A DNA stretch of 64,000 bases. Source: an uncultured Candidatus Saccharibacteria bacterium (lineage in GTDB: Bacteria > Patescibacteriota > Minisyncoccia > RBG-13-40-8-A). Shown piece after piece: positions 1 through 64,000 of this stretch. The notes below the pieces were generated by a model, which made no database searches, was not told the origin of the DNA, and worked only from the letters and a program-made list of their open reading frames with translations. A program made the translations under genes and the position numbers. Within the stretch, counting starts at the first letter, position 1. The number at the start of each line of letters is the position of its first letter. The DNA is taken from positions 91,903-155,902 of the forward strand of contig OZ246412.1 in assembly GCA_965231075.1 (NCBI GenBank), given 5' to 3'.

Positions 1-639
1 GGAAATCGGCACGAAGTCCGGCTTGATCTGGCTGAGGTCCAGACGCTCGTTTGCGGCGTATGCCGCCGCATCCAAGAGGACATCCCAGCCATTGGCCTTG
101 GCTTTTGCGATCCAGTTGAGGTCGTGCACGGTCCCGGAGTAATTGGATTTCGCCGGATATGCGAACAGCCTCTGTCCCATCGCTCTCGGCCGAGTGAGCA
201 TCTCTTCGAGAGTGCTCGCGTCGATCGAGAGATCCTTTAGGATGGGGGCGTATCTGAACGAACCCCCGTTGCGCTTGGCGGTTTCACGCAGGCCACCCAC
301 TGAGTTGTGGTTGTCCTTTGTAAGGAGCAATTCTCCTCCTTCGAACTTGTAATGTTCGAGGATTCGAATTGCGGCCGTCGCGCCTGAGGTGAAGATCACC
401 TCGTACTCTTCGGGAAAAGCGTGGAAATACTCGAGTATTGCTCTTCGAGTTTCCATCACTTCTTGCATCGCCGCCACGGAAGGCGAATGATGCGAATGAG
501 GATTCCCGAGGATGATTGTCTTCAGGAATTCGCTGTGCGCGTCGATCAGCGAGATCGGCGGCAGGGCTGACCCGGTCCAGTCTGCGTAGACTTGACCTTC
601 TTTGATTTGAGGGAACAAACACCTGGAAATTTTCTCCAT
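1..639 (-). CDS. class V aminotransferase / cysteine desulfurase-like PLP enzyme, N-terminal part (runs off window start)
   Basis: Reverse-strand frame not in ORF track (no stop in window). Translation begins MEKISRCLFPQIKEGQVYADWTGSALPPISLIDAHSEF...IFTSGATAAIRIL...LLDAAAYAANERLDL, typical of the aminotransferase class V fold. Start codon revcomp at 637-639, preceded by AGGAGG. GC ~58% against ~35% elsewhere. Confidence 0.6.
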   Translation of the reverse strand, partial: MEKISRCLFPQIKEGQVYADWTGSALPPISLIDAHSEFLKTIILGNPHSHHSPSVAAMQEVMETRRAILEYFHAFPEEYEVIFTSGATAAIRILEHYKFEGGELLLTKDNHNSVGGLRETAKRNGGSFRYAPILKDLSIDASTLEEMLTRPRAMGQRLFAYPAKSNYSGTVHDLNWIAKAKANGWDVLLDAAAYAANERLDLSQIKPDFVPIS

Positions 640-806
640 CACAACCTCCTTGCAGACACAGATTAGAAACCGATTCGATCAGTTTCTTTATACTATAATG
701 TTAGCACAAATACTAAATTTTGTCAATAGTGGCAGAAATCTTTTTATTTCTATTAAAAAAACAACCCTACGACCATAGGATTGTTTTTTTGTTGGAACAC
801 TTAATA

Positions 807-1961
807 TTATTTTAGTTCTAAGTTAGAATTTGCGATAATTTTAGAATAATTTGCGATCGTCTTGTTTCCACTCAAATATCCCGCGATGGCAATCATTACG
901 CCATTGTCCATACAAAGATTTTTTGGAGGAACCAAAAAATCAATTTTCCCATGCCTATTGGCAGGCAGGAATTTACAATTTTCAATTTTCAATATGAATT
1001 GCTTGCGCAATTCTTCATTGGCGGCGACCCCACCAGAAAGAATAATCGTTTTGGCTTTGTATTTTTCTACTGCTTTAAGGGTTTTGGAAATTAAAACGTC
1101 AATTATTGCTTGTTGAGTTTCAGCACAAAGCGCTGAAATGATATCTGGTTCGAGGTTCGGGGTTCGAAGTTGATTTTTTTTCGAACCTCGAACTTTCAAC
1201 TCTTGAACTAAATACAATACTGCTGTTTTTAGTCCCGAAAAACTAAAATCGAAATTTTGATGGTTAATCATTGGGCGAGGCAAGGCAATTGATGTTTTAC
1301 CAACAAATTTGGTAGCTTCTTGCGAAATAAGGGGACCGCCTGGATATCCTAGCCCAAGCAGTTTGGCCACCTTATCGAAACATTCTCCCGCCGCATCATC
1401 TCTCGTTTCGCCGATAATTTTATAGCTTGCCCAGTTTTTTGCGGGGCTTCCGAATTTTTCCATCAATATTAATTGTGTGTGCCCACCGGAAACAAGTAAC
1501 GCTATGGCTGGCCTGCCCGCAACGCCAGCAAGCTGTCTTGCGTGGCGGGCGGGGAAATTAGAAATTCCGCTGCCAAAGGCAACGGTGATGTGTCCCTCTA
1601 AATGATTGACTGGCACTATTGGAATGTTATATTTATATGCCAATGCTTTTGCGAAATTAACCCCAATTAAAAGTGAGGGGATTAATCCTGGGCCGACAGT
1701 TACGGCGATTAAGTCAATTTTGGTTATTGGAATCCTTGCTTCTTTGAGTGCGGTTTTTAGGCACGGACCAATGTTTTTTAAGTGTTCGCGTGCGGCTAAG
1801 TTTGGCACAACGCCACCAAATGGTGCGTGAACTTTAATTTGTGAAGACACGACATTGGAAAGAATTTTAAAACTTGCCCCGCCTTTTTGCGGGTTCGCTT
1901 CTAAAATCGCAATTCCCGTGTCGTCACAACTTGTTTCAATGCCCAAGATAATCATAACCAA
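807..1961 (-). CDS. tsaD: tRNA N6-adenosine threonylcarbamoyltransferase TsaD (Kae1/YgjD family)
   Basis: MIILGIETSCDDTGIAIL N-terminus, LLVSGGHTQL, GLGYPGG and SGGVAANEELR motifs. 384 aa, longer than usual because of two GC-rich in-frame inserts. Confidence 0.9.
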   Translation of the reverse strand: MVMIILGIETSCDDTGIAILEANPQKGGASFKILSNVVSSQIKVHAPFGGVVPNLAAREHLKNIGPCLKTALKEARIPITKIDLIAVTVGPGLIPSLLIGVNFAKALAYKYNIPIVPVNHLEGHITVAFGSGISNFPARHARQLAGVAGRPAIALLVSGGHTQLILMEKFGSPAKNWASYKIIGETRDDAAGECFDKVAKLLGLGYPGGPLISQEATKFVGKTSIALPRPMINHQNFDFSFSGLKTAVLYLVQELKVRGSKKNQLRTPNLEPDIISALCAETQQAIIDVLISKTLKAVEKYKAKTIILSGGVAANEELRKQFILKIENCKFLPANRHGKIDFLVPPKNLCMDNGVMIAIAGYLSGNKTIANYSKIIANSNLELK

Positions 1962-2010
1962 ACTCTATCAAAAAATCGTCTTTTTGGCAATTTTATGGTA
2001 GGATTTAATT

Positions 2011-2880
2011 ATGAAAATTGGATACCCGTGTATTAATTTAAGTATTGGCTGTACTGCAAATTCAACCTTTCGGTTGAAGTTTTTTTCGCGCGAAAATCTA
2101 ATAAGAAAAGTAAATAACAACCTAGAATGTTTACAAAAAATATTAGAGTTTAACGTTGAAAATAATATTTTATTTTTTCGCATTGGTTCGGGTTTAGTTC
2201 CATTTGCTTCGCACGAAATTTGCGAATTTAATTGGCAAAAACATTTTAAGAAGAAATTATTGCAAATCGGAAAATATATTAAAAAACACGAAATAAGAAT
2301 TTCTATGCATCCGGATCAATTCGTTTTGATTAATGCCAAAGACCCTAAAATAATCGAAAAAAGTTTCCAAGAGTTAAAATATCATTGCGATGTTTTAGAT
2401 TTAATGGGGCTGGATTCGACGGCGAAGATACAAATTCATGTTGGAGGAGCGTACGGGGACAAAAAAACTTCAATGGTTAGATTTGTTGATAATTATAAAA
2501 AACTCCCTAATAATATTAAAAAAAGATTAGTGATTGAAAACGACGATAAATTGTACAATTTAAAGGATTGTTTATCTATTAATAAGCAGACAAAAATACC
2601 AATTCTATTAGATATTTTTCATCATCAGTGTCTAAATAGCGGAGAGTCAACTAAGAGCGCGATTGTTTTTGCCAGTAAGACATGGAAAAAGAAAGACGGA
2701 GTTTTGATGGTTGATTATAGCAATCAAAGAGAAAATGCGCGCAGAGGCACGCATATTGAACATATCGACTTAAGACAATATAAAAACTTTTTGAAACAAT
2801 CTAAAGATTTAAAATTCGATTTGATGTTAGAAATAAAAGATAAAGAAAAAAGTGCGTTAGAGGTTATAAATTTAAAATAA
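2011..2880 (+). CDS. uvdE: UV damage endonuclease UvdE family
   Basis: IGYPCINLSIG, RISMHPDQFVLINA, IHVGGAYGDK and RLVIENDD motifs typical of UVDE. Confidence 0.75.
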   Translation: MKIGYPCINLSIGCTANSTFRLKFFSRENLIRKVNNNLECLQKILEFNVENNILFFRIGSGLVPFASHEICEFNWQKHFKKKLLQIGKYIKKHEIRISMHPDQFVLINAKDPKIIEKSFQELKYHCDVLDLMGLDSTAKIQIHVGGAYGDKKTSMVRFVDNYKKLPNNIKKRLVIENDDKLYNLKDCLSINKQTKIPILLDIFHHQCLNSGESTKSAIVFASKTWKKKDGVLMVDYSNQRENARRGTHIEHIDLRQYKNFLKQSKDLKFDLMLEIKDKEKSALEVINLK

Positions 2881-2949
2881 AAAAATTAAAGTATGGTAAT
2901 ATAAAATATAAGAATTAACTTGCCCCGCCATGGCGGGGTGAATAAAAAT

Positions 2950-3309
2950 ATGAAAAAAATATTCAAAAGATGGTGGTTTTGGGTTATTGTCGTAATAATT
3001 TTAATTTTTGTATTGTACAACTTTTTTATTAAAGGATTGATTGAATTAAATAACGAAAAATTATGCAAAAATGCGGGCGGAAAATGGGGTCTTTGGAGTA
3101 ATCTAAGGTCGCGTGGCTACGAATGTAATTTGCCGACATCCGACGCCGGAAAGGAATGTACCGACTCAAGTCAATGCGAAAATTTTTGTCAGGCGCCAGA
3201 AGAGGCAAAAGAGGGCTCAAAAGTCGTGGGTAAGTGTTATGGATTTCAAAAATCGATTGGAAGGCAAGAAGTAAAGAATGGAATTGTTGGTGGCATAAAG
3301 ATCCAATAA
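2950..3309 (+). CDS. hypothetical membrane-anchored Cys-rich protein
   Basis: One N-terminal TM helix (WWFWVIVVIILIFVLY) then a Cys-rich soluble part. Start taken at the internal Met of ORF 2920..3309. Confidence 0.4.
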   Translation: MKKIFKRWWFWVIVVIILIFVLYNFFIKGLIELNNEKLCKNAGGKWGLWSNLRSRGYECNLPTSDAGKECTDSSQCENFCQAPEEAKEGSKVVGKCYGFQKSIGRQEVKNGIVGGIKIQ

Positions 3310-3384
3310 TGCTCGAGATTTAAATATAATGAAATAAATTTCATCTTTAATGGTATAATAAGATATAATCATTAATCCCAAAAC

Positions 3385-3669
3385 ATGAAAACACAAAAAG
3401 CAAACACAGAAAAGTGTCACGATTGTGGCAAAGAAATAAAAGTTATAAATGATGAACTAAAAAATGGTAAAGTTTTAGTTTACGACGATAATGGCAAAAA
3501 AATAACAATTATCAAATGCGATAGCTGTTATGAAAAAAATCCTGGATTAACAAATTTTAAAGAATGTGAGGTTTATTCAAGAATTGTCGGATATATTCGA
3601 CCGGTACAACAATGGAACAAAGGAAAACAACAAGAGTTTAAAGAAAGAAAAGAATTCGCTTCGTGTTAA
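3385..3669 (+). CDS. stand-alone NrdD C-terminal-like domain (zinc ribbon plus glycyl-radical motif)
   Basis: CHDCGKE...CDSCYE zinc ribbon followed by SRIVGYIRPVQQWNKGKQQEFKERK. This matches the conserved C-terminal Gly-radical segment of class III anaerobic ribonucleotide reductase (RxxGY...WNxGKxxEFKDR). Only 94 aa; no catalytic barrel. Confidence 0.55.
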   Translation: MKTQKANTEKCHDCGKEIKVINDELKNGKVLVYDDNGKKITIIKCDSCYEKNPGLTNFKECEVYSRIVGYIRPVQQWNKGKQQEFKERKEFASC

Positions 3670-3698
3670 AAAATAATTTTTAAAATAAACAAAAAATC

Positions 3699-3724
3699 TC
3701 GTAAATACGAGATTTTTTGTTTAG
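3699..3724 (+). terminator. intrinsic terminator
   Basis: Hairpin atctcgtaaatacgagat followed by tttttg, downstream of the 3385..3669 ORF. Confidence 0.5.
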
Positions 3725-3726
3725 AA

Positions 3727-3798
3727 TAGCGCTACGGGGAATCGAACCCCGATTGACAGATTGAAAATCTGCTGTCCTAACCGTTAGACGATAGCGCC
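3727..3798 (-). tRNA. tRNA-Glu (anticodon TTC)
   Basis: Manual cloverleaf: acceptor GGCGCTA/TAGCGCT, D-stem GTCT/GGAC, anticodon loop TTTTCAA, T-arm CGGGG-TTCGATT-CCCCG. Confidence 0.8.
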
Positions 3799-3867
3799 AT
3801 AAATAATTATTTTAATCATAACAAAAACATTGATTTTAATCAAGAAAAAAGGTAAAATGAGAATGTT

Positions 3868-3938
3868 GCGGGATTAATACAGTGGTAGTATGCGACCTTC
3901 CCAAGGTTGATGCGCCAGTTCGATTCTGGTATCCCGCT
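3868..3938 (+). tRNA. tRNA-Gly (anticodon CCC)
   Basis: Acceptor GCGGGAT/ATCCCGC, anticodon loop TTCCCAA, T-loop TTCGATT. Confidence 0.8.
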
Positions 3939-3940
3939 GT

Positions 3941-4012
3941 GCCGCCTTAGCTTAGTGGTAGAGCAATTGTTTCGTAAACAATAGATCCTCAGTTCGATTC
4001 TGAGAGGCGGCT
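3941..4012 (+). tRNA. tRNA-Thr (anticodon CGT)
   Basis: Acceptor GCCGCCT/AGGCGGC, anticodon stem ATTGT/ACAAT with loop TTCGTAA, short variable arm, T-arm CTCAG-TTCGATT-CTGAG. Confidence 0.8.
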
Positions 4013-4055
4013 CAAAATTAGAATTTCTATTATTTTAGATATATAATGAAAGTAT

Positions 4056-5897
4056 ATGAAAAAAATTATGAACGAAGGCGAACATTTTCTCCACAAAAAA
4101 TATTCTGACCTCCACACTTCTCAACCCGTAGAACACGCACAACAAGAGAAAAAGAAAAAAGGAGAGTCAACATCACAAAAACCAGCAGATAAAATATCTG
4201 ACTTTCTTGAAGTAATTAAAAGAACCCACGGTCATCACGATGATCCACAAGTATTAGAAAGAATCAAAGAATATTATCATAAACAATACGTCATTAATCC
4301 CGAAGACGTCCCCGAATCATATTTTGATAATCAAAAACGTCTAGCCAGAGAACAAGGACACGGAGATATTGAAATCACCGACGAGATGCGAAAACAGGCC
4401 ACAGAGATAATCATTACCGACCAAGAATCAACTTTAGACAATTGGACGGAATATCTTTCTTCCAAAGATGCTGATGTTTATCCGGTCTGGGCAAGATACT
4501 GGGCATTCAGAAGCATGGTTAATCTTTCCACCTACGACAAAGAAAAGAAAGTATTCTCCAAACGAAAAAAAGATACAGTTGCTCCTTTTCCCGATTTAAA
4601 TCGTGAAGCATTGGCCAATGTCGTAGATATTATTACTAAAAAAGCAAAAAAAGAAAAAATATCATTAGCCGAAGATAATCCAGAATTACAAGAACTAATC
4701 AATCAAGAAAACTTCGGCAAGCTTTATGCTTACGCCATAGAAAAGATTACACCCACCGAAGTTAATGAATTAGAGATAACTGAAGGTAAATGGGTAAAAT
4801 ACAAACAAAATTCAGATCATATGCCATTGGTAGAATCTTTACAAGGATTTGGCACTGGTTGGTGCACAGCAGGAGAGTCAACGGCCGAGGCACAACTTAA
4901 AGGAGGTGATTTCTACGTCTATTACTCTAACAACAAACAAGGCAAGCCAATTATTCCCAGAATTGCTATCAGAATGCAGGGAAGCGAAATCGGAGAGGTG
5001 AGAGGCATTGCTCCAGATCAAAACTTAGATCCATACGTTAACGATATCGTTAAACAAAAACTACAACAGTTTCCTGACGGTAAACTTTACGAAAAGAAAC
5101 AAGCGGATATGAGGAAACTTACAGAAATCGATAACAAAAACAAAAAACAACAAGAATTAACCAAAGACGATTTAATTTTTCTTTACGAAATCGATTCTCC
5201 GATTCAAGGCTTCGGTTATCAAACCGATCCAAGAATAGTAGAAATACGAAAAACCAGGAATCCAATACAAGATGCACCAATTGTTTTTGAATGTGAGCCA
5301 AGTCAAATTGCCCACAATCAACAAGAAATCAATGAAAATACCAAAGCATATATTGGTCCGTTATTCGAAAATATTTTTCAATTAAATTTAGAGCACATTT
5401 ATACATCATTTCCGGAAAACAAAATCAGAAAGATGGAGACAACGATTGGAGGAAAAGACAAGACACAACTTTTAAAAGAGTTAAAAAAGAACAAAATCAA
5501 TATTGGTGATAATGCCGAATACATGATTAAGAGTGGTGATTTTACAACCTCCAAAAAACAAGAACAAATACAATTAATACGTTTAACAGTTGGTGACCTC
5601 GGTTTTCCAAATAGTGCCACAACACAACAAATATTCGATAAGGCCGAAAAATTAGGCCTAGAACTGTGTCCGGCGGAAACAGGTCCAAATTTACGACTAA
5701 ATTATTTAGATCAACCATTGGGAGAATGGTTTCGAATTGCGATGAAACAAATTACTGATGCCGATGGCTTCCCTCACGTGTTCAATCTGCATCACGTTGG
5801 CAGTGGTCTGTGGTTGGATGACTATTGGGCCCGTCCTGTCATCATGTGGAATTCTGCCCACAAGTTCGTATTCCGCTTTCGCAAGTTGAAAACTTAG
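4056..5897 (+). CDS. DGR target protein (613 aa) with C-terminal variable region
   Basis: Long ORF with no recognisable signal peptide. Its last ~45 codons (ITDADGFPHVFNLHHVGSGLWLDDYWARPVIMWNSAHKFVFRFRK) are an adenine-mutated copy of the TR. Confidence 0.8.
   Translation: MKKIMNEGEHFLHKKYSDLHTSQPVEHAQQEKKKKGESTSQKPADKISDFLEVIKRTHGHHDDPQVLERIKEYYHKQYVINPEDVPESYFDNQKRLAREQGHGDIEITDEMRKQATEIIITDQESTLDNWTEYLSSKDADVYPVWARYWAFRSMVNLSTYDKEKKVFSKRKKDTVAPFPDLNREALANVVDIITKKAKKEKISLAEDNPELQELINQENFGKLYAYAIEKITPTEVNELEITEGKWVKYKQNSDHMPLVESLQGFGTGWCTAGESTAEAQLKGGDFYVYYSNNKQGKPIIPRIAIRMQGSEIGEVRGIAPDQNLDPYVNDIVKQKLQQFPDGKLYEKKQADMRKLTEIDNKNKKQQELTKDDLIFLYEIDSPIQGFGYQTDPRIVEIRKTRNPIQDAPIVFECEPSQIAHNQQEINENTKAYIGPLFENIFQLNLEHIYTSFPENKIRKMETTIGGKDKTQLLKELKKNKINIGDNAEYMIKSGDFTTSKKQEQIQLIRLTVGDLGFPNSATTQQIFDKAEKLGLELCPAETGPNLRLNYLDQPLGEWFRIAMKQITDADGFPHVFNLHHVGSGLWLDDYWARPVIMWNSAHKFVFRFRKLKT
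5751..5886 (+). repeat. DGR variable region (VR)
   Basis: ~136 bp nearly identical to 6239..6376. Differences in the unambiguous core all fall at positions where the TR has A (VR has T, C or G), mostly in TR AAC codons. The 3' ~35 bp (gtggaattctg...ttccgctttcg) is conserved and IMH-like. Boundary nucleotides at each end are ambiguous. Confidence 0.8.
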
Positions 5898-6008
5898 AAA
5901 CCTTAAAGCTTTATAATTTAGTTTCTTTGATGCTTTGGTTCTTTGACACTTTGAAATTTTGTAGTTTTTTGATAAGATTGAATTGGGTAAATTGCATTGG
6001 ACGGTTGC

Positions 6009-6031
6009 GCCTGCTTTCTGGCAGACAGGGC
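6009..6031 (+). other. hairpin 1 between VR and TR
   Basis: gcctgctttctggcagacagggc, imperfect stem cctg..tctg/caga..cagg, followed by a T-rich run. Confidence 0.4.
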
Positions 6032-6080
6032 TTTTCAAAATTTTCTCAACAAACATAAATTGAGAGCGCAAACGGCTAAG

Positions 6081-6108
6081 CCTGCCTGTCGGCAGACAGG
6101 GTTTTTTG
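6081..6108 (+). terminator. intrinsic terminator-like hairpin 2 (stem shared with hairpin 1)
   Basis: cctgtc-ggca-gacagg stem-loop followed by ttttttg. Confidence 0.5.
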
Positions 6109-6238
6109 CGGAGTAGTTTATGTTTTGTTTCAAAAAAGAAAAAACTTGGTATATCGTGCTGGTTGATTTTAGATCACAAATAAAATACAGCCCAACATCT
6201 TAAAATTATGTGGGCAGTGCTATAGATGGCACGATATA

Positions 6239-6376
6239 TATAACTGATGCCGATGGCAACCCTAACGTGTTCAATCTGAATCACGATGACAATGGTCTGT
6301 GGTTGAATGACAATTGGGCCAATCCTGACAACAAGTGGAATTCTGACAACAAGTTCGTATTCCGCTTTCGAAAGTA
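6239..6376 (+). repeat. DGR template region (TR)
   Basis: Adenine-rich invariant copy of the VR. Sits in spurious ORF 6210..6596, where AAC (Asn) codons replace the varied VR codons. Confidence 0.8.
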
Positions 6377-6391
6377 TTATCTTTTCCGTGC

Positions 6392-6760
6392 TTATAAGGC
6401 ACGGTTTTTCTTTTCTGGATTATTTAAACTTTTTAGCCAACCACCAAATATTTTTCCAATTTCGTCTAACTTTAGTGCGATTTCTTCACATTGTTTGTGT
6501 GATATTAATTTACTCGTCCATGCCACAGAAACGAGAAACTTGAGAGCGTCCAATAAAAGAATACACTTTGGGATATTGGTTATTTTTATTTCTTGATTAG
6601 AAAAATAAGTCGTGTAAGTTAACTCCAAAAAATCCAAAAGCTTATTCTCTATTCTTTCGCCAATAGTATAACGATTGTGTTTCGGCATATGCGGAATAAT
6701 ATTTAGCCATATTAAATACGCTTCTTTGATTCTTTCCAAAATAGAAGTATTATTTGTCAT
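6392..6760 (-). CDS. avd: DGR accessory variability determinant (Avd, four-helix-bundle protein)
   Basis: 122 aa with the pattern ERIKEAYLIWLNIIPHMPKHNRYTIGERIENKLLDFLEL...ALKLDEIGKIFGGWLKSL, typical of bAvd / four-helix-bundle proteins. Lies between TR and RT. Confidence 0.75.
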   Translation of the reverse strand: MTNNTSILERIKEAYLIWLNIIPHMPKHNRYTIGERIENKLLDFLELTYTTYFSNQEIKITNIPKCILLLDALKFLVSVAWTSKLISHKQCEEIALKLDEIGKIFGGWLKSLNNPEKKNRAL

Positions 6761-7765
6761 ATGTATAATAATATCATATCAATTGAAAACTTGCTTTTAT
6801 CGTGGCAAGAATTTTTAAGAGGCAAGCGTAAAAGAAAAGATGTGGCGGAATTCTCTTTGAAGTTTTTTGATAATATTATAAAACTTCATCAAGAATTAAA
6901 ATTAAAAACCTATAAACATGGCGGGTATCAGGCGTTTAAAATAAATGATCCAAAACCACGCGATATCCACAAGGCCAGTGTTCACGATAGATTGGTTCAT
7001 CACGCCATATATCGAATTTTATATCCACATTTTGATAAAAAGTTCATTTTTGACTCCTATTCTTGCCGTTTAGAAAAAGGCACACACAAGGCGATAAATC
7101 GTTTTAGGAGTTATTATCGAAAGGTTAGCAAAAACAACACCAAAACTTGCTGGATTTTAAAATGCGATATTAGAAAATTTTTTGCTAACATAGATCATCA
7201 GGTTCTTAAAGATGTTTTGGCAAGACACATTAAAGATAAAAATGTTTTATGGCTCTTGGCACAAATTATTGACAGCTTTAATACGGAAAAGAAGAATGAC
7301 GTTGGCCTTCCGTTGGGCAATTTGACCAGCCAGCTTTTCGTAAATATTTATATGAACGAATTTGATCAATTCATTAAAAGAAATTTGAAAATCACACATT
7401 ATATTCGTTATGCGGACGATTTTATTGTTTTACACACGAACAAATCATATTTGGAAGCGATAATTATCATAATGTTTAAGTTTTTGAAAGAACAATTAAA
7501 GCTCGACCTGCATCCTGATAAAATTTTTATAAAAACTCTGTTTTCGGGAATTGATTTTTTGGGCTGGGTTAATTTTTATTATCATCGAATATTGCGAACC
7601 GCAACAAAACGTAGAATGTTAAGGAATATTAACAATAAACTTGAACCAGGGAGCATTGCATCGTATTTAGGATTGCTTTCGCACGGAAACACTTATGAGC
7701 TTTCGTCTCTTTTGACTTTATTATTTTTAAGGTATAATGATAAGTACGATGACAATTCAGGATAA
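6761..7765 (+). CDS. DGR reverse transcriptase
   Basis: RT motifs present, including YADDF (YxDD). Motif 4 reads LPLGNLTSQLF, the DGR-type replacement for the group II intron QGxxxSP. N-terminus has the DGR-RT-like IENLLLSWQEFLRGKRKRKDV. Confidence 0.9.
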   Translation: MYNNIISIENLLLSWQEFLRGKRKRKDVAEFSLKFFDNIIKLHQELKLKTYKHGGYQAFKINDPKPRDIHKASVHDRLVHHAIYRILYPHFDKKFIFDSYSCRLEKGTHKAINRFRSYYRKVSKNNTKTCWILKCDIRKFFANIDHQVLKDVLARHIKDKNVLWLLAQIIDSFNTEKKNDVGLPLGNLTSQLFVNIYMNEFDQFIKRNLKITHYIRYADDFIVLHTNKSYLEAIIIIMFKFLKEQLKLDLHPDKIFIKTLFSGIDFLGWVNFYYHRILRTATKRRMLRNINNKLEPGSIASYLGLLSHGNTYELSSLLTLLFLRYNDKYDDNSG

Positions 7766-8793
7766 AATTGAAGATTTAAAAATTAAGACCCGCCAAATGG
7801 CGGACTGTCTTTGATTTAGAAAACAAAAAACAAAGAATTATTCAATTAGAAATTTTAACCCAAGAAGGAAATTTTTGGAAGGACAGTCAAAAGGCAGCAA
7901 AAATAAGCAAGGAATTGGCGGAGCTAAGAGAAGAGGTTGATATTTGGAACGGACTAGAAAAAGACTTAATCGGGATAAAAGATGAATCAATGTTATCTGC
8001 TTGGGAAGAAAGATTTAAAAAAGAAGAATTTAAGGCACTGTTTTCGGGAAAATACGACAGAAAAAATGCAATTGTTTCCATCTATTCTGGTGCCGGCGGG
8101 ACAGAAGCACAGGATTGGGCGAACATGCTACTGCGAATGTATTCGCGTTATGCCGAAAAACACAACTTAAAATACAAATTAATTGATATTAGTTTTGGAC
8201 AGGAAGCGGGAATTAAAAACGCAGTTTTAGAGATTGATGGTGCATATGTGTATGGATATTTAAAAAAAGAAAATGGCGTGCATCGCTTAGTTAGACAGTC
8301 GCCATTCAATTCTGATAATTTAAGACACACATCATTTGCCTTGGTAGAGGTTTTGCCGGAGATTGGCAAAGACGTTGAATCGGAAATCGAAATTAAACCA
8401 GACGACCTAAAAATTGATACTTTTCGTTCTTCGGGTCCGGGTGGACAGAATGTAAATATGCGTTCAACTGCAATTAGAATCACTCACTTACCAACGAAAT
8501 TGGTGGTTGCTTGTCAGGGAGAAAGAAGTCAGGCACAGAATCGAGAAAGGGCAATGAGTATTCTTTACACGAAAATCTATCAAAAAAAACTTCAAGAGGC
8601 AGCTGAAGAAAAGAAAGAAATTCGCGGAGAGCTCCCGTCTGTAGAGTGGGGAAGTCAGATTCGTTCTTATGTTTTACATCCCTATAAAATGGTTAAAGAT
8701 CACAGAACAGAAATAGAAAGTTCTCACCCAGAAGAGGTTTTAGATGGAGATTTAGACGAATTTATAGAAGCAGAGATAAAAATCAAAAATTAA
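7749..8793 (+). CDS. prfB: peptide chain release factor 2 with programmed +1 ribosomal frameshift (frame 0: 7749..7811; frame +1: 7813..8793)
   Basis: The downstream ORF has the SPF tripeptide and GGQ motifs but lacks an N-terminus. The upstream frame MTIQDKIEDLKIKTRQMADCL ends at CTT TGA T (7809-7815), the classic RF2 CUU-UGA shift site. The +1 frame continues DLENKKQRIIQLEIL..., parallel to E. coli RF2. Start could also be ATG 7737. Confidence 0.8.
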
Positions 8794-8798
8794 TTAAA

Positions 8799-9476
8799 AT
8801 GATTGAATTTAAAAACGTTTCAAAATTTTATAACGATTGTTCGGCACTAGACAAGGTAACTTTTAGTATTAAACCAAAAGAATTTGTTTCAATTGTCGGT
8901 CGTTCCGGTGCTGGCAAAACCACGCTTTTGAAAATGCTTTTAAAGGAAGAAGAACCAAGTGAAGGAGAAATTATTGTTGATGGCAGAGATGTTGGTAAAT
9001 TAAAAAAACACGACATACCAATATACCGTAGAAAAATTGGTTCAATTTTCCAGGATTTTAAATTATTACCCAATAAAACTGCCTATGAAAACATCGCCTT
9101 TGCTATGGAGGCGGCAGGAAGAACTGAACAGGAAATCGCGGTTGATGTTCCACAAATTTTAAATTTAGTAGAATTAACCGACAAAGCCAATAACTTTCCT
9201 TGTCAACTTTCTGGCGGAGAAAAACAAAGAGTGGCGATTGGCAGGGCATTGGTTCATAAACCAGACATTTTAATGGCCGACGAACCAACAGGAAACCTTG
9301 ATCCACTACACACCTGGGATATCATTAGATTACTTTGCCGAATTAATGAATTAGGAACTACGGTTATTTTGGCAACACACGATCGAGAAATTATTAATGC
9401 ACTAGGAAAAAGAGTATTAAGTTTTGATAAAGGAAGATTGATTAGGGACGAGGAGGTTGGAAGATATATTGTTTGA
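8799..9476 (+). CDS. ftsE: cell division ATP-binding protein FtsE
   Basis: Walker A GRSGAGKTT, ABC signature LSGGEKQRVAIGRAL, Walker B ILMADEPTGNLD. Position after prfB is conserved. Confidence 0.9.
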   Translation: MIEFKNVSKFYNDCSALDKVTFSIKPKEFVSIVGRSGAGKTTLLKMLLKEEEPSEGEIIVDGRDVGKLKKHDIPIYRRKIGSIFQDFKLLPNKTAYENIAFAMEAAGRTEQEIAVDVPQILNLVELTDKANNFPCQLSGGEKQRVAIGRALVHKPDILMADEPTGNLDPLHTWDIIRLLCRINELGTTVILATHDREIINALGKRVLSFDKGRLIRDEEVGRYIV

Positions 9477-9510
9477 AAATTGAAAATTAAAAATTGTAAA
9501 TTATATTTAT

Positions 9511-10419
9511 ATGATGGAAGCAATAAAAAGAGTATTTAAGTGGGGCCTGAAAAATTTTTGGAGGAATGGTTGGTTGTCGACGGCGACAATCAGTATTATG
9601 GTTCTAACATTATTAGTGATTACGGTTCTATTGATGGTTAATGTGATTGCCAGCGCAACACTGGAAAATCTTGAAGATAAAATTGATATTAGCGTTTATT
9701 TTAAATTGGAAACTCCCGAGGCAGAAATACTAGAAGCCAAGGCTCAATTAGAAAAACTAGCCGAAGTAGAGAGTATCGAATATACCTCACAAAATGATGC
9801 CTTAATTGCGTTTAAAGAGAAACACAAAGACAACCCAGTTTTATTGCAGAGTCTGGATGAACTAGAAAACAATCCTTTAGAGGCAAGTTTGAATATTAAA
9901 GCTAATGAAACGTCGCAATATGCGAGCATAAATCAGTTTTTGGAAAGTGTGCACTACAAGAATATCATCGATAAAGTAAATTATTTACAAAATAAAAGCG
10001 TTATTGAAAAACTGGGCAAAATTATTGTCGACGTTAAAACCTTTGGATTGATTCTTAGTTTAGGTATGGCGTTAATCGTATTCTTGGTAACATTCAATTC
10101 AATTCGGTTAGCGATCTATAGTTCTCGAGAAGAAATTAATGTTATGAAACTAGTTGGGGCTAGTAATTGGTTTATTCGCGGACCGTTTATTATTGAAGGA
10201 TTGATGTATGGATTAATAGCCACAATAGTAACTATGATTTTGTTATACCCAATTTTTTATCTTGTATCTCCAAAATTATCGAATTTCTTGCCGATCGAAA
10301 ATATATTTTCTTATTTTAAATCCAACGCCGCAATGTTGGCACTATTGCTTTTTGCTGTAAGCTCAATTCTGGGGGTGTTTAGTAGTTTCATTGCTGTAAG
10401 AAAATATTTAAAAAGTTAA
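9511..10419 (+). CDS. ftsX: cell division protein FtsX (permease-like)
   Basis: Follows ftsE. One N-terminal TM, a periplasmic loop and three C-terminal TMs; FIRGPFIIEGLMYG motif. Confidence 0.8.
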   Translation: MMEAIKRVFKWGLKNFWRNGWLSTATISIMVLTLLVITVLLMVNVIASATLENLEDKIDISVYFKLETPEAEILEAKAQLEKLAEVESIEYTSQNDALIAFKEKHKDNPVLLQSLDELENNPLEASLNIKANETSQYASINQFLESVHYKNIIDKVNYLQNKSVIEKLGKIIVDVKTFGLILSLGMALIVFLVTFNSIRLAIYSSREEINVMKLVGASNWFIRGPFIIEGLMYGLIATIVTMILLYPIFYLVSPKLSNFLPIENIFSYFKSNAAMLALLLFAVSSILGVFSSFIAVRKYLKS

Positions 10420-10616
10420 AAACAAACAAGTGGACATTAAAAAATCCCGATTAATCCGGGATTTTTTAATTAATCAATAAAATATTACAATTTGTTTGCG
10501 CCCACGACAGAAATTAATGCCTTGCAAAATTATTGATAGTATGTTATAATACAAAATATAATATTTGTTCTTTTCAATAAAATATAAACGTTAAATTTAA
10601 ACCAAAGGGAGGTCAT

Positions 10617-12452
10617 ATGAACATACGGCAGTTTGTCAGGAAGGCGTGGGAGATTTATGCTCCGTTTCGAGGCAAGATGGCAATTGTATTTATTTTTATT
10701 GCCATTTCTCAGGCTCTGATGCTTGTGGCGCCATATTTTCAGGGGATGCTCATTGACTGCCTGATTCAACGGGCGCCGATGAGTAAAACATATCTGATTA
10801 TGGGCTTAGCATTGGCCGCGTTTATACTCCAAAACGTGTTTATAGGGTATTACCGTGAAGTTTTTGAAATTAAAAATCTTGACTTCGCAATCCCCGAACA
10901 CGCCAACAGGAAAACCATGGAAAAAATTCTGAGCCTATCGGTTGGACAGCACATCACCCAAAATAGTGCTATCAAGGAAAGCATTGTCCTAAAGGGGCAG
11001 CATTCTTTAACGGCGCTAGCCTACACATTAATGTACGAAGTGCTTCCAATCGTTGTTCAGGTTGTTTTTATGGTCGGTGCCTTGCTTTGGATGAGTTGGG
11101 CGCTTGGGTTGGTAGTAATTGTTGGTATGGCACTATTCGTAAGCGCTATCATTGTGGGTAATATGAAAATTCAGAAACCACTAAAGAAAGTCGAAAAAAT
11201 GTACCACAATAATTCGCGCCTACGCGGCGAAATTTATCGAAACGTTGAACTCGTTTTGGTTAATAGTCAGGAGAAACGGGCCATTCACGAAAGTGACGCT
11301 GATCTACACAGAGTCCACTTAGAATCCCAGAGCATTTGGCTTAAATTTGTAAAGTGGGCATTTGCCCGCAATATCATCGTTGGGTTAACCCGATTCGCAG
11401 TTATGGCTATCGGGATATACTATGTATATAATGGTGTTTATACGCCTGGGTACTTAGTGATCTTCTGGTCGTGGTCAAGTAATGCACTCGCCCAAGTCGG
11501 GATGGTCAGCAACCTCCAGAGACGTATTGTCGACATGTACGCATACGTCAAAAGATATTTCCGATTACTCGACTTAGAGCCAAGCGTTAAGGTGATCGCC
11601 AACCCGGTTCGCCCAGATAAATTCATGGGACGAATCGAATTCAAAAATGTCACATTTGAATATCCATCGCGCGATAAAGATCCGGACGACAATGACGAGG
11701 AAGAGGAGCCACCGACGAACATAGGCAGACAAATTGGACCAGCGCTAAAGAACGTAAGTTTTACCATAGAGGCCGGGAAAACGATTGCGTTCGTTGGAGA
11801 GTCTGGCGCTGGTAAAACCACTGCCATTCATGCGCTATTACGCGCCGAAGATGTTAAAGAGGGACAAATCACAATTGATGGCAATGATCTTCGGGTGCTT
11901 GATCTCAGTCATCTTCGTGAATCAGTTGGACTTGTCGAACAACACGTTCCACTGTTTGATGAGACGCTACGATATAATATCACTTACGCTCTCGATGCGT
12001 CAGCTGATCAAATCACCAAAGAAAAGTTAGATCAGGTTGCCGAAATGGCCTGCGTAGATCGATTCTATGACAAACTCGAAAAGGGTTACGACACTCTAAT
12101 TGGTGAGCGTGGCGTCAAGCTTTCTGGCGGGGAGCGTCAACGAGTTGGGATTGCTCGAGCACTGATAAAAGATCCCGACATTCTGATACTTGATGAAGCA
12201 ACGAGCAACTTAGATTCCCAAAACGAGGCGCTCATTAAGCTTTCAATCGAAAAAGCATCCAAGGGTCGCACCACAATTATCATCGCGCATCGATTTTCAA
12301 CAATTCGAAACGCTGACAAGATCGTGGTTTTTGAAAGGGGCCAAGTTGTTGGGGAGGGGACACATGACGAGTTGATGCTCTCGTGTTCCGAGTATCAAAG
12401 ATTGATTCATCATCAAATGAACAATTCAACAGAGGAGGAGGTGTTGAATTAA
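10617..12452 (+). CDS. ABC exporter, fused permease and ATPase (MsbA/multidrug type)
   Basis: N-terminal 6-TM domain; C-terminal NBD with GESGAGKTT, LSGGERQRVGIARAL and ILILDEATSNLD. Acidic insert DKDPDDNDEEEEPP. GC content is visibly elevated (~45-48%). Confidence 0.85.
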   Translation: MNIRQFVRKAWEIYAPFRGKMAIVFIFIAISQALMLVAPYFQGMLIDCLIQRAPMSKTYLIMGLALAAFILQNVFIGYYREVFEIKNLDFAIPEHANRKTMEKILSLSVGQHITQNSAIKESIVLKGQHSLTALAYTLMYEVLPIVVQVVFMVGALLWMSWALGLVVIVGMALFVSAIIVGNMKIQKPLKKVEKMYHNNSRLRGEIYRNVELVLVNSQEKRAIHESDADLHRVHLESQSIWLKFVKWAFARNIIVGLTRFAVMAIGIYYVYNGVYTPGYLVIFWSWSSNALAQVGMVSNLQRRIVDMYAYVKRYFRLLDLEPSVKVIANPVRPDKFMGRIEFKNVTFEYPSRDKDPDDNDEEEEPPTNIGRQIGPALKNVSFTIEAGKTIAFVGESGAGKTTAIHALLRAEDVKEGQITIDGNDLRVLDLSHLRESVGLVEQHVPLFDETLRYNITYALDASADQITKEKLDQVAEMACVDRFYDKLEKGYDTLIGERGVKLSGGERQRVGIARALIKDPDILILDEATSNLDSQNEALIKLSIEKASKGRTTIIIAHRFSTIRNADKIVVFERGQVVGEGTHDELMLSCSEYQRLIHHQMNNSTEEEVLN

Positions 12453-12485
12453 CACACAGGAAGGTCGTTAAATAATCGCTAGACA

Positions 12486-12515
12486 GTAAAAGGAGCCTGA
12501 CCAGCTCCTTTTTTA
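12486..12515 (+). terminator. intrinsic terminator
   Basis: aaaggagcctgaccagctcctttttt hairpin with T-run. Confidence 0.5.
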
Positions 12516-12541
12516 ATTAACAAAAATTGATAGAATAAGAC

Positions 12542-13921
12542 CTATAAACTATCGATATCGGCTTGATATTGGTTTGCCATCGAGACGACACTGTCTCCAT
12601 AAAATCGATATTTGGTGTTTGTAGATCCGGAAAAATACAACATTGCCGCTTTCCATTCACCACTAACTGATCCCGCTCCACCGGCTTTTAGTTTTATCGC
12701 TGCCGCAATAAATGCATCGCGAATGTCCCAGGGATTAGCAGTTTTTCCGGTGATAGCGGCTACCTTATCTTTATAACCCATCCAAGTTGAGGGGATGAAT
12801 TGTGCGGGACCCATCGCGCCACCCCAACCAATTTGGTTGCCTTTGCTGTCGCGCATTGGACAGGAAACGGGGGTGGTATCAATGTCTAATCCCAACTCAT
12901 CGGTAATAGTTTTAAATGGCTCGTGATCGCGAGATGGCTTCATAACCACTCTCCAGCTTTTTTCCGGAGGATCGCCAGCACGATTACAGGTACCAACATT
13001 TTTACCTAAATTTGATTCTTGAGTTAAAATTGCCAAAAGGAATGCCGCTCTTACGCCAGTTTGTTCTGATGCCCATTTAGCAATTTCAACTGCCTGACCG
13101 AATGTAATTTGTGTGCTTATGCCTAGCAACTGATAAAGTCGATTACGAATTTCTGTGGCTTTTTTACGATTATCAGTCAAAATTGCTTGGTATGTGCTTT
13201 CTTTGCCCTTGGTTTCTTTAAGTAAACTATTTTGAGTGCTTACAGACCCAGACAATTGTTGTTGTTGCAATGTTTTTATAGACAAAAGATTGCGCGCATC
13301 TTCTTGTTGTTGGGTTAAAGTTTCGGCTTGTTGGTCGAGTTGGGCCTTGGTTTGTTGTATTTTCTCAAGCACGTCTTTTACGCTGGAAAAAATCTGAGAA
13401 TATTGTTCGACACTATTAAATGCGTCCAATAAATTATCTTCGGCAACAACCATATAAATAAATGGATAATCATCATATTCGTTTATCGCACGAATAAATT
13501 GGGCGATTTGTTCTTGAAGTAATTGAATTTTTAAAACATTATCATTGATTGCGGCCTTGGTTTGAGTTAATTGACCACCCAGTCTGGTGATTTGTAAATT
13601 AGTAGCCTTAATCTGTAGACTTAAGGTTGCTTGTTGGCTTTGTAATTGTTTAATTTTGTTTTGGAGAGTATTTTTTTGTCCCGCAATAGTGCTAAGTTGT
13701 TGTTGAAGTTGGATGATTTGTGCCTCGATGTCGTTGAGTTGTTGTTGAAGTTGGACTTTTTCGGCTTCGGTTTGTTGTAATAAAGTGTCTTCGGCAAAAA
13801 TCGGGAACACGGGCAAAATAATCATCATCAAAATGATAGAAATCAAAATCACTTTTTGTTTTGATAATTTTTTATTCATCATACTGACTACCTCGGTTAA
13901 GAACCCAATCTTTGAAGGCAA
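12542..13921 (-). CDS. coiled-coil protein with C-terminal lytic transglycosylase (Slt-like) domain
   Basis: N-terminal TM/signal (ISIILMMIILPVFPIFA), ~250 aa of Q/L-rich coiled coil, then LLAILTQESNLGKN (family-1 LT ES motif) and GWGGAMGPAQFIPSTW (GLMQxMPxT-like). Paralog of 49321..50643. Confidence 0.6.
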   Translation of the reverse strand: MPSKIGFLTEVVSMMNKKLSKQKVILISIILMMIILPVFPIFAEDTLLQQTEAEKVQLQQQLNDIEAQIIQLQQQLSTIAGQKNTLQNKIKQLQSQQATLSLQIKATNLQITRLGGQLTQTKAAINDNVLKIQLLQEQIAQFIRAINEYDDYPFIYMVVAEDNLLDAFNSVEQYSQIFSSVKDVLEKIQQTKAQLDQQAETLTQQQEDARNLLSIKTLQQQQLSGSVSTQNSLLKETKGKESTYQAILTDNRKKATEIRNRLYQLLGISTQITFGQAVEIAKWASEQTGVRAAFLLAILTQESNLGKNVGTCNRAGDPPEKSWRVVMKPSRDHEPFKTITDELGLDIDTTPVSCPMRDSKGNQIGWGGAMGPAQFIPSTWMGYKDKVAAITGKTANPWDIRDAFIAAAIKLKAGGAGSVSGEWKAAMLYFSGSTNTKYRFYGDSVVSMANQYQADIDSL

Positions 13922-14013
13922 ATTAGACTCTTTTCCGGGACCATCCTCGATGCGTCTTGGTCGGAGACTTGTTTATAGATTATAGCACAAAACGGAACAA
14001 ATATTCTCTTTTA

Positions 14014-14949
14014 TTATCTATTCGTCATAAATTCTGCTAACGCAAAAATTAACCAATAGGCAAACAACAAGTATGCCTCTCTTTTTGTGAGAGTGCGTTC
14101 TGTCTTCATAAATCGAAAAAGGATAAGCGACGCCACGACCATAAACAAACCGGTAACATAAATAATTTTTGACGGAAAATAAAACGGCCTCATTAAAGCA
14201 AGGATACCAACGACTATGGTTGCATCTGCAAGAACGGTTCCCAAAACATCTCCAATGGCAAGACATTCATCTTTTTTCTTAACCGATTTTAAAGCAAAGA
14301 ACAATTCTGGTATCGTCGTCCCCAGCCCCACAACCAACATCCCTATAAGAATCGGGTTTATTTTGAGACAATTTGCAATTTCAACAGCAGAAGTCACTAT
14401 GAAATGAGACCCGACCAATAAGATTGCCATGCCAGAAACCAACATTAATAGGTTTTTATATTTATTATCACCGTTATATGGCGAAGTCTTAACGTTGTTT
14501 CCGCGCTTATAAACAATATAGTAAAATGATGTTCCCGCAATTATAAGTGCCAGGCCCTCGAGGCGGGAAAAATGACCGTTTAAGCCCAATACCAACGGCA
14601 AAAACAATATAAACGGATATACAACATGATTTTTTAAAATTTTTCCTTCAACCTTCAAACATCTTCCAGCAAAAAAAATCATTACCGCGAAAACCAATGT
14701 CAGATCGGCGACATTCGAACCGAATAATGTTCCGAGTCCAAAAGAGGGAATTCCCTCAATGGCCGCATTAATCGCAATAAATGTTTCCGGGAGAATGGAA
14801 ATAATGGCAATCATTATAAAGCCAACTGTAAATTTTGATAAATGAAAACTTAACGCTAGGCGTGCAGCATATTTTGTTGCCATGGCCGCTCCCTGAACTA
14901 CCATAAAGAAAGCAGCTATGAAAATAAACAAATCATTAACCATATACAA
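14014..14949 (-). CDS. Na+/Ca2+ exchanger family membrane protein (CaCA, YrbG-like)
   Basis: Two alpha-repeat regions (GLGTLFGSNVADLTL and GLGTTIPELFFAL) and about 10 TM helices. Confidence 0.8.
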   Translation of the reverse strand: MYMVNDLFIFIAAFFMVVQGAAMATKYAARLALSFHLSKFTVGFIMIAIISILPETFIAINAAIEGIPSFGLGTLFGSNVADLTLVFAVMIFFAGRCLKVEGKILKNHVVYPFILFLPLVLGLNGHFSRLEGLALIIAGTSFYYIVYKRGNNVKTSPYNGDNKYKNLLMLVSGMAILLVGSHFIVTSAVEIANCLKINPILIGMLVVGLGTTIPELFFALKSVKKKDECLAIGDVLGTVLADATIVVGILALMRPFYFPSKIIYVTGLFMVVASLILFRFMKTERTLTKREAYLLFAYWLIFALAEFMTNR

Positions 14950-15099
14950 AATTTAATTATTCTTTATAATTAAATTTTATCAGAAATTTATTAAAAACCC
15001 TACCAATTTTATTGATTAGGGTATTTATGCATTATAATTCTCAGTTTCGATTATTGTTTTTCGGCGAGTTTTGATTCTTCTGTAGAAGTTTTGATTGTT

Positions 15100-15194
15100 T
15101 TGGAACCTTTCCCGGTCGCACTGTATGTCTGCGGGACCTGGATTCTCCGCCCGAGGCGGACCAGCCTTGGGCTGGGAACCCTCATTAATTCTCA
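15100..15194. ncRNA. GC-rich structured element of unknown identity
   Basis: ~95 nt at ~60% GC in an AT-rich region. Several nested hairpins (ccgcc-cga-ggcgg; ccagcc-ttgg-gctgg; cccgg...cggg). No credible ORF. Lies directly 3' of tRNA-Gln on the minus strand and ~150 nt upstream of the minus-strand CaCA gene. Confidence 0.3.
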
Positions 15195-15268
15195 TGGCTG
15201 CCGGGCTAGGATTCGAACCTAGATTACCTGATCCAGAGTCAAGCGTGCTACCATTACACCACCCGGCA
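15195..15268 (-). tRNA. tRNA-Gln (anticodon CTG), CCA encoded
   Basis: Acceptor TGCCGGG/CCCGGCA with the U1-A72 typical of bacterial tRNA-Gln, anticodon loop CTCTGGA, T-arm CTAGG-TTCGAAT-CCTAG, discriminator G then CCA. Confidence 0.85.
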
Positions 15269-15722
15269 ATGTATTCTTAATCTTATCAAAAACCCGGGTG
15301 TTTGTAAATTTAATTTATGCTATAATTATCATGTACCCACTGAAAGGAGGATGCCAAAAACAAACAACAACGAATGCTCGAATGTCGAATTCGCTGGTAC
15401 AACTGTATGGTTCTTTGCTCTTTGGTTGCGGGGAGGCGCAACTATTTCAGGTCCAAGGCCTCAAAAAGACGAGGCTATCGCAGATGGTAAAAAACATCCC
15501 GGGGCCCATTGGGTTCCCGGGATTTCAATATTGCCAACGTCCGCGAATCAATATGATTATACCCACCCTGACCAACACCAGCAAGCCGATGACAATAAAC
15601 ACTGAAAAGATGATTTGTAAAATATAAAGAACTTTGTCTATTTTTTTATTCATCGGTTCCTCCTAATTGAAGTATGTATTCATTTTGATTAAAAGTCAAT
15701 TTGGGAGTAAAATTAGATTGTA

Positions 15723-16670
15723 ATGAAAAAAATATTGTTTTTGATAATTTTAATTACAATTGTTATCGGCGGGTTTTTTGTGTTTAAAAATACGCGGAAT
15801 TTTGATTTTAAAAATCAAAATTCCGCTAAAATAATACCACCCAAAATGGATAGGGTCTCAATTTTAGCGTTTGGTGATATGATGTTGGACAGAACTGTGT
15901 TGGCAAAAACCGAAAAAACAGAGAACTATAATTTTCCATTTTTATTAATTGATGAATTTTTAAAAACTGCCGATATCAAATTCGCCAATTTGGAGGGCCC
16001 AATAACTAATTTCGAATCCGTGTCTAACGGTAACACACGCATGCGCTTTACGGTTGCACCAGAATTTTTACCAATTTTAAAACAACGTTTTCAGGTCTTG
16101 GGCTTAGCCAATAATCATATGCTTGATTTTGGCGAAAATGGTTACAATCAAACCAAGAATTATTTGTCTAATGCAGAAATAAATTATTTTGGCAATTATA
16201 ACAATCAATCGGATAATCTTTCTGCGATTATCGAAAAGAACAATATTAAGATTGGCTGGATCGGTTATCATGGCTTGGTTGGTGAGGGTTTCGAAAATAT
16301 CTTAAACGAAATAAAAACGCTTAGACCGCAAGTCGACTTTTTAATCGTTGTGCCACACTGGGGTGCAGAATATAAAAAAGTGCCCGCAGATAGCACCGTG
16401 AAAAAAGCGAAACAATTCGTTGATGCCGGCGCAGATTTAGTTTTGGGTGGTCATCCGCATGTAGTGCAACCGAGCGAAGATTATAAGGGTAAAAAAATTT
16501 ATTATTCTTTAGGGAATTTTATTTTCGATCAATACTGGTCCGAGGACACCATGGAGGGTCTGGCAGTTGAAATTTTAATCGAAAAAAGCGATAATCAAAT
16601 CAAAGCGGGATACAAACAACACAAGATTTTAATTAATAACAATAGCCAACCGAGTTTGGTTGAACAATAA
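15723..16670 (+). CDS. CapA/PgsA-family metallophosphoesterase
   Basis: N-terminal TM, then ILAFGDMMLDR...ANLEGPIT...GNFIFDQ metallophosphatase pattern. Confidence 0.7.
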   Translation: MKKILFLIILITIVIGGFFVFKNTRNFDFKNQNSAKIIPPKMDRVSILAFGDMMLDRTVLAKTEKTENYNFPFLLIDEFLKTADIKFANLEGPITNFESVSNGNTRMRFTVAPEFLPILKQRFQVLGLANNHMLDFGENGYNQTKNYLSNAEINYFGNYNNQSDNLSAIIEKNNIKIGWIGYHGLVGEGFENILNEIKTLRPQVDFLIVVPHWGAEYKKVPADSTVKKAKQFVDAGADLVLGGHPHVVQPSEDYKGKKIYYSLGNFIFDQYWSEDTMEGLAVEILIEKSDNQIKAGYKQHKILINNNSQPSLVEQ

Positions 16671-16675
16671 ACAAT

Positions 16676-17098
16676 ATGGACGACTGTATTTTTTGTAAAA
16701 TTGTAAAAGGGGAGGTTCCGAGTTTTAGAGTTTTTGAAAATGACAAGGTTTTTTGTTTTTTAGATATTAATCCCTTAACGAAGGGACACGCGTTGGTAAT
16801 TCCCAAAAAACACGCAGAAAATGTTTTTAATGTTTCCGAAGAAGATCTAAAAGAAATAATTTCTGTTGCTAAAAATTTGTCAGAAAAAATGAAAAAGGCT
16901 TGGGGAGTTGATAGCGTAAATATAATGAATGCGAGCGGAAAATCATCAGAGCAAAGTGTTTTTCATCTTCATTTTCATATTGTTCCTAGGCGTGTGGATG
17001 ATGGACTGGAAATGAATAAATGGTGGGGATCCAAAAATTATAAAGCCGATTTTGATGAGCTAAAACAATTAGCAGAAAGCTTGCGTAATTCTAAATAA
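16676..17098 (+). CDS. HIT family (histidine triad) protein
   Basis: CIFCKIV, GHALVIPKKH and HxHxHxx (HLHFHIVPR) motifs. Confidence 0.85.
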   Translation: MDDCIFCKIVKGEVPSFRVFENDKVFCFLDINPLTKGHALVIPKKHAENVFNVSEEDLKEIISVAKNLSEKMKKAWGVDSVNIMNASGKSSEQSVFHLHFHIVPRRVDDGLEMNKWWGSKNYKADFDELKQLAESLRNSK

Positions 17099-17130
17099 TG
17101 CGCTAATATTCTAATCCAGGGAGGTGACCT

Positions 17131-17502
17131 TTGAATAAAACAAAAAATCGTAAATACGAAACCATCCGCAGTAGGCTGGCAAATCTTAAGGGATCTAAGG
17201 AATATGAAAATATTCTGAAGATTACGAGATCCCAGCCCAGGATCGACAATCCCTCGACCACGACGATCGACTTTACCAAAAACGCAGAGACTGTATTTGC
17301 GGTAAAGATTCGTGATTCCGTAATTGATATTTTAAAAAAAAGGATGTGGAGGTCGTCAGACGCAGACAGGGAAATGGAGAGATTTATTAAAAGTTTACAA
17401 AAATGGATTAAGATTATTCTTCCGGCCTGCGATATTTCGTCGGAAGATTGGGGGAAGAAATTCCGAGACCAATTTTATCTAGACCAAGCCTGTAAGGACT
17501 GA
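17131..17502 (+). CDS. hypothetical protein (TTG start)
   Basis: ORF with GGAGGT RBS 6 nt upstream of TTG. No recognisable motif. Confidence 0.4.
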   Translation: MNKTKNRKYETIRSRLANLKGSKEYENILKITRSQPRIDNPSTTTIDFTKNAETVFAVKIRDSVIDILKKRMWRSSDADREMERFIKSLQKWIKIILPACDISSEDWGKKFRDQFYLDQACKD

Positions 17503-17610
17503 CGATGACGATTTAGTGACGATTGCCGTACAGCATTCGTCACTTTTATGTTATAATGAAATTATAATAATTAATCTATTTCGCCCTAGTGGGGCAAGTA
17601 CAAATAATAT

Positions 17611-18009
17611 ATGAAAGGTTTTCACGCAAACATTGGCGAAGCGTCAAAAAATAATGAAAATTTTCGCAAAGTGCTTTATACCGGAAAGCACTCACAATTA
17701 GTTTTAATGACCTTAAAACCAAGCGAAGAGATTGGCATGGAGACGCACACCGACAACGATCAATTTTTTAGATTTGAAGAGGGTAATGGCAAGGCAATTA
17801 TTGATGGAAACGAATATATTTTAAGCGCCGAAGATGTAATTGTTGTGCCGGCTGGCGCAGAACACAACATTATCAACACTTCGGATTCAGCACCATTAAA
17901 ATTATACACGATTTATTCGCCAGCCCACCATAAAGACGGAATTGTCCGTGCGACCAAAGAAGATGCAATAGCACAAGAAGCTGAATTCGACGGGCAAACA
18001 ACAGAATAA
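17611..18009 (+). CDS. cupin domain protein
   Basis: Two-His cupin motifs (GMETHTDNDQFFRFEEGNG; VVPAGAEHNIIN). Confidence 0.6.
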   Translation: MKGFHANIGEASKNNENFRKVLYTGKHSQLVLMTLKPSEEIGMETHTDNDQFFRFEEGNGKAIIDGNEYILSAEDVIVVPAGAEHNIINTSDSAPLKLYTIYSPAHHKDGIVRATKEDAIAQEAEFDGQTTE

Positions 18010-18055
18010 AATAATTAAGCATAAAAAATTCTGCAATTAAAGCAGAATTTTTTAA

Positions 18056-18084
18056 TTGACAAAAAGCATTAGAATGGTATTATG
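18056..18084 (+). promoter_or_regulatory. sigma70-like promoter (TTGACA-N16-TATTAT)
   Basis: Consensus -35 and near-consensus -10, 18 nt upstream of RBS tagggaggatg and the 18103 start. Confidence 0.5.
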
Positions 18085-18102
18085 TCTTATAGGGAGGATG
18101 CA

Positions 18103-18240
18103 ATGAAAATTGAAGATGTAACTTGTGATCTTTGTACTCGCAATGGGAGATGCGCAAGGCAAGCAGAAGCGAAAGAGGTCGGGATTAAGAATCCCGCCAG
18201 CGACTGTGAGCATCTCGAAACCTGGGAGGATGTGGAATGA
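18103..18240 (+). CDS. small Cys-rich protein (45 aa), GC-rich
   Basis: MKIEDVTCDLCTRNGRCARQAEAKEVGIKNPASDCEHLETWEDVE. Strong RBS, atypical codon usage (GC3-rich). Below the ORF-track length cut-off. Confidence 0.4.
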   Translation: MKIEDVTCDLCTRNGRCARQAEAKEVGIKNPASDCEHLETWEDVE

Positions 18241-18449
18241 AAAATAGAAATTTTTCTCCCGAACCAAGAGTCTGTCCGAAATGTGGACACGGCGACTTCG
18301 TTATGTACGATAAAGTTGCAGGACGGTGGCGGTGCAATGTATTTTCCTGTGACTGGATCAGTGAGCCGTGTGACGAGAACGACTTAAGACAGCTCGTCAA
18401 AAAAACCGATTTCGAACGAGGAATGCTCGACCCTAGTTCTACGTGCTGA
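18237..18449 (+). CDS. small zinc-ribbon protein (70 aa), GC-rich
   Basis: CPKCGHGDF...RWRCNVFSCDW. ATGA overlap with the preceding small ORF; terminator follows. Confidence 0.45.
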   Translation: MKNRNFSPEPRVCPKCGHGDFVMYDKVAGRWRCNVFSCDWISEPCDENDLRQLVKKTDFERGMLDPSSTC

Positions 18450-18463
18450 CGATCTTTTAACGG

Positions 18464-18492
18464 CGGTGGTCCGGAAACGGACCACTTTTTTT
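18464..18492 (+). terminator. intrinsic terminator
   Basis: ggtggtccggaaacggaccac followed by ttttttt. Confidence 0.55.
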
Positions 18493-18542
18493 ATTTAAAT
18501 GCTATAATTAAATTGTAAGTTAATTATTAACCTTTCGAAATT

Positions 18543-19304
18543 ATGAACAAACTCATCACAAGAATATCAACATTAATAGCGTATGTTGTCATGGTGGTAG
18601 TTAATTATTTGGCGGTAACTCTTCCATTAGGAGGTAGGGGAACCGGAGAAATATCTGACAACTATCCTAATTTATTTGCCCCGGCAGGTTACGCGTTTTC
18701 CATTTGGGGATTGATTTACGTGCTTTTGGGAATTTATGTTATTTATCAGTTAGGCAAGAAGGGAAGTGATTTGTTGGGAAAAGTGAATCGTTTATTTATC
18801 GTTAATGCCCTATTGAACGCTTCATGGATTTTTGCTTGGCACTACGATTTAATTTGGTTATCAGTTATTTTAATGTTGGGATTATTGTTTACGCTTATTC
18901 GTATTGCTGATATCTTTCGGGTTAGTAATCTGGAAAAAAAGAAGCGCTGGTTGGCGCGCTTGCCGTTTAGAGTTTATTTTGGCTGGATTACCGTTGCAAC
19001 GATTGCTAATATTGCAGTTTTTCTGGTTTATTTGGGGTGGAACAAATTTAATTTGTCTGATAGTTTTTGGACAGTTCTGATTCTTTTAATCGGAGCATTA
19101 ATTGGTTCGTGGCGCATACTTAAAGACAGGGCCATTTCTTATGGATTAGTATTGATCTGGGCATATGGCGCCATCCTTGCCAAACATCTTTCGGCTGACG
19201 AATTTTCCGGAAAATATCCTGGAGTTATTGGTGTGGTGATTTTGTGTTTATTGGTGTTTTTGGGAACAATAATTTCTATAAGCATTAAGAGAAAAGAAAA
19301 ATAG
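18543..19304 (+). CDS. TspO/MBR-like tryptophan-rich membrane protein (extended)
   Basis: Multi-TM protein with the pattern NYLAVTLPLGG..TGEIS..YPNLFAPAGYAFSIWGLIY. 253 aa is longer than canonical TspO. Confidence 0.45.
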   Translation: MNKLITRISTLIAYVVMVVVNYLAVTLPLGGRGTGEISDNYPNLFAPAGYAFSIWGLIYVLLGIYVIYQLGKKGSDLLGKVNRLFIVNALLNASWIFAWHYDLIWLSVILMLGLLFTLIRIADIFRVSNLEKKKRWLARLPFRVYFGWITVATIANIAVFLVYLGWNKFNLSDSFWTVLILLIGALIGSWRILKDRAISYGLVLIWAYGAILAKHLSADEFSGKYPGVIGVVILCLLVFLGTIISISIKRKEK

Positions 19305-19306
19305 TT

Positions 19307-19705
19307 ATGTTTATTAGACTTTATTTTATCGCTTTGCCGGTCTTCTTCTTGATTGATATGATTTGGTTGGGGTTGATTTCAAAAAATTTTTATGCCAAAC
19401 AAATTGGTGATTTAATGAAACCAAACATTAATTGGATTGCAGCAATAATTTTTTATCTCATTTTTATCGCTGGTTTAGTTGTGTTTGTTATTTCTCCGGC
19501 TGTAGCCAAAAATTCTTGGATACACGCCTTGTTATCGGGAGCACTATTGGGATTGGTTTGTTATGCTACTTACGATCTTACAAACTTGGCCGTAGCTAAG
19601 AATTGGCCACTTTTGATCACAATTATTGATTTGTTGTGGGGAACAGTATTGGCCGCTTCGGTTTCTATTATCACTTATTTTATCGCCAAGAAGATTGGAT
19701 TATAA
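19307..19705 (+). CDS. small integral membrane protein (DUF2177-like)
   Basis: Four predicted TM helices. Translationally coupled to the upstream membrane protein. Confidence 0.4.
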   Translation: MFIRLYFIALPVFFLIDMIWLGLISKNFYAKQIGDLMKPNINWIAAIIFYLIFIAGLVVFVISPAVAKNSWIHALLSGALLGLVCYATYDLTNLAVAKNWPLLITIIDLLWGTVLAASVSIITYFIAKKIGL

Positions 19706-19927
19706 ATTATAAGCAAAACACACAACAGAAGAACTTATATAATTTAAGAGGTTTTTATTTTCCGCGAAAATGTTAAAATAAAAGAGAGATAAAAATTAAC
19801 CAACGATGATGAAATAATGACTGGCAAAATTGCCTTGGCCCATCTCAAAGAAATCCCTGACTATTATACAAGATTAGATGAAATGGAAAAAAGAGCAGAT
19901 AATAAATAAAAAGTAAAAAACAAACAC

Positions 19928-20248
19928 ATGAAACAACTTAAACCATCATTAGTTGGATTAATACAAGCAATAGGCGTAATTGTGTATTGTGTGTTAATCG
20001 CAATGTTTATTAATTTTATGGGCAAAAACGCAGAACCGGTGGGATTTTTGGGTGCGGCTGCAATGCTTGTTCTCTTGGTTTTCTCGGCAGGAGCAACAGG
20101 TTCCATGGTTTTTGGCTATCCGGCATATTTATTGTTTAAAGAAAAAGAAATTAAGAGGCCGTTGTTAGTCTTGGCATTTACTTCGTTGTTTTGTTTAATC
20201 ATTTTAGCAATTAGTGCAATTATCTATCTAATAAGTCTAGGGTGCTAA
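19928..20248 (+). CDS. hypothetical membrane protein
   Basis: Three hydrophobic helices; no motif. Confidence 0.35.
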   Translation: MKQLKPSLVGLIQAIGVIVYCVLIAMFINFMGKNAEPVGFLGAAAMLVLLVFSAGATGSMVFGYPAYLLFKEKEIKRPLLVLAFTSLFCLIILAISAIIYLISLGC

Positions 20249-20263
20249 AACAGATCAGTTTCT

Positions 20264-20467
20264 ATGAAAATATTCATAAAGGTCAGGGCGAATGCTGGAA
20301 ATGATAAAGTCGATCTGCCACAGGTTTACGTTAAACAGCTCGCAAGAGAAGGGAAAGCCAATGAGGCCGTGATTAAATTGTTGGCAAAACATTTTAATGT
20401 CAGTAAATCAGCAATCAAAATTGTTTCAGGATTAAAATCAAAAAACAAAATAGTGGAAATAAAATAA
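20264..20467 (+). CDS. DUF167 / YggU-like small protein
   Basis: IKVRANAGNDKV...LAKHFNVSKSAIKIVSG pattern of the UPF0235 family. Confidence 0.55.
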   Translation: MKIFIKVRANAGNDKVDLPQVYVKQLAREGKANEAVIKLLAKHFNVSKSAIKIVSGLKSKNKIVEIK

Positions 20468-20516
20468 ATTTAATAAGCATTACAATCGGAAGGTATGTTT
20501 TGGCTTATTAAAATCT

Positions 20517-21416
20517 ATGACCGAGAAAAAAGAATACAATATTATTGGGAAAAACATAACCCTTGAAACAAAAAAATACGCAACTGCCTACTTAAACGGT
20601 AGAAAAGATGGTGCAGCAATTTTTTTTGAAGGAGAATATATCAAAACCCCTGGAGATTTGATGTTTATTAACATAGCGAGAAACTATTTTAAAAAATATT
20701 TTTCGGAAATTGGACTAGATAATGAATTTGAATTCTCTGACAATCAAATACATTTTTTACCTGCAGACATTTTTAGATCATATTTTTCTGAACAACATAT
20801 GGAAAATAGTGGCATTTACGTTACCACCAATCAAGGAATTTATATAAACAAAGACATTTTTCGCGGAGATTGGATGATGATGTATAAGACACTGTTTCAC
20901 GAAATCACACACATGGCATCATTCTTAAAATTTGAAATACAAGACAACGTTCCTGATCATATCGGTTCGATTAGGAGTGGATACGCATTTGTTTCGCGTG
21001 ACAAGCAAACGATGAGCATGAAACATTTCAATGAAATTATTGTCGAACGATTTGTTTATGAATTCTTTGATTCGCATCGTAGGGAATTATTAAAAAAATT
21101 TAAAATTAATTTAAACAAAAATGAAGAACTTTATTTGGGTTATTATCCTCTAGAAATTTTGGACGCCATAATTGAAGGTGTTGCTAGGGCAAAAGGAGAA
21201 AAAGAATATGCGGTTTGGAAGAGATTTGAAAAAGGGTTATTTACGGGCACTATGATGCATTTACGAGAAGTTGAAAGAGTTTTTGGTCCAGAATCCTTAA
21301 GAATGTTATCGCGTTTAGAGTTGGTTCGTAATAGTGAAATAGGCGGAGAGAAAGAGGAAGAGTACAACAAAATTCTAAATTATTTTCAAAATCATAATTA
21401 TCATAATAATAAGTAA
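20517..21416 (+). CDS. hypothetical protein with HExxH zinc-metallopeptidase-like motif
   Basis: LFHEITHMASF motif. Otherwise unrecognised. Confidence 0.4.
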   Translation: MTEKKEYNIIGKNITLETKKYATAYLNGRKDGAAIFFEGEYIKTPGDLMFINIARNYFKKYFSEIGLDNEFEFSDNQIHFLPADIFRSYFSEQHMENSGIYVTTNQGIYINKDIFRGDWMMMYKTLFHEITHMASFLKFEIQDNVPDHIGSIRSGYAFVSRDKQTMSMKHFNEIIVERFVYEFFDSHRRELLKKFKINLNKNEELYLGYYPLEILDAIIEGVARAKGEKEYAVWKRFEKGLFTGTMMHLREVERVFGPESLRMLSRLELVRNSEIGGEKEEEYNKILNYFQNHNYHNNK

Positions 21417-21558
21417 AAAATCAAAACATATGAGCATGGGATGGGCAAATCAAAAAAGACGTGATCGAAAAGCCAAACGAAGACATAGGGGCTCGGTTAA
21501 AATGAAAATCAAGGCAAGAAAAAGATAATTTAAAAAAACAATTTAAGTAAAATTAAAA

Positions 21559-22449
21559 ATGAAAAAAATAAACATAGTTATACTTGCGATTTGTTTGGTC
21601 TTAATTATTGGTGCGGTCTATTTTAGTTTAATCAAAAAAGACAATTCAGGGGCCAACAACAATCAGATTGTTGGTGGAGACAAAGATGAGCATGGGTGTC
21701 TTGGTTCTGCGGGTTATGGTTGGTGTGAAGCAACTCAAAAATGTTTTCGTGCATTTGAAGAATTCTGTTCCAGTGATGTGAAAAAATTAGCGGACGATAT
21801 AAAACAAGCAACTAATATAGAATTATTATCAAAGGGGGAAACAACCTTTAATTGGATTGTCTCCAATAATAAAGTCTCCACAGATAAAACGATTTCTGGT
21901 GTCTTGTATCAAATTGAAGATGTAAAATTTGCCGAATATCGTAAAATCGAAGAATTTTTAACCGACACCTACGGGATAAACATAAATAATGTTGCTGATG
22001 GAGTGGTGGCTGGTTTGCGGGGTTATCAAATTGGATATACTGCCTGCGTTTTAAATTACAGGCATAATCAATTAAAAGAGAATGAAAATGCGCCTACAGA
22101 AGCGATTGGAGACAGCGTTAAAGTTAAACTCGAATGTGGATATTTTAATCCTAATGATATCGATAAAATTTTAATCGAACAGACAATTAGAGAACTTTTA
22201 GCTACGAAATATAAAAAAACCATTTCAGACATTAGAGTGAATATCACAAAATCTGATGAAACGCATGTTGCCGGAAATACAGCGATAGCAATGAACGGAC
22301 AATTCGGCGAAGGGGGATTATTTTTAGCAGTTAAAGAAAGCGATAATTGGAAAATCATCTTTGATGGGAATGGATCGATTGATTGTTCGGCAATGAAATC
22401 ACAATACGGATTCTCAGACGAAATACTAAAACCCAACTTCTGCGATTAA
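21559..22449 (+). CDS. hypothetical secreted/anchored protein
   Basis: N-terminal TM/signal (IVILAICLVLIIGAVYF), Cys pairs. Confidence 0.4.
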   Translation: MKKINIVILAICLVLIIGAVYFSLIKKDNSGANNNQIVGGDKDEHGCLGSAGYGWCEATQKCFRAFEEFCSSDVKKLADDIKQATNIELLSKGETTFNWIVSNNKVSTDKTISGVLYQIEDVKFAEYRKIEEFLTDTYGININNVADGVVAGLRGYQIGYTACVLNYRHNQLKENENAPTEAIGDSVKVKLECGYFNPNDIDKILIEQTIRELLATKYKKTISDIRVNITKSDETHVAGNTAIAMNGQFGEGGLFLAVKESDNWKIIFDGNGSIDCSAMKSQYGFSDEILKPNFCD

Positions 22450-22547
22450 CCCATTTGTCTAATTGATTTATTTGTGGTATCGTAATCTTAGGCTAAATTG
22501 AAAGAATTACGCCGCAAGCGTGGTTCTTTTATTTAAAGACAAATTTT

Positions 22548-24332
22548 ATGGAAACGAGAAACATTGCAATTATTGCCCACGTTGATCATGGTAAGACCAC
22601 CCTTACCAACGCTTTAATGCATCAAACGGGGATGGCCGACGAAAATGTGAATATGGATTCTGATGCGTTGGAATTGGAACGAGGAATTACGATCTATTCA
22701 AAAAATACGTCGGTTTTTTATCGTGACTCCAAAATAAACATTGTTGATACTCCTGGTCATGCCGATTTTAGTTCAGAAGTAGAACGAATCTTAAGATCAA
22801 TTGATAGTGTTTTGTTGTTAGTTGATGCTCAAGAGGGACCAATGCCACAAACAAAATTTGTTTTAAAAAAATCATTAGAACTGGGACTAAAACCAATTGT
22901 TGTAATTAATAAAATTGACAAACCCGCCGCTAGACCAGAAGAAGTTCACGAAATGGTTTATGAATTATTTTTGGACTTGGGTGCAAATGACGAACAATTA
23001 AATTTTAAAACTGTTTATGCTTCATCAAGAGAGGGAACCGCGAAACTACATTTAAACGACGAATCGAAAAATTTAAACCCATTATTAGACATAATTTTAA
23101 ATAATGTTTCTCCGGCATCGACCCCGGAAATGGAAGAAAGGCCACTGACTGCCCAACCATTCAATTTGGCTTATGACAATTTTTTAGGTCGTTGTGCAAT
23201 TTGTAGGATTTATTCAGGAAAAATAAAGAACAATCAAGAAGTGATTATCAAAAATTCAAGCAAAGAACCAAGGAAATTTAAAATTATAAAACTTTTTACT
23301 TTTAATGGTTTAAATCGACAAGAAGTAAACGAAGCCGTTGCTGGAGATATCGTGATGATTGCCGGACTCACGGACATTGAAATAGGGGAGACAATTGTTG
23401 AAAACGTAAACCAAGAATTGCTTCCGGCTATTAAAATTGATGAACCCACAATTTCTTTAAATTTTTTAGTGAACAATTCTCCCTTTGCCGGGAAAGAAGG
23501 AAAATTTGTAACCAGCAGACAAATCAAAGAGAGGCTCAAAAAAGAATTAGAGGTCAACGTAGGGCTAAAAATAGATTTTTCAAACGTGCATTATTCAAAA
23601 GTTTTTGGGAGAGGGGAATTACACATTGCAATTTTACTTGAGAATTTGAGACGCGAGGGATATGAACTACAAGTTTCAAAACCGCAAGCAATTATCAGAG
23701 AAGAAAATGGTAAAAAACTAGAACCATTCGAAGAGGTTTTGATTGATGTTCCAGAAAGTTTATCGGGAACGGTAATTGAAAAATTGTCCAAAAGAAGAGG
23801 TCAGCTCACAGACATAAAAACAAAAAACAAGCAGACAAGATTAACGTTTAAAATTCCTACACGTGGACTTTTAGGTTATCGTAGCGAATTTGTTGTCGAT
23901 ACAAAAGGAATGGGAATCTTGTGTGCTCATTTTCTTGGTTTTGATGATTATGCTGGTGATATTTCTAGAAAAGAAATTGGTTCAATGATTTCAATGATAA
24001 CCGGTAAAGCGGCGGGATTCGCCCTTTGGAATCTACAAGAACGCGGAGTGATTTATATCGGACACGGAGATGATGTTTATGAGGGAATGATTATTGGTAA
24101 TACGCCAACCGGTTTTGACATGGAAGTTAATCCCACCAAGGGAAAACAATTAACCAATATGCGTGCTTCTGGTTCAGACGAGGCAATTTGTTTGATTCCG
24201 CCATGGGAAATAACATTAGAAAGGGGATTGAGCATTATTAATGACGACGAGTATATGGAAGTAACCCCCAAAAATATTCGCCTAAGAAAACAACATTTAA
24301 CCGAAAACGAGAGAAAAAAAGCAAAGCGATAA
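22548..24332 (+). CDS. typA: translational GTPase TypA/BipA
   Basis: RNIAIIAHVDHGKTTL G1 motif, DTPGHADF, NKIDK. Length and domain order match BipA. Confidence 0.9.
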   Translation: METRNIAIIAHVDHGKTTLTNALMHQTGMADENVNMDSDALELERGITIYSKNTSVFYRDSKINIVDTPGHADFSSEVERILRSIDSVLLLVDAQEGPMPQTKFVLKKSLELGLKPIVVINKIDKPAARPEEVHEMVYELFLDLGANDEQLNFKTVYASSREGTAKLHLNDESKNLNPLLDIILNNVSPASTPEMEERPLTAQPFNLAYDNFLGRCAICRIYSGKIKNNQEVIIKNSSKEPRKFKIIKLFTFNGLNRQEVNEAVAGDIVMIAGLTDIEIGETIVENVNQELLPAIKIDEPTISLNFLVNNSPFAGKEGKFVTSRQIKERLKKELEVNVGLKIDFSNVHYSKVFGRGELHIAILLENLRREGYELQVSKPQAIIREENGKKLEPFEEVLIDVPESLSGTVIEKLSKRRGQLTDIKTKNKQTRLTFKIPTRGLLGYRSEFVVDTKGMGILCAHFLGFDDYAGDISRKEIGSMISMITGKAAGFALWNLQERGVIYIGHGDDVYEGMIIGNTPTGFDMEVNPTKGKQLTNMRASGSDEAICLIPPWEITLERGLSIINDDEYMEVTPKNIRLRKQHLTENERKKAKR

Positions 24333-24341
24333 ATATAACTC

Positions 24342-24370
24342 TTGACAGAACAATATATAATTGTTATTAT
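24342..24370 (+). promoter_or_regulatory. sigma70-like promoter (TTGACA-N17-TATTAT)
   Basis: cttgacagaacaatatataattgttattat upstream of RBS aaggagg. Confidence 0.5.
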
Positions 24371-24402
24371 TAAACTTCGAATTTTTTAAGGAGGTTCTTT
24401 AG

Positions 24403-24606
24403 ATGAACGAAATGATTACGGCTCAAGACGAACAAACAGTTCTCTATGCCCTTGACATGGAAGTCATGGGCAAAACATTCAGCGAGCTCAAGCAGGACAC
24501 GAACATGGAGACGGCCAAGCTGGTGGCGATTCTCGAAGCGCTTCAGCGGAAAGATTCCGTCGGATACGACGGCAATCGGTATTTCATCAAGAGCAAGAAT
24601 ACTTAA
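24403..24606 (+). CDS. small winged-helix-like protein (67 aa), GC-rich foreign-looking gene
   Basis: AAGGAGG RBS. GC ~50% with CTC/AAG/CTG/GCG codons unlike neighbours. LYALD...TAKLVAILEALQRKDSV...NRYFI resembles a wHTH. Terminator hairpin gccgcgggaatcaaatcctgcggcgttttt follows. Confidence 0.45.
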   Translation: MNEMITAQDEQTVLYALDMEVMGKTFSELKQDTNMETAKLVAILEALQRKDSVGYDGNRYFIKSKNT

Positions 24607-24692
24607 AAGAGGGAGGGCGTTGCAGTGCCGCGGGAATCAAATCCTGCGGCGTTTTTATTGCTTTTAAGGACAATACGGGCTATTATGACAAT

Positions 24693-25394
24693 ATGAAGCC
24701 GAACAAGATAAAAGCTGAAATTAGGAAACAAGCCGACCCAAAGAGAGCCGAAAGTTCCCTCTGGTTTTTTAAAACCGGAAAAGGTGAATATGGCGAAGGG
24801 GATAAATTCTTAGGAATTAATAATCCCAAAACGCGTAAGATTGCAAAAGATTTTTTTGTTGATTTGAAATTGATCGATTTAGACGGGCTCATTAAAAGTA
24901 AATTTCACGAAGAGAGACAAATTGCTCTTTTTATTTTAACTCTGAAATTTCAGAGAGCCGATTTAAGCGAACAGAAAAGTATTTTTAATTTTTATTTAAA
25001 ACACACAGAATGCATTAATAATTGGGATTTAGTAGACTGCTCTGCCCACAAAATTGTTGGCCCATATTTAGAAAATAAAGACAGAAAAATTTTATACAAA
25101 CTCGCCAAATCTAAAAGTTTGTGGGAGCGCCGAATTGCTATAATTTCTACTTTTTGTTTTATTGCCCAAAACGACTTTAAAGATTCACTAAAAATCGCTG
25201 CAGTTTTAATAAACGACAAACACGATTTAATACACAAGGCGGTCGGTTGGATGTTGCGGGAAATAGGAAAGCGTGATCAAGAAGTTGAGGAAAAATTTTT
25301 AAAGAAACATTACAAGACGATGCCTCGAACAATGTTGCGTTATGCGATTGAAAAATTTAACGATAAAAAAAGAAAATTTTATTTAAACAAATAA
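24693..25394 (+). CDS. DNA alkylation repair enzyme (AlkC/AlkD HEAT-like repeat family)
   Basis: HEAT-like repeats; WDLVDCSA...WERRIAIIST...HKAVGWMLRE pattern. Confidence 0.65.
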   Translation: MKPNKIKAEIRKQADPKRAESSLWFFKTGKGEYGEGDKFLGINNPKTRKIAKDFFVDLKLIDLDGLIKSKFHEERQIALFILTLKFQRADLSEQKSIFNFYLKHTECINNWDLVDCSAHKIVGPYLENKDRKILYKLAKSKSLWERRIAIISTFCFIAQNDFKDSLKIAAVLINDKHDLIHKAVGWMLREIGKRDQEVEEKFLKKHYKTMPRTMLRYAIEKFNDKKRKFYLNK

Positions 25395-25398
25395 ACAT

Positions 25399-26112
25399 AT
25401 GAGATTAAATAGATTTTTAATGAAATTCAATTTAAATCAAGACAACTTAAAAATTGATGATTTTGAAATTTATAATCAAATTAGAAATGTATTGAGACTA
25501 AAGCCCGGCGAACAAATTATTTTGTTCGATGGCGAATCCAATGAAGCGAAAACAGAAATTTTGAATATTAATCACGAAGACAAAACTATTGATTTGCTTG
25601 TTTTGGAAACAGGAAGAAATCAACAAGAATCAGAAAAAGAAATAACTCTATATTGTTCGATTTTAAAACGTGAAAATTTCGAATTAGTCGCACAAAAAGT
25701 AACAGAAATTGGAATTTCTAAAATCGTACCAATAATTTGTGAACGAACGGTAAAAACAGGAATTCGAAAAGAAAGATTAAAAAAGATAATAAAAGAAGCA
25801 AGTGAGCAGTCGGGCAGGGGGATAATTCTTGAAATTTCAGAACCAATTAATTTTGAACAGGCGATTGAACAAGCAAAGGAAAATAATCTAAATCTATTTT
25901 TCGACATTTCCGGCAAACCATTAAAATCCTGCGAAGTTAAATCTCGTAAGGTCGGTTTGTTTATTGGGCCAGAGGGTGGTTGGAGTGATGAGGAATTGGA
26001 ATTAGCCCAAAACAATAATTTTGAAGTTATAAAGTTGTCCGAACTAAATTTTCGCGCAGAAACGGCAGCAATTGTTGCTAGCTACTTAGTTTGTTATAAT
26101 GAAAACATATGA
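25399..26112 (+). CDS. rsmE: 16S rRNA (uracil1498-N3)-methyltransferase RsmE
   Basis: PUA-like N-terminus and C-terminal SPOUT motifs (LFIGPEGGWSDEEL). Confidence 0.7.
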   Translation: MRLNRFLMKFNLNQDNLKIDDFEIYNQIRNVLRLKPGEQIILFDGESNEAKTEILNINHEDKTIDLLVLETGRNQQESEKEITLYCSILKRENFELVAQKVTEIGISKIVPIICERTVKTGIRKERLKKIIKEASEQSGRGIILEISEPINFEQAIEQAKENNLNLFFDISGKPLKSCEVKSRKVGLFIGPEGGWSDEELELAQNNNFEVIKLSELNFRAETAAIVASYLVCYNENI

Positions 26113-26345
26113 AAAAAATCATTAAAGCACAATTTGTGGTGTTGTTAATAGGATTTTTATTTGCCTGGACTAATTTTACGGTTGAATTAATAAGCTGGCT
26201 AAACCAAAAAACTTGTACTTTGGGATGCACGAAACTAGGAACAATCCCATTTTTGACTCCCTGTTTTGGCGGAGCAATATTTTTTACAATTGCCTTTGTT
26301 TTAAGCATGTTGCTTTTGAAGAGATCCAAAAAAATTGTTAATTAG
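26109..26345 (+). CDS. small membrane protein
   Basis: Two TM helices. Overlaps the rsmE stop (ATGA). Confidence 0.3.
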   Translation: MKKIIKAQFVVLLIGFLFAWTNFTVELISWLNQKTCTLGCTKLGTIPFLTPCFGGAIFFTIAFVLSMLLLKRSKKIVN

Positions 26346-26349
26346 TGCA

Positions 26350-27225
26350 ATGAATAAAAAAAGATTAATTGTTATTATTTTAATCGGCGCAATTTTTTTA
26401 GTTGCGTTTTTTTTATTAAAGAATCAATTATTTAAGATTTATTCTGACGTTTCCAATGTATCTAATTATGAAAAAATGGGAGATTTGTTATTGGAGCAAA
26501 TTGAAAAAACGATTTCTACGCCCACACCCCTAAAAAGAGTCATCGAAAACCAACAAGGGTTTTTAACGGAATCGGGGATTTTAAAATATACTAACGAGCA
26601 GAGGACAAAAAATGGCCTAGAACCATTAATGGAAAATTTAAAACTAAACGCAAGCGCGAGATTAAAAGTTGAAGAAATGTTTAAAAATCAATACTTTGAA
26701 CATGTTTCACCAACAGGAATCGGGGTTGGTGAATTAGCACAGCAGATAAACTATGAATATATTGTTATTGGAGAAAATTTAGCAATGGGAAATTTTAAAA
26801 ATAGTGAAGAATTAGTACAAGCGTGGATGGATAGTCCTGGACACAGAGAAAATATTTTAAATTCTAAATACGTAGAAATCGGAATTGCGGTAATGGAAGA
26901 TAATTATCAAGGACAAAAAGTTTGGATGGCGGTTCAACACTTTGCTAAACCGATAGCAGACTGCATGAAGCCTAACGAAAATTTAAAAATTGAAATTAAA
27001 GCCGAAGAAGAACAAGTTAGACAACTAAACGATGCTCTAAATTTGATGCACGATCAATTAGATGGCCTTAGGCCCAAAACGCAAAAAGAAATAGATTTAT
27101 ATAATCAACAAGTCGAAAAATACAATTCTTTGTTAAACCAGTATAATTTCTTAGTAGACGAGGTTAAAAAGCTGATTAATGATTATAATGGGCAAGTTGA
27201 AGCATTTAACGAGTGCTTGAAATAG
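26350..27225 (+). CDS. CAP/SCP/PR1-like domain protein with C-terminal coiled coil
   Basis: N-terminal TM, then YFEHVSPTG...GENLAMG...LVQAWMDSPGHRENIL...YVEIGIAV CAP-domain motifs. Confidence 0.7.
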   Translation: MNKKRLIVIILIGAIFLVAFFLLKNQLFKIYSDVSNVSNYEKMGDLLLEQIEKTISTPTPLKRVIENQQGFLTESGILKYTNEQRTKNGLEPLMENLKLNASARLKVEEMFKNQYFEHVSPTGIGVGELAQQINYEYIVIGENLAMGNFKNSEELVQAWMDSPGHRENILNSKYVEIGIAVMEDNYQGQKVWMAVQHFAKPIADCMKPNENLKIEIKAEEEQVRQLNDALNLMHDQLDGLRPKTQKEIDLYNQQVEKYNSLLNQYNFLVDEVKKLINDYNGQVEAFNECLK

Positions 27226-27297
27226 AAAAACTCTGCCCCGACCTTGCGTCGGGGTTGACAACAGATTATTATAATGTTAGTATTAGCGCAGCTATAT

Positions 27298-28107
27298 ATG
27301 AAGAAGAAGGTTATAATTTTGGTAGCGGTTTTGATTTTAGTTTTCGTCGGTGGAGTGATGGCGACAAAAATAATTCAAAAAAACAAGATAAACGCCTTAG
27401 GGATAGTTGTTTATGATCCCAAGGCGAATTCTGTTATACAAAGCCCTCTTTTAATTGAGGGCAAGGCAAAAGGCAATTGGTTTTTCGAGGGATCGTTTTC
27501 GGTTGAACTCACGGATGAGAGCAGAAAGCATTTTGCGACTGGCATAGTTCAAACTCGAGACGACTGGATGACAGAAGATTTTGTTTCCTTTGACGCCAAA
27601 TTAGAATTTATTTCTAACACCGAGATTAAGGGGCTTTTAATTTTTAGGAATGCCAATCCTTCCGGCTTGCCGGAAAATTCTCAAGAATTTATTGTGCCGG
27701 TGATTATTCCTAAATCCGAAACTTCTACAATAAAAGTTTATTTTAATAATAACCAAATGGATCCAGAGATTTCTTGTAACAAAGTTTTTCCTGTAGAGCG
27801 AACCATAAAAAAGACAGAAGCGGTTGGCAGAGCAGCGATTGAAGAACTGTTAAAGGGTCCTACCGAACAGGAAAGAAAGCAAGGATTTTTCACAAGTATT
27901 AATTCTGGCGTAAAAATTCAACAACTGACAATCGAAAACGGTATTGCTAAAATTGATTTCAACGAAACCTTACAGGCACAAGTCGGTGGCTCTTGTATGG
28001 TTTCAGCAATTCGCGCCGAAATAATCGAAACCTTAAAACAATTTTCCACAGTTCAAAACGTAATAATTTCTATAGATGGTAAAACTGAAGATATTCTTCA
28101 GCCATAA
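27298..28107 (+). CDS. GerMN domain-containing lipoprotein-like protein
   Basis: Signal/TM N-terminus. C-terminal AVGRAAIEELLKGPTEQERKQGFFTSI...IENGIAKIDFNE matches GerMN. Confidence 0.6.
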   Translation: MKKKVIILVAVLILVFVGGVMATKIIQKNKINALGIVVYDPKANSVIQSPLLIEGKAKGNWFFEGSFSVELTDESRKHFATGIVQTRDDWMTEDFVSFDAKLEFISNTEIKGLLIFRNANPSGLPENSQEFIVPVIIPKSETSTIKVYFNNNQMDPEISCNKVFPVERTIKKTEAVGRAAIEELLKGPTEQERKQGFFTSINSGVKIQQLTIENGIAKIDFNETLQAQVGGSCMVSAIRAEIIETLKQFSTVQNVIISIDGKTEDILQP

Positions 28108-28208
28108 AGTGAAAAGGTCGTTTAATTAAAATTAAAAAAGTTTCTATTCGCAATTTACGTTAAAATATAGTTTATTTTAGAATAAATTGTTCGTGAAATT
28201 TAATTTTC

Positions 28209-28526
28209 GTGATGTTTAGAAAAAGAGATGATTCTCCAAGAAAAATGGTACAAGGAAACTGGAAGTGTTCAAAATGTAATGCCGATATAAACGAGTTACC
28301 ATTTGAACCATCAGGTGATTTGCCAATCTATTGCAGTGCTTGCCACAGAGAAAGAATGGGCGAAAGACGAGGCAATATGGGTGGTAGAAATTTCCAAAGA
28401 CAAATGGTTCAAGGAGACTGGAAATGTGCTAAATGTGGAGTTGATATAAATCAACTTCCATTTCAACCCAAAGAAGGTCAAGAAATTCTTTGCCGAGATT
28501 GCTACAAAGCACAAAAAGGATACTAA
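28209..28526 (+). CDS. tandem zinc-ribbon small protein
   Basis: Internal duplication: MVQGNWKCSKCNADINELPFEPSGDLPIYCSAC and MVQGDWKCAKCGVDINQLPFQPKEGQEILCRDC. Confidence 0.5.
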   Translation: MMFRKRDDSPRKMVQGNWKCSKCNADINELPFEPSGDLPIYCSACHRERMGERRGNMGGRNFQRQMVQGDWKCAKCGVDINQLPFQPKEGQEILCRDCYKAQKGY

Positions 28527-28663
28527 TATCTTTTATAGTTTAAAACAACCCTCCTCGCATTACGGGGGGGGTTGTTTTGTTTCGGTATTGAACATAAATA
28601 AAATATATGCTACTGTAAAAACAAGGAGCGAAAGCACCTTGGAATTTATGAAGGGAGGTTCCC

Positions 28664-28882
28664 ATGTGCGAAGAAGTGCGTTTTTTAATGAAGAAGCTGG
28701 AGGCATTGCGCGCTTCGGGCGTGCAGGACGAAAAAACGGTGGAAATGGAAAGGACGCTGGTCATGGAAATCGGCAAGCGAATCAAAAGCGATCCGAGGGT
28801 GCATAAAGCCCTCGAACACGATCCAACCATCGCCAGTCTGATTAATCCTTCCGACATCGAGAAGCACCCCGTACTCACCTGA
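28664..28882 (+). CDS. small hypothetical protein (72 aa), GC-rich foreign-looking gene
   Basis: GGGAGG RBS, GC ~52%, GC3-rich codons. Terminator gtgcggggtatttttttattt follows. The antisense ORF 28540..28911 was rejected. Confidence 0.45.
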   Translation: MCEEVRFLMKKLEALRASGVQDEKTVEMERTLVMEIGKRIKSDPRVHKALEHDPTIASLINPSDIEKHPVLT

Positions 28883-28925
28883 GTGCGGGGTATTTTTTTA
28901 TTTAAAAACAAGATATAATTAAAAC

Positions 28926-29366
28926 ATGAGCACAGAGTTATTAAAATACGAATCTTATCTGAAAATGATTAAAAATTCAGTGGGAACGAAGATGTTTAGA
29001 AATTTATACCTAAGGGCCGACGGTAAAAAAAATGATGCAACCCACGACGGAATTCTATCTTGTTCTTATTTTGTGTCTAACGTTTTGTTGATTTGGGGGT
29101 TAATTAAAGAGGGGCATGCCAATGTTGAGAGCACAATTAATGATATGCTTAAAAATGGGTGGGTGGAAATTTCTAATGACAAAATTAAACCGGGAGATGT
29201 AATTGTTTGGGAAAAGAAAAAAAGACATTTACATATTGGGTTTTATATTGGTAAGAATAAAGCAGTAAGCAATAGAGAAGAAAAAAAGTTTCCAATTATG
29301 CATAGTTGGGATTATAACGGCAAGAGAAAAATAATTGCAGCATATAGATGCCCACTAAATATATGA
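28926..29366 (+). CDS. hypothetical protein, possible papain-like (NlpC/P60-type) fold
   Basis: Candidate Cys (GILSCSYFVSNV) and His (RHLHIGFYIG) catalytic dyad spacing. Confidence 0.35.
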   Translation: MSTELLKYESYLKMIKNSVGTKMFRNLYLRADGKKNDATHDGILSCSYFVSNVLLIWGLIKEGHANVESTINDMLKNGWVEISNDKIKPGDVIVWEKKKRHLHIGFYIGKNKAVSNREEKKFPIMHSWDYNGKRKIIAAYRCPLNI

Positions 29367-30352
29367 AAATTTTAAAAAAAATTATATTAATTTTAATAAT
29401 AATCGTTGTTGGACTATTTTTATATTTATTTGTTGGGACAACTAAGCCAGCAGAAAATATTAAGTGGGGGATAACTTTTAGCAGGGGATATGCCAGCGAT
29501 TTCGAATCCGATTGGCATAAAATGTTTTTATCAATTTTAAATGATTTGGGTGTTAGAAATTTTAGATTAGTCGCTTATTGGGACGAGATCGAAAAAGAAA
29601 AAGGAAAATACGATTTTTCCGATTTAGATTGGCAGGTAAATGAAGTTTCTAAAAAGGGAGGAGAAATAGTTTTGGCGGTAGGCAAAAGATTACCGAGATG
29701 GCCAGAATGTCACGAGCCTGAATGGCTGAAAAGCGAAAACCAAGAGACACAAAATCAAAAATTGTTTGATTATATCAAAACCACAATTAATCGTTATAAA
29801 AACAATCAGAACATAAAAATCTGGCAAATTGAAAACGAACCGTTTTTAAGAACTTTTGGAATTTGTCCAAAATTAGACAAAAAAGTTTTAGATAAAGAAA
29901 TTGCATTAATTGAAGAGCTAGATGCGTCGAAAAAGATTATGATTACCGAGAGTGGAGAATTTAGCACTTGGATCGGTGGTGCGAGAAGAGCCGATATTGT
30001 GGGGACATCAATTTATCGAACAATTTATGGAAAATTGGGCTATATAACCTATCCAATTCCAGCAGTTTTTTATCACCGCAAAACGAATTTAATAAAATTG
30101 TTTTTTAAGAACCTGGAAATTATTAGTAGTGAAGTGCAAGCCGAACCATGGGGGAGTGTGCCGGTAATTCAAATGACCAACGAACAACGCGACAAATCAA
30201 TGAGTTTTGAAAAATTTAATAAAAATATTGAATACGCGAAGAGAACCGGATTAAATGAATTATATTTATGGGGTGTGGAATGGTGGTATTGGCAAAAAAT
30301 GCAAGGAGATGATAGATATTGGCAAAAAGCCAAAGAATTATTTAATAAATAG
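29348..30352 (+). CDS. glycoside hydrolase, TIM-barrel (GH5/GH42-like)
   Basis: N-terminal TM. IENEPF catalytic acid/base motif of clan GH-A, W-rich barrel. Confidence 0.5.
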   Translation: MPTKYMKILKKIILILIIIVVGLFLYLFVGTTKPAENIKWGITFSRGYASDFESDWHKMFLSILNDLGVRNFRLVAYWDEIEKEKGKYDFSDLDWQVNEVSKKGGEIVLAVGKRLPRWPECHEPEWLKSENQETQNQKLFDYIKTTINRYKNNQNIKIWQIENEPFLRTFGICPKLDKKVLDKEIALIEELDASKKIMITESGEFSTWIGGARRADIVGTSIYRTIYGKLGYITYPIPAVFYHRKTNLIKLFFKNLEIISSEVQAEPWGSVPVIQMTNEQRDKSMSFEKFNKNIEYAKRTGLNELYLWGVEWWYWQKMQGDDRYWQKAKELFNK

Positions 30353-30355
30353 TTT

Positions 30356-31264
30356 ATGATAATAGGCGTTGATATTGGCGGGACAAATATTAAAGGAATC
30401 ATTTTAGATGGTGCGAAAATTCGCTCCAAGGTTCAGTTTGCAACAAAATCTAAAACCAATAAAAAAATTCTTTTAAATCAAGTTTTCAAAATTATTAAAA
30501 CTTTAATTAAAAAAGGAAAAAAGATTAATGGAGTCGGAGTGGGGGTAGCTGGACCGGTTGATTTTGAAAACCAAAAAGTACTAGACCCACCAAACGTAAT
30601 TGCCCTAAAAAACCTGGAACTCGGTAAATTAATTGAAAAAGAATTCAAGATTAAAACCCTAATTGAAAATGATGGACATTTAATGACTCTAGCCGAGGCG
30701 ATTAAGGGAGCGGGGAAAAATAAAAAAAATATTGTTGGCATAACTCTTGGCACGGGCGTGGGCGGGGGAATTGTAATAGATAAAAAGATAGTTCACGGAA
30801 AAACCGGTACTGCCGGAGAGATTGGACACATGAGCATTAATAAATACGGTCGAAAATGTAATTGTGGCAGCAGGGGATGTTTGGAGGCGTATGTTTGTGA
30901 AAACGGAATTCGTAAAACCGCTTATGATTTTTTCAAAAAAAGAATCAAAAGTTACGATTTACATCAAATGGGCAAGAAAGGCAACAAGCAGGCAATCGAA
31001 GCTTGGAACGAAATTGGAAAATCTTTGGGCCTAGGACTAGCGAACATTGTAGATATTTTTAATCCAGAAATAATTATTATTGGTGGTGGAATTGCGCGTG
31101 GAGCGGGGGAACTTTTAATAAACCCCACAAAAAAAGAAATGCGCAAAAATGTTTTATCGGAATCAGCGAAAAGAACACCAGTGGTTTTAGCAAAATTAAA
31201 CGAATATGCTGGTGCAATTGGCGCAAGTTTGTTATTTGATCAATTAAATAAAAAACATGAATAA
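30356..31264 (+). CDS. ROK family glucokinase
   Basis: IIGVDIGGTNIK at the N-terminus, GxGxGGG, CNCGSRGCLEAY zinc motif. Confidence 0.8.
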   Translation: MIIGVDIGGTNIKGIILDGAKIRSKVQFATKSKTNKKILLNQVFKIIKTLIKKGKKINGVGVGVAGPVDFENQKVLDPPNVIALKNLELGKLIEKEFKIKTLIENDGHLMTLAEAIKGAGKNKKNIVGITLGTGVGGGIVIDKKIVHGKTGTAGEIGHMSINKYGRKCNCGSRGCLEAYVCENGIRKTAYDFFKKRIKSYDLHQMGKKGNKQAIEAWNEIGKSLGLGLANIVDIFNPEIIIIGGGIARGAGELLINPTKKEMRKNVLSESAKRTPVVLAKLNEYAGAIGASLLFDQLNKKHE

Positions 31265-31892
31265 TCAAAAAATATATATTATAGTAATTTTAGTTTTATT
31301 ATTGGTTGTGGCGTTTTTGATCTATAATCAATTTTTCAAAACAGACAGGATAAACAATACACCTCAAGGAGCTCCAGGAGAAGAGTTGGTTATTGGTAAC
31401 CAAAAAGCACCGGTTACAATTATAGAATATTACAGTTATTTATGTGGGTATTGTAAAATATTCGAAAATCAAACCATGCCCAAATTGATGAAAAACTATA
31501 TCACTACAGGAAAAGCGAAATTAATTTTAAGACCATTCCCGCCGTATGAACTGGTTGAAGCGGTTTTTTGTGCCAATGATCAAGGCAAGTTTTCTGAATA
31601 TCACAATTATCTTTTTGCTAACAACGACCAGATAAATAGCATAGATATTTTAAAAGCTTTTGCCAATAACCTAGGGTTAAACAAGGACGAATTTGGCGAC
31701 TGTATAGATTCACGAAAATACAAATCTCGCGCCGAAGGAACATATAATCAGGGCAATAATGATTTTAAAAAAGCCAACATTCCCACCGACAAACAAGGCA
31801 CGCCAACATTCTTTATTAACGGCGAAGCAATTATTGGCGCTGTTCCGTATGATGACTTTGTGGAATTAATTGAAAAAAAACTGGCCAATTAA
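31257..31892 (+). CDS. DsbA-family thiol:disulfide oxidoreductase
   Basis: N-terminal TM, thioredoxin fold with CGYC active site. Confidence 0.7.
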   Translation: MNNQKIYIIVILVLLLVVAFLIYNQFFKTDRINNTPQGAPGEELVIGNQKAPVTIIEYYSYLCGYCKIFENQTMPKLMKNYITTGKAKLILRPFPPYELVEAVFCANDQGKFSEYHNYLFANNDQINSIDILKAFANNLGLNKDEFGDCIDSRKYKSRAEGTYNQGNNDFKKANIPTDKQGTPTFFINGEAIIGAVPYDDFVELIEKKLAN

Positions 31893-31894
31893 TC

Positions 31895-33898
31895 ATGGAC
31901 AAAAAGCAAGCCAAAGAAAGAATTGGGAAACTAAAAAAAGAAATTTGGAAGCACAGTTATGCTTATCATGTTTTGGATATGCCAGAAATTTCTGACGCCG
32001 CTTTTGATTCATTAAAAAATGAACTAGAAGAATTAGAGTATAAATTTCCCGAATTAATTACTTCTGACTCGCCAACTCAACGCGTTAGTGGGGAACCGTT
32101 GGATAAATTTCAAAAATTTCATCATGCCGCACCCATGCTTTCTTTTAATGACGCATTTAACAAACAAGAAATGCTTGATTGGCAAAATCGAAATAACAAG
32201 ATCGTTAAAAATTATGACAAAAATGGATATTATTGTGAATTAAAAATCGACGGCTTGGCAATAGAATTAATTTATGAAAAAGGAATTTTAAAAACCGGCT
32301 CAACCCGCGGAGATGGAATAATTGGTGAAGACATAACGCAAAACTTAAGGACCATTGCAAGCATTCCTTTAAAATTAATGAGCCAAGCCCCCGACAAATT
32401 AATTGTGCGTGGAGAAGTTTATTTAAAGACTAAAGAATTCGAAAGAATCAACAGGGAACTTGCACAGAAAAAAGAAAAAACCTATGCTAACCCCAGAAAT
32501 CTGGCTGCTGGTTCGGTTAGACAACTGGACGCCAGAATAACCGCACAACGCAAATTAGATTTTTTTGCCTATGCCCTGATCACTGACATGGGTCAAGAAA
32601 AACACCAACAAGAACATAAAATTTTAAAAGAAATTGGTTTTAAAACCGTACAATATAATAAGTTTTGTCTCAATCTCGAGGAAGTGGAAAAACTGAAGGA
32701 TTATTGGGAAATTGCTAGAGAAAAACTGGATTACGAAATTGATGGATTGGTTGTAATCACTGACGAAAATTCAATGTTTAAAAAATTGGGTGCGGTAGGT
32801 AAGGCGCCTCGAGGAGCAATCGCGTATAAATTTTCCGCTAAAGAAGGAACGACGATTATCGAAGACGTGATTTGGCAGGTTGGCAGAACGGGAGTTTTAA
32901 CTCCGGTAGCAGTATTAAAACCAGTAGATATTGGCGGAGCGACAATTTCACGAGCAACACTTCACAATTTAGATGAAATTAAAAGATTAGAGATAAAAAT
33001 AGGGGACACGGTAATTGTTGGTCGGGCAGGTGACGTGATACCCGATATTATTAAACCACTAAAAGAATTGCGGAACGGAAAAGAAAAAAACATAAAAGTT
33101 CCCTTAACTTGTCCAATTTGTGGTTCGAAAGTGACAAAAATTGGCGATGAAGTTGCTTATCGGTGTGCAGACAAAAATTGTGGTGCGATTCAAAGAGAAA
33201 AAATTTATCATTTCGTATCCAAAAAAGCATTTAATATAATGGGTCTCGGACCCAAGATTGTTGACAGATTTTTAGACGAAGGGTTGATCAAGGATTCTGC
33301 AGATTTGTTTTCATTAAAGGAAGAGGACATAAAACACTTAGAACGTTTTGCTGAAAAATCCGCTGAAAACATTATTAGATCGATTCAATCAAAGAAGGAG
33401 ATTAAATTAGAAAAGTTTTTGTTCGGTTTGGGGATTTTGCAAGTAGGGGAAGAGACGGCGTTTGATTTGGCAAGGGTTTTTGGAGACATAGAAAAAATTA
33501 AAAATTCTTCGATAGAAGAATTAGAAAAAATAAACGATGTCGGACCAAAGGTTGCAGAATCAATACATGCTTGGTTTAGAGAAAAAAAGAACTTAGAATT
33601 TTTGCAAAAACTTAATAAAGCTGGTATAACTATAATAAATCCCCCCATCACGCCAAGGCTTCGCGGGGCAAGTAAAATTCAAAACAAAGTATTTGTTCTA
33701 ACTGGGGAATTAGAATCAATGACCAGGGACGAAGCTAAAGAGAAGATTCGTGATTTAGGTGGCGATGTTTCCGGATCAGTTTCCAAGAATACAAGTTTCG
33801 TAGTCGCCGGATCGGAGCCGGGAAGTAAGCTTGAAAAAGCGCAGAAATTGGGCGTTAAAATAATAAGCGAAAACGAATTTTTAAAGTTAATAAAATGA
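31895..33898 (+). CDS. ligA: NAD-dependent DNA ligase LigA
   Basis: KxDG adenylation motif (ELKIDGLA), Zn finger CPICGS...C..C, HhH and C-terminal BRCT. Confidence 0.9.
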   Translation: MDKKQAKERIGKLKKEIWKHSYAYHVLDMPEISDAAFDSLKNELEELEYKFPELITSDSPTQRVSGEPLDKFQKFHHAAPMLSFNDAFNKQEMLDWQNRNNKIVKNYDKNGYYCELKIDGLAIELIYEKGILKTGSTRGDGIIGEDITQNLRTIASIPLKLMSQAPDKLIVRGEVYLKTKEFERINRELAQKKEKTYANPRNLAAGSVRQLDARITAQRKLDFFAYALITDMGQEKHQQEHKILKEIGFKTVQYNKFCLNLEEVEKLKDYWEIAREKLDYEIDGLVVITDENSMFKKLGAVGKAPRGAIAYKFSAKEGTTIIEDVIWQVGRTGVLTPVAVLKPVDIGGATISRATLHNLDEIKRLEIKIGDTVIVGRAGDVIPDIIKPLKELRNGKEKNIKVPLTCPICGSKVTKIGDEVAYRCADKNCGAIQREKIYHFVSKKAFNIMGLGPKIVDRFLDEGLIKDSADLFSLKEEDIKHLERFAEKSAENIIRSIQSKKEIKLEKFLFGLGILQVGEETAFDLARVFGDIEKIKNSSIEELEKINDVGPKVAESIHAWFREKKNLEFLQKLNKAGITIINPPITPRLRGASKIQNKVFVLTGELESMTRDEAKEKIRDLGGDVSGSVSKNTSFVVAGSEPGSKLEKAQKLGVKIISENEFLKLIK

Positions 33899-34185
33899 TA
33901 AGCAAAGAACAAATTGAACATATTGCCAAACTGGCAAGAATAAAATTGACGGACAAAGAAGAGGAAAAATTTTCTAATGACCTTTCCTCGATTTTAAGTT
34001 ATATCGATAAATTAAACGAGGTTGATACAGAAAACATTAAACCGATTAAACAAATTACCGGACTAGAGACGATAACACGAAAAGATGAAACAACGAACAA
34101 GGATGCTGAAATCGCGAAAAAGACATTAGAACAAGCGCCAGAAAAACAAAATAATTATTTTAAAGTGCCAAAGATACTGGAATGA
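33895..34185 (+). CDS. gatC: Asp-tRNA(Asn)/Glu-tRNA(Gln) amidotransferase subunit C
   Basis: Small protein, IEHIAKLARIKLTDKE...LNEVDT pattern. Translationally coupled to gatA. Confidence 0.8.
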   Translation: MISKEQIEHIAKLARIKLTDKEEEKFSNDLSSILSYIDKLNEVDTENIKPIKQITGLETITRKDETTNKDAEIAKKTLEQAPEKQNNYFKVPKILE

Positions 34186-35618
34186 ACCTAAAAAACCTAA
34201 CAATTGAATCTGCGAGAAGGGGAATGATTAAAAAAGAATTTACTTGTACGGAGTTAGCACAAGCGTGTTTAGATAATATCAAAAAAGACAACAAAGAAAT
34301 AAATGACTTTTTGGAAATTACCGAAAAATTAGCACTAAAACAGGCAAAAAAGATTGACGACAAAATTGAAAGAGGAGAGAAAATAGAAGGATTAGAAGGA
34401 ATTCCAATTGCAATTAAGGACAATATTTTGGTGGAAGGATATAATTGTACCGCTGGCTCAAAAATATTAGAAAACCATAAAGCCGTTTATGATGCAACCG
34501 TGATTAAGAAACTAAAAGATGCGGGGGCGATAATTGTTGGTAAAACAAACCTAGATGAATTTGCCATGGGTTCTTCGACTGAAAATTCGGCATTTGGCGT
34601 TGTAAAAAATCCGCTTGATAAAAAAAGAGTTCCGGGTGGTTCTTCTGGTGGCTCGGCGGCAGCGGTTGTAGTGGGTCATTGTTTGGGAGCATTGGGATCT
34701 GACACAGGTGGATCTGTTCGCCAACCAGCGAGTTTTTGTGGAGTTGTAGGATATAAACCGAGCTATGGCACGGTTTCTCGATATGGATTAATTGCTATGT
34801 CTTCGTCCTTAGATCAAATTGGAACGTTTGCAAAAACAGTAGAAGACGCAAAATTAATTTTTGATACCATAAAAGGGAAAGACGAAATGGATTCCACAAC
34901 AATAGACGAGACAAGATACAAGATACAAGAGATAAGAGACAAACATTTAAGAATAGGAATTCCGAAGGAATATTTTGCGGAAGGCATTGATTTGAACGTT
35001 AAAGATAAAATTCAAAAAGCCATCAACGTTTTCCAAAACATGGGAGCCGAAATAAAAGAAATTAGCTTGCCATTAACCGATTATGCCTTGGCGGTTTATT
35101 ATATTATTATGCCAGCCGAAGTCAGTGCTAATTTGGCGAGGTTCGACGGAATTAAATACGGATATTCAGAAACTAAAAATCAAAAGTCAAAAGTTAAAAA
35201 TTTACTGGAACATTATCTAGAAACCAGGGCGAAAGGATTCGGTGATGAATCTAGAAGAAGGATAATTCTTGGCACTTATGTTTTATCGGCGGGTTATCGT
35301 GATGCTTATTATAATAAAGCTCAAAAAGTTCGAACTCTAGTTAAAAAAGAATTTGAAGACGCATTTAAAGAGGTTGATGTCATTATTACGCCGACCGCAC
35401 CAACTCCGGCGTTTGAAATTGGTGCGAAAAAAGATCCACTTTCAATGTATCTTTCAGATATTTACACTACACCAGCATCATTAGCTGGCCTTCCAGCAAT
35501 TTCTGTGCCTTGTGGCGAAATAAATAATTTACCAATTGGTCTGCAAATCATTGGACCACAATTTTATGATGAATTTGTTTTTGAAATCGCTCAAATTTTC
35601 AGGCAACTTTACCAATAA
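34182..35618 (+). CDS. gatA: Asp-tRNA(Asn)/Glu-tRNA(Gln) amidotransferase subunit A
   Basis: Amidase signature GGSSGGSAAAV, Ser-cisSer-Lys triad region. Confidence 0.9.
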   Translation: MNLKNLTIESARRGMIKKEFTCTELAQACLDNIKKDNKEINDFLEITEKLALKQAKKIDDKIERGEKIEGLEGIPIAIKDNILVEGYNCTAGSKILENHKAVYDATVIKKLKDAGAIIVGKTNLDEFAMGSSTENSAFGVVKNPLDKKRVPGGSSGGSAAAVVVGHCLGALGSDTGGSVRQPASFCGVVGYKPSYGTVSRYGLIAMSSSLDQIGTFAKTVEDAKLIFDTIKGKDEMDSTTIDETRYKIQEIRDKHLRIGIPKEYFAEGIDLNVKDKIQKAINVFQNMGAEIKEISLPLTDYALAVYYIIMPAEVSANLARFDGIKYGYSETKNQKSKVKNLLEHYLETRAKGFGDESRRRIILGTYVLSAGYRDAYYNKAQKVRTLVKKEFEDAFKEVDVIITPTAPTPAFEIGAKKDPLSMYLSDIYTTPASLAGLPAISVPCGEINNLPIGLQIIGPQFYDEFVFEIAQIFRQLYQ

Positions 35619-35673
35619 TCCTCAATATATTGATAACGCTGCTAACAATAATCTGGCCGACAATGTTGGCAAG

Positions 35674-36234
35674 ATGGTCGCCAACACTAATGGTAATTAC
35701 GATCAGGTTATGAGGCAGGGGATTGTAAGGTTTATGGCCCAGGCTCGAACGGTTTGGACCGATTTTGGTGCCAGTGTTTTCGATTTTTTTAAGTCCTACA
35801 AATTTAAAGAAATTGTTTTCACGCTAAAGACAATTTCATTAATTTTGTCTTTAATTTTGTTGGCAATAATCATTTATGTTTTTATTAAATCTAATTCTCT
35901 GGGCAAGGCCAAAGTCACAACTATTAATCCGAAGGCTGTCTTTAAAAAGAAAAAAACTCAAAAAAAATGGGCTAAAATTGAAAAAAGATTTAATTCGGGG
36001 AACGAAGCAAATTATAAGTTGGCAATTATCGAGGCAGATAATTTTTACGATGAATGTTTAAAAATCCTGGGTTATGAATCAGAAAAAAATCTTAGCAATG
36101 CGGACGAAGTAAAAAAAGCAAGAAAAATCAAGGGAAAAATAATCGAAGATTCTGATTTTGTGTTGACAACAGGGGACACAAAAAATAGCTTGGATGCTTA
36201 TAAAAAAGGACTGGAAGAATTAAATGTGATTTAA
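35674..36234 (+). CDS. hypothetical membrane protein
   Basis: One TM (ISLILSLILLAIIIYVFI). Start moved to an internal Met to avoid overlapping gatA; uncertain. Confidence 0.35.
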   Translation: MVANTNGNYDQVMRQGIVRFMAQARTVWTDFGASVFDFFKSYKFKEIVFTLKTISLILSLILLAIIIYVFIKSNSLGKAKVTTINPKAVFKKKKTQKKWAKIEKRFNSGNEANYKLAIIEADNFYDECLKILGYESEKNLSNADEVKKARKIKGKIIEDSDFVLTTGDTKNSLDAYKKGLEELNVI

Positions 36235-36294
36235 TTTGCGTTTTTTAAATTTCGTGTTATTATTTATAAATCCCGAAAATACGGGATAAGTTAT

Positions 36295-36366
36295 AGCGGG
36301 GTAGAGAAGCAGTATCTCGCCTGGCCCATAACCAGGAAATCGTTGGTGCAATTCCAACCCCCGCAA
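36295..36366 (+). tRNA. tRNA with CAT anticodon (Met/initiator/Ile2-type), atypical
   Basis: Cloverleaf: D-stem GAGA/TCTC, anticodon stem CCTGG/CCAGG with loop CCCATAA (C33), T-arm GTTGG-TGCAATT-CCAAC, acceptor AGCGGGG/CCCCGCA leaving an A1-A72 mismatch. Confidence 0.45.
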
Positions 36367-36379
36367 CCTTTTATGGTTC

Positions 36380-36452
36380 GACAGGGTAGCTCAGTTGGTA
36401 GAGCGTGGGACTCATAAGCCCGAGGTCGTGGGTTCAATCCCCACCCCTGTCA
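36380..36452 (+). tRNA. tRNA-Met (anticodon CAT)
   Basis: Acceptor GACAGGG/CCCTGTC, anticodon loop CTCATAA flanked by a GGG/CCC stem, T-arm GTGGG-TTCAATC-CCCAC. Confidence 0.75.
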
Positions 36453-36481
36453 TACTTCGACTTGCTCAGTATAAATCTTAT

Positions 36482-36559
36482 GCAGCTGTAGCTTAGATGG
36501 CTTAAAGCGCTTCCCTGTCACGGAAGAGATCGAGGGTTCGAATCCCTTCAGCTGCGCCA
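36482..36559 (+). tRNA. tRNA-Asp (anticodon GTC), CCA encoded
   Basis: Acceptor GCAGCTG/CAGCTGC, anticodon stem CTTCC/GGAAG with loop CTGTCAC, T-arm GAGGG-TTCGAAT-CCCTT, GCCA 3' end. Confidence 0.8.
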
Positions 36560-36563
36560 AATA

Positions 36564-36590
36564 ATTTCACCCCGTAAAGCGGGGTTTAAT
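36564..36590 (+). terminator. intrinsic terminator after tRNA cluster
   Basis: caccccgtaaagcggggt followed by ttaattattt. Confidence 0.45.
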
Positions 36591-36656
36591 TATTTGCATC
36601 GATTGTAAAAATTTGCTAAAATTAATATGTAACCAAGTATAGCTTGGCACAACAAC

Positions 36657-36926
36657 ATGCAAATCAAACCTATTAAAAAAAGGCTGTTTATTAAATTAGA
36701 TTTGATTTGGACGCTTGTATTTTTTGTTGGATTTGTTATTATTTTATATTCAGTAAATCCGTTCGAAACCAGTGTCTGGGGGTTAATATTGTTTTATTTG
36801 GTTTTGTTTTGTTTGCTGTTGGGAATATTAAATTTAATAAAAATACTTTTCAGAATTCCGTTTAAATTTATTTTAATAATTGATGTTATAATTATAATTA
36901 TTTTGCTGATAAAAAGTTTATCTTAA
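36657..36926 (+). CDS. small membrane protein
   Basis: Three hydrophobic helices. Confidence 0.3.
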   Translation: MQIKPIKKRLFIKLDLIWTLVFFVGFVIILYSVNPFETSVWGLILFYLVLFCLLLGILNLIKILFRIPFKFILIIDVIIIIILLIKSLS

Positions 36927-36964
36927 ATTGATTAAGTAAAAACCGCTGGAGGGCGGGAAAAAAC

Positions 36965-39294
<2,330 letters not shown>

Positions 39295-39328
39295 TTTTTA
39301 AAAAGCTATCTTTAATTAAGATGGCCCT

Positions 39329-39538
39329 GTGGCCATTTTAAAAACCATGAATATTTTAAATAAGTTAACCAACTATTTAAAAGAGGTTAAGGTGGAGATT
39401 AAGAAAGTAAATATGCCCACCAAACAAGAAACCATCAAATACACCCTAATTGTTATTGGGTTGAGTTTGGTTATTGCGATTTTCTTGGGTGGTTTAGATT
39501 TTTTGTTTACATTTTTGGTTAGTAAATTTTTACTTTAA
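39329..39538 (+). CDS. secE: preprotein translocase subunit SecE
   Basis: Small single-TM protein directly upstream of nusG-rplK (conserved secE-nusG-rplK order). May start at the internal Met at 39347. Confidence 0.65.
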   Translation: MAILKTMNILNKLTNYLKEVKVEIKKVNMPTKQETIKYTLIVIGLSLVIAIFLGGLDFLFTFLVSKFLL

Positions 39539-39541
39539 AAT

Positions 39542-40087
39542 ATGCCCAAACAAGAAACCACAGGCGAAAGACACTGGTACGCGATTCATACTTATCCTGC
39601 ATCCGAAGATACGGTGGCTTTTAATTTAAAACAGAGAATTGAATCTTTGGGAATGGGTGATAAGATTTTTAATGTTGTTGTTCCTAAAGAGAAAAAAATA
39701 AAAATCAAAGGCGGAAAAAGACAGGTGATTGAAGAGAAATTTTTTCCTAATTATGTTTTTGTCGACATGATTGTAACCGATGATTCTTGGTATGTGGTTA
39801 GAAACACGCCTCGAGTTACAGGTTTTATTGGTTCGGGGATTACTCCTGTTCCGGTTTCTGATGAAGAAATTACCAAAATCTTGAAGGCTGAAGTTAAAGA
39901 AGAGCCAACCTATAAAATTGATGTGGAGATCGGCGATATCGTTAAAATTTCTGACGGACCATTTAAAGACATGGAAGGAAAAATTAATGACGTTGACCAA
40001 GGTAAGGGGAAAATTAAAGTTTTAGTAAATATGTTCGGCCGGGAAACACCAGTCGAATTAGACTTCTTACAAGTAAAGAAAATATAA
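39542..40087 (+). CDS. nusG: transcription termination/antitermination factor NusG
   Basis: NGN domain ([12 protein letters not shown]) and C-terminal KOW ([18 protein letters not shown]). Confidence 0.85.
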
Positions 40088-40088
40088 A

Positions 40089-40514
40089 ATGGCAAAAGAA
40101 ATAAAGACAATAATTAAAATACAACTTCCAGCCGGGGGAGCAACACCTGCTCCGCCAGTGGGTACGGTTTTGGGTCCGCACGGATTAAACTTACAAGATT
40201 TCTGTTCGAAATTTAATGAAGCAACCAAAGCCAAAATGGGCAATGTTATTCCTGCAGAAATTACGATTTATACCGACAGAAGTTTTACATTCGTATTAAA
40301 AACTCCACCCGCAGCTGATTTATTAAAAAAAGCAGCGGGAATTGAGAAGGGTTCAGGAGTTCCCCAAAAAGATAAAGTGGGAAAAGTTACCAAGGCTCAA
40401 GTCAGAGAAATCGCCGAAACAAAAATGCCAGACTTGAACGCGGATGACATTGAAGCAGCCATGAAAATCATCGAAGGCACAGCGAAGAACATGGGAATTG
40501 AAGTGAAAGATTAG
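40089..40514 (+). CDS. rplK: 50S ribosomal protein L11
   Basis: [17 protein letters not shown]...LG and FTF...KTPPA motifs. Confidence 0.9.
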
Positions 40515-40545
40515 CCCTGCGTTAAATTTAAATTTAAACAAATAA

Positions 40546-40576
40546 AATCGTCTTTTCATTAAGACGATTTTTTTGA
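40546..40576 (+). terminator. intrinsic terminator after rplK
   Basis: aaatcgtcttttcattaagacgattt followed by ttttg. Confidence 0.55.
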
Positions 40577-40697
40577 TTATAGAAAGGCGCAATATGATTA
40601 TTAAGCCCTTGATTTTTTCAAAGGCTTTTGGTACGATGTGGTTGTTAAGCCAAATTTACGGAGGGCTTGATAAATGTTCTTAAAAGAGGAGGACGGC

Positions 40698-41072
40698 ATG
40701 ATAAGCGATACGGTTCGTTTCGAATTGTGGAAAACGCTACTACAAAACCCTAAAGACTTGAATGATTCGGTCATCGAGACACTGCTTCAAGAAGAGAATG
40801 CGAAATGGATAAAAGAAAAGATAAGTTTTCTTTATTATTCATTTCCAAATTATCTCAAACGCATTCAGTCGTATCGTGCCAAAAAGCAGGAAATGAAAAA
40901 ACTTTCCAATGAGGAGCTTCTGGCGATCAGGGCAAAAATAGCAGATCGCAGGGCACATATTTTAAGAACGGTGCCCGATGAAGACCTTGGCGATAGCTTT
41001 TTTGAATTGCCGTCAATGGATTCCGACGAAAACATCGTATACGAGATTCTCGAAGAAAGAGGGATTAGCTGA
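40698..41072 (+). CDS. hypothetical protein (124 aa), moderately GC-rich foreign-looking gene
   Basis: Strong RBS AGAGGAGGA. GC ~45% with atypical codons. Bracketed by terminators (40546-40576 and 41084-41118). Confidence 0.45.
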   Translation: MISDTVRFELWKTLLQNPKDLNDSVIETLLQEENAKWIKEKISFLYYSFPNYLKRIQSYRAKKQEMKKLSNEELLAIRAKIADRRAHILRTVPDEDLGDSFFELPSMDSDENIVYEILEERGIS

Positions 41073-41083
41073 GCATCGAAATC

Positions 41084-41118
41084 TCCCGTCAATTAGCGAA
41101 AGCGGTTGACGGGTTTTT
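41084..41118 (+). terminator. intrinsic terminator
   Basis: cccgtcaattagcgaaagcggttgacggg followed by tttttatttt. Confidence 0.55.
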
Positions 41119-41178
41119 ATTTTGCGCCACAGAAAAAAAGCGGTTGGAAAAGACCGCTTTTTATGTTATGATAAAAAC

Positions 41179-42087
41179 ATGAAAAATTATGATTTGATTA
41201 TTATTGGTGCTGGACCGGCGGGGGTTTCGGCGGGAGTTTATGCTAAGAATTTTGGCATAAATTGTTTAGTTATTGGCGAAACGTCAGGAGGAACAATCAA
41301 CACCGCATACAAGGTAGAAAATTATCCGGGAATTTTTAACGTTACCGGCAAAGAACTAGGCGAAAAAATGGAAGAACATCTCAATCACTTAGAAGTGCCA
41401 ATCGCCAAAGAAAGAGTAAACAAGATTTTAAAAGACAAGGATCAATTTAAAGTTGTTACCGAACAAAATGAATATCAGGCCAAAACAATTATCTTGGCAC
41501 TAGGCACAGAAGCCAAAAAAATTGAAATTAAAAATATAAATAAATTTGAACAAAAAGGCGTGAGTTATTGTTCAAAAAATTGTGTTTCATTGTTTAAACA
41601 AAAAAATATTGTAATTGTTGGGGGCGCAAATGCGGCAGTGATGGGGGCGGTGATGCTCGCCGAAGAAGCAGAAAAGATTTACTTGGTTTATAGAAAAGAC
41701 AAATTAAGAGCCGATGATTTGTGGGTTAAGAGAGTTGAAGAATTAAAAAATATCGAAACGATTTATAATGCCAATGTTGTTGAAGCGAACGGTAAAGATT
41801 GGCTAGAGGAAGTGGTTTTAGATAATGGTAAAAAATTAGAAGTGAGCGGTTTAATTATTGAAGCGGGTTCAGTGCCGAACACGGTTTTATTGCAGGATCT
41901 GGGTGTGGAAACGAATGAATTTGGTTTCATCAAAGTAGACGAAGCCCAAAAAACAAATATTGTTGGCGTGTTTGCTGCTGGCGATATAACCACTGGTTCT
42001 AATAATTTCCGCCAAGTGGTTACCGCTGTTTCCGAGGGTGCAATCGCCACATTAGAAGCGTTTAAATTTTTAAATAACAAGAAATAA
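41179..42087 (+). CDS. thioredoxin reductase-like FAD/NAD(P)-dependent oxidoreductase
   Basis: DLIIIGAGPAG Rossmann, second GG motif IVIVGGANAAV, FAAGD. Atypical CSKNC in place of the CAxC redox motif. The ORF-track start 41122 would read through a terminator, so a later start was used. Confidence 0.65.
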   Translation: MKNYDLIIIGAGPAGVSAGVYAKNFGINCLVIGETSGGTINTAYKVENYPGIFNVTGKELGEKMEEHLNHLEVPIAKERVNKILKDKDQFKVVTEQNEYQAKTIILALGTEAKKIEIKNINKFEQKGVSYCSKNCVSLFKQKNIVIVGGANAAVMGAVMLAEEAEKIYLVYRKDKLRADDLWVKRVEELKNIETIYNANVVEANGKDWLEEVVLDNGKKLEVSGLIIEAGSVPNTVLLQDLGVETNEFGFIKVDEAQKTNIVGVFAAGDITTGSNNFRQVVTAVSEGAIATLEAFKFLNNKK

Positions 42088-42089
42088 TT

Positions 42090-43166
42090 ATGAGTCATAA
42101 AATCACATTAATCCCTGGTGATGGAACGGGACCAGAAATTGTTTACGCGGTAAAGAAATGTCTTGATGCTGCTGGTGCCAACATTGAGTGGGAAGAAATG
42201 GACGCAGGGCTATCGGCAATTGAAAAATATGGCACACCATTGCCACCCAAAACTCTGGATTCAATTAAGAAAAATAAGATTGCCCTAAAGGGGCCAATCA
42301 CAACTCCGATTGGTACAGGTTTTCGCTCTGTGAATGTGTCCTTAAGGCAAGAATTGGGCCTGTACGCGTGTTTAAGGCCGTGCCGGTCATACACAGGGAT
42401 AAATTCTAAATATAACAACGTCGACATTGTAATTGTCAGAGAAAATAGTGAAGATTTGTATGCGGGGATTGAATTTGAAAAAGACAAACCCGAAACCAAG
42501 GAATTGTTAAAATGGATCAAAGAAAAAACAGGGAAGAATCTTGATTCCAGTACAGCGTTGGGCGTAAAACCAATTTCTGAAAAAGCTTCCCGAAAAATAA
42601 TTGAATTCGCGTTTAAATATGCCAAAGAGAATAATCGTAAAAAAGTCAGCTGTATTCATAAAGCCAATATTATGAAATTTACAGATGGCTTATTTTTAAA
42701 AACGGCCAGAGAAATTGCTGAAAAATATAAAGAAATCGAATTTGAAGAGGTGATTGTCGACAATTTAACCATGCAACTTGTTTTGAGACCAAACAATTTT
42801 GATGTTTTAGTTTTACCAAATTTGTACGGCGATATAATCTCGGATTTATGTGCAGGACTGGTTGGCGGATTAGGAGTAGCGCCGGGAGCGAATATCGGTG
42901 AGGGGATTGCGGTTTTCGAGCCCACACACGGTTCAGCCCCGAAATATACTGGCATGAATAAGGTTAATCCATCAGCAACGCTTTTATCGGCAATTATGAT
43001 GTTGCGACACATTAGTGAAGATAAAATTGCTTTAAAAATCGAAAACGCCTGGAAAGAAGTGATTAAAGATGGGAAAGACGTAACTTATGATTTAAAGTCA
43101 GATAGAAACGACCCCAGTGCTGTGGGGACAATTGAAATGATTGATGCGATTATAAAAAAGCTTTAA
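42090..43166 (+). CDS. isocitrate/isopropylmalate dehydrogenase family protein
   Basis: ITLIPGDGTGPEI, NLYGDIISDLCAGLVGGLGVAPGANIG signature. Confidence 0.8.
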   Translation: MSHKITLIPGDGTGPEIVYAVKKCLDAAGANIEWEEMDAGLSAIEKYGTPLPPKTLDSIKKNKIALKGPITTPIGTGFRSVNVSLRQELGLYACLRPCRSYTGINSKYNNVDIVIVRENSEDLYAGIEFEKDKPETKELLKWIKEKTGKNLDSSTALGVKPISEKASRKIIEFAFKYAKENNRKKVSCIHKANIMKFTDGLFLKTAREIAEKYKEIEFEEVIVDNLTMQLVLRPNNFDVLVLPNLYGDIISDLCAGLVGGLGVAPGANIGEGIAVFEPTHGSAPKYTGMNKVNPSATLLSAIMMLRHISEDKIALKIENAWKEVIKDGKDVTYDLKSDRNDPSAVGTIEMIDAIIKKL

Positions 43167-43209
43167 AAGTGATATAATTAAAATATAACATTTAATATAG
43201 TAAAAATTT

Positions 43210-44241
43210 ATGTTCACAAAAGTAGCAATAAATGGCTTTGGGAGAATTGGTCGAAGTTTTTTAAGATTGGCCCACGAACGAAACGACTTGAGAATTGTGG
43301 CAATAAATGATCTGGCCGATCTAGAAAATCTGGCCTATCTTTTAAAACACGACAGTGTTTACGGCGCATACGATCACAAAGTTAGCGTTGATTTAAAGCA
43401 GAAAAAATTAATTATTGATAACCAAAAAATCGACTTCTTTCAAGAGAAAGACCCAGCGAAATTACCTTGGGCGAGACTGGGGGTGGACGTGGTTGTTGAA
43501 GCAACGGGATTTTTTGATTCCTTTGAAGGAAGTTCTGCACACATTAAAGCCGGAGCGAAAAGAGTGGTGATTACTGCGCCATCAAAAGATGATGATGAAA
43601 GTTTCAAGTTTGGCGGGACCGTGCTTTTGGGAATTAACGAAAAAGACATGTCGAAGGTAAATATCACTTCCAATGGTTCTTGTACAACCAATGCAGTTGC
43701 ACCAGTAATGGCAGTTTTGTCAGAAAATCCCGGAATTAAAAAAGCAGTTTTAAATACCACTCATGCCTACACGGCAACACAAAAAATTGTTGACGGTCCA
43801 GATACCAAAGATTGGCGCAGAGGCAGGGCAGGAGCAATTAGTTTGGTGCCGTCTTCTACGGGAGCAGCGATTACAGTTACAAAAGTTGTGAAAAATTTAA
43901 AAGGCGTATTTGATGGTTTGGCAATCAGGACTCCGGTCCCAACAGTTTCTTTGGCGGACATGACGTTTGTTGCTAATCGAAAAACTTCAGTCGAAGAAAT
44001 TAATAATATTTTAATTGAAGCGTCAAAAAAACCACACTGGAAAGGGATTTTAAGTGTCACTAACGAACAATTGGTTTCTTCAGATTTGATTGGTATTACT
44101 ACCGCAGCGGTTGTGGATTTAGGATTTACAAAAGTTATTGATGGGGACTTGGTGAAGGTTATGGCATGGTACGATAACGAATGGGGTTATTCTTCAACTT
44201 TAGTTGAACACGTAATTAAGGCGGGAAAGTTAATCAAATAA
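43210..44241 (+). CDS. gap: glyceraldehyde-3-phosphate dehydrogenase (type I)
   Basis: INGFGRIGR NAD motif, SNGSCTTNAVAP active-site Cys, WYDNEWGYS. Confidence 0.9.
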   Translation: MFTKVAINGFGRIGRSFLRLAHERNDLRIVAINDLADLENLAYLLKHDSVYGAYDHKVSVDLKQKKLIIDNQKIDFFQEKDPAKLPWARLGVDVVVEATGFFDSFEGSSAHIKAGAKRVVITAPSKDDDESFKFGGTVLLGINEKDMSKVNITSNGSCTTNAVAPVMAVLSENPGIKKAVLNTTHAYTATQKIVDGPDTKDWRRGRAGAISLVPSSTGAAITVTKVVKNLKGVFDGLAIRTPVPTVSLADMTFVANRKTSVEEINNILIEASKKPHWKGILSVTNEQLVSSDLIGITTAAVVDLGFTKVIDGDLVKVMAWYDNEWGYSSTLVEHVIKAGKLIK

Positions 44242-44260
44242 TTTTTAATTTATAAAATTT

Positions 44261-44704
44261 ATGATTTACTTAGGTGCCGATCATGGAGGGTTTAGTTTCA
44301 AAGAAAAAATCAAAGAATATTTAAAAGAACTAAAAACAGATTTTGTTGATTTGGGAAACTTAAAACTTGAACCACAAGACGATTTTGTGGATTATGCTGA
44401 AGCAGTGGCAAATAAAGTTGCTGAAACCAAACAAAAGGGGATATTGATTTGTACTACTGGCGAGGGAATGTGTATGGCGGCCAACAAGATTAAGGGGGTC
44501 AGAGCGGCGTCTCCAACTAATAAAAAAGCCGCACAACAAACCCGAGAACATCTTGATGCTAATATTTTATGTTTAGGTGAACATACAATGTCGTTTCGGG
44601 AAGCAAAAAAAATTATTAAAATTTGGCTGGAAACCGATTTCTTTAACGCTGAAAGATATATCAGAAGAATAAATAAAATTAAAAAACTAGAAAATGAAAA
44701 CTGA
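44261..44704 (+). CDS. rpiB: ribose-5-phosphate isomerase B (RpiB/LacAB family)
   Basis: LGADHGGF, ILICTTGEGMCMAANK motifs. Confidence 0.85.
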   Translation: MIYLGADHGGFSFKEKIKEYLKELKTDFVDLGNLKLEPQDDFVDYAEAVANKVAETKQKGILICTTGEGMCMAANKIKGVRAASPTNKKAAQQTREHLDANILCLGEHTMSFREAKKIIKIWLETDFFNAERYIRRINKIKKLENEN

Positions 44705-45392
44705 AATAATCCCCACAATTTTGGTTAAAACTTTCGAAGAGGTGAAAGAAAGAATAAAGTTAGTTGAAGGACTGGTAGAGTGGGTGCAAATTGATGTCAT
44801 GGACGGCGTTTTTGTTTATAATGAAACCTGGCCACACACTGCTGTGCCTGGAAAAGCAAAAAAGGGTAAAGTATATTTTAAAGAAATTGAAAAATTAAAA
44901 AAAATAGATATTAAGCCAAAACTAGAAATTCATTTAATGGTTGAAAGACCCGAAGAAGAATTTGATAAGTGGCTAGAAGTTGCAGAAAGAATTTTTGTTC
45001 CTTTTGAATCCAAAATTACTAATCGCGAACTAGGAATTCAAGCAATGATCGAAAAAGCACACGCACAAAATAAAGAGTTTGGACTGGTTTTAAACCCAGA
45101 AACGCATTTTGCCGCTGCCTTACCATTTATTAAAGACTTGGATTTGGTTTTATTTATGACTGTTCAACCAGGTTGGGGTGGGCAAGAATTTAAAAATTGG
45201 GTGCTTGATAAAATTAGAGAACTGAGAAAACGATGGCCCAAAGGAAATATCGAGGTTGATGGCGGAGTGAACGACGAAAACATTAAAAGCATTTATGATG
45301 CCGGAGCAAATTTATTCGGCGTGGGCACGCATATTTATCGTAGTAAGGATATTAAAAAAGCAATCGAAAAATTAAATAAAATAATCAAATAA
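44694..45392 (+). CDS. rpe: ribulose-phosphate 3-epimerase
   Basis: IDVMDGVFV, HLMV, QPGWGGQ, EVDGGVN motifs. Confidence 0.85.
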   Translation: MKTEIIPTILVKTFEEVKERIKLVEGLVEWVQIDVMDGVFVYNETWPHTAVPGKAKKGKVYFKEIEKLKKIDIKPKLEIHLMVERPEEEFDKWLEVAERIFVPFESKITNRELGIQAMIEKAHAQNKEFGLVLNPETHFAAALPFIKDLDLVLFMTVQPGWGGQEFKNWVLDKIRELRKRWPKGNIEVDGGVNDENIKSIYDAGANLFGVGTHIYRSKDIKKAIEKLNKIIK

Positions 45393-45400
45393 AACAAATT

Positions 45401-46393
45401 ATGTTTGATGTTATTGCATTCGGTTCAGCGACTCGAGATTTCTTTTTAAGAAGTAAAAATTTTAAAGTTGTAAAAAGCGATGATTTTACCACCGGACAGG
45501 GGATATGTTTTGATTTGGGATCAAAAAATCAAATTGATGATATCTTTTTTGCTTCGGGCGGGGGAGCGACTAATGTTTCAGCAACTTTTGCCTATCAAGG
45601 ATTTAAGGTTGGATGTGTGGGCAAGGTAGGACAAGATCTTGGTGGTGAATCAATTAAAAAAGAATTAAAACAATTAAAAATCAAAGACTTGCTTGTGACC
45701 GATAAAAACAAAATTACCGGACATTCGATCATTCTTTCGGTTTCTGACAAAGAAAGGACAATTTTAAATTATCCGGGAGCCTGTTATGATTTAACTTCTG
45801 AAGACGTTCCGTTCAACAAAATAAAAGCTAAATGGTTTTATATTGCACCTCTGGCAGGAAATTCAGCTAAATCTCTTTTGCCAATCATAAATTATGCCAA
45901 GAAAAATAAAATTAAAGTTGCTTTAAATCCCGGCAAAGATCAATTATCTTTGGGATTGGAAGGATTAAAGGACGTTCTGGAAAGTGTTGACATTTTAAAT
46001 TTAAATCAAGAAGAAGGAGCAAAATTAGCTGAACTGCCATTCGAACAAGAAAATGAAATTTTTAAGAAACTAGATGAATATGTAAAAGGCGTTGTAATTA
46101 TGACTAAAGGGAAAGACGGAGTTGTTGTTTCTGATGGAGAATATATTTACAGCGCGGGAACGTTTCAAGAAGAAAAGTTTGTTGACCGAACTGGGGCCGG
46201 AGATGCATTTGGTTCGGGTTTTGTTTCGGGAATGATGCGTTATGGTACCGTCGAAGAGGCAATAAGATTGGGAACTGCCAACGGCACTGCGGTTGTGGAA
46301 GTTATGGGTGCAAAAAATGGATTATTAACAAGAAAACGTTTTGAAACAGAATCACGTTGGAATAATTTAGAAATTAATAAAGTAAAATTGTAG
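45401..46393 (+). CDS. PfkB-family carbohydrate kinase
   Basis: GGGATN N-terminal motif, DRTGAGDAFGSGFVSG C-terminal signature. Confidence 0.75.
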   Translation: MFDVIAFGSATRDFFLRSKNFKVVKSDDFTTGQGICFDLGSKNQIDDIFFASGGGATNVSATFAYQGFKVGCVGKVGQDLGGESIKKELKQLKIKDLLVTDKNKITGHSIILSVSDKERTILNYPGACYDLTSEDVPFNKIKAKWFYIAPLAGNSAKSLLPIINYAKKNKIKVALNPGKDQLSLGLEGLKDVLESVDILNLNQEEGAKLAELPFEQENEIFKKLDEYVKGVVIMTKGKDGVVVSDGEYIYSAGTFQEEKFVDRTGAGDAFGSGFVSGMMRYGTVEEAIRLGTANGTAVVEVMGAKNGLLTRKRFETESRWNNLEINKVKL

Positions 46394-46519
46394 GCTCAAA
46401 TTATTTATACAAAGACACGTGTTGATTTTTTTAATAAAAAAATCACACTCTATCTCAGCCCCGCGCGGCGGGGCTTCCGATGCGGTCTTTTTAATAAATA
46501 ATTCTCGCTTAGTTTATAT

Positions 46520-47758
46520 ATGAATAGTTACGAATATATAGCAAAAATATTTAGAACCAAACCAGAGGTTGTGAAAGAAATGGAAGAAAAAATGAATAAA
46601 GTTACTGGTAAAACAGGGGTGCTTGATAAAATAGTTAAAGAAAACGAGCGTCGTATTGGCAAAACGTTGTCTGATTTGAATTGTCACGACTATTCTGCAG
46701 AAAACATTGCTCTGGCGCTGATTACTAAATTACAAAAGGATGATCGCGCTGTACATGAATTATTTCGTAAGCCCGATGGAGCAAGCATTGAGGGTTATGA
46801 AACATTATTTAATTTTGCACTGGAGTTAGCTAACACCGAACCCTTGTTTGTGCTTAAAGAAGAGATTGCTAAAGACATTTTAAGAAAAAATCCACCACCA
46901 AATATTATGAAAGTGTTGGGATATAAAGACGTAGAAGAACTTCTAGAAAAAGAAAATCTTTATGAAATTTTTGCTGCCTTTAGATTTGTTGAAGACAAAG
47001 AGTGGATGCATAAAGCATTTGACGAAACCTATAAGAAATTAATTCCCGATGATTTTGAAGAAAGGAAAACTAAATTAATTGTTTTATCAGAAAAGTGGTT
47101 GAAAATCGCCGAAGGATTTGTAAAGAAAAAATATCATAATGTTAGTCATTTAAAAGAATTAGGCGTAGTGTTTGTGATCCCCTTAAAAATTAACACTCCC
47201 GGAGAAACACTAAGAGTGTTTTCAATGGTTTTACACTATTTGCACGAAACAGAATTTTATTCGAAATTGTTTAGAAAAGCAAGTTTATCAGAAAATTTTG
47301 GCAAAAAGGTTATTTCTTTACTGAAGGGGGAAATTTTAGAACAACCCAAAGACGAGCAAAAAATGATTTGGCCAATTATTCAAAGATATTTAGCCAAAGA
47401 TAATCCCAATGATCCATATCTGTTTATTCCTCACGTTAATCCTGAAGCACTGCATTGGAAAAAAACTGAAAAGAATATCAGTGATTTAGGAAAAAGATTC
47501 GAAAACATTGATTTAGAGATGTGGTTTGATTTGGATTGGGCAGGAGGATTTTTTAAGAACAAAAAACAAGAAGAAGAATTAATAAGTTTTGATCTGATTG
47601 ATAACTGGATGGGCCTGGTAAACAAAGAACAAAGCTTAAAGTATCTTTATCACCACCAAGAAGCGCTGTGGAACGAAATTTTTTCTCAATACATGGGCTC
47701 AGAGAATCTAGAAAAATTAATGGTGGATAATTTTGACAAAGGTTATATTGAATTATGA
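46520..47758 (+). CDS. hypothetical protein
   Basis: 412-aa soluble ORF, no motif recognised. Translationally coupled to fba (ATGA overlap). Confidence 0.45.
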   Translation: MNSYEYIAKIFRTKPEVVKEMEEKMNKVTGKTGVLDKIVKENERRIGKTLSDLNCHDYSAENIALALITKLQKDDRAVHELFRKPDGASIEGYETLFNFALELANTEPLFVLKEEIAKDILRKNPPPNIMKVLGYKDVEELLEKENLYEIFAAFRFVEDKEWMHKAFDETYKKLIPDDFEERKTKLIVLSEKWLKIAEGFVKKKYHNVSHLKELGVVFVIPLKINTPGETLRVFSMVLHYLHETEFYSKLFRKASLSENFGKKVISLLKGEILEQPKDEQKMIWPIIQRYLAKDNPNDPYLFIPHVNPEALHWKKTEKNISDLGKRFENIDLEMWFDLDWAGGFFKNKKQEEELISFDLIDNWMGLVNKEQSLKYLYHHQEALWNEIFSQYMGSENLEKLMVDNFDKGYIEL

Positions 47759-48621
47759 AAACGATAGAAATTTTTGAAAAAGCGCAAATACATGGATATG
47801 CAATCGGACAATTTAATGTTTCCACTGACGAACAAATAACAGCAGTAGTTGAGGCGGCCAAAGAATTAAATGCACCAGTGATTATTGGAACATCAGAAGG
47901 GGAGAGAGAATTTATTGGTGTCGATCAAATTGTTGCACTAGTTAGGTCTTGGCAGAAAGAAACTGGATTGCCAATTATCTTGAATGCTGATCACTGCAAA
48001 ACATTCGAAAGCATTAAAGAAGTTGTTGATGCTGGTTACGACAGCGTTCATTTTGACGGATCTAAATTATCGTTTGACGAAAACGTGGCAATCACAAAAC
48101 GAGTCATTGAATATGCAAAAAGTGTAAATCCGGATATTGTTGTAGAAGCGGAAATCGGCTGTTTGCCAGGAGGTTCAGATATTCACGGAGATGTAAAAAT
48201 AAAATTTTCTGATTTAACTCAACCCGAAGAAGCAAAAGAGTTTATTAAACAAACGAAAGTTGATTTGTTGGCAGTTGCCATTGGCAATGTTCATGGCATG
48301 AAGGAAGGAGGCGACGATGATCCACATTTATATATTGATCGCTTAGAAGAAATTAGACGAGCTGTGCCCAGCACGATGTTGGTTTTGCACGGTGGGTCAG
48401 GAACACCAAGAAACGATATGCAGCAAGCAATAAAAAACGGGATAGTGAAAATCAACATCAATACCGAAATCAGGGTGGCCTACAAAAACGCGTTAAAGAA
48501 ATTTTTAGAAGAAAATTTAGACGAAGTTAAGCCATATAAAATTTTATCTCCCGCCATGGAAGCGGTCAAGGAAGTAGTTAAAGATAAAATAATATTATTC
48601 GGAAGTCAGAACAAAGCTTGA
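47755..48621 (+). CDS. fba: class II fructose/tagatose-bisphosphate aldolase
   Basis: YAIGQFNV, IIGTSEGE, DHC, LVLHGGSG motifs. Confidence 0.85.
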   Translation: MKTIEIFEKAQIHGYAIGQFNVSTDEQITAVVEAAKELNAPVIIGTSEGEREFIGVDQIVALVRSWQKETGLPIILNADHCKTFESIKEVVDAGYDSVHFDGSKLSFDENVAITKRVIEYAKSVNPDIVVEAEIGCLPGGSDIHGDVKIKFSDLTQPEEAKEFIKQTKVDLLAVAIGNVHGMKEGGDDDPHLYIDRLEEIRRAVPSTMLVLHGGSGTPRNDMQQAIKNGIVKININTEIRVAYKNALKKFLEENLDEVKPYKILSPAMEAVKEVVKDKIILFGSQNKA

Positions 48622-48655
48622 TTTTTAAATTAAGTTCTGATAGTATAAAAATACT

Positions 48656-49312
48656 ATGGAATTAGAATTGAAAGCCGAAAAAAGAGAAGATGTAGGAAAA
48701 AAATTAGAAACCCTTAGAGAAAAGGGAATCATTCCTGCTGTGGTTTATGGCTCGGGTCATAAGCCAGTTTCGGTTCAAGTCAATTATGAAGAATTCCGAA
48801 AAGTTTTTGAACAATCCGGAGAAAACACGCTTGTTAAATTAAAAGTTGGAAATGAATCCAAAAATGTTTTAATTAACGAAATTGCCAAAGATCCGATGAG
48901 CGACAGATTTATTCATGTTGATTTTTATCAAGTAAGAATGGATCAAGTGATTAAGGCAGAAGTGCCGTTAGTTTTTGAAGGCGAAGCACCGGCAGTTAAG
49001 AACTTAGAGGGTGTTTTAGTTAAGAACATGAATCATATCGAAGTGGAATCGTTACCAAAAGATTTGCCACACGAGATTAAAATTGATATTTCAATACTAG
49101 ATTCTTTTGATAAAAACATTAGAATTAAAGATATTAAATTACCGACCGGAGTGAAAACAGACATTAATTTAGAAGAAGTAATTGTTTCTGTAATACCTCC
49201 AAGAACTGAAGAAGAAATTAAATCTACTGAAGAGGTCAAAGAAACTGTTGAGCCAGAATTAGTTAAGGACGAAAAGAAAACTGACGAAGAGGAGGGAGGA
49301 GCAGAATCATAA
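48656..49312 (+). CDS. rplY: 50S ribosomal protein L25/general stress protein Ctc
   Basis: RE..GK.....R..G.IPAVVYG N-terminal pattern; acidic C-terminal tail. Confidence 0.8.
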   Translation: MELELKAEKREDVGKKLETLREKGIIPAVVYGSGHKPVSVQVNYEEFRKVFEQSGENTLVKLKVGNESKNVLINEIAKDPMSDRFIHVDFYQVRMDQVIKAEVPLVFEGEAPAVKNLEGVLVKNMNHIEVESLPKDLPHEIKIDISILDSFDKNIRIKDIKLPTGVKTDINLEEVIVSVIPPRTEEEIKSTEEVKETVEPELVKDEKKTDEEEGGAES

Positions 49313-49320
49313 TTTTAGTA

Positions 49321-50643
49321 ATGATTAAGCTCAAAAAGTTTAATAAAATTTGTATTTCAGTAGTGATTACTGCCATTTTATGTGCTATTCCGCCTACGGC
49401 GGATTTTGTTTTTGCTGAACCCTCTTTTGATCTTGACGTTCAAGAACAAGAAGCCGAGGCACGATTGAAGGAGTTGGAGTCAAAAATTGGTCAATACAAG
49501 CAGGCGATAACCGAGAATCAGCAACAAGCAAAATCATTAAAAACCGAAATCACGATTTTGGACGCACAAATCGACTCTACGGAATTAGAAATTCAAAGAA
49601 CCGATTTGCTGATCAAAAAACTAGACAAACAAATTAATCAAAAAGAAAAATCAATTCGCGAGATAGAACGCGAAGTTGACTTGGAGAAAACCACAATTGC
49701 TGAACTGTTAAGGGAGGTAAGAAAATATGACGACACTTCTCTGGTAGAGGTAGTTTTAACCGAAGGCAATTTATCAGACTTTCTTTTAGAGATGAGGTCT
49801 TTAGAAAATTTTCATCAACAAGTTCAAGAACAACTTAAAAAAATTTCTAATGCTAAACTAGCGCTAGAAAAAGAAAAAACCGATCTCACCAACGAAAAAG
49901 AAGAACAAGCATCTTTAAAGTATATACAAAACGAACAAAGAATCTCACTGGAATCCAAGAAGAAACAAAGAAACAATTTATTGGTACAAACCAAAGGACA
50001 AGAAAATTTATTTAATCAGTTAATGAAAAAAACTCAAGCCGATATTGAGACGATAAAAAATAAACTTTATTTTTTACAAGGAATATCAACTGATGGCTCA
50101 TTGAGATTCGAAGATGCTTATAAATATGCAAAATTTGCCGGAATTCATACCGGAATAAGGCCGGCGTTTCTGTTGGCAATTTTAAGTAGAGAATCAGAGC
50201 TAGGAAAAAATATCGGTAAGGGAACCTGGCGAGTAGACATGAAACCCAGTCAAAGAACATATTATTTACAAATTTGTGAAGAATTGGGAATTGATCCGGA
50301 CAAATACCCCGTATCAAAAAAGGTTTGGTATGGTTGGGGTGGAGCAATGGGGCCAGCACAAATGATGCCAGCAACCTGGTTGGGATATAAAGCTAAAATC
50401 TCCGAAATAACAGGAAACGATCCACCGTCGCCATGGAACATTAAAGACGCATTTGTCGCTTCGGCGCTTTACCTAGTAAATAAAGGAGCGGCCGAAAAAA
50501 CAGAAAAGGCCGAATGGAAGGCGGCAATGATGTATTTGGCTGGTGCGAATTGGCAAAAATCATCTCTACGCTTTTACGGTGATCAAGTAATGGATCGAGC
50601 CGAAAACTTCCAAGAACAGATTGATATTTTGGAAAAAGGATAA
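49321..50643 (+). CDS. coiled-coil protein with C-terminal lytic transglycosylase (Slt-like) domain (paralog of 12542..13921)
   Basis: Signal/TM N-terminus, long coiled coil, then LLAILSRESELGKN and GWGGAMGPAQMMPATW, near-identical motifs to the 12.5-13.9 kb paralog. Confidence 0.6.
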   Translation: MIKLKKFNKICISVVITAILCAIPPTADFVFAEPSFDLDVQEQEAEARLKELESKIGQYKQAITENQQQAKSLKTEITILDAQIDSTELEIQRTDLLIKKLDKQINQKEKSIREIEREVDLEKTTIAELLREVRKYDDTSLVEVVLTEGNLSDFLLEMRSLENFHQQVQEQLKKISNAKLALEKEKTDLTNEKEEQASLKYIQNEQRISLESKKKQRNNLLVQTKGQENLFNQLMKKTQADIETIKNKLYFLQGISTDGSLRFEDAYKYAKFAGIHTGIRPAFLLAILSRESELGKNIGKGTWRVDMKPSQRTYYLQICEELGIDPDKYPVSKKVWYGWGGAMGPAQMMPATWLGYKAKISEITGNDPPSPWNIKDAFVASALYLVNKGAAEKTEKAEWKAAMMYLAGANWQKSSLRFYGDQVMDRAENFQEQIDILEKG

Positions 50644-50691
50644 AAAATAACGACTTACGAAGTCGTTATTTTAAAATTTAATTTCTGTCTT

Positions 50692-51426
50692 TTATTCTCC
50701 CTTCTGGAATTTTTTGATAACCGGATAAAAATTACCGTTGATAATGTCTTCAATGTTATGCCATTCTTTTTTGATGCGATGGTCGGTGATGCGATCTTGG
50801 GGGAAGTTATAAGTGCGAATTTTTTCTGATCTATCAGCGGTGCCAATTTGTGCGTTTCTTTCTTGTCCCAACTTTTGAATATCTTTCTGTGCCAAGAATG
50901 CGAAAAGCCGTGAACGCAATAAGTTCATGGCTGTTTCTTTATTTGCGGCTTGACTGCGTTCGCGTTGAGAGGCAACGACAAACCCCGATGGAATATGTGT
51001 AATTCTGATTGCAGATTCAGTTTTGTTTACATATTGTCCGCCTGGTCCCGAAGAACGAAAAGTATCAATTTTTAAATCACTGGGCTTAATTTCAAATTCC
51101 TTGGGCTCGACATAGGGGAGTACGGCTACTGATGCGGTAGAAGTATGGATTCTGCCATTCTTTTCTGTTTCAGGAATTCTTTGTACGCGATGAACTCCGC
51201 CTTCTTGTTTTAGTAAATTATAGACATCAGTGCCAGAAATTTGAAAACTAATTTCTTTAATTCCTCTGGGCCCGGATTCGCTAGACTCCAAAACTCTTAC
51301 TTTCCAGCCTTGTTTTTCAGCAAAACGAGAATACATTCGATATAAATCAGCAGCAAAAATGGCGGCTTCATCGCCACCAGCCCCAGCTCTAATCTCTATA
51401 ATTATGCTGTTAGGATTAGCACTCAT
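50692..51426 (-). CDS. prfA: peptide chain release factor 1 lacking N-terminal domain 1
   Basis: PxT-type tripeptide (RIPETE, PET), GGQ (SGPGGQYVNKTESAIRITHIP) and C-terminal domain present. Only 244 aa, beginning at domain 2 (MSANPNSIIIEIRAGAGGDEAA). rpmE lies immediately upstream, so there is no room for the missing ~110 aa. Confidence 0.7.
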   Translation of the reverse strand: MSANPNSIIIEIRAGAGGDEAAIFAADLYRMYSRFAEKQGWKVRVLESSESGPRGIKEISFQISGTDVYNLLKQEGGVHRVQRIPETEKNGRIHTSTASVAVLPYVEPKEFEIKPSDLKIDTFRSSGPGGQYVNKTESAIRITHIPSGFVVASQRERSQAANKETAMNLLRSRLFAFLAQKDIQKLGQERNAQIGTADRSEKIRTYNFPQDRITDHRIKKEWHNIEDIINGNFYPVIKKFQKGE

Positions 51427-51439
51427 AAATTAATAAAAT

Positions 51440-51649
51440 TTATTTTGTTTTCTTGGCTAATCGCTTCTTGAATTTATCAACACGTCCAGCAGCGTCAACG
51501 ATTTTGTCTTGGCCAGTGTAAAAGGGGTGACAAGCACTACAAACCTCGACATTGATTTCGGGCTTGGTTGCGCCCATCTTAAAGATTTTGCCACAACCAC
51601 AACGCACTGTTGCGTCGCTGTAATACTTTGGGTGAATATCTTTTTTCAT
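51440..51649 (-). CDS. rpmE: 50S ribosomal protein L31
   Basis: MKKDIHPKY...C.C...C..CHPFYTG zinc-ribbon pattern. Confidence 0.85.
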
Positions 51650-51691
51650 AAATTATTTTTACTTATTGAATCTTTCCCGACGTGTGAGTCG

Positions 51692-51731
51692 GGACCCCGA
51701 CCAATGCGTCGGGGTTTTCATATAATTTATG
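51692..51731. repeat. two tandem GC-rich hairpin repeats (CCCGAC-N6-GTCGGG family)
   Basis: cccgacgtgtgagtcggg and accccgaccaatgcgtcgggg, between divergent rpmE and rpsB. Confidence 0.6.
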
Positions 51732-51787
51732 ATATAATATATTTATATGGCAGTCAACCTTGCCCCGTCTTGGCGGGGTAAATGTTG

Positions 51788-51816
51788 ATTTATTTAAATT
51801 CTTATGATAGTATAAA
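51788..51816 (+). promoter_or_regulatory. candidate rpsB promoter (TTGATT-N17-TAGTAT)
   Basis: tgttgatttatttaaattcttatgatagtat, 7 nt upstream of the rpsB start region. Preceded by hairpin ccccgtcttggcgggg. Confidence 0.4.
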
Positions 51817-51822
51817 CTCCAT

Positions 51823-52524
51823 ATGACAAATGAAAATAAAAAAACAATAGTTTCCGAAACATTAGCTAAAGAGATGTTTAGTGCTGGTGTTCATTTTGGA
51901 CACAAAAAAGGTAATCATCATCCCAAGATGGAACAATATATACATGGAATTAAGAACAATATCCAGATTATAAATCTTGAAGAAACAATGAAAGGATTGG
52001 AGAGGGCGCTTAATTTCATTAAAGAAATAGTCGATAAAGGCGGAAAAATTCTTTTTGTCGGCATTAGACCACAGGCTCAGTTAATTTTAAAGGAAACTGC
52101 GGAAAAATGTAAAATGCCGTATGTTTCGCTAAGATGGATAGGCGGACTTTTAACAAATTTTAGAACAGTGAGAAAAAGAATCGATCATTTTATTGGTTTG
52201 GAAAAAAAGAGGGAAGAAGGTGATTTAAAGAAATACACCAAGAAAGAACAGAAGGCGTTTGATAAAGAAATCGATAAGCTAAACAAAAATTTCGGAGGAT
52301 TAAAATCGTTAGACAAGTTGCCAGATGCCGTTTTTATCTTGGGAGTAAAAGATCATTTAACAGCAATTAAAGAAGCGAAAATAAAGAAAATTCCCGTCAT
52401 TTCGCTGGTTGACACAGACAGTAATCCAGAATTAGTTGACTATGTTATTCCCGCTAACGATGAAGCGGTGAGTTCATTGCAATTTATACTTAATCAAGTA
52501 GAAAAAGTAATTATCCCTGAATAA
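51823..52524 (+). CDS. rpsB: 30S ribosomal protein S2
   Basis: GVHFGH, LFVGTK-like, and IDTNS-like (VDTDSNP) motifs. Confidence 0.9.
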   Translation: MTNENKKTIVSETLAKEMFSAGVHFGHKKGNHHPKMEQYIHGIKNNIQIINLEETMKGLERALNFIKEIVDKGGKILFVGIRPQAQLILKETAEKCKMPYVSLRWIGGLLTNFRTVRKRIDHFIGLEKKREEGDLKKYTKKEQKAFDKEIDKLNKNFGGLKSLDKLPDAVFILGVKDHLTAIKEAKIKKIPVISLVDTDSNPELVDYVIPANDEAVSSLQFILNQVEKVIIPE

Positions 52525-52545
52525 GTACGGGGCAATTATAATAAT

Positions 52546-52995
52546 ATGATATCAGCAGATATAGTTAAACAATTAAGAGAAAAAACAGGCGCATCAATGA
52601 TGGATTGTAAAAAGGCCCTCGAAGAAGCCAGTGGTGACGAAGCAAAGGCGATGGAAATTTTGAAAGGAAACAATAAGCTCACAGCAATGAAAAAAGCCGA
52701 AAGAGTTGCCAATCAAGGCTTAATAGAGGCATATATTCATGCTAATGGCAAGATTGGTGTTTTGCTAGAAATAAAATGTGAAACTGATTTTGTCGCCAAA
52801 AACGAAGAATTTAAAGAATTGGCACACGAAATCGCCATGCATATTGCGGGAATGGACTCAAAAGACCCAGATTCATTATTGTCTGAACCATTTATCAAAA
52901 ATCCTTCAATTACCGTTAAAGATTTAATCGAAGCAAAAATTGGTAAATTAGGAGAGAACATGAGGGTAGAAAAATTTATAAGATACGAATTATAA
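52546..52995 (+). CDS. tsf: elongation factor Ts (short form)
   Basis: UBA-like N-terminus (VKQLREKTGASMMDCKKALEEA), then the dimerisation core. 149 aa. Confidence 0.8.
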   Translation: MISADIVKQLREKTGASMMDCKKALEEASGDEAKAMEILKGNNKLTAMKKAERVANQGLIEAYIHANGKIGVLLEIKCETDFVAKNEEFKELAHEIAMHIAGMDSKDPDSLLSEPFIKNPSITVKDLIEAKIGKLGENMRVEKFIRYEL

Positions 52996-53008
52996 TTTCT
53001 GTCTAAGT

Positions 53009-53356
53009 ATGGTTATTATTTTTCAGATTCTTTTGGGGTTAGGTATTGCAGGGCTTCTTGTTTTAATTTTTAAAAAGATCCCTGTTATTTTAAATTATCC
53101 GCGCAAGCCATACGAAAACACTTCTCTGAAAGATAGAATCAAGGAAAGGGTAGGAGCGTTAAAAGAAAAAACAGGAGAAAGCGATTTTTTGCACAAATCA
53201 ATTATTCCTAATTTGGAAAAATTCTTAAGGAAATTCAATGTTTTTGTTTTAAGGCTTCATAATTTTTCTGCGAAAATAGTTAATCATTTACGCAAAAAGA
53301 AACAAGAAAAGATAGAGCAAAACGAAGAGAATAATGACCTAGATTTGCCATCTTAG
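53009..53356 (+). CDS. hypothetical membrane protein
   Basis: One N-terminal TM, K/E-rich tail. The 3' end overlaps tRNA-Thr by 10 nt, so the end is uncertain. Confidence 0.3.
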   Translation: MVIIFQILLGLGIAGLLVLIFKKIPVILNYPRKPYENTSLKDRIKERVGALKEKTGESDFLHKSIIPNLEKFLRKFNVFVLRLHNFSAKIVNHLRKKKQEKIEQNEENNDLDLPS

Positions 53357-53418
53357 CTCAGCGGCAGAGCAACTGTTTTGTAAACAGTAGGTCCTCGGTT
53401 CAAATCCGAGAGATGGCT
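53347..53418 (+). tRNA. tRNA-Thr (anticodon TGT)
   Basis: Acceptor GCCATCT/AGATGGC, anticodon stem ACTGT/ACAGT with loop TTTGTAA, short variable arm (so not Tyr), T-arm CTCGG-TTCAAAT-CCGAG. Confidence 0.8.
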
Positions 53419-53423
53419 TTTGG

Positions 53424-53505
53424 GGGAGCGTCGCATAGCGGCTATTGCAACAGACTGTAAATCTGTCGCCTCACGGCTTCGGTGGTTCGAGTCCACCCGC
53501 TCCCA
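53424..53505 (+). tRNA. tRNA-Tyr (anticodon GTA)
   Basis: Acceptor GGGAGCG/CGCTCCC, anticodon stem ACAGA/TCTGT with loop CTGTAAA, long variable arm, T-arm GGTGG-TTCGAGT-CCACC. Confidence 0.75.
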
Positions 53506-53513
53506 TTCGACTT

Positions 53514-53584
53514 GCCGACGTAGCTCAGTGGTAGAGCGCCTCCATGGTAAGGAGTAGGTCGTGAGTCCAATTCTCACCGTCGGC
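53514..53584 (+). tRNA. tRNA-Thr (anticodon GGT)
   Basis: Acceptor GCCGACG/CGTCGGC, anticodon loop ATGGTAA, T-arm GTGAG-TCCAATT-CTCAC. Confidence 0.75.
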
Positions 53585-53595
53585 TTATAATAAGC

Positions 53596-53636
53596 CCCGA
53601 CGTATAAGTCGGGGTCCCGACCAAAGCGTCGGGATA
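53596..53636. repeat. two tandem GC-rich hairpin repeats (CCCCGAC-N6-GTCGGGG family)
   Basis: gccccgacgtataagtcgggg and tcccgaccaaagcgtcggga, between the tRNA array and rpmG. Confidence 0.6.
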
Positions 53637-53648
53637 AATAAAATATAT

Positions 53649-53807
53649 ATGAAAAAAGACTTTACCGTAAAATTAGCTTGTGAAAAGTGTAAGCGCGTCA
53701 ATCATTTTACTCGCAGAAATAAAAAAACTGTTGAGAAAAAATTAGAGCTTTCAAAGTTTTGCAAGTGGTGTAGAAAAAACACCAAACATAAGGAAGCGAA
53801 AAAATAA
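53649..53807 (+). CDS. rpmG: 50S ribosomal protein L33
   Basis: 52 aa: MKKDFTVKLACEKCKRVNHFTRRNKKTVEKKLELSKFCKWCRKNTKHKEAKK. Four-Cys zinc ribbon typical of L33. Below the ORF-track cut-off. Confidence 0.85.
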   Translation: MKKDFTVKLACEKCKRVNHFTRRNKKTVEKKLELSKFCKWCRKNTKHKEAKK

Positions 53808-53812
53808 TTCGC

Positions 53813-53882
53813 GAGGGGGTGTAGTTTAGTGGTAAAACGATGGTCTCCAACCCCGCAGCTGCGGGGCGATTCCTTCCGGGAC
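53813..53882 (+). other. degenerate tRNA-Trp-like element with embedded CCCCGC-AGCT-GCGGGG palindrome
   Basis: Shares the D-arm and anticodon 5' half (tgtagtttagtggtaaaacgatggtctccaa) with tRNA-Trp at 54148. The anticodon 3' stem and T-arm 5' part are replaced by ccccgcagctgcgggg. The acceptor strands are not complementary, so it cannot fold as a tRNA. Confidence 0.5.
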
Positions 53883-53896
53883 ATAATATTATTATT

Positions 53897-54157
53897 ATGA
53901 TGTATTATGTTTATATTCTTAGAAGTTTAAAAGATAAAAGATTGTATATTGGATATACTTCTGATTTAAAATTACGATACAAAGAACATTGCGATGGCAT
54001 GGTTAAATCCACTGCGAACAGAAGACCGCTAGAGTTAATCTATTATGAGGCCTATAAAAACGAAAAAGACGCGAGAAATAGAGAAAAATACTTAAAAGGC
54101 GGTGGCAAGGCACATAATAATTTAAAACAACAAATCGAAAATAGTATGGGCCTGTAG
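53897..54157 (+). CDS. GIY-YIG nuclease family protein (~86 aa)
   Basis: MMYYVYILRSLKDKRLYIGYTSDLKLRYKEH...NRRPLELIYYEAYKNEKDARNREKYLKGGG carries the GIY...YIG, Arg and Glu/Asn core. The ORF-track N-terminal extension reads through the tRNA-like element and was trimmed. Stop overlaps the first nucleotides of tRNA-Trp. Confidence 0.7.
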   Translation: MMYYVYILRSLKDKRLYIGYTSDLKLRYKEHCDGMVKSTANRRPLELIYYEAYKNEKDARNREKYLKGGGKAHNNLKQQIENSMGL

Positions 54158-54218
54158 TTTAGTGGTAGAACGATGGTCTCCAAAACCATTGGTGGGAGTC
54201 CGATTCTCTCCAGGCCCG
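54148..54218 (+). tRNA. tRNA-Trp (anticodon CCA)
   Basis: Acceptor GGGCCTG/CAGGCCC, anticodon stem ATGGT/ACCAT with loop CTCCAAA, T-arm GGGAG-TCCGATT-CTCTC, discriminator G. Confidence 0.8.
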
Positions 54219-54227
54219 ATTGCTTGA

Positions 54228-54274
54228 GATGGGTCTCCAACCCCGCAGCTGCGGGGCGATTCTCTCCAGGCCCG
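54228..54274 (+). repeat. partial tRNA-Trp-derived repeat (second copy of the palindrome-bearing element)
   Basis: agatgggtctccaa + ccccgcagctgcgggg + cgattctctccaggcccg. The last 18 nt are identical to the 3' end of tRNA-Trp; the middle carries the same 16-nt palindrome as 53851-53866. Confidence 0.55.
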
Positions 54275-54281
54275 AACGAAT

Positions 54282-55256
54282 ATGTCCATAAAACAAATAT
54301 TCGAAAAAATAATAAAATTATTTGGCAATAGAAAAGCAGTAATAATATTTTTTGCTGTTTTGTTTTTTTTAATCTTGGCCCTGGGATTAGTACAGCCCAA
54401 ATGTAGTGGAGAAGACAAAATAATAGTTATTGAAAGGGGGTTGGGATCTGATGAAACCGCACAACTTTTAAAAGACAATGGGATTATAAACAATAAGTGG
54501 GGATTCGTATTTTATTTATGGATAAGTGGCGGGGTCAATCACATTAAAGCAGGAGAATATTTATTAAATTCGAACATGACAATGTCAAAAATTGCTAAGA
54601 TTATTGTCAACGGTGAAATCAACAAGAATTACGTGAAAATTACCATCCCCGAAGGATGGGATATTAAAAAAATCGAAGCACGACTAAAAGACAACGATGT
54701 AATTGCCCAAGATGCAAAAATTCCGCTAGAGAACGAAGGCTATTTATTTCCCGATACGTATTATTTTTACACAAATTCTAGCGTTGATTTGGTAGTAAAA
54801 AAAATGCGCGATAATTTCATGCAAAAAATAAGTGAAATTTCTCCAGAACTTTTAATTGATTCAAGTATGAAATTACGCGATACAATTATTATGGCTAGTA
54901 TTGTGGAAAAGGAAACAAAAACTTATGCCGATAAAAAAATTGTTGCAGGAATTTTTTGGAAAAGGATTAAGAAAAACATGGCATTGCAGTCCTGTGCAAC
55001 AATATCGTATATTTTAGGCGTTGATAAGGCGCAATATACTTATAAAGACACGCGCATAGAATCGCCTTATAATACTTATTTACATGTCGGTCTTCCTCCG
55101 GGACCAATAAACAATCCGGGACTGTGGGCGATTAAGGCAACTTTAAATCCAGAAACAACAGATTATCTGTATTTTTTAAGCGCTCCAGACGGAACAATGA
55201 TTTATTCTCGCACAGCCGAAGAACATAATGAAAACAAGGTAAAATATTTAAATTAA
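54282..55256 (+). CDS. mltG: endolytic murein transglycosylase MltG (YceG family)
   Basis: N-terminal TM, then YceG-like pattern (ITIPEGWDIKKI...LFPDTYYF...GLPPGPINNPG). Confidence 0.8.
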   Translation: MSIKQIFEKIIKLFGNRKAVIIFFAVLFFLILALGLVQPKCSGEDKIIVIERGLGSDETAQLLKDNGIINNKWGFVFYLWISGGVNHIKAGEYLLNSNMTMSKIAKIIVNGEINKNYVKITIPEGWDIKKIEARLKDNDVIAQDAKIPLENEGYLFPDTYYFYTNSSVDLVVKKMRDNFMQKISEISPELLIDSSMKLRDTIIMASIVEKETKTYADKKIVAGIFWKRIKKNMALQSCATISYILGVDKAQYTYKDTRIESPYNTYLHVGLPPGPINNPGLWAIKATLNPETTDYLYFLSAPDGTMIYSRTAEEHNENKVKYLN

Positions 55257-55299
55257 ATGGGCCCCGACGCAAGGTCGGGGTAAACTTGACACAACAATT

Positions 55300-55450
55300 T
55301 AAATATAATAGTATAACAACATAATTAAATGGTCGTAGACAACAGGTTGCGAAAGCTTAAATCCTGTCGAGACTGAAAAGTTTGCGAGTCGAGTACTCAC
55401 GAATTTAGAGGTTTGTCTGCGGAAAGGTCGCAGATTTTTAATTTAAAAAC
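55300..55450 (+). promoter_or_regulatory. rplJ (L10) leader with attenuator hairpin
   Basis: Structured untranslated region ending in gtctgcggaaaggtcgcagattttt (stem tctgcg/cgcaga plus T-run) 10 nt before the rplJ start. Consistent with the autoregulatory L10 leader. Confidence 0.45.
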
Positions 55451-55966
55451 ATGTTAACAAAAAAACAAAAACAGGAAATTGTCGAAGAATTGGCTGGCAA
55501 GATTAAGCGCCAAAAATCTTTGATTTTTACCGATGCCAAGGGAGTCAAGGTTAAAGACGTTCAGGCGGTAAGAAAAGAGTTGAAAAAATTAGATGCCGAA
55601 TATAAAGTCGCAAAAAAAACTTTAATTGATTTGGCTCTAAAAAAAGAGGGCAAAGAAATAAATCTATCTGAATTTAGTGGATCTTTGGCCTCGAGTTTTG
55701 GATACAACGATCCAATATCTTTAATCAAGGTTCTTACCAAACTAGCTAAAACCAATGATAAGTTTAAAATCTTGGGTGGTATGGTTGAGGGCAGAGTTCT
55801 GTCGGCGTCAGAAATCAAAGAATTATCAAAAATTCCTTCTAAAGAAATTTTATTGGCCAAGTTGGTTGGTTCAATAAAAAGTCCAATCAGTGGTTTTGCA
55901 AATGTGTTGCAAGGAAATCTAAGGAATTTAGTGGGCGTGTTAAACGCAATTAAGGATAATAAATAA
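55451..55966 (+). CDS. rplJ: 50S ribosomal protein L10
   Basis: MLTKKQKQEIVEEL...TDAKGVKV...R pattern. Followed by rplL. Confidence 0.85.
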   Translation: MLTKKQKQEIVEELAGKIKRQKSLIFTDAKGVKVKDVQAVRKELKKLDAEYKVAKKTLIDLALKKEGKEINLSEFSGSLASSFGYNDPISLIKVLTKLAKTNDKFKILGGMVEGRVLSASEIKELSKIPSKEILLAKLVGSIKSPISGFANVLQGNLRNLVGVLNAIKDNK

Positions 55967-55984
55967 TTAACATTAAACAAACAC

Positions 55985-56395
55985 ATGACTGAAGAAAAAA
56001 AAGATGTTCAAGTTCCCGAAAAATTCAAAAAATTAGTCGATGAAATTGAAAAAATGACTGTTATGGATTTATCGGAACTTGTAAAAGTTTTAGAAGAAAA
56101 ATTTGGAGTTAGCGCGATGGCTGCTATGCCAATGATGGCTGGTGGTGCCGCTGGCGGTGGTGAACCCGCAGAGAAAGCCGAAAAAACAGCTTTTAATGTT
56201 GAATTAAAAGCGGCTGGAGATCAAAAAATTCAAGTAATTAAAATTGTCGGTGAAATTACCGGACTTGGGTTAAAAGAATCGAAGGCAATTGTTGACGGCG
56301 CTCCAAAGATTATTAAAGAAAACGTAAAGAAAGAAGAAGCCGAAGAAATGAAGACCAAATTGGAAGGCGTCGGCGCAACCGTGGAATTAAAATAA
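55985..56395 (+). CDS. rplL: 50S ribosomal protein L7/L12
   Basis: Ala/Gly-rich hinge ([15 protein letters not shown]), C-terminal [29 protein letters not shown]...[10 protein letters not shown]. Confidence 0.9.
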
Positions 56396-56418
56396 TTTCA
56401 TAGAGCTTTAAATAAAAA

Positions 56419-56446
56419 CACCCCGCAACCGCGGGGTGTTTTTATT
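56419..56446. terminator. bidirectional intrinsic terminator
   Basis: acaccccgcaaccgcggggtgt flanked by A-run and T-run, between convergent rplL and the 56455..58449 gene. Confidence 0.6.
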
Positions 56447-56454
56447 TGTTTGTA

Positions 56455-58449
56455 TTAGATTTCGATTTTATAAACTTCGGACCCATTCAATAAATAAATT
56501 ACACTTTCATCGTAATCAACCCAGAAGTCCTTAAGATTGTTAAGTTCCGATATGAAATATTGTTTTATTAATCCATCTTTTTTGTTGTAAGAAATAATTC
56601 GGGTATTGGTTTTGTCTAAAATGTAAAGATTTTTAAAATCAGAATGGGTAAATAATTTTTCTACACTAAATAGGGCGGGGGAGATGTCTATTTTAAGTTC
56701 TTTATTTTTCTTGCCCTGAGAATATTGAATAATTTTTCCGTTTGACAACGCTACATACACATCGCCATCCACGGCCAGAGAGACGGCATCCTTTAGTTCG
56801 TCGGTTGGGCCTTGCATGATCCATTGCGAACCATTTAAAATATCTTCCGTTTTCGAGTATTTAAAAACATTTAGTTTTTGTGTGTCCAGAAAAAATAGAT
56901 TATCGCCATAAGTCGCCATGCTTTTAATGTTTAGGGTATTCTCTAGATTTGGTTTTAATAAATAAATATTATAATTTTCGTTATAATTGTAAACAGCAAT
57001 TTTTTCTGGATTAGCCAACAGTAACACCTCGTTATTTGTTGCGGTTCCCAATTTAAACGTATCTTTTGACGAAAGAAATATAAGCTTCGACGAATTATCG
57101 ATTAAGTCGATTCTGTGCAAAAATCCAGAGCTTAATTCGTAAAGATAAACAATATTTTCTAATTTAATTAGTCCTTGAGGATTAAACGGATAAACGCTTT
57201 GTGATAAGTCAGCGATTTTTTCGGGTGATTCAATATTAATGACATTGTTAAGGCTATTTTTTTGTTGATCGAATAATTCTTGAGCAGATTGTAGGCTTTG
57301 AGAAACTTTATTTTTTGCACCCAAGGGAAGACTGATAAACAACAAATTCACATTCTCTAATAATGTGGTTGCCTGTTTTAAAAAGGCCTTTGCTTCTGAC
57401 TGGTTTTGATAAATTAAGGACAACTTGCTTCGGTCGACATTTTCTTGGGTGCGCTGTATAAGGTTGTTGATTTGTCTAATTTTAATGTCGTAATTTATCT
57501 TTAATATAAAATAAGGTGCAATAAGAATATTTAACATTACGAACAAAACCAGAAGATATTTTATAATTTGATATCGGAAAAAGAACATTGTTGTTTTGCC
57601 GGGAAGGGTGATTTGGTCTTTGATAATTTTATCAATTTTATCTATTTTAAAATCTATTGTTTTTTTAAAATTAAATTTAATTTCCGTTGATTGATCCGCG
57701 TTGTTATTGGTTTCGATTTGAGTTAAATGAGAAATCTCGTGTTTTTCTAGTTTTTGAATCGACGCGTCTAATAACAAACAGGCTAATGAGTTTGATTCTG
57801 ATAAACTATTTTTAACGTGATGATAAAACTTATCGGTCGTAAAGCCAGAGATCATTTCTTTTATTTTGGAAGCGGTAACGATTTTTAAAATATTAACAGT
57901 GCTAATTAGAATTTTATCGCCATGTTCAATTTCTCCGCTAGCAATATTAGAAAATGTTCTAGTTGGTTCGGGGGCATCTGGAGATTCAAATTTCTTGCTG
58001 ATATTGGACGCGGTGTCGTTACGGAACAATTGTACGATCATTTTACCGGTTTGTCCCACATGAATTTTGCCTCCAGAAAAAGACAAACAAACAAAATTTA
58101 AGTTATCGATCCACTCATTGTGTCCTTTCTTTGCAAAATCAGCTAAATAGATATTAGCACTTTGTAATGCCGATTCTAATGCTTCCAACGAACTTCTTTG
58201 TGGGTTAGAATAAAAATCTCTACGAATTGCCGAACTTAAAAGATTTAAAATAAAATCAGAATTTTTATATTTCTTTTTCGGAATATTGGTAATTTCTCCA
58301 ACAATATAAAGATTGCCAAGTTTCAAATCCTGTTCGTCAATAGCTTCATACGAAAAAACCCCACAAATTGAATCTTTTTTCTTTTTGGGGTCTTGATAGA
58401 CGATTTCTCGGTAATACAAATTAAGATTTTCTGAATCCATTAATATCAT
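56455..58449 (-). CDS. large hypothetical protein with internal TM helix and PP2C/SpoIIE-like segment
   Basis: 665 aa from MILMDSENLNLYY. A segment resembling PP2C/SpoIIE phosphatase (GDKILISTVNI), one TM (YLLVLFVMLNILIAPYFIL), then a repeat-rich C-terminal half. The ORF-track N-terminus 58450..58683 is the antisense of a Lys-rich gene and was trimmed. Confidence 0.5.
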   Translation of the reverse strand: MILMDSENLNLYYREIVYQDPKKKKDSICGVFSYEAIDEQDLKLGNLYIVGEITNIPKKKYKNSDFILNLLSSAIRRDFYSNPQRSSLEALESALQSANIYLADFAKKGHNEWIDNLNFVCLSFSGGKIHVGQTGKMIVQLFRNDTASNISKKFESPDAPEPTRTFSNIASGEIEHGDKILISTVNILKIVTASKIKEMISGFTTDKFYHHVKNSLSESNSLACLLLDASIQKLEKHEISHLTQIETNNNADQSTEIKFNFKKTIDFKIDKIDKIIKDQITLPGKTTMFFFRYQIIKYLLVLFVMLNILIAPYFILKINYDIKIRQINNLIQRTQENVDRSKLSLIYQNQSEAKAFLKQATTLLENVNLLFISLPLGAKNKVSQSLQSAQELFDQQKNSLNNVINIESPEKIADLSQSVYPFNPQGLIKLENIVYLYELSSGFLHRIDLIDNSSKLIFLSSKDTFKLGTATNNEVLLLANPEKIAVYNYNENYNIYLLKPNLENTLNIKSMATYGDNLFFLDTQKLNVFKYSKTEDILNGSQWIMQGPTDELKDAVSLAVDGDVYVALSNGKIIQYSQGKKNKELKIDISPALFSVEKLFTHSDFKNLYILDKTNTRIISYNKKDGLIKQYFISELNNLKDFWVDYDESVIYLLNGSEVYKIEI

Positions 58450-58504
58450 TTTAACATTAAAAAAACCTTTACAAAAGGGGAATTTAGAGGTAGGATGGTG
58501 ATAT

Positions 58505-59290
58505 ATGAAAAAGAAGATGAAGAAAACCAAGAAGATAGCCAAAAAGTCCGTTAAAAAGACGCGGAAACGAATTTTAAAGCACAAAAAAACGATAAAAAGG
58601 ACCCACAAGAAAACCAATAAGACCCGCAAGGTTAAAACAATTAAGAGGGCCAATAAGAAAGTTAAAAAGATTAAGAAGAACAAGGTTAGAGCGTCTAAAC
58701 CTAAGAATGTAGTTGGGAGGGGAACACTTGAACAATTATTTGAGTCATTGGCGAAGGTTAAGTTGATGAAATTCTTTTTTAGAAACCCGGTAGATGCGTT
58801 TCAAATTAGAGAAATTTTAAAAATGGTAAGAACAAATAATTCTGCTGTAAAACAAGAAATCAAAAAATTAGAGAAAATTGGTTTAATCGAAAGTCGCAAA
58901 AGACAAGGAAGAATAGTTTATTCTTTGAACAACAATTTTGACTTCCTAAAAGAATTAAAAGATTTAATTTTAAAATCAACCATCTCTTCAAAAAGTGAAC
59001 TAATTAACAATGTGCGCAAAATAGGCAATGTAAAACTATTGGTTTTGGCAGGAATTTTTAGAAATAGCGAAATTGATGGAGCAGACATATTAATTGTAGG
59101 AGATAAAATTAACACCAGAAAATTAATTACATTCACCAAAGATTTAGAGGCAGAGGTGGGCAAAGAATTAAATTGTGCAACTATGTCAGCAAAAGAATTT
59201 AATTATCGTTATGATATGTATGACCGTTTCGTTAGAGATTTAATTAACGAAAACAAAGACATTTTGATTAACAAGTTGAATTTGTGGTAA
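58505..59290 (+). CDS. DNA-binding protein: Lys-rich histone-H1-like N-terminal tail fused to winged helix
   Basis: First ~65 aa are about 50% K/R (KKKMKKTKKIAKKSVKKTRKRILKHKKTIKRTHKKTNKTRKVK...). Then a wHTH (IREILKMVRTNNSAVKQEIKKLEKIGLIESRKRQGRIVYSL) and a C-terminal domain. Confidence 0.5.
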   Translation: MKKKMKKTKKIAKKSVKKTRKRILKHKKTIKRTHKKTNKTRKVKTIKRANKKVKKIKKNKVRASKPKNVVGRGTLEQLFESLAKVKLMKFFFRNPVDAFQIREILKMVRTNNSAVKQEIKKLEKIGLIESRKRQGRIVYSLNNNFDFLKELKDLILKSTISSKSELINNVRKIGNVKLLVLAGIFRNSEIDGADILIVGDKINTRKLITFTKDLEAEVGKELNCATMSAKEFNYRYDMYDRFVRDLINENKDILINKLNLW

Positions 59291-59307
59291 AATATGGGCT
59301 AGAACCG

Positions 59308-59378
59308 GGGCGTGTAGTTCAGTGGTAGAACGTTGCATTCACATTGCAAAGATCCATGGTTCGAGTCCATGCACGCCC
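59308..59378 (+). tRNA. tRNA-Val (anticodon CAC)
   Basis: Acceptor GGGCGTG/CACGCCC, anticodon stem TTGCA/TGCAA with loop TTCACAT, T-arm CATGG-TTCGAGT-CCATG. Confidence 0.7.
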
Positions 59379-59447
59379 AAAAAAGAAATAAATCGATTTT
59401 TGTCGGTTTATTTTTTTATTTCCTAAAATATTGTATAATGTATAAGT

Positions 59448-59822
59448 ATGATAGTTTTGATATTTTGGAGATGGTATTATGGGGAAGCGCTGAAAAATGT
59501 TTTAACTGCATGGCGAAATTTTATTATTTTTGCTATCAATTATTTTTCCATTCCTTTATTGTTAAAAACTTTAATTTCTCCGTGGAGGAGAGATATTACT
59601 AAAAGACCGCGCGGGCTTGATTTGAAAAAGTTTTTTGAGTATTTGGCGTTTAATGCTATTTCTCGTGGAATAGGTTTTTTGATTAGATTTTTCACGATTA
59701 TTGTAGGGATTGTATATTTATTGCTTACCATTGTTTTTGGGGCAATATTTTTTGTTTTGTGGATCGTTTTACCCTTATTAATATTAGGGTTATTAATTTT
59801 TGCCATAACACTATTAGTTTAA
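59448..59822 (+). CDS. hypothetical membrane protein
   Basis: Three or four TM helices. Immediately upstream of, and coupled to, the Clp-like ATPase. Confidence 0.35.
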   Translation: MIVLIFWRWYYGEALKNVLTAWRNFIIFAINYFSIPLLLKTLISPWRRDITKRPRGLDLKKFFEYLAFNAISRGIGFLIRFFTIIVGIVYLLLTIVFGAIFFVLWIVLPLLILGLLIFAITLLV

Positions 59823-59823
59823 T

Positions 59824-62361
59824 ATGTTTGATTTAGAAAAAAACAATTTTGTTTATAGGTCGGTGCAACTAGAAAGGGTTTTTCCTCTTAGAATTATGCG
59901 AATTTGGGGGATCGTGCTCATATTAATTGCATTAATATTTTTTCTGGGAATTTTTAAACCGGGATTTTTAAATCTAAATTCGCAACAAAATTTTGCCTTA
60001 TTTATAATTTTCGTTTGTTGTTTTGTGATTTGCATTATTTATGTTGCCTTCATTGATGCTTTGCGTCAGAATTTTTTAATTAAAACATCCTTATCAGAGC
60101 GTTTATCGCAAGAAAAAATTAAAGACGTGAACTTGGCCGAATATTTGGACTTTAGGGTTGCACGAGCGATTATTAAATCAATAAAATTTTGTCAAAGAAA
60201 AAAGAGGGGACTAAATGTTTTCATGGTTGTTTATAATCTTTGGAGCGATTCACGAGGCAGAGACATTTTTACTAAACTAGGACTAGAAGAGAATTTGTTT
60301 AAAGAAAAATTAACAACAGAAATCAAGAAAAATGTTGAGGCAATCGTTGATGAGCAGAAATTTATTGTTACGCTAAAAAGAGCCACGGCCTTGGCAATAT
60401 CCCATTTTCACAGAAATATTGATATTCGAGATTTTCTAATTGCTGCCGCGGAAGAAGATGAAAATTTTCTTGATATTTTATCTAAAAACGAGATGAATTC
60501 TGAAGACGTTGATCGCGTAGCAGTTTGGGAGGACTATATTGAAAATGAGATTAGAAGAAAAAGTCAGTTTTGGAAGCTAGATAACTTATTGCGCAAAAGG
60601 GGAGTTGGTAAACGATGGGCTGCGGGCTACACTGTGAATTTGGACAACTACAGTGTTGAAATTAATGATATTTTCAAAAAACAAGATCTTTCAATTCATT
60701 TAATGGGTCATCAAAAAGAAATCTATGCAATCGAAAGAATTTTGTCGCGTAGTGGAGAAAATAACGTTTTGTTGGTTGGGGAATCGGGATCCGGTAGATC
60801 GACGGTTGCATATGGCTTTGCCAAAAAAGCCATCGAAGGAAGATCGTTTTCGAATTTAAACGATAAAAGAATTTTAGAATTAGACATGCAGGCAGTTCTT
60901 TCGGGAATCAGCGATCCCGGAAAAATATTGGAAAGATTAAGAATAATTTTTTCCGAAGCCGTGAGTGCGGGAAACATAATTTTAATCATCGACGAAATAC
61001 ACAACTACTTAGGAGTTGATAAGGGTCCAGGGACAGTAGATATCACTTCGGTTTTATTGCCATATTTAAGTTCTTCAAATTTTCAAATTATTGGTTTAAC
61101 GACTTTTGACGGTTGGCACAGATATATTGAAAACAACGCATCAGTAAAAAATCTTTTTGTTAAGGTAGAAATGAATGTTTTGACTCAGGAACAAATAATT
61201 TTCATTCTTCAGGACATGTTGCCCAAATTTGAGAAACAATATGGCGTTTTTGTAAGTTATAAAATTCTAAGAAACATAGTTCAGCTAACAGATCGTTACA
61301 TTCAAGACAAGCCATTTCCCCAAAAAGCAATTGATATTTTAACGGAGGTATTAATTTATGCTAAACAGAAAGGCGAAAAAGTTATTCCGCCAGAATATGT
61401 TAATCGTATTGTTTCCGAAAGAGTAGAAATCCCCATTGGTGTAATCAAGGAAGATGAAAAGAAAAAACTTTTAGAATTAGAGCAAAGAATACATCAACGA
61501 GTAGTTGATCAAGAGGAGGCAGTAAAAAGTATTGCTCAGGCAATGCGTAGGGCGAGAGTGGGGATTAAATCTCGCAAAAGACCGATTGGGAGCTTCTTAT
61601 TTCTTGGTCCTACCGGCGTAGGTAAAACCGAAACCTCTAAGGCTCTAGCGGAAGCATATTTTGGTTCGGAGACAAAAATGATTAGGTTTGATATGTCGGA
61701 ATATCAGGAAATTTCTAATATTAGTCGTTTAATTGGTTCCATGGAAAAAGACGAACCGGGACTTTTGGCCAAGGCCGTTTTAGATGATCCCTTTTCGGTT
61801 GTTTTATTAGATGAAATCGAAAAAGCTCATCCCAATATCTTAAATCTATTTTTACAGGTTCTTGACGAAGGATTTTTGACTGATGCTTTTGGCAGAAAAA
61901 TAAATTTTTCGGAATCGATTATTATCGGCACATCTAATGCCGGAGCAGAACTAATCAGACAATGTGTGAGACAGGGAAGAGATCTTCAGTCATTTAAAGA
62001 CGATTTAGTTGATTATTTAATGAAAGAGGGAATATTTAGAGCTGAATTTTTGAACCGCTTCGATGCAACGGTAGTATTTAAACCGTTGGCTCATGAACAC
62101 TTAATTAAGATTGCAATTTTGATGATGAACGATTTATCAAAAAGATTATTAGAGGGGACGGGAGTAAGACTGGTGGTTACCCCCGACCTAATTGAAAAAA
62201 TTGTTAAAATCGGATATAAACCAGAGTTTGGCGCAAGACCAATGAGAAGGGCAATTCAAGATGAAATCGAAAGTCGGGTCGCAAAAATAATTTTAGAGCA
62301 AGACTTAAAACGTGGTGATTTTGTAAAAATCGAAGCAAGTGAAATTGGCGGTGGAGTGTAA
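59824..62361 (+). CDS. membrane-anchored ClpB/ClpC-like double AAA+ ATPase
   Basis: Two N-terminal TM helices. D1 has an atypical Walker A GESGSGRST (Arg in place of Lys) and Walker B ILIIDEIH. D2 is canonical (GPTGVGKTETSKALA; VVLLDEIEKAHP) with a C-terminal small domain. Confidence 0.75.
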   Translation: MFDLEKNNFVYRSVQLERVFPLRIMRIWGIVLILIALIFFLGIFKPGFLNLNSQQNFALFIIFVCCFVICIIYVAFIDALRQNFLIKTSLSERLSQEKIKDVNLAEYLDFRVARAIIKSIKFCQRKKRGLNVFMVVYNLWSDSRGRDIFTKLGLEENLFKEKLTTEIKKNVEAIVDEQKFIVTLKRATALAISHFHRNIDIRDFLIAAAEEDENFLDILSKNEMNSEDVDRVAVWEDYIENEIRRKSQFWKLDNLLRKRGVGKRWAAGYTVNLDNYSVEINDIFKKQDLSIHLMGHQKEIYAIERILSRSGENNVLLVGESGSGRSTVAYGFAKKAIEGRSFSNLNDKRILELDMQAVLSGISDPGKILERLRIIFSEAVSAGNIILIIDEIHNYLGVDKGPGTVDITSVLLPYLSSSNFQIIGLTTFDGWHRYIENNASVKNLFVKVEMNVLTQEQIIFILQDMLPKFEKQYGVFVSYKILRNIVQLTDRYIQDKPFPQKAIDILTEVLIYAKQKGEKVIPPEYVNRIVSERVEIPIGVIKEDEKKKLLELEQRIHQRVVDQEEAVKSIAQAMRRARVGIKSRKRPIGSFLFLGPTGVGKTETSKALAEAYFGSETKMIRFDMSEYQEISNISRLIGSMEKDEPGLLAKAVLDDPFSVVLLDEIEKAHPNILNLFLQVLDEGFLTDAFGRKINFSESIIIGTSNAGAELIRQCVRQGRDLQSFKDDLVDYLMKEGIFRAEFLNRFDATVVFKPLAHEHLIKIAILMMNDLSKRLLEGTGVRLVVTPDLIEKIVKIGYKPEFGARPMRRAIQDEIESRVAKIILEQDLKRGDFVKIEASEIGGGV

Positions 62362-62442
62362 AAGCTGTGCATAACTTTTTGGTGGTTTTGTAAAATTTCC
62401 CTCTACATAGAGGGAAATTTTTGTTTTGGCGAAGAGGGCTCG

Positions 62443-62490
62443 CTCCGACCTTGCGTCGGGGTTGACACGTGTATTTTAGTGGATTAAAAT
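62443..62490 (+). promoter_or_regulatory. GC-rich hairpin repeat fused to mraZ promoter (TTGACA-N17-TAAAAT)
   Basis: ctccgaccttgcgtcgggg hairpin directly abutting TTGACA (62462-62467); 17-nt spacer; TAAAAT (62485-62490). ~85 nt upstream of mraZ. Confidence 0.55.
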
Positions 62491-62576
62491 GTAATCAAGG
62501 TGGTGATATGTGGATAAAAGTGTTAATAAGTAACCGTATTTGTGGACAAAGGTCCTAAGAGGAACAAGACAAATAA

Positions 62577-63008
62577 ATGTTAATTGGCGAATATACACAC
62601 ACAATTGATGATAAAAAACGACTAGCGATTCCTGCAAAAATCAGGAAGGAGCTTGGCGCTAAGGCGGTTATTACCAGGGGACTGGATAACTGTCTTTTTA
62701 TTTATCCATCTAAAGAGTGGCAAAAATTAGTAGAAAAATTGAGCAATTTGCCAATTGGTCAGCGCGATACTAGGGGATTTAGTCGTTTAATGCTTGCGGG
62801 CGCAAGTGAGGTTGACTTAGACACATTGGGTAGGGTGCTTGTTCCTGATTATTTAAAAGAATACGCTCAACTTAAAAAGAATGTTGTGATTGCAGGAGTT
62901 TATAATCGTTTAGAAATTTGGGACGAAACCAAATGGAACACATTCAAGAATCAAAGCGAGAAAGAAGTCGACAATATTGCTGAACGCTTGGGTAATTTGG
63001 GCGTTTAA
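62577..63008 (+). CDS. mraZ: transcriptional regulator MraZ
   Basis: Duplicated SpoVT/AbrB-like halves with DxxxR motifs (IDDKKRLAIP; LDTLGRVLVP). First gene of the dcw cluster. Confidence 0.85.
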   Translation: MLIGEYTHTIDDKKRLAIPAKIRKELGAKAVITRGLDNCLFIYPSKEWQKLVEKLSNLPIGQRDTRGFSRLMLAGASEVDLDTLGRVLVPDYLKEYAQLKKNVVIAGVYNRLEIWDETKWNTFKNQSEKEVDNIAERLGNLGV

Positions 63009-63014
63009 CGTCCT

Positions 63015-63878
63015 ATGCACAAATCCGTACTTTTAAACGAAGTAATTGAATATCTAAATCCACAACCCCACGAAAATTTTATCGATTGTACAATTGGAGA
63101 GGCTGGTCACAGTTTAAAAATATTAGAAAAAACGGCTCCCGATGGAAAAATTTTAGGAATTGACGCAGACAGAGAATCCTTAAAAAGAATTCAACCAATA
63201 TCAAGATTAATTTTGGTAAGCGGGAATTTCAAAGATCTCAAAACAATTGCAGAGGAAAATAATTTTATTAAAGTAGATGGCGTCTTATTTGACTTAGGAT
63301 TATCGAGTTGGCAACTTGATGAAAGCGAGAAGGGATTCTCGTACAAAAAAGACGAACCTCTGACAATGATTTTTAATAGCAGCCAGGTAGTCACGGCTCA
63401 AGAAATAATTAATACCTGGCCAGAAGAAGAATTAGTTAAGATCTTTCGGGACTACGGCGAAGAAAGATTCTCTAGAAAAATTGTACAAAAAATTGTGCAA
63501 CGTAGGGGATTGAGTCCTATTCAAACAACTTCACAACTATTTGAGATTATTAAAAAAAGTGTTTTTTACAAACCTGACCGAACAGCAGCAAGAATATTTC
63601 AGGCCTTAAGAATTGTTGTAAATGATGAATTAGAGAATTTAAAAAAGGGACTAGATCAGGCTTTTCAAATTTTAAATCAAGGAGGTAGAGTAGTGGTTAT
63701 TTCGTTTCATTCATTGGAAGATCGTATCGTAAAATGGTTCTTTAAAGATTTAGAAAAACAGGGGAAGATAAAAATTTTAACCAAGAAACCAATTACCGCT
63801 GAAGAATCAGAACTTATTACTAATTCTCGTAGCCGTAGTGCAAAACTACGAGCCGCGATGTATATTGGGGAGATCTAA
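63015..63878 (+). CDS. rsmH: 16S rRNA (cytosine1402-N4)-methyltransferase RsmH (MraW)
   Basis: HKSVLLNE, DCTIGEAGHS, FDLGLSSWQLD, SFHSLEDR motifs. Confidence 0.9.
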   Translation: MHKSVLLNEVIEYLNPQPHENFIDCTIGEAGHSLKILEKTAPDGKILGIDADRESLKRIQPISRLILVSGNFKDLKTIAEENNFIKVDGVLFDLGLSSWQLDESEKGFSYKKDEPLTMIFNSSQVVTAQEIINTWPEEELVKIFRDYGEERFSRKIVQKIVQRRGLSPIQTTSQLFEIIKKSVFYKPDRTAARIFQALRIVVNDELENLKKGLDQAFQILNQGGRVVVISFHSLEDRIVKWFFKDLEKQGKIKILTKKPITAEESELITNSRSRSAKLRAAMYIGEI

Positions 63879-64000
63879 GTTTTCACTTGGATCCTTAGGT
63901 GGGGTAGACCCCCACCCAAGAAAAGCCTAAATACTAAATTCTAAAATCATGACAGTAGCGTCGTTAACACATATGAACGTTGTTCGTTCTCGTCGATCTG

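Follow-up and report, generated by a model that had tools for sequence, protein, structure and literature searches.

Results

Organization of the GIY-YIG/tRNA-Trp locus

The region investigated in this study belongs to contig OZ246412.1 of assembly GCA_965231075.1, from an uncultured Candidatus Saccharibacteria bacterium, and was analysed within a 64-kb stretch of DNA, hereafter the window, to which all positions refer. Between the flanking genes rpmG and mltG/yceG we observed a GIY-YIG nuclease gene and an intact tRNA-Trp gene, preceded and followed by tRNA-Trp-like pieces that are referred to here as copy A and copy C (Table 1). All features described in the first-pass annotation of this DNA are present at the positions given there. 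The region is one copy of a recurrent four-part module of the ultra-small Patescibacteria, made of copy A, the nuclease, a functional tRNA-Trp and, in many instances, copy C. In the cassette-free relatives L001 and L002 (related loci carry L numbers), rpmG is directly followed by tRNA-Trp, and mltG/yceG served as the handle for finding syntenic relatives (L001-L003).

Table 1. Features of the GIY-YIG/tRNA-Trp region and its flanks (window positions)
Feature	Position	Strand	Details
GIY-YIG/tRNA-Trp region	53813-54274		Whole region
rpmG (ribosomal protein L33), upstream flank	53649-53807	+	Pfam Ribosomal_L33, E=3.2e-14
Copy A 5' part, tRNA-Trp-like nt 1-37	53815-53850	+	Acceptor 5' strand GGGGGTG, D arm, anticodon-stem 5' strand, loop CTCCAA
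Palindrome 1, CCCCGCAGCTGCGGGG	53851-53866	.	6-bp stem, 4-nt loop; replaces tRNA nt 38-55
Copy A tail, CGATTCCTTCCGGGAC	53867-53882	+	T loop, T-stem 3' strand, part of acceptor 3' strand remnant
GIY-YIG nuclease gene, 86 aa, minimal Slx1/UPF0213 type	53897-54157	+	Pfam PF01541
Intact tRNA-Trp (CCA)	54148-54218	+	Rfam 68.4 bits; ARAGORN 54147-54219; no encoded CCA end
Copy C head, spacer then GAGATGGGTCTCCAA	54220-54240	+	Degenerate anticodon-stem 5' strand plus loop; alignment, direct repeat
Palindrome 2, identical to palindrome 1	54241-54256	.	
Copy C 3' end, CGATTCTCTCCAGGCCCGA	54257-54275	+	19/19 nt equal to intact tRNA 3' end (repeat search)
mltG/yceG, downstream flank	54282-55256	+	Pfam YceG, E=1.8e-80

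Imperfect direct repeats of 39 nt with 92% identity (53842-53880 and 54232-54270) bracket the cassette, as the first-pass annotation of this DNA had reported. They enclose only 390 nt, and no recombinase was found between them (53842-54270), the contents being the GIY-YIG ORF and tRNA-Trp only. Rfam gave no match to a group I intron or any other intron family at E<=10 in 53300-54400; a group I intron or interrupted tRNA was rejected, as there is no ribozyme match and the tRNA is continuous. The anti-phage defence and toxin models of PADLOC returned 0 families at E<=1.

The nuclease and the intact tRNA-Trp

The nuclease starts at ATG 53897 or 53900, and its stop codon TAG (54155-54157) coincides with nt 8-10 of the tRNA, in agreement with the earlier description of an ORF of about 86 aa ending inside tRNA-Trp. 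The PF01541 match scores 60.8 bits (cut-off 22.6; E=1.6e-16) over profile positions 1-74 of 78, and among 46 homologues the catalytic-motif residues Y6, Y17, G19, R27, H31 and E63 are invariant, with E51 near-invariant. The AF2 model (pLDDT 91.8) displays the element order E-E-H-E-H-H. Sequence matches in the PDB were 1zg2 (UPF0213 BH0048; E=2.7e-6) and 1ywl (E=0.002); Foldseek also retrieved 1zg2 (E=4e-5), together with the Slx1 structures 6seh, 6sei, 7cq2 and 4xlg (E=0.003-0.02, rmsd 1.8-3.7 A), and I-TevI more weakly (E=0.1). The model fits Slx1 with an rmsd of 2.2 A at 30% identity, and the fold of 1zg2 also matches. Judged by sequence and predicted fold, the nuclease belongs to the minimal Slx1/UPF0213 branch and not to I-TevI/UvrC. 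The Pfam scan detected no DNA-recognition module (NUMOD, IENR1, HTH) in the 86 aa, which hold the catalytic domain only, so that a sequence-specific attack on the tRNA-Trp gene is not expected from the fold alone.

The five closest versions of the nuclease gave dN/dS values of 0.04-0.18 with pS of 0.51-0.76, and the gene is by this codon comparison under strong purifying selection (dN/dS 0.04-0.09), which also fits a host-useful or addictive function. The family comprises 6407 cluster representatives. At either end, called nuclease ORFs often continue into sequence derived from a tRNA. Translation of a longer N terminus through the palindrome (a 105-aa ORF from 53840) was rejected, as the frame there is not the same in all loci and just 5 of the 270 family proteins have it.

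The tRNA-Trp(CCA) is the only tRNA called by ARAGORN at the locus and the sole tRNA-Trp in the window. Comparison with L002 gave 76% identity for tRNA-Trp against 97% for tRNA-Thr(tgt), 96% for tRNA-Tyr and 96% for tRNA-Thr(ggt), the three neighbouring tRNAs of the cluster, and it shows that the tRNA-Trp allele was replaced. A conserved tRNA promoter inside the nuclease ORF was also considered and discarded, since the match at 54092-54121 is not conserved in relatives.

Copies A and C and the palindrome

The 5' part of copy A (53815-53850) shares 92% identity over 36 nt with nt 1-36 of the intact tRNA (54148-54183). Each fragment carries an exact copy of the 16-nt palindrome CCCCGCAGCTGCGGGG in the place of tRNA nt 38-55, and the earlier view of the repeats as tRNA-Trp fragments with a palindrome swapped in is upheld. 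The window contains 2 exact copies against a chance expectation of 0.02, and the observed number of matches was not attained in any of 100 shuffles. With up to 3 mismatches, the 64-kb window yielded these two copies and one related terminator hairpin at 56421 only; a dispersed palindromic repeat of the REP or MITE kind was rejected on this copy number. By sequence comparison, the tail of copy A resembles the tRNA-Trp 3' ends of the L001/L002 type more than the window's own intact tRNA, and in the copy A tails of relatives the tRNA similarity ends variably, at tRNA nt 62-71.

When folded with ARAGORN and the Rfam tRNA model, the intact tRNA-Trp alone forms a tRNA. Copy A reaches 19.4 bits (E=0.47; gathering score 29), and its acceptor and anticodon stems contain mismatches; copy C has no Rfam tRNA match, and ARAGORN calls neither of them. 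The possibility that they are odd functional tRNAs was rejected, as the scores are under threshold, the stems are unpaired and the folding z-scores are unremarkable. Copies A and C are, on this scoring, non-functional as tRNAs, as had been claimed for the upstream copy.

Palindrome 1 forms a hairpin in all structure predictions run, and the anticodon-loop sequence CTCCAA of copy A is predicted to stay unpaired beside it. It is not called as an intrinsic terminator and no T tract follows it, and the canonical terminator was rejected as an identity for it. A terminator/antiterminator switch via its 3' arm was likewise rejected, the alternative 7-bp pairing being present in L007 and L008 only. 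In the window, L002 and L004, the same CCCCGC-N4-GCGGGG stem serves as an ordinary terminator hairpin behind rplL, and L043 has a similar hairpin with A/T tracts on its flanks.

The palindrome is nearly invariant in 21 distinct copies A with the standard junction, a conservation that is partly built in for the metagenome loci because they were picked by the palindrome pattern. L007 and L009 were found via protein similarity and not by the DNA pattern, and their 32-nt core around the palindrome is identical to that of the window at 31-32 of 32 positions. Because the palindrome core is invariant while the synonymous sites of the adjacent nuclease gene are near saturation, the palindrome-bearing pieces are, on this comparison, not passive debris, and the earlier idea of tRNA pieces merely left behind is set aside.

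Recurrence of the module

The scan of metagenome contigs used the CTCCAA-palindrome junction alone, with the nuclease not in the query, and returned 43 loci with 27 distinct GIY gene regions. In 26 of these 27 versions the nuclease gene follows the palindrome at a distance of 11-68 nt, and in 23 of the 27 tRNA-Trp begins 0-11 nt from the ORF end or is entered by the ORF. Among the 24 versions with a tRNA downstream, the stop codon falls on tRNA nt 8-10 in 11, overlaps the first tRNA nucleotide in 5 and lies 3-5 nt upstream in 4, while the ORF reads through the tRNA in 2. The nuclease proteins of the metagenome loci are 48-88% identical to that of the window and do not represent one clonal lineage.

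Palindrome-bearing fragments were also observed beside tRNA-Trp where the nuclease is absent (L012, L014, L049 and L053), and L026 and L040 contain tandem repeats of the tRNA 3' end that lack the palindrome. Five of the related loci (L012, L017, L043, L049 and L053) derive from Hainich groundwater data sets. Of seven more distant family members, looked up by protein, one has the window layout (L060, with tRNA-Ser); the others lie after a tRNA (L065, L066), between rpsG and fusA (L063, L070, L073) or with no tRNA nearby (L054). Since distant members mostly lack the layout, the tRNA-Trp module represents a single niche within this family and not a family-wide rule. Viral contigs yielded neither the junction nor the nuclease family, and an origin from a phage or a plasmid was rejected on this result and on the weakness of the matches (<=41% identity). 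We found no description of this nuclease/tRNA-Trp module in the searchable literature.

Presence, absence and probable horizontal movement

The two closest relatives, L001 and L002, have the rpmG-tRNA-Trp site with neither nuclease nor palindrome. Their identities to the window are 81% (MltG), 89% (L10), 86% (Tsf) and 92% (L33) for L001, and 71%, 75%, 82% and 85%, in the same order, for L002. The module is carried by L004, with 57% identity in MltG, 58% in L10, 69% in L33 and 88% in the nuclease, and by L007, with 55% in MltG and 78% in the nuclease. The related pair L041/L053 also differs in nuclease presence. Thus, the nuclease is polymorphic for presence and absence at the same genomic site in related genomes. 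A partial, palindrome-free tRNA-Trp copy downstream of the L002 tRNA was visible by eye and was rejected, having no Rfam support.

Between the window and L004, the host genes (MltG, L10, L33; 57-69% aa identity) have pS of 0.76-0.80 and pN of 0.23-0.28, against pS of 0.64 and pN of 0.07 for the nuclease. The nuclease history is incongruent with host history, with moderate support because the gene is small (85 codons). Taken together, recurrence in many Patescibacteria and absence from the closest relatives make the cassette look like a mobile element by which an essential tRNA gene is duplicated and replaced. The transfers would be old, as the synonymous sites of the nuclease are near saturation, and much of the distribution could reflect vertical descent with repeated loss.

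Traces of recombination

At L004, L038 and L051 (Trp) and at L017 (Thr), the flanking pseudo-tRNA halves pair with each other and not with the intact tRNA between them. The acceptor strands of A 5' and C 3' pair perfectly in L004 (GGGGGCG/CGCCCCT), L038 (AGGGATG/CATCCCT), L051 (GGGTCCG/CGGACCT) and the tRNA-Thr version L017 (GCCACCT/AGGTGGC). The enclosed tRNA in these split-tRNA loci has a different acceptor stem from the A and C halves. The pairing of the two halves with each other indicates that a resident tRNA was split. In many loci the 5' half of copy A matches the local tRNA at 100% identity, though the tRNAs vary across loci.

An extra rpmG 3' fragment lies immediately upstream of copy A in L051 and L009, the latter in a non-syntenic context, where the gene of a tyrosine recombinase precedes the module by about 700 nt. 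Tandem arrays were detected in L023, L029, L030, L039 and L042, and in L004, L008 and L038 the palindrome occurs on either side of CCAA. L007 and L008 are 100% identical over the 3.3 kb to the right of the CCAA|palindrome junction and different on its left, which shows a strain-level breakpoint at that junction. A second such breakpoint, suspected for L028/L036, was rejected, as the point of difference lies in the tRNA cluster, some 500 nt upstream, and not at the palindrome.

Discussion

A probable mobile nuclease/tRNA-Trp cassette

With reference to these observations, we consider it probable, with considerable room for doubt, that the region is a horizontally mobile, recombination-driven nuclease/tRNA-Trp cassette of the homing type at the tRNA-Trp gene of Patescibacteria, in which cleavage is putative. 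The mobile or homing-type footprint envisaged by the first-pass annotation stands in so far as the insertion is accessory, moves horizontally, is absent from L001 and L002 and has counterparts with split resident tRNAs; it was not a one-off event, as the module is conserved and was recovered in at least 27 distinct versions. The nuclease is exactly of the minimal YhbQ/UPF0213/Slx1-like type, which had been named there as speaking against such a footprint, and the signals of mobility are nevertheless clear. The palindrome fragments that occur without the nuclease may be remnants or precursors.

In the mechanism that we propose, the nuclease would break DNA at the tRNA-Trp locus, and the breaks would be repaired by recombination, with the universally conserved anticodon loop (CTCCAA) and T loop (CGAWTC) of tRNA-Trp, which flank the palindrome, as putative homology anchors. 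Segments of tRNA-Trp would then be copied, duplicated or replaced along with the nuclease gene, either by homing-type gene conversion or by Campbell-type recombination via the 31-nt core. The cassette may itself supply or regenerate an intact tRNA-Trp, which would allow insertion into an essential gene to be tolerated. If the tRNA-Trp gene is the target, the cassette's own intact tRNA should be a target too, and no feature making it immune to the nuclease was found. As the gap between rpmG and the tRNA is too tight for a promoter of its own, the nuclease ORF probably shares a transcript with the tRNA, and processing by RNase P would then strip the stop codon from the nuclease mRNA. For the nuclease substrate, the function of the palindrome and the way in which breaks are repaired, the proposal is an inference.

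A more specific suggestion, which we advance tentatively and hold to be doubtful, is that the invariant palindrome, framed by anticodon-loop and T-loop sequences, is a putative structured substrate of the nuclease itself and drives the recombination. It would act as a DNA hairpin or cruciform or, less likely, as RNA, with the tRNA 5' half providing a handle or guide; an Slx1-like nuclease cutting at the feet of the palindrome would cause an essential tRNA gene to be duplicated, exchanged and replaced. Hints in this direction are the fold nearest to Slx1, the nucleotide-level conservation of the palindrome, and rearrangement end points that coincide with its feet (L007/L008; L004, L008 and L038). 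To our knowledge, a mobility mechanism based on a hairpin and a structure-specific nuclease is undescribed for GIY-YIG enzymes or bacterial Slx1 homologues.

Comparison with known systems

SegB is encoded by a free-standing GIY-YIG homing endonuclease gene of T4-like phages, located in the tRNA gene cluster of T4 (PMC2330249). Like it, the cassette places a GIY-YIG gene among the genes of a tRNA region, present in some relatives and absent from others; genes of the SegB type spread with flanking markers via break repair, and the cassette has carried-along flank fragments and a mismatch with host phylogeny. Seg proteins exceed 200 aa and have DNA-binding modules, whereas the cassette nuclease is a bare catalytic domain of 86 aa from the Slx1/UPF0213 branch and not from the I-TevI/Seg branch. 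Unlike SegB, the cassette resides on bacterial chromosomes, with no counterpart found in viral contigs, and it brings a palindrome-bearing tRNA mimic and a replacement tRNA, with the ORF ending inside the tRNA.

The best sequence and fold matches are the single-domain Slx1/UPF0213 proteins (YhbQ, YazA, BH0048; PMC1564403; 1zg2, 1ywl, 6seh). Eukaryotic Slx1 cleaves branched and stem-loop DNA by structure, an activity that, by analogy, would suit a palindromic substrate. In contrast to other bacterial UPF0213 members, the cassette gene is accessory, transferable and tied to a tRNA gene; bacterial UPF0213 members that are mobile, tRNA-linked or functionally established were not found in the searchable literature.

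The cassette is also similar to tRNA-targeting integrative elements in its insertion at a tRNA gene, its direct repeats of tRNA sequence and the regeneration of an intact tRNA. It differs from them in its unit of about 390 nt with no recombinase inside the repeats, and in a core that runs from the anticodon loop to the T loop with the palindrome, the 5' half and not the 3' end of the tRNA being most often duplicated.

Nanoarchaeum equitans has split tRNAs in which the 5' half stops after nt 37 and continues into GC-rich, self-pairing sequence, while the separate 3' piece is preceded by the complementary GC-rich sequence. The cassette resembles them in form only: it includes an intact tRNA-Trp, its pieces lack nt 38-55 and so cannot assemble into a tRNA, and we know of no splicing endonuclease in bacteria. 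Group I introns with homing endonucleases in tRNA genes of Patescibacteria (PMC13011429) share with the cassette the phylum and the use of tRNA anticodon loops as insertion sites by nuclease-bearing selfish elements; the cassette differs in having no ribozyme and an uninterrupted tRNA. That paper leaves tRNA-Trp unmentioned and contains 0 occurrences of GIY-YIG.

Alternative explanations

The module might instead be integrated in the host and serve the cell in a function connected with tRNA-Trp or with hairpin-rich DNA. Copy A and its hairpin would then be a cis-regulatory leader or terminator that adjusts the expression of the nuclease relative to the tRNA, and the patchiness would be due to repeated loss. 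Low dN/dS and near-saturated synonymous sites do imply long residence, and the gene order is kept down to 48% nuclease identity. The use of the same stem in the rplL terminators, with the similar hairpin of L043, agrees with a regulatory role, and a prokaryotic Slx1-like domain fused to a TrmH tRNA methyltransferase has suggested a link to RNA metabolism (Dunin-Horkawicz et al. 2006, PMC1564403). However, the nuclease is missing from the two closest relatives and is better conserved than ribosomal proteins between distant hosts; the duplicated rpmG fragments, the copy beside an integrase, the split tRNAs and the tandem arrays mark a selfish or mobile element; and the palindrome lacks the T tract and the call of a terminator. 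We judge this explanation unlikely.

It is very unlikely that the repeats are att-type scars left at tRNA-Trp when an integrase inserted and excised an element, with the GIY-YIG gene as a leftover passenger. A passenger would not be expected immediately beside the palindrome in 26 of 27 versions, the window repeats enclose 390 nt with no recombinase, and the repeat spans anticodon loop to T loop with a non-tRNA palindrome in place of the usual 3' tRNA segment. These points stand against the tRNA-derived direct repeats, which are typical of integrase-mediated islands, the tyrosine recombinase near the module in L009 and the palindrome-free tRNA 3'-end tandem repeats of L026 and L040.

An addiction unit resembling a type III toxin-antitoxin system, in which the nuclease would be a toxin acting on tRNA-Trp or its gene and the tRNA mimic with its hairpin an RNA decoy or antitoxin, appears highly improbable. 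Its features are partly recognizable in a structured RNA-like element with a strong hairpin followed 11-68 nt downstream by a small nuclease ORF, in the unpaired CTCCAA of the mimic, in the patchy, mobile distribution and in the strong selection on the protein. Nevertheless, the known activity of GIY-YIG enzymes is that of DNA nucleases (PMC1564403), PADLOC gave no match among its models of defence and toxin systems, and most loci have no tandem array of the RNA element.

That nothing organised is present, only a decaying tRNA-Trp duplication with generic terminator hairpins and a chance neighbour gene, has a negligible probability: GC-rich hairpins are frequent (about 24 distinct in 64 kb, with 28% of window genes having one <=150 nt from an end), but the arrangement recurs in 27 distinct versions found by a query that did not hold the nuclease, two exact 16-nt copies exceed chance, and the palindrome is invariant beside near-saturated synonymous sites.

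Significance

For annotation, the study cautions that palindrome-bearing tRNA halves are recurrent elements and not assembly noise. It also offers a candidate nuclease-substrate pair, the 86-aa protein and the 16-nt palindrome. If the preferred reading of a mobile nuclease/tRNA-Trp cassette is true, it would explain why tRNA alleles are shuffled between close Patescibacteria while the neighbouring genes are not, and it would provide the first concrete biological context for the large family of minimal bacterial Slx1/UPF0213 nucleases, so far a functional blank, as part of a selfish or recombinogenic unit tied to tRNA genes.

Organization of the locus

In the window, which is AT-rich (36% GC) and Patescibacteria-like in sequence (related MAGs carry the label "Patescibacteria group bacterium"), we observed every feature that the first-pass annotation had described, namely the palindrome pair, the repeats, the tRNA pieces and a nuclease ORF ending in a tRNA. 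An 86-aa GIY-YIG nuclease gene precedes the intact tRNA-Trp; 5' of it lies copy A, a tRNA-Trp mimic with nt 38-55 replaced by a GC palindrome, and 3' of the tRNA lies copy C, a palindrome-bearing 3' fragment. The direct repeats are 39 nt long with 92% identity, and the nuclease stop codon TAG is nt 8-10 of tRNA-Trp. The middle copy alone is a tRNA (68.4 bits); copy A, at 19.4 bits, falls short of the gathering score (29), and a tRNA search at copy C gave no match.

Features of the window at and around the tRNA-Trp locus
Feature	Positions	Remark
tRNA-Thr, tRNA-Tyr, tRNA-Thr	53347-53585	first in local order
T loop of tRNA-Thr(ggt)	53562-53572	GUCCAAUUC
rpmG	53649-53807	
Copy A	53815-53882	
GIY-YIG ORF	53897-54157	
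tRNA-Trp	54148-54218	
T loop of tRNA-Trp	54195-54206	GUCCGAUUC
Copy C	54220-54275	
mltG	54282-55256	then rplJ, rplL
Hairpin AAATAAAAACACCCCGCAACCGCGGGGTGTTTTTATTT	56410-56447	perfect, 17 bp
CCCCGAC...GTCGGGG hairpins	27236; 51675-51715; 53595-53634; 55262-55280	twins 51675/51694 and 53595/53615

The tabulated T loops carry C in place of the almost universal U55, as do several cassette tRNA-Trp genes of other loci. The CCCCGAC...GTCGGGG hairpins form a second GC-hairpin family, found directly 3' of tRNA-Thr(ggt) and also 3' of mltG, and look like terminator or processing hairpins.

Recurrence and probable transfer of the module

Loci in other genomes and metagenome contigs (L001-L074) were compared with the window. 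Homologues with 78-88% identity to its nuclease were traced to their loci by exact protein, and all those with enough sequence (L004, L007/L008, L009) display copy A with its palindrome, then the nuclease, then tRNA-Trp, with copy C also in L004 and L007. Scanning of metagenome contigs with the junction CTCCAACCNNGCNGNTGCGGGGCNA, a pattern containing no nuclease sequence, disclosed 43 loci, which after removal of duplicates represent 27 distinct GIY gene regions. Of these, 26 carry the palindrome 11-68 nt 5' of the gene, and in 23 the ORF ends at most 11 nt from tRNA-Trp or runs into it. Their nucleases are 48-88% identical to that of the window and fall into two sub-groups, indicating that the modules are not a single clonal lineage. 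Tandem arrays (L023/L039, L029, L030, L042) and tRNA-Trp followed by a C-type fragment without nuclease (L012, L014, L049, L053) were also noticed. Phage records, plasmid records and viral contigs yielded nothing similar.

In L030 and L042, tandem C-type units (53 nt and 71 nt, respectively) follow a palindrome-bearing pseudo-tRNA-Trp; the pseudo-tRNA of L030 has a perfect 7-bp acceptor stem, and ARAGORN called no tRNA on either contig. L035 shares the upstream copy-A sequence of L033/L034, with a nuclease ORF shortened to 76 aa and an adjoining tRNA that is called as tRNA-Cys because its anticodon reads ACA, not CCA; this is a copy in decay or else an assembly variant.

Identity to the window in relatives with and without the module
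Locus	MltG	L10	Tsf	L33	Nuclease	Module
L001	81%	89%	86%	92%		absent
L002	71%	75%	82%	85%		absent
L004	57%	58%		69%	88%	present
L007	55%				78%	present

In L001 and L002, the two closest relatives, rpmG is directly followed by tRNA-Trp, with neither nuclease nor palindrome, which makes the nuclease an accessory at this site. Between the window and L004, the host genes (MltG, L10, L33) show pS of 0.76-0.80 and pN of 0.23-0.28, against 0.64 and 0.07 for the nuclease, which is the level of host genes between the window and L001. The mobile insertion at tRNA-Trp that the first-pass annotation had proposed is thus supported in substance, given the patchy presence and a nuclease conserved above host genes, but not as the footprint of a one-off event, since the module is recurrent and conserved with functional parts.

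An extra rpmG 3'-end fragment stands immediately 5' of copy A in L051 and L009, where the donor flank appears to have travelled along with the cassette; the L009 module occupies a different neighbourhood and adjoins a tyrosine recombinase. On the 5' side of that module (L009 1160-1770), the recombinase gene comes first, then a small ORF that has a faint NUMOD3 match and lies between two copies of AATAGTTATCCACAGG (containing the DnaA-box-like TTATCCACA), and then an rpmG remnant with an internal deletion. The independent assemblies L007 and L008 are 100% identical for 3.3 kb rightward of the CCAA-palindrome junction and different leftward, so that within one population a recombination breakpoint lies at this junction.

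Probable recombination between the tRNA copies

Copy A of the window agrees with the intact tRNA at 33 of the 36 positions of nt 1-36, and copy C at 19/19 nt of the tRNA 3' end; copy A resembles the L002-type resident tRNA (tail CGATTCCTT), and the 3' end of copy C matches the intact tRNA. In the compared loci, the palindrome junction invariably falls after tRNA nt 37 (CTCCAA, then palindrome), and beyond the palindrome tRNA-like sequence usually restarts in the T loop (CGAWTCC) and otherwise at the T-arm start. Two patterns were recognized. In the first (L007, L011, L019, L039, L041, L043), the 5' half of copy A is identical to the local tRNA while the tRNAs differ between loci, pointing to ongoing gene conversion or recombination between the two. 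In the second (L004, L038, L051 and, with tRNA-Thr(UGU) and a GIY-YIG gene of its own, L017), the acceptor strands, 5' in copy A and 3' in copy C, are complementary to each other and the enclosed tRNA has a different acceptor stem; a resident tRNA has here been split by the nuclease gene together with a replacement tRNA.

On the minus strand of L017 (~560-1715), the GIY-YIG homologue (40% identical) and tRNA-Thr(tgt) lie within a split older tRNA-Thr (5' half GCCACCT..., 3' part ...AGGTGGC), the insert being bounded by CCCGAT...ATCGGG; the contig additionally has tRNA-Trp followed by a palindrome fragment. In L026 and L040, the tRNA 3' end (from CGATTCC) with ~55-75 nt of downstream sequence recurs as 2-3 tandem repeats 3' of tRNA-Trp without a palindrome, and in L007 (2604-2703) the 13-nt inverted repeats CCCCGTCACTTTT and AAAAGTGACGGGG exactly flank tRNA-Thr(ggt), as if it lay in a long-hairpin loop.

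Comparison of the tRNA cluster (window 53347-53585 and 54148-54218; L001 3459-3999; L002 2600-3296) showed that tRNA-Trp is 76% identical between the window and L002, conserved only at nt 8-45, and its three neighbouring tRNAs 96-97%. Against L001, the values are 98% for tRNA-Tyr, 67% for tRNA-Thr(tgt), 70% for tRNA-Thr(ggt) and 72% for tRNA-Trp. Such mosaic alleles between close relatives suggest that single tRNA genes are often replaced.

The palindrome

The palindrome CCCCGCAGCTGCGGGG occurs in two exact copies in the window, against 0.02 expected. Its core, GGTCTCCAACCCCGCAG(C/T)TGCGGGGCGATTCC, matches the window at 31-32 of 32 positions in L007 and L009, which were found by protein similarity, in contrast to the synonymous sites of the gene beside it, which are near saturation. 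Because the intact tRNA-Trp lacks the palindrome, gene conversion from the tRNA cannot maintain it, and the sequence is therefore under a constraint of its own. It looks derived from the natural middle region of tRNA-Trp, not from inserted foreign sequence, as in L027 (AACCGCAGTCGGGGG in the tRNA, CCCCGCAGTTGCGGGG in copy A). Stem variants are few; most are C-to-T changes in the 5' arm, preserving G-U pairs in sense-strand RNA (3/4), which is weak evidence.

With A/T-tract flanks, the stem CCCCGC-N4-GCGGGG also makes up the hairpin that follows rplL in the window, in L002 and in L004, with a similar A/T-flanked hairpin in L043, and is the local "standard" strong hairpin. In the window, this rplL hairpin (AAATAAAAACACCCCGCAACCGCGGGGTGTTTTTATTT), whose CCCCGC/GCGGGG core is that of the tRNA-associated palindrome, stands between convergent rplL and a 742-aa minus-strand ORF and looks like a two-way terminator. 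A GC-rich gccgCCCCGCAGGAGCGGGGCGAgcctcgccaagagggcggggg within the PCMT methyltransferase ORF of L002 (3640-3680) resembles the palindrome together with the adjoining CGA, and may represent a hairpin inserted in frame into coding sequence.

In L004, L008 and L038 the palindrome is found 5' of the anticodon (GGTA-palindrome-CCAA), and L008 has one on either side of CCAA; rearrangement end points thus lie at the hairpin feet. The palindrome may make the extra copies immune, insulate or regulate the nuclease transcript, or serve as the substrate of a structure-specific nuclease.

Proposed expression of the nuclease

Only 7 nt separate rpmG from copy A in the window, and the palindrome-to-start-codon gap falls to 11 nt in relatives (L018), leaving therefore no room for a dedicated nuclease promoter; the gene is probably read from the rpmG/tRNA transcript. 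Of the 24 versions with a tRNA behind the gene, 11 use tRNA nt 8-10 as the stop codon, five have a stop codon overlapping the first tRNA nucleotide, and in two the ORF reads through the tRNA. An RNase P cut at the tRNA 5' end would yield a stop-less nuclease message, which would couple nuclease output to tRNA processing.

The nuclease and its niches

The protein matches the Pfam GIY-YIG domain at 60.8 bits, with no second domain in the Pfam scan. Its nearest solved structures by sequence are the UPF0213 proteins BH0048 (1zg2) and EF2693 (1ywl), and its confident model (pLDDT 91.8) best matches 1zg2, then the Slx1 nuclease domain (rmsd ~2.2 A, 30% identity), while the I-TevI catalytic domain matches far less well. 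These matches therefore place it in the minimal Slx1-like branch of Dunin-Horkawicz et al. 2006 (PMC1564403), whose bacterial function is not established. The family comprises 6407 representatives of 50%-identity clusters (E<=1e-3). The motif residues are invariant across 46 homologues. The five closest versions give dN/dS of 0.04-0.18 and differ synonymously by 0.51-0.76 per site, and the protein is kept by selection.

Among known systems, the module behaves most like free-standing genes for GIY-YIG homing endonucleases, for example segB in a tRNA cluster of T4 (PMC2330249). Unlike these, the present module has a nuclease of the Slx1/UPF0213 branch without a DNA-binding module, is set in a bacterial chromosome, delivers or regenerates an essential tRNA, and includes a conserved palindrome-bearing tRNA mimic. 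A full-text literature search turned up no account of a bacterial GIY-YIG/tRNA-Trp module, an absence that is no proof of novelty, nor is the module mentioned in recent work on Patescibacteria tRNA introns. With moderate confidence, we regard the module as a mobile, recombination-driven cassette at tRNA-Trp, a reading in which we infer how cleavage occurs and what the palindrome does.

More distant homologues (57-62% identical) were found in other settings. That of L060 (1300-1860; 57%) lies directly 5' of tRNA-Ser(CGA) and has on its upstream side a tRNA-Ser 5' fragment together with two GC hairpins (CCCGCTCG..CGAGCGGG and CCCGCTCA..TGAGCGGG); others follow tRNA-Trp with a long palindrome (L065) or tRNA-Ala (L066), sit in antisense orientation in the rpsG (S7) to fusA (EF-G) interval of several genomes (L063, L069-L074), or are near no tRNA (L054). 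Long imperfect inverted repeats adjoin the gene in the rpsG-fusA setting. Site-specific selfish nuclease genes usually occupy lineage-specific niches, and the tRNA-Trp module is a single such niche of this family.
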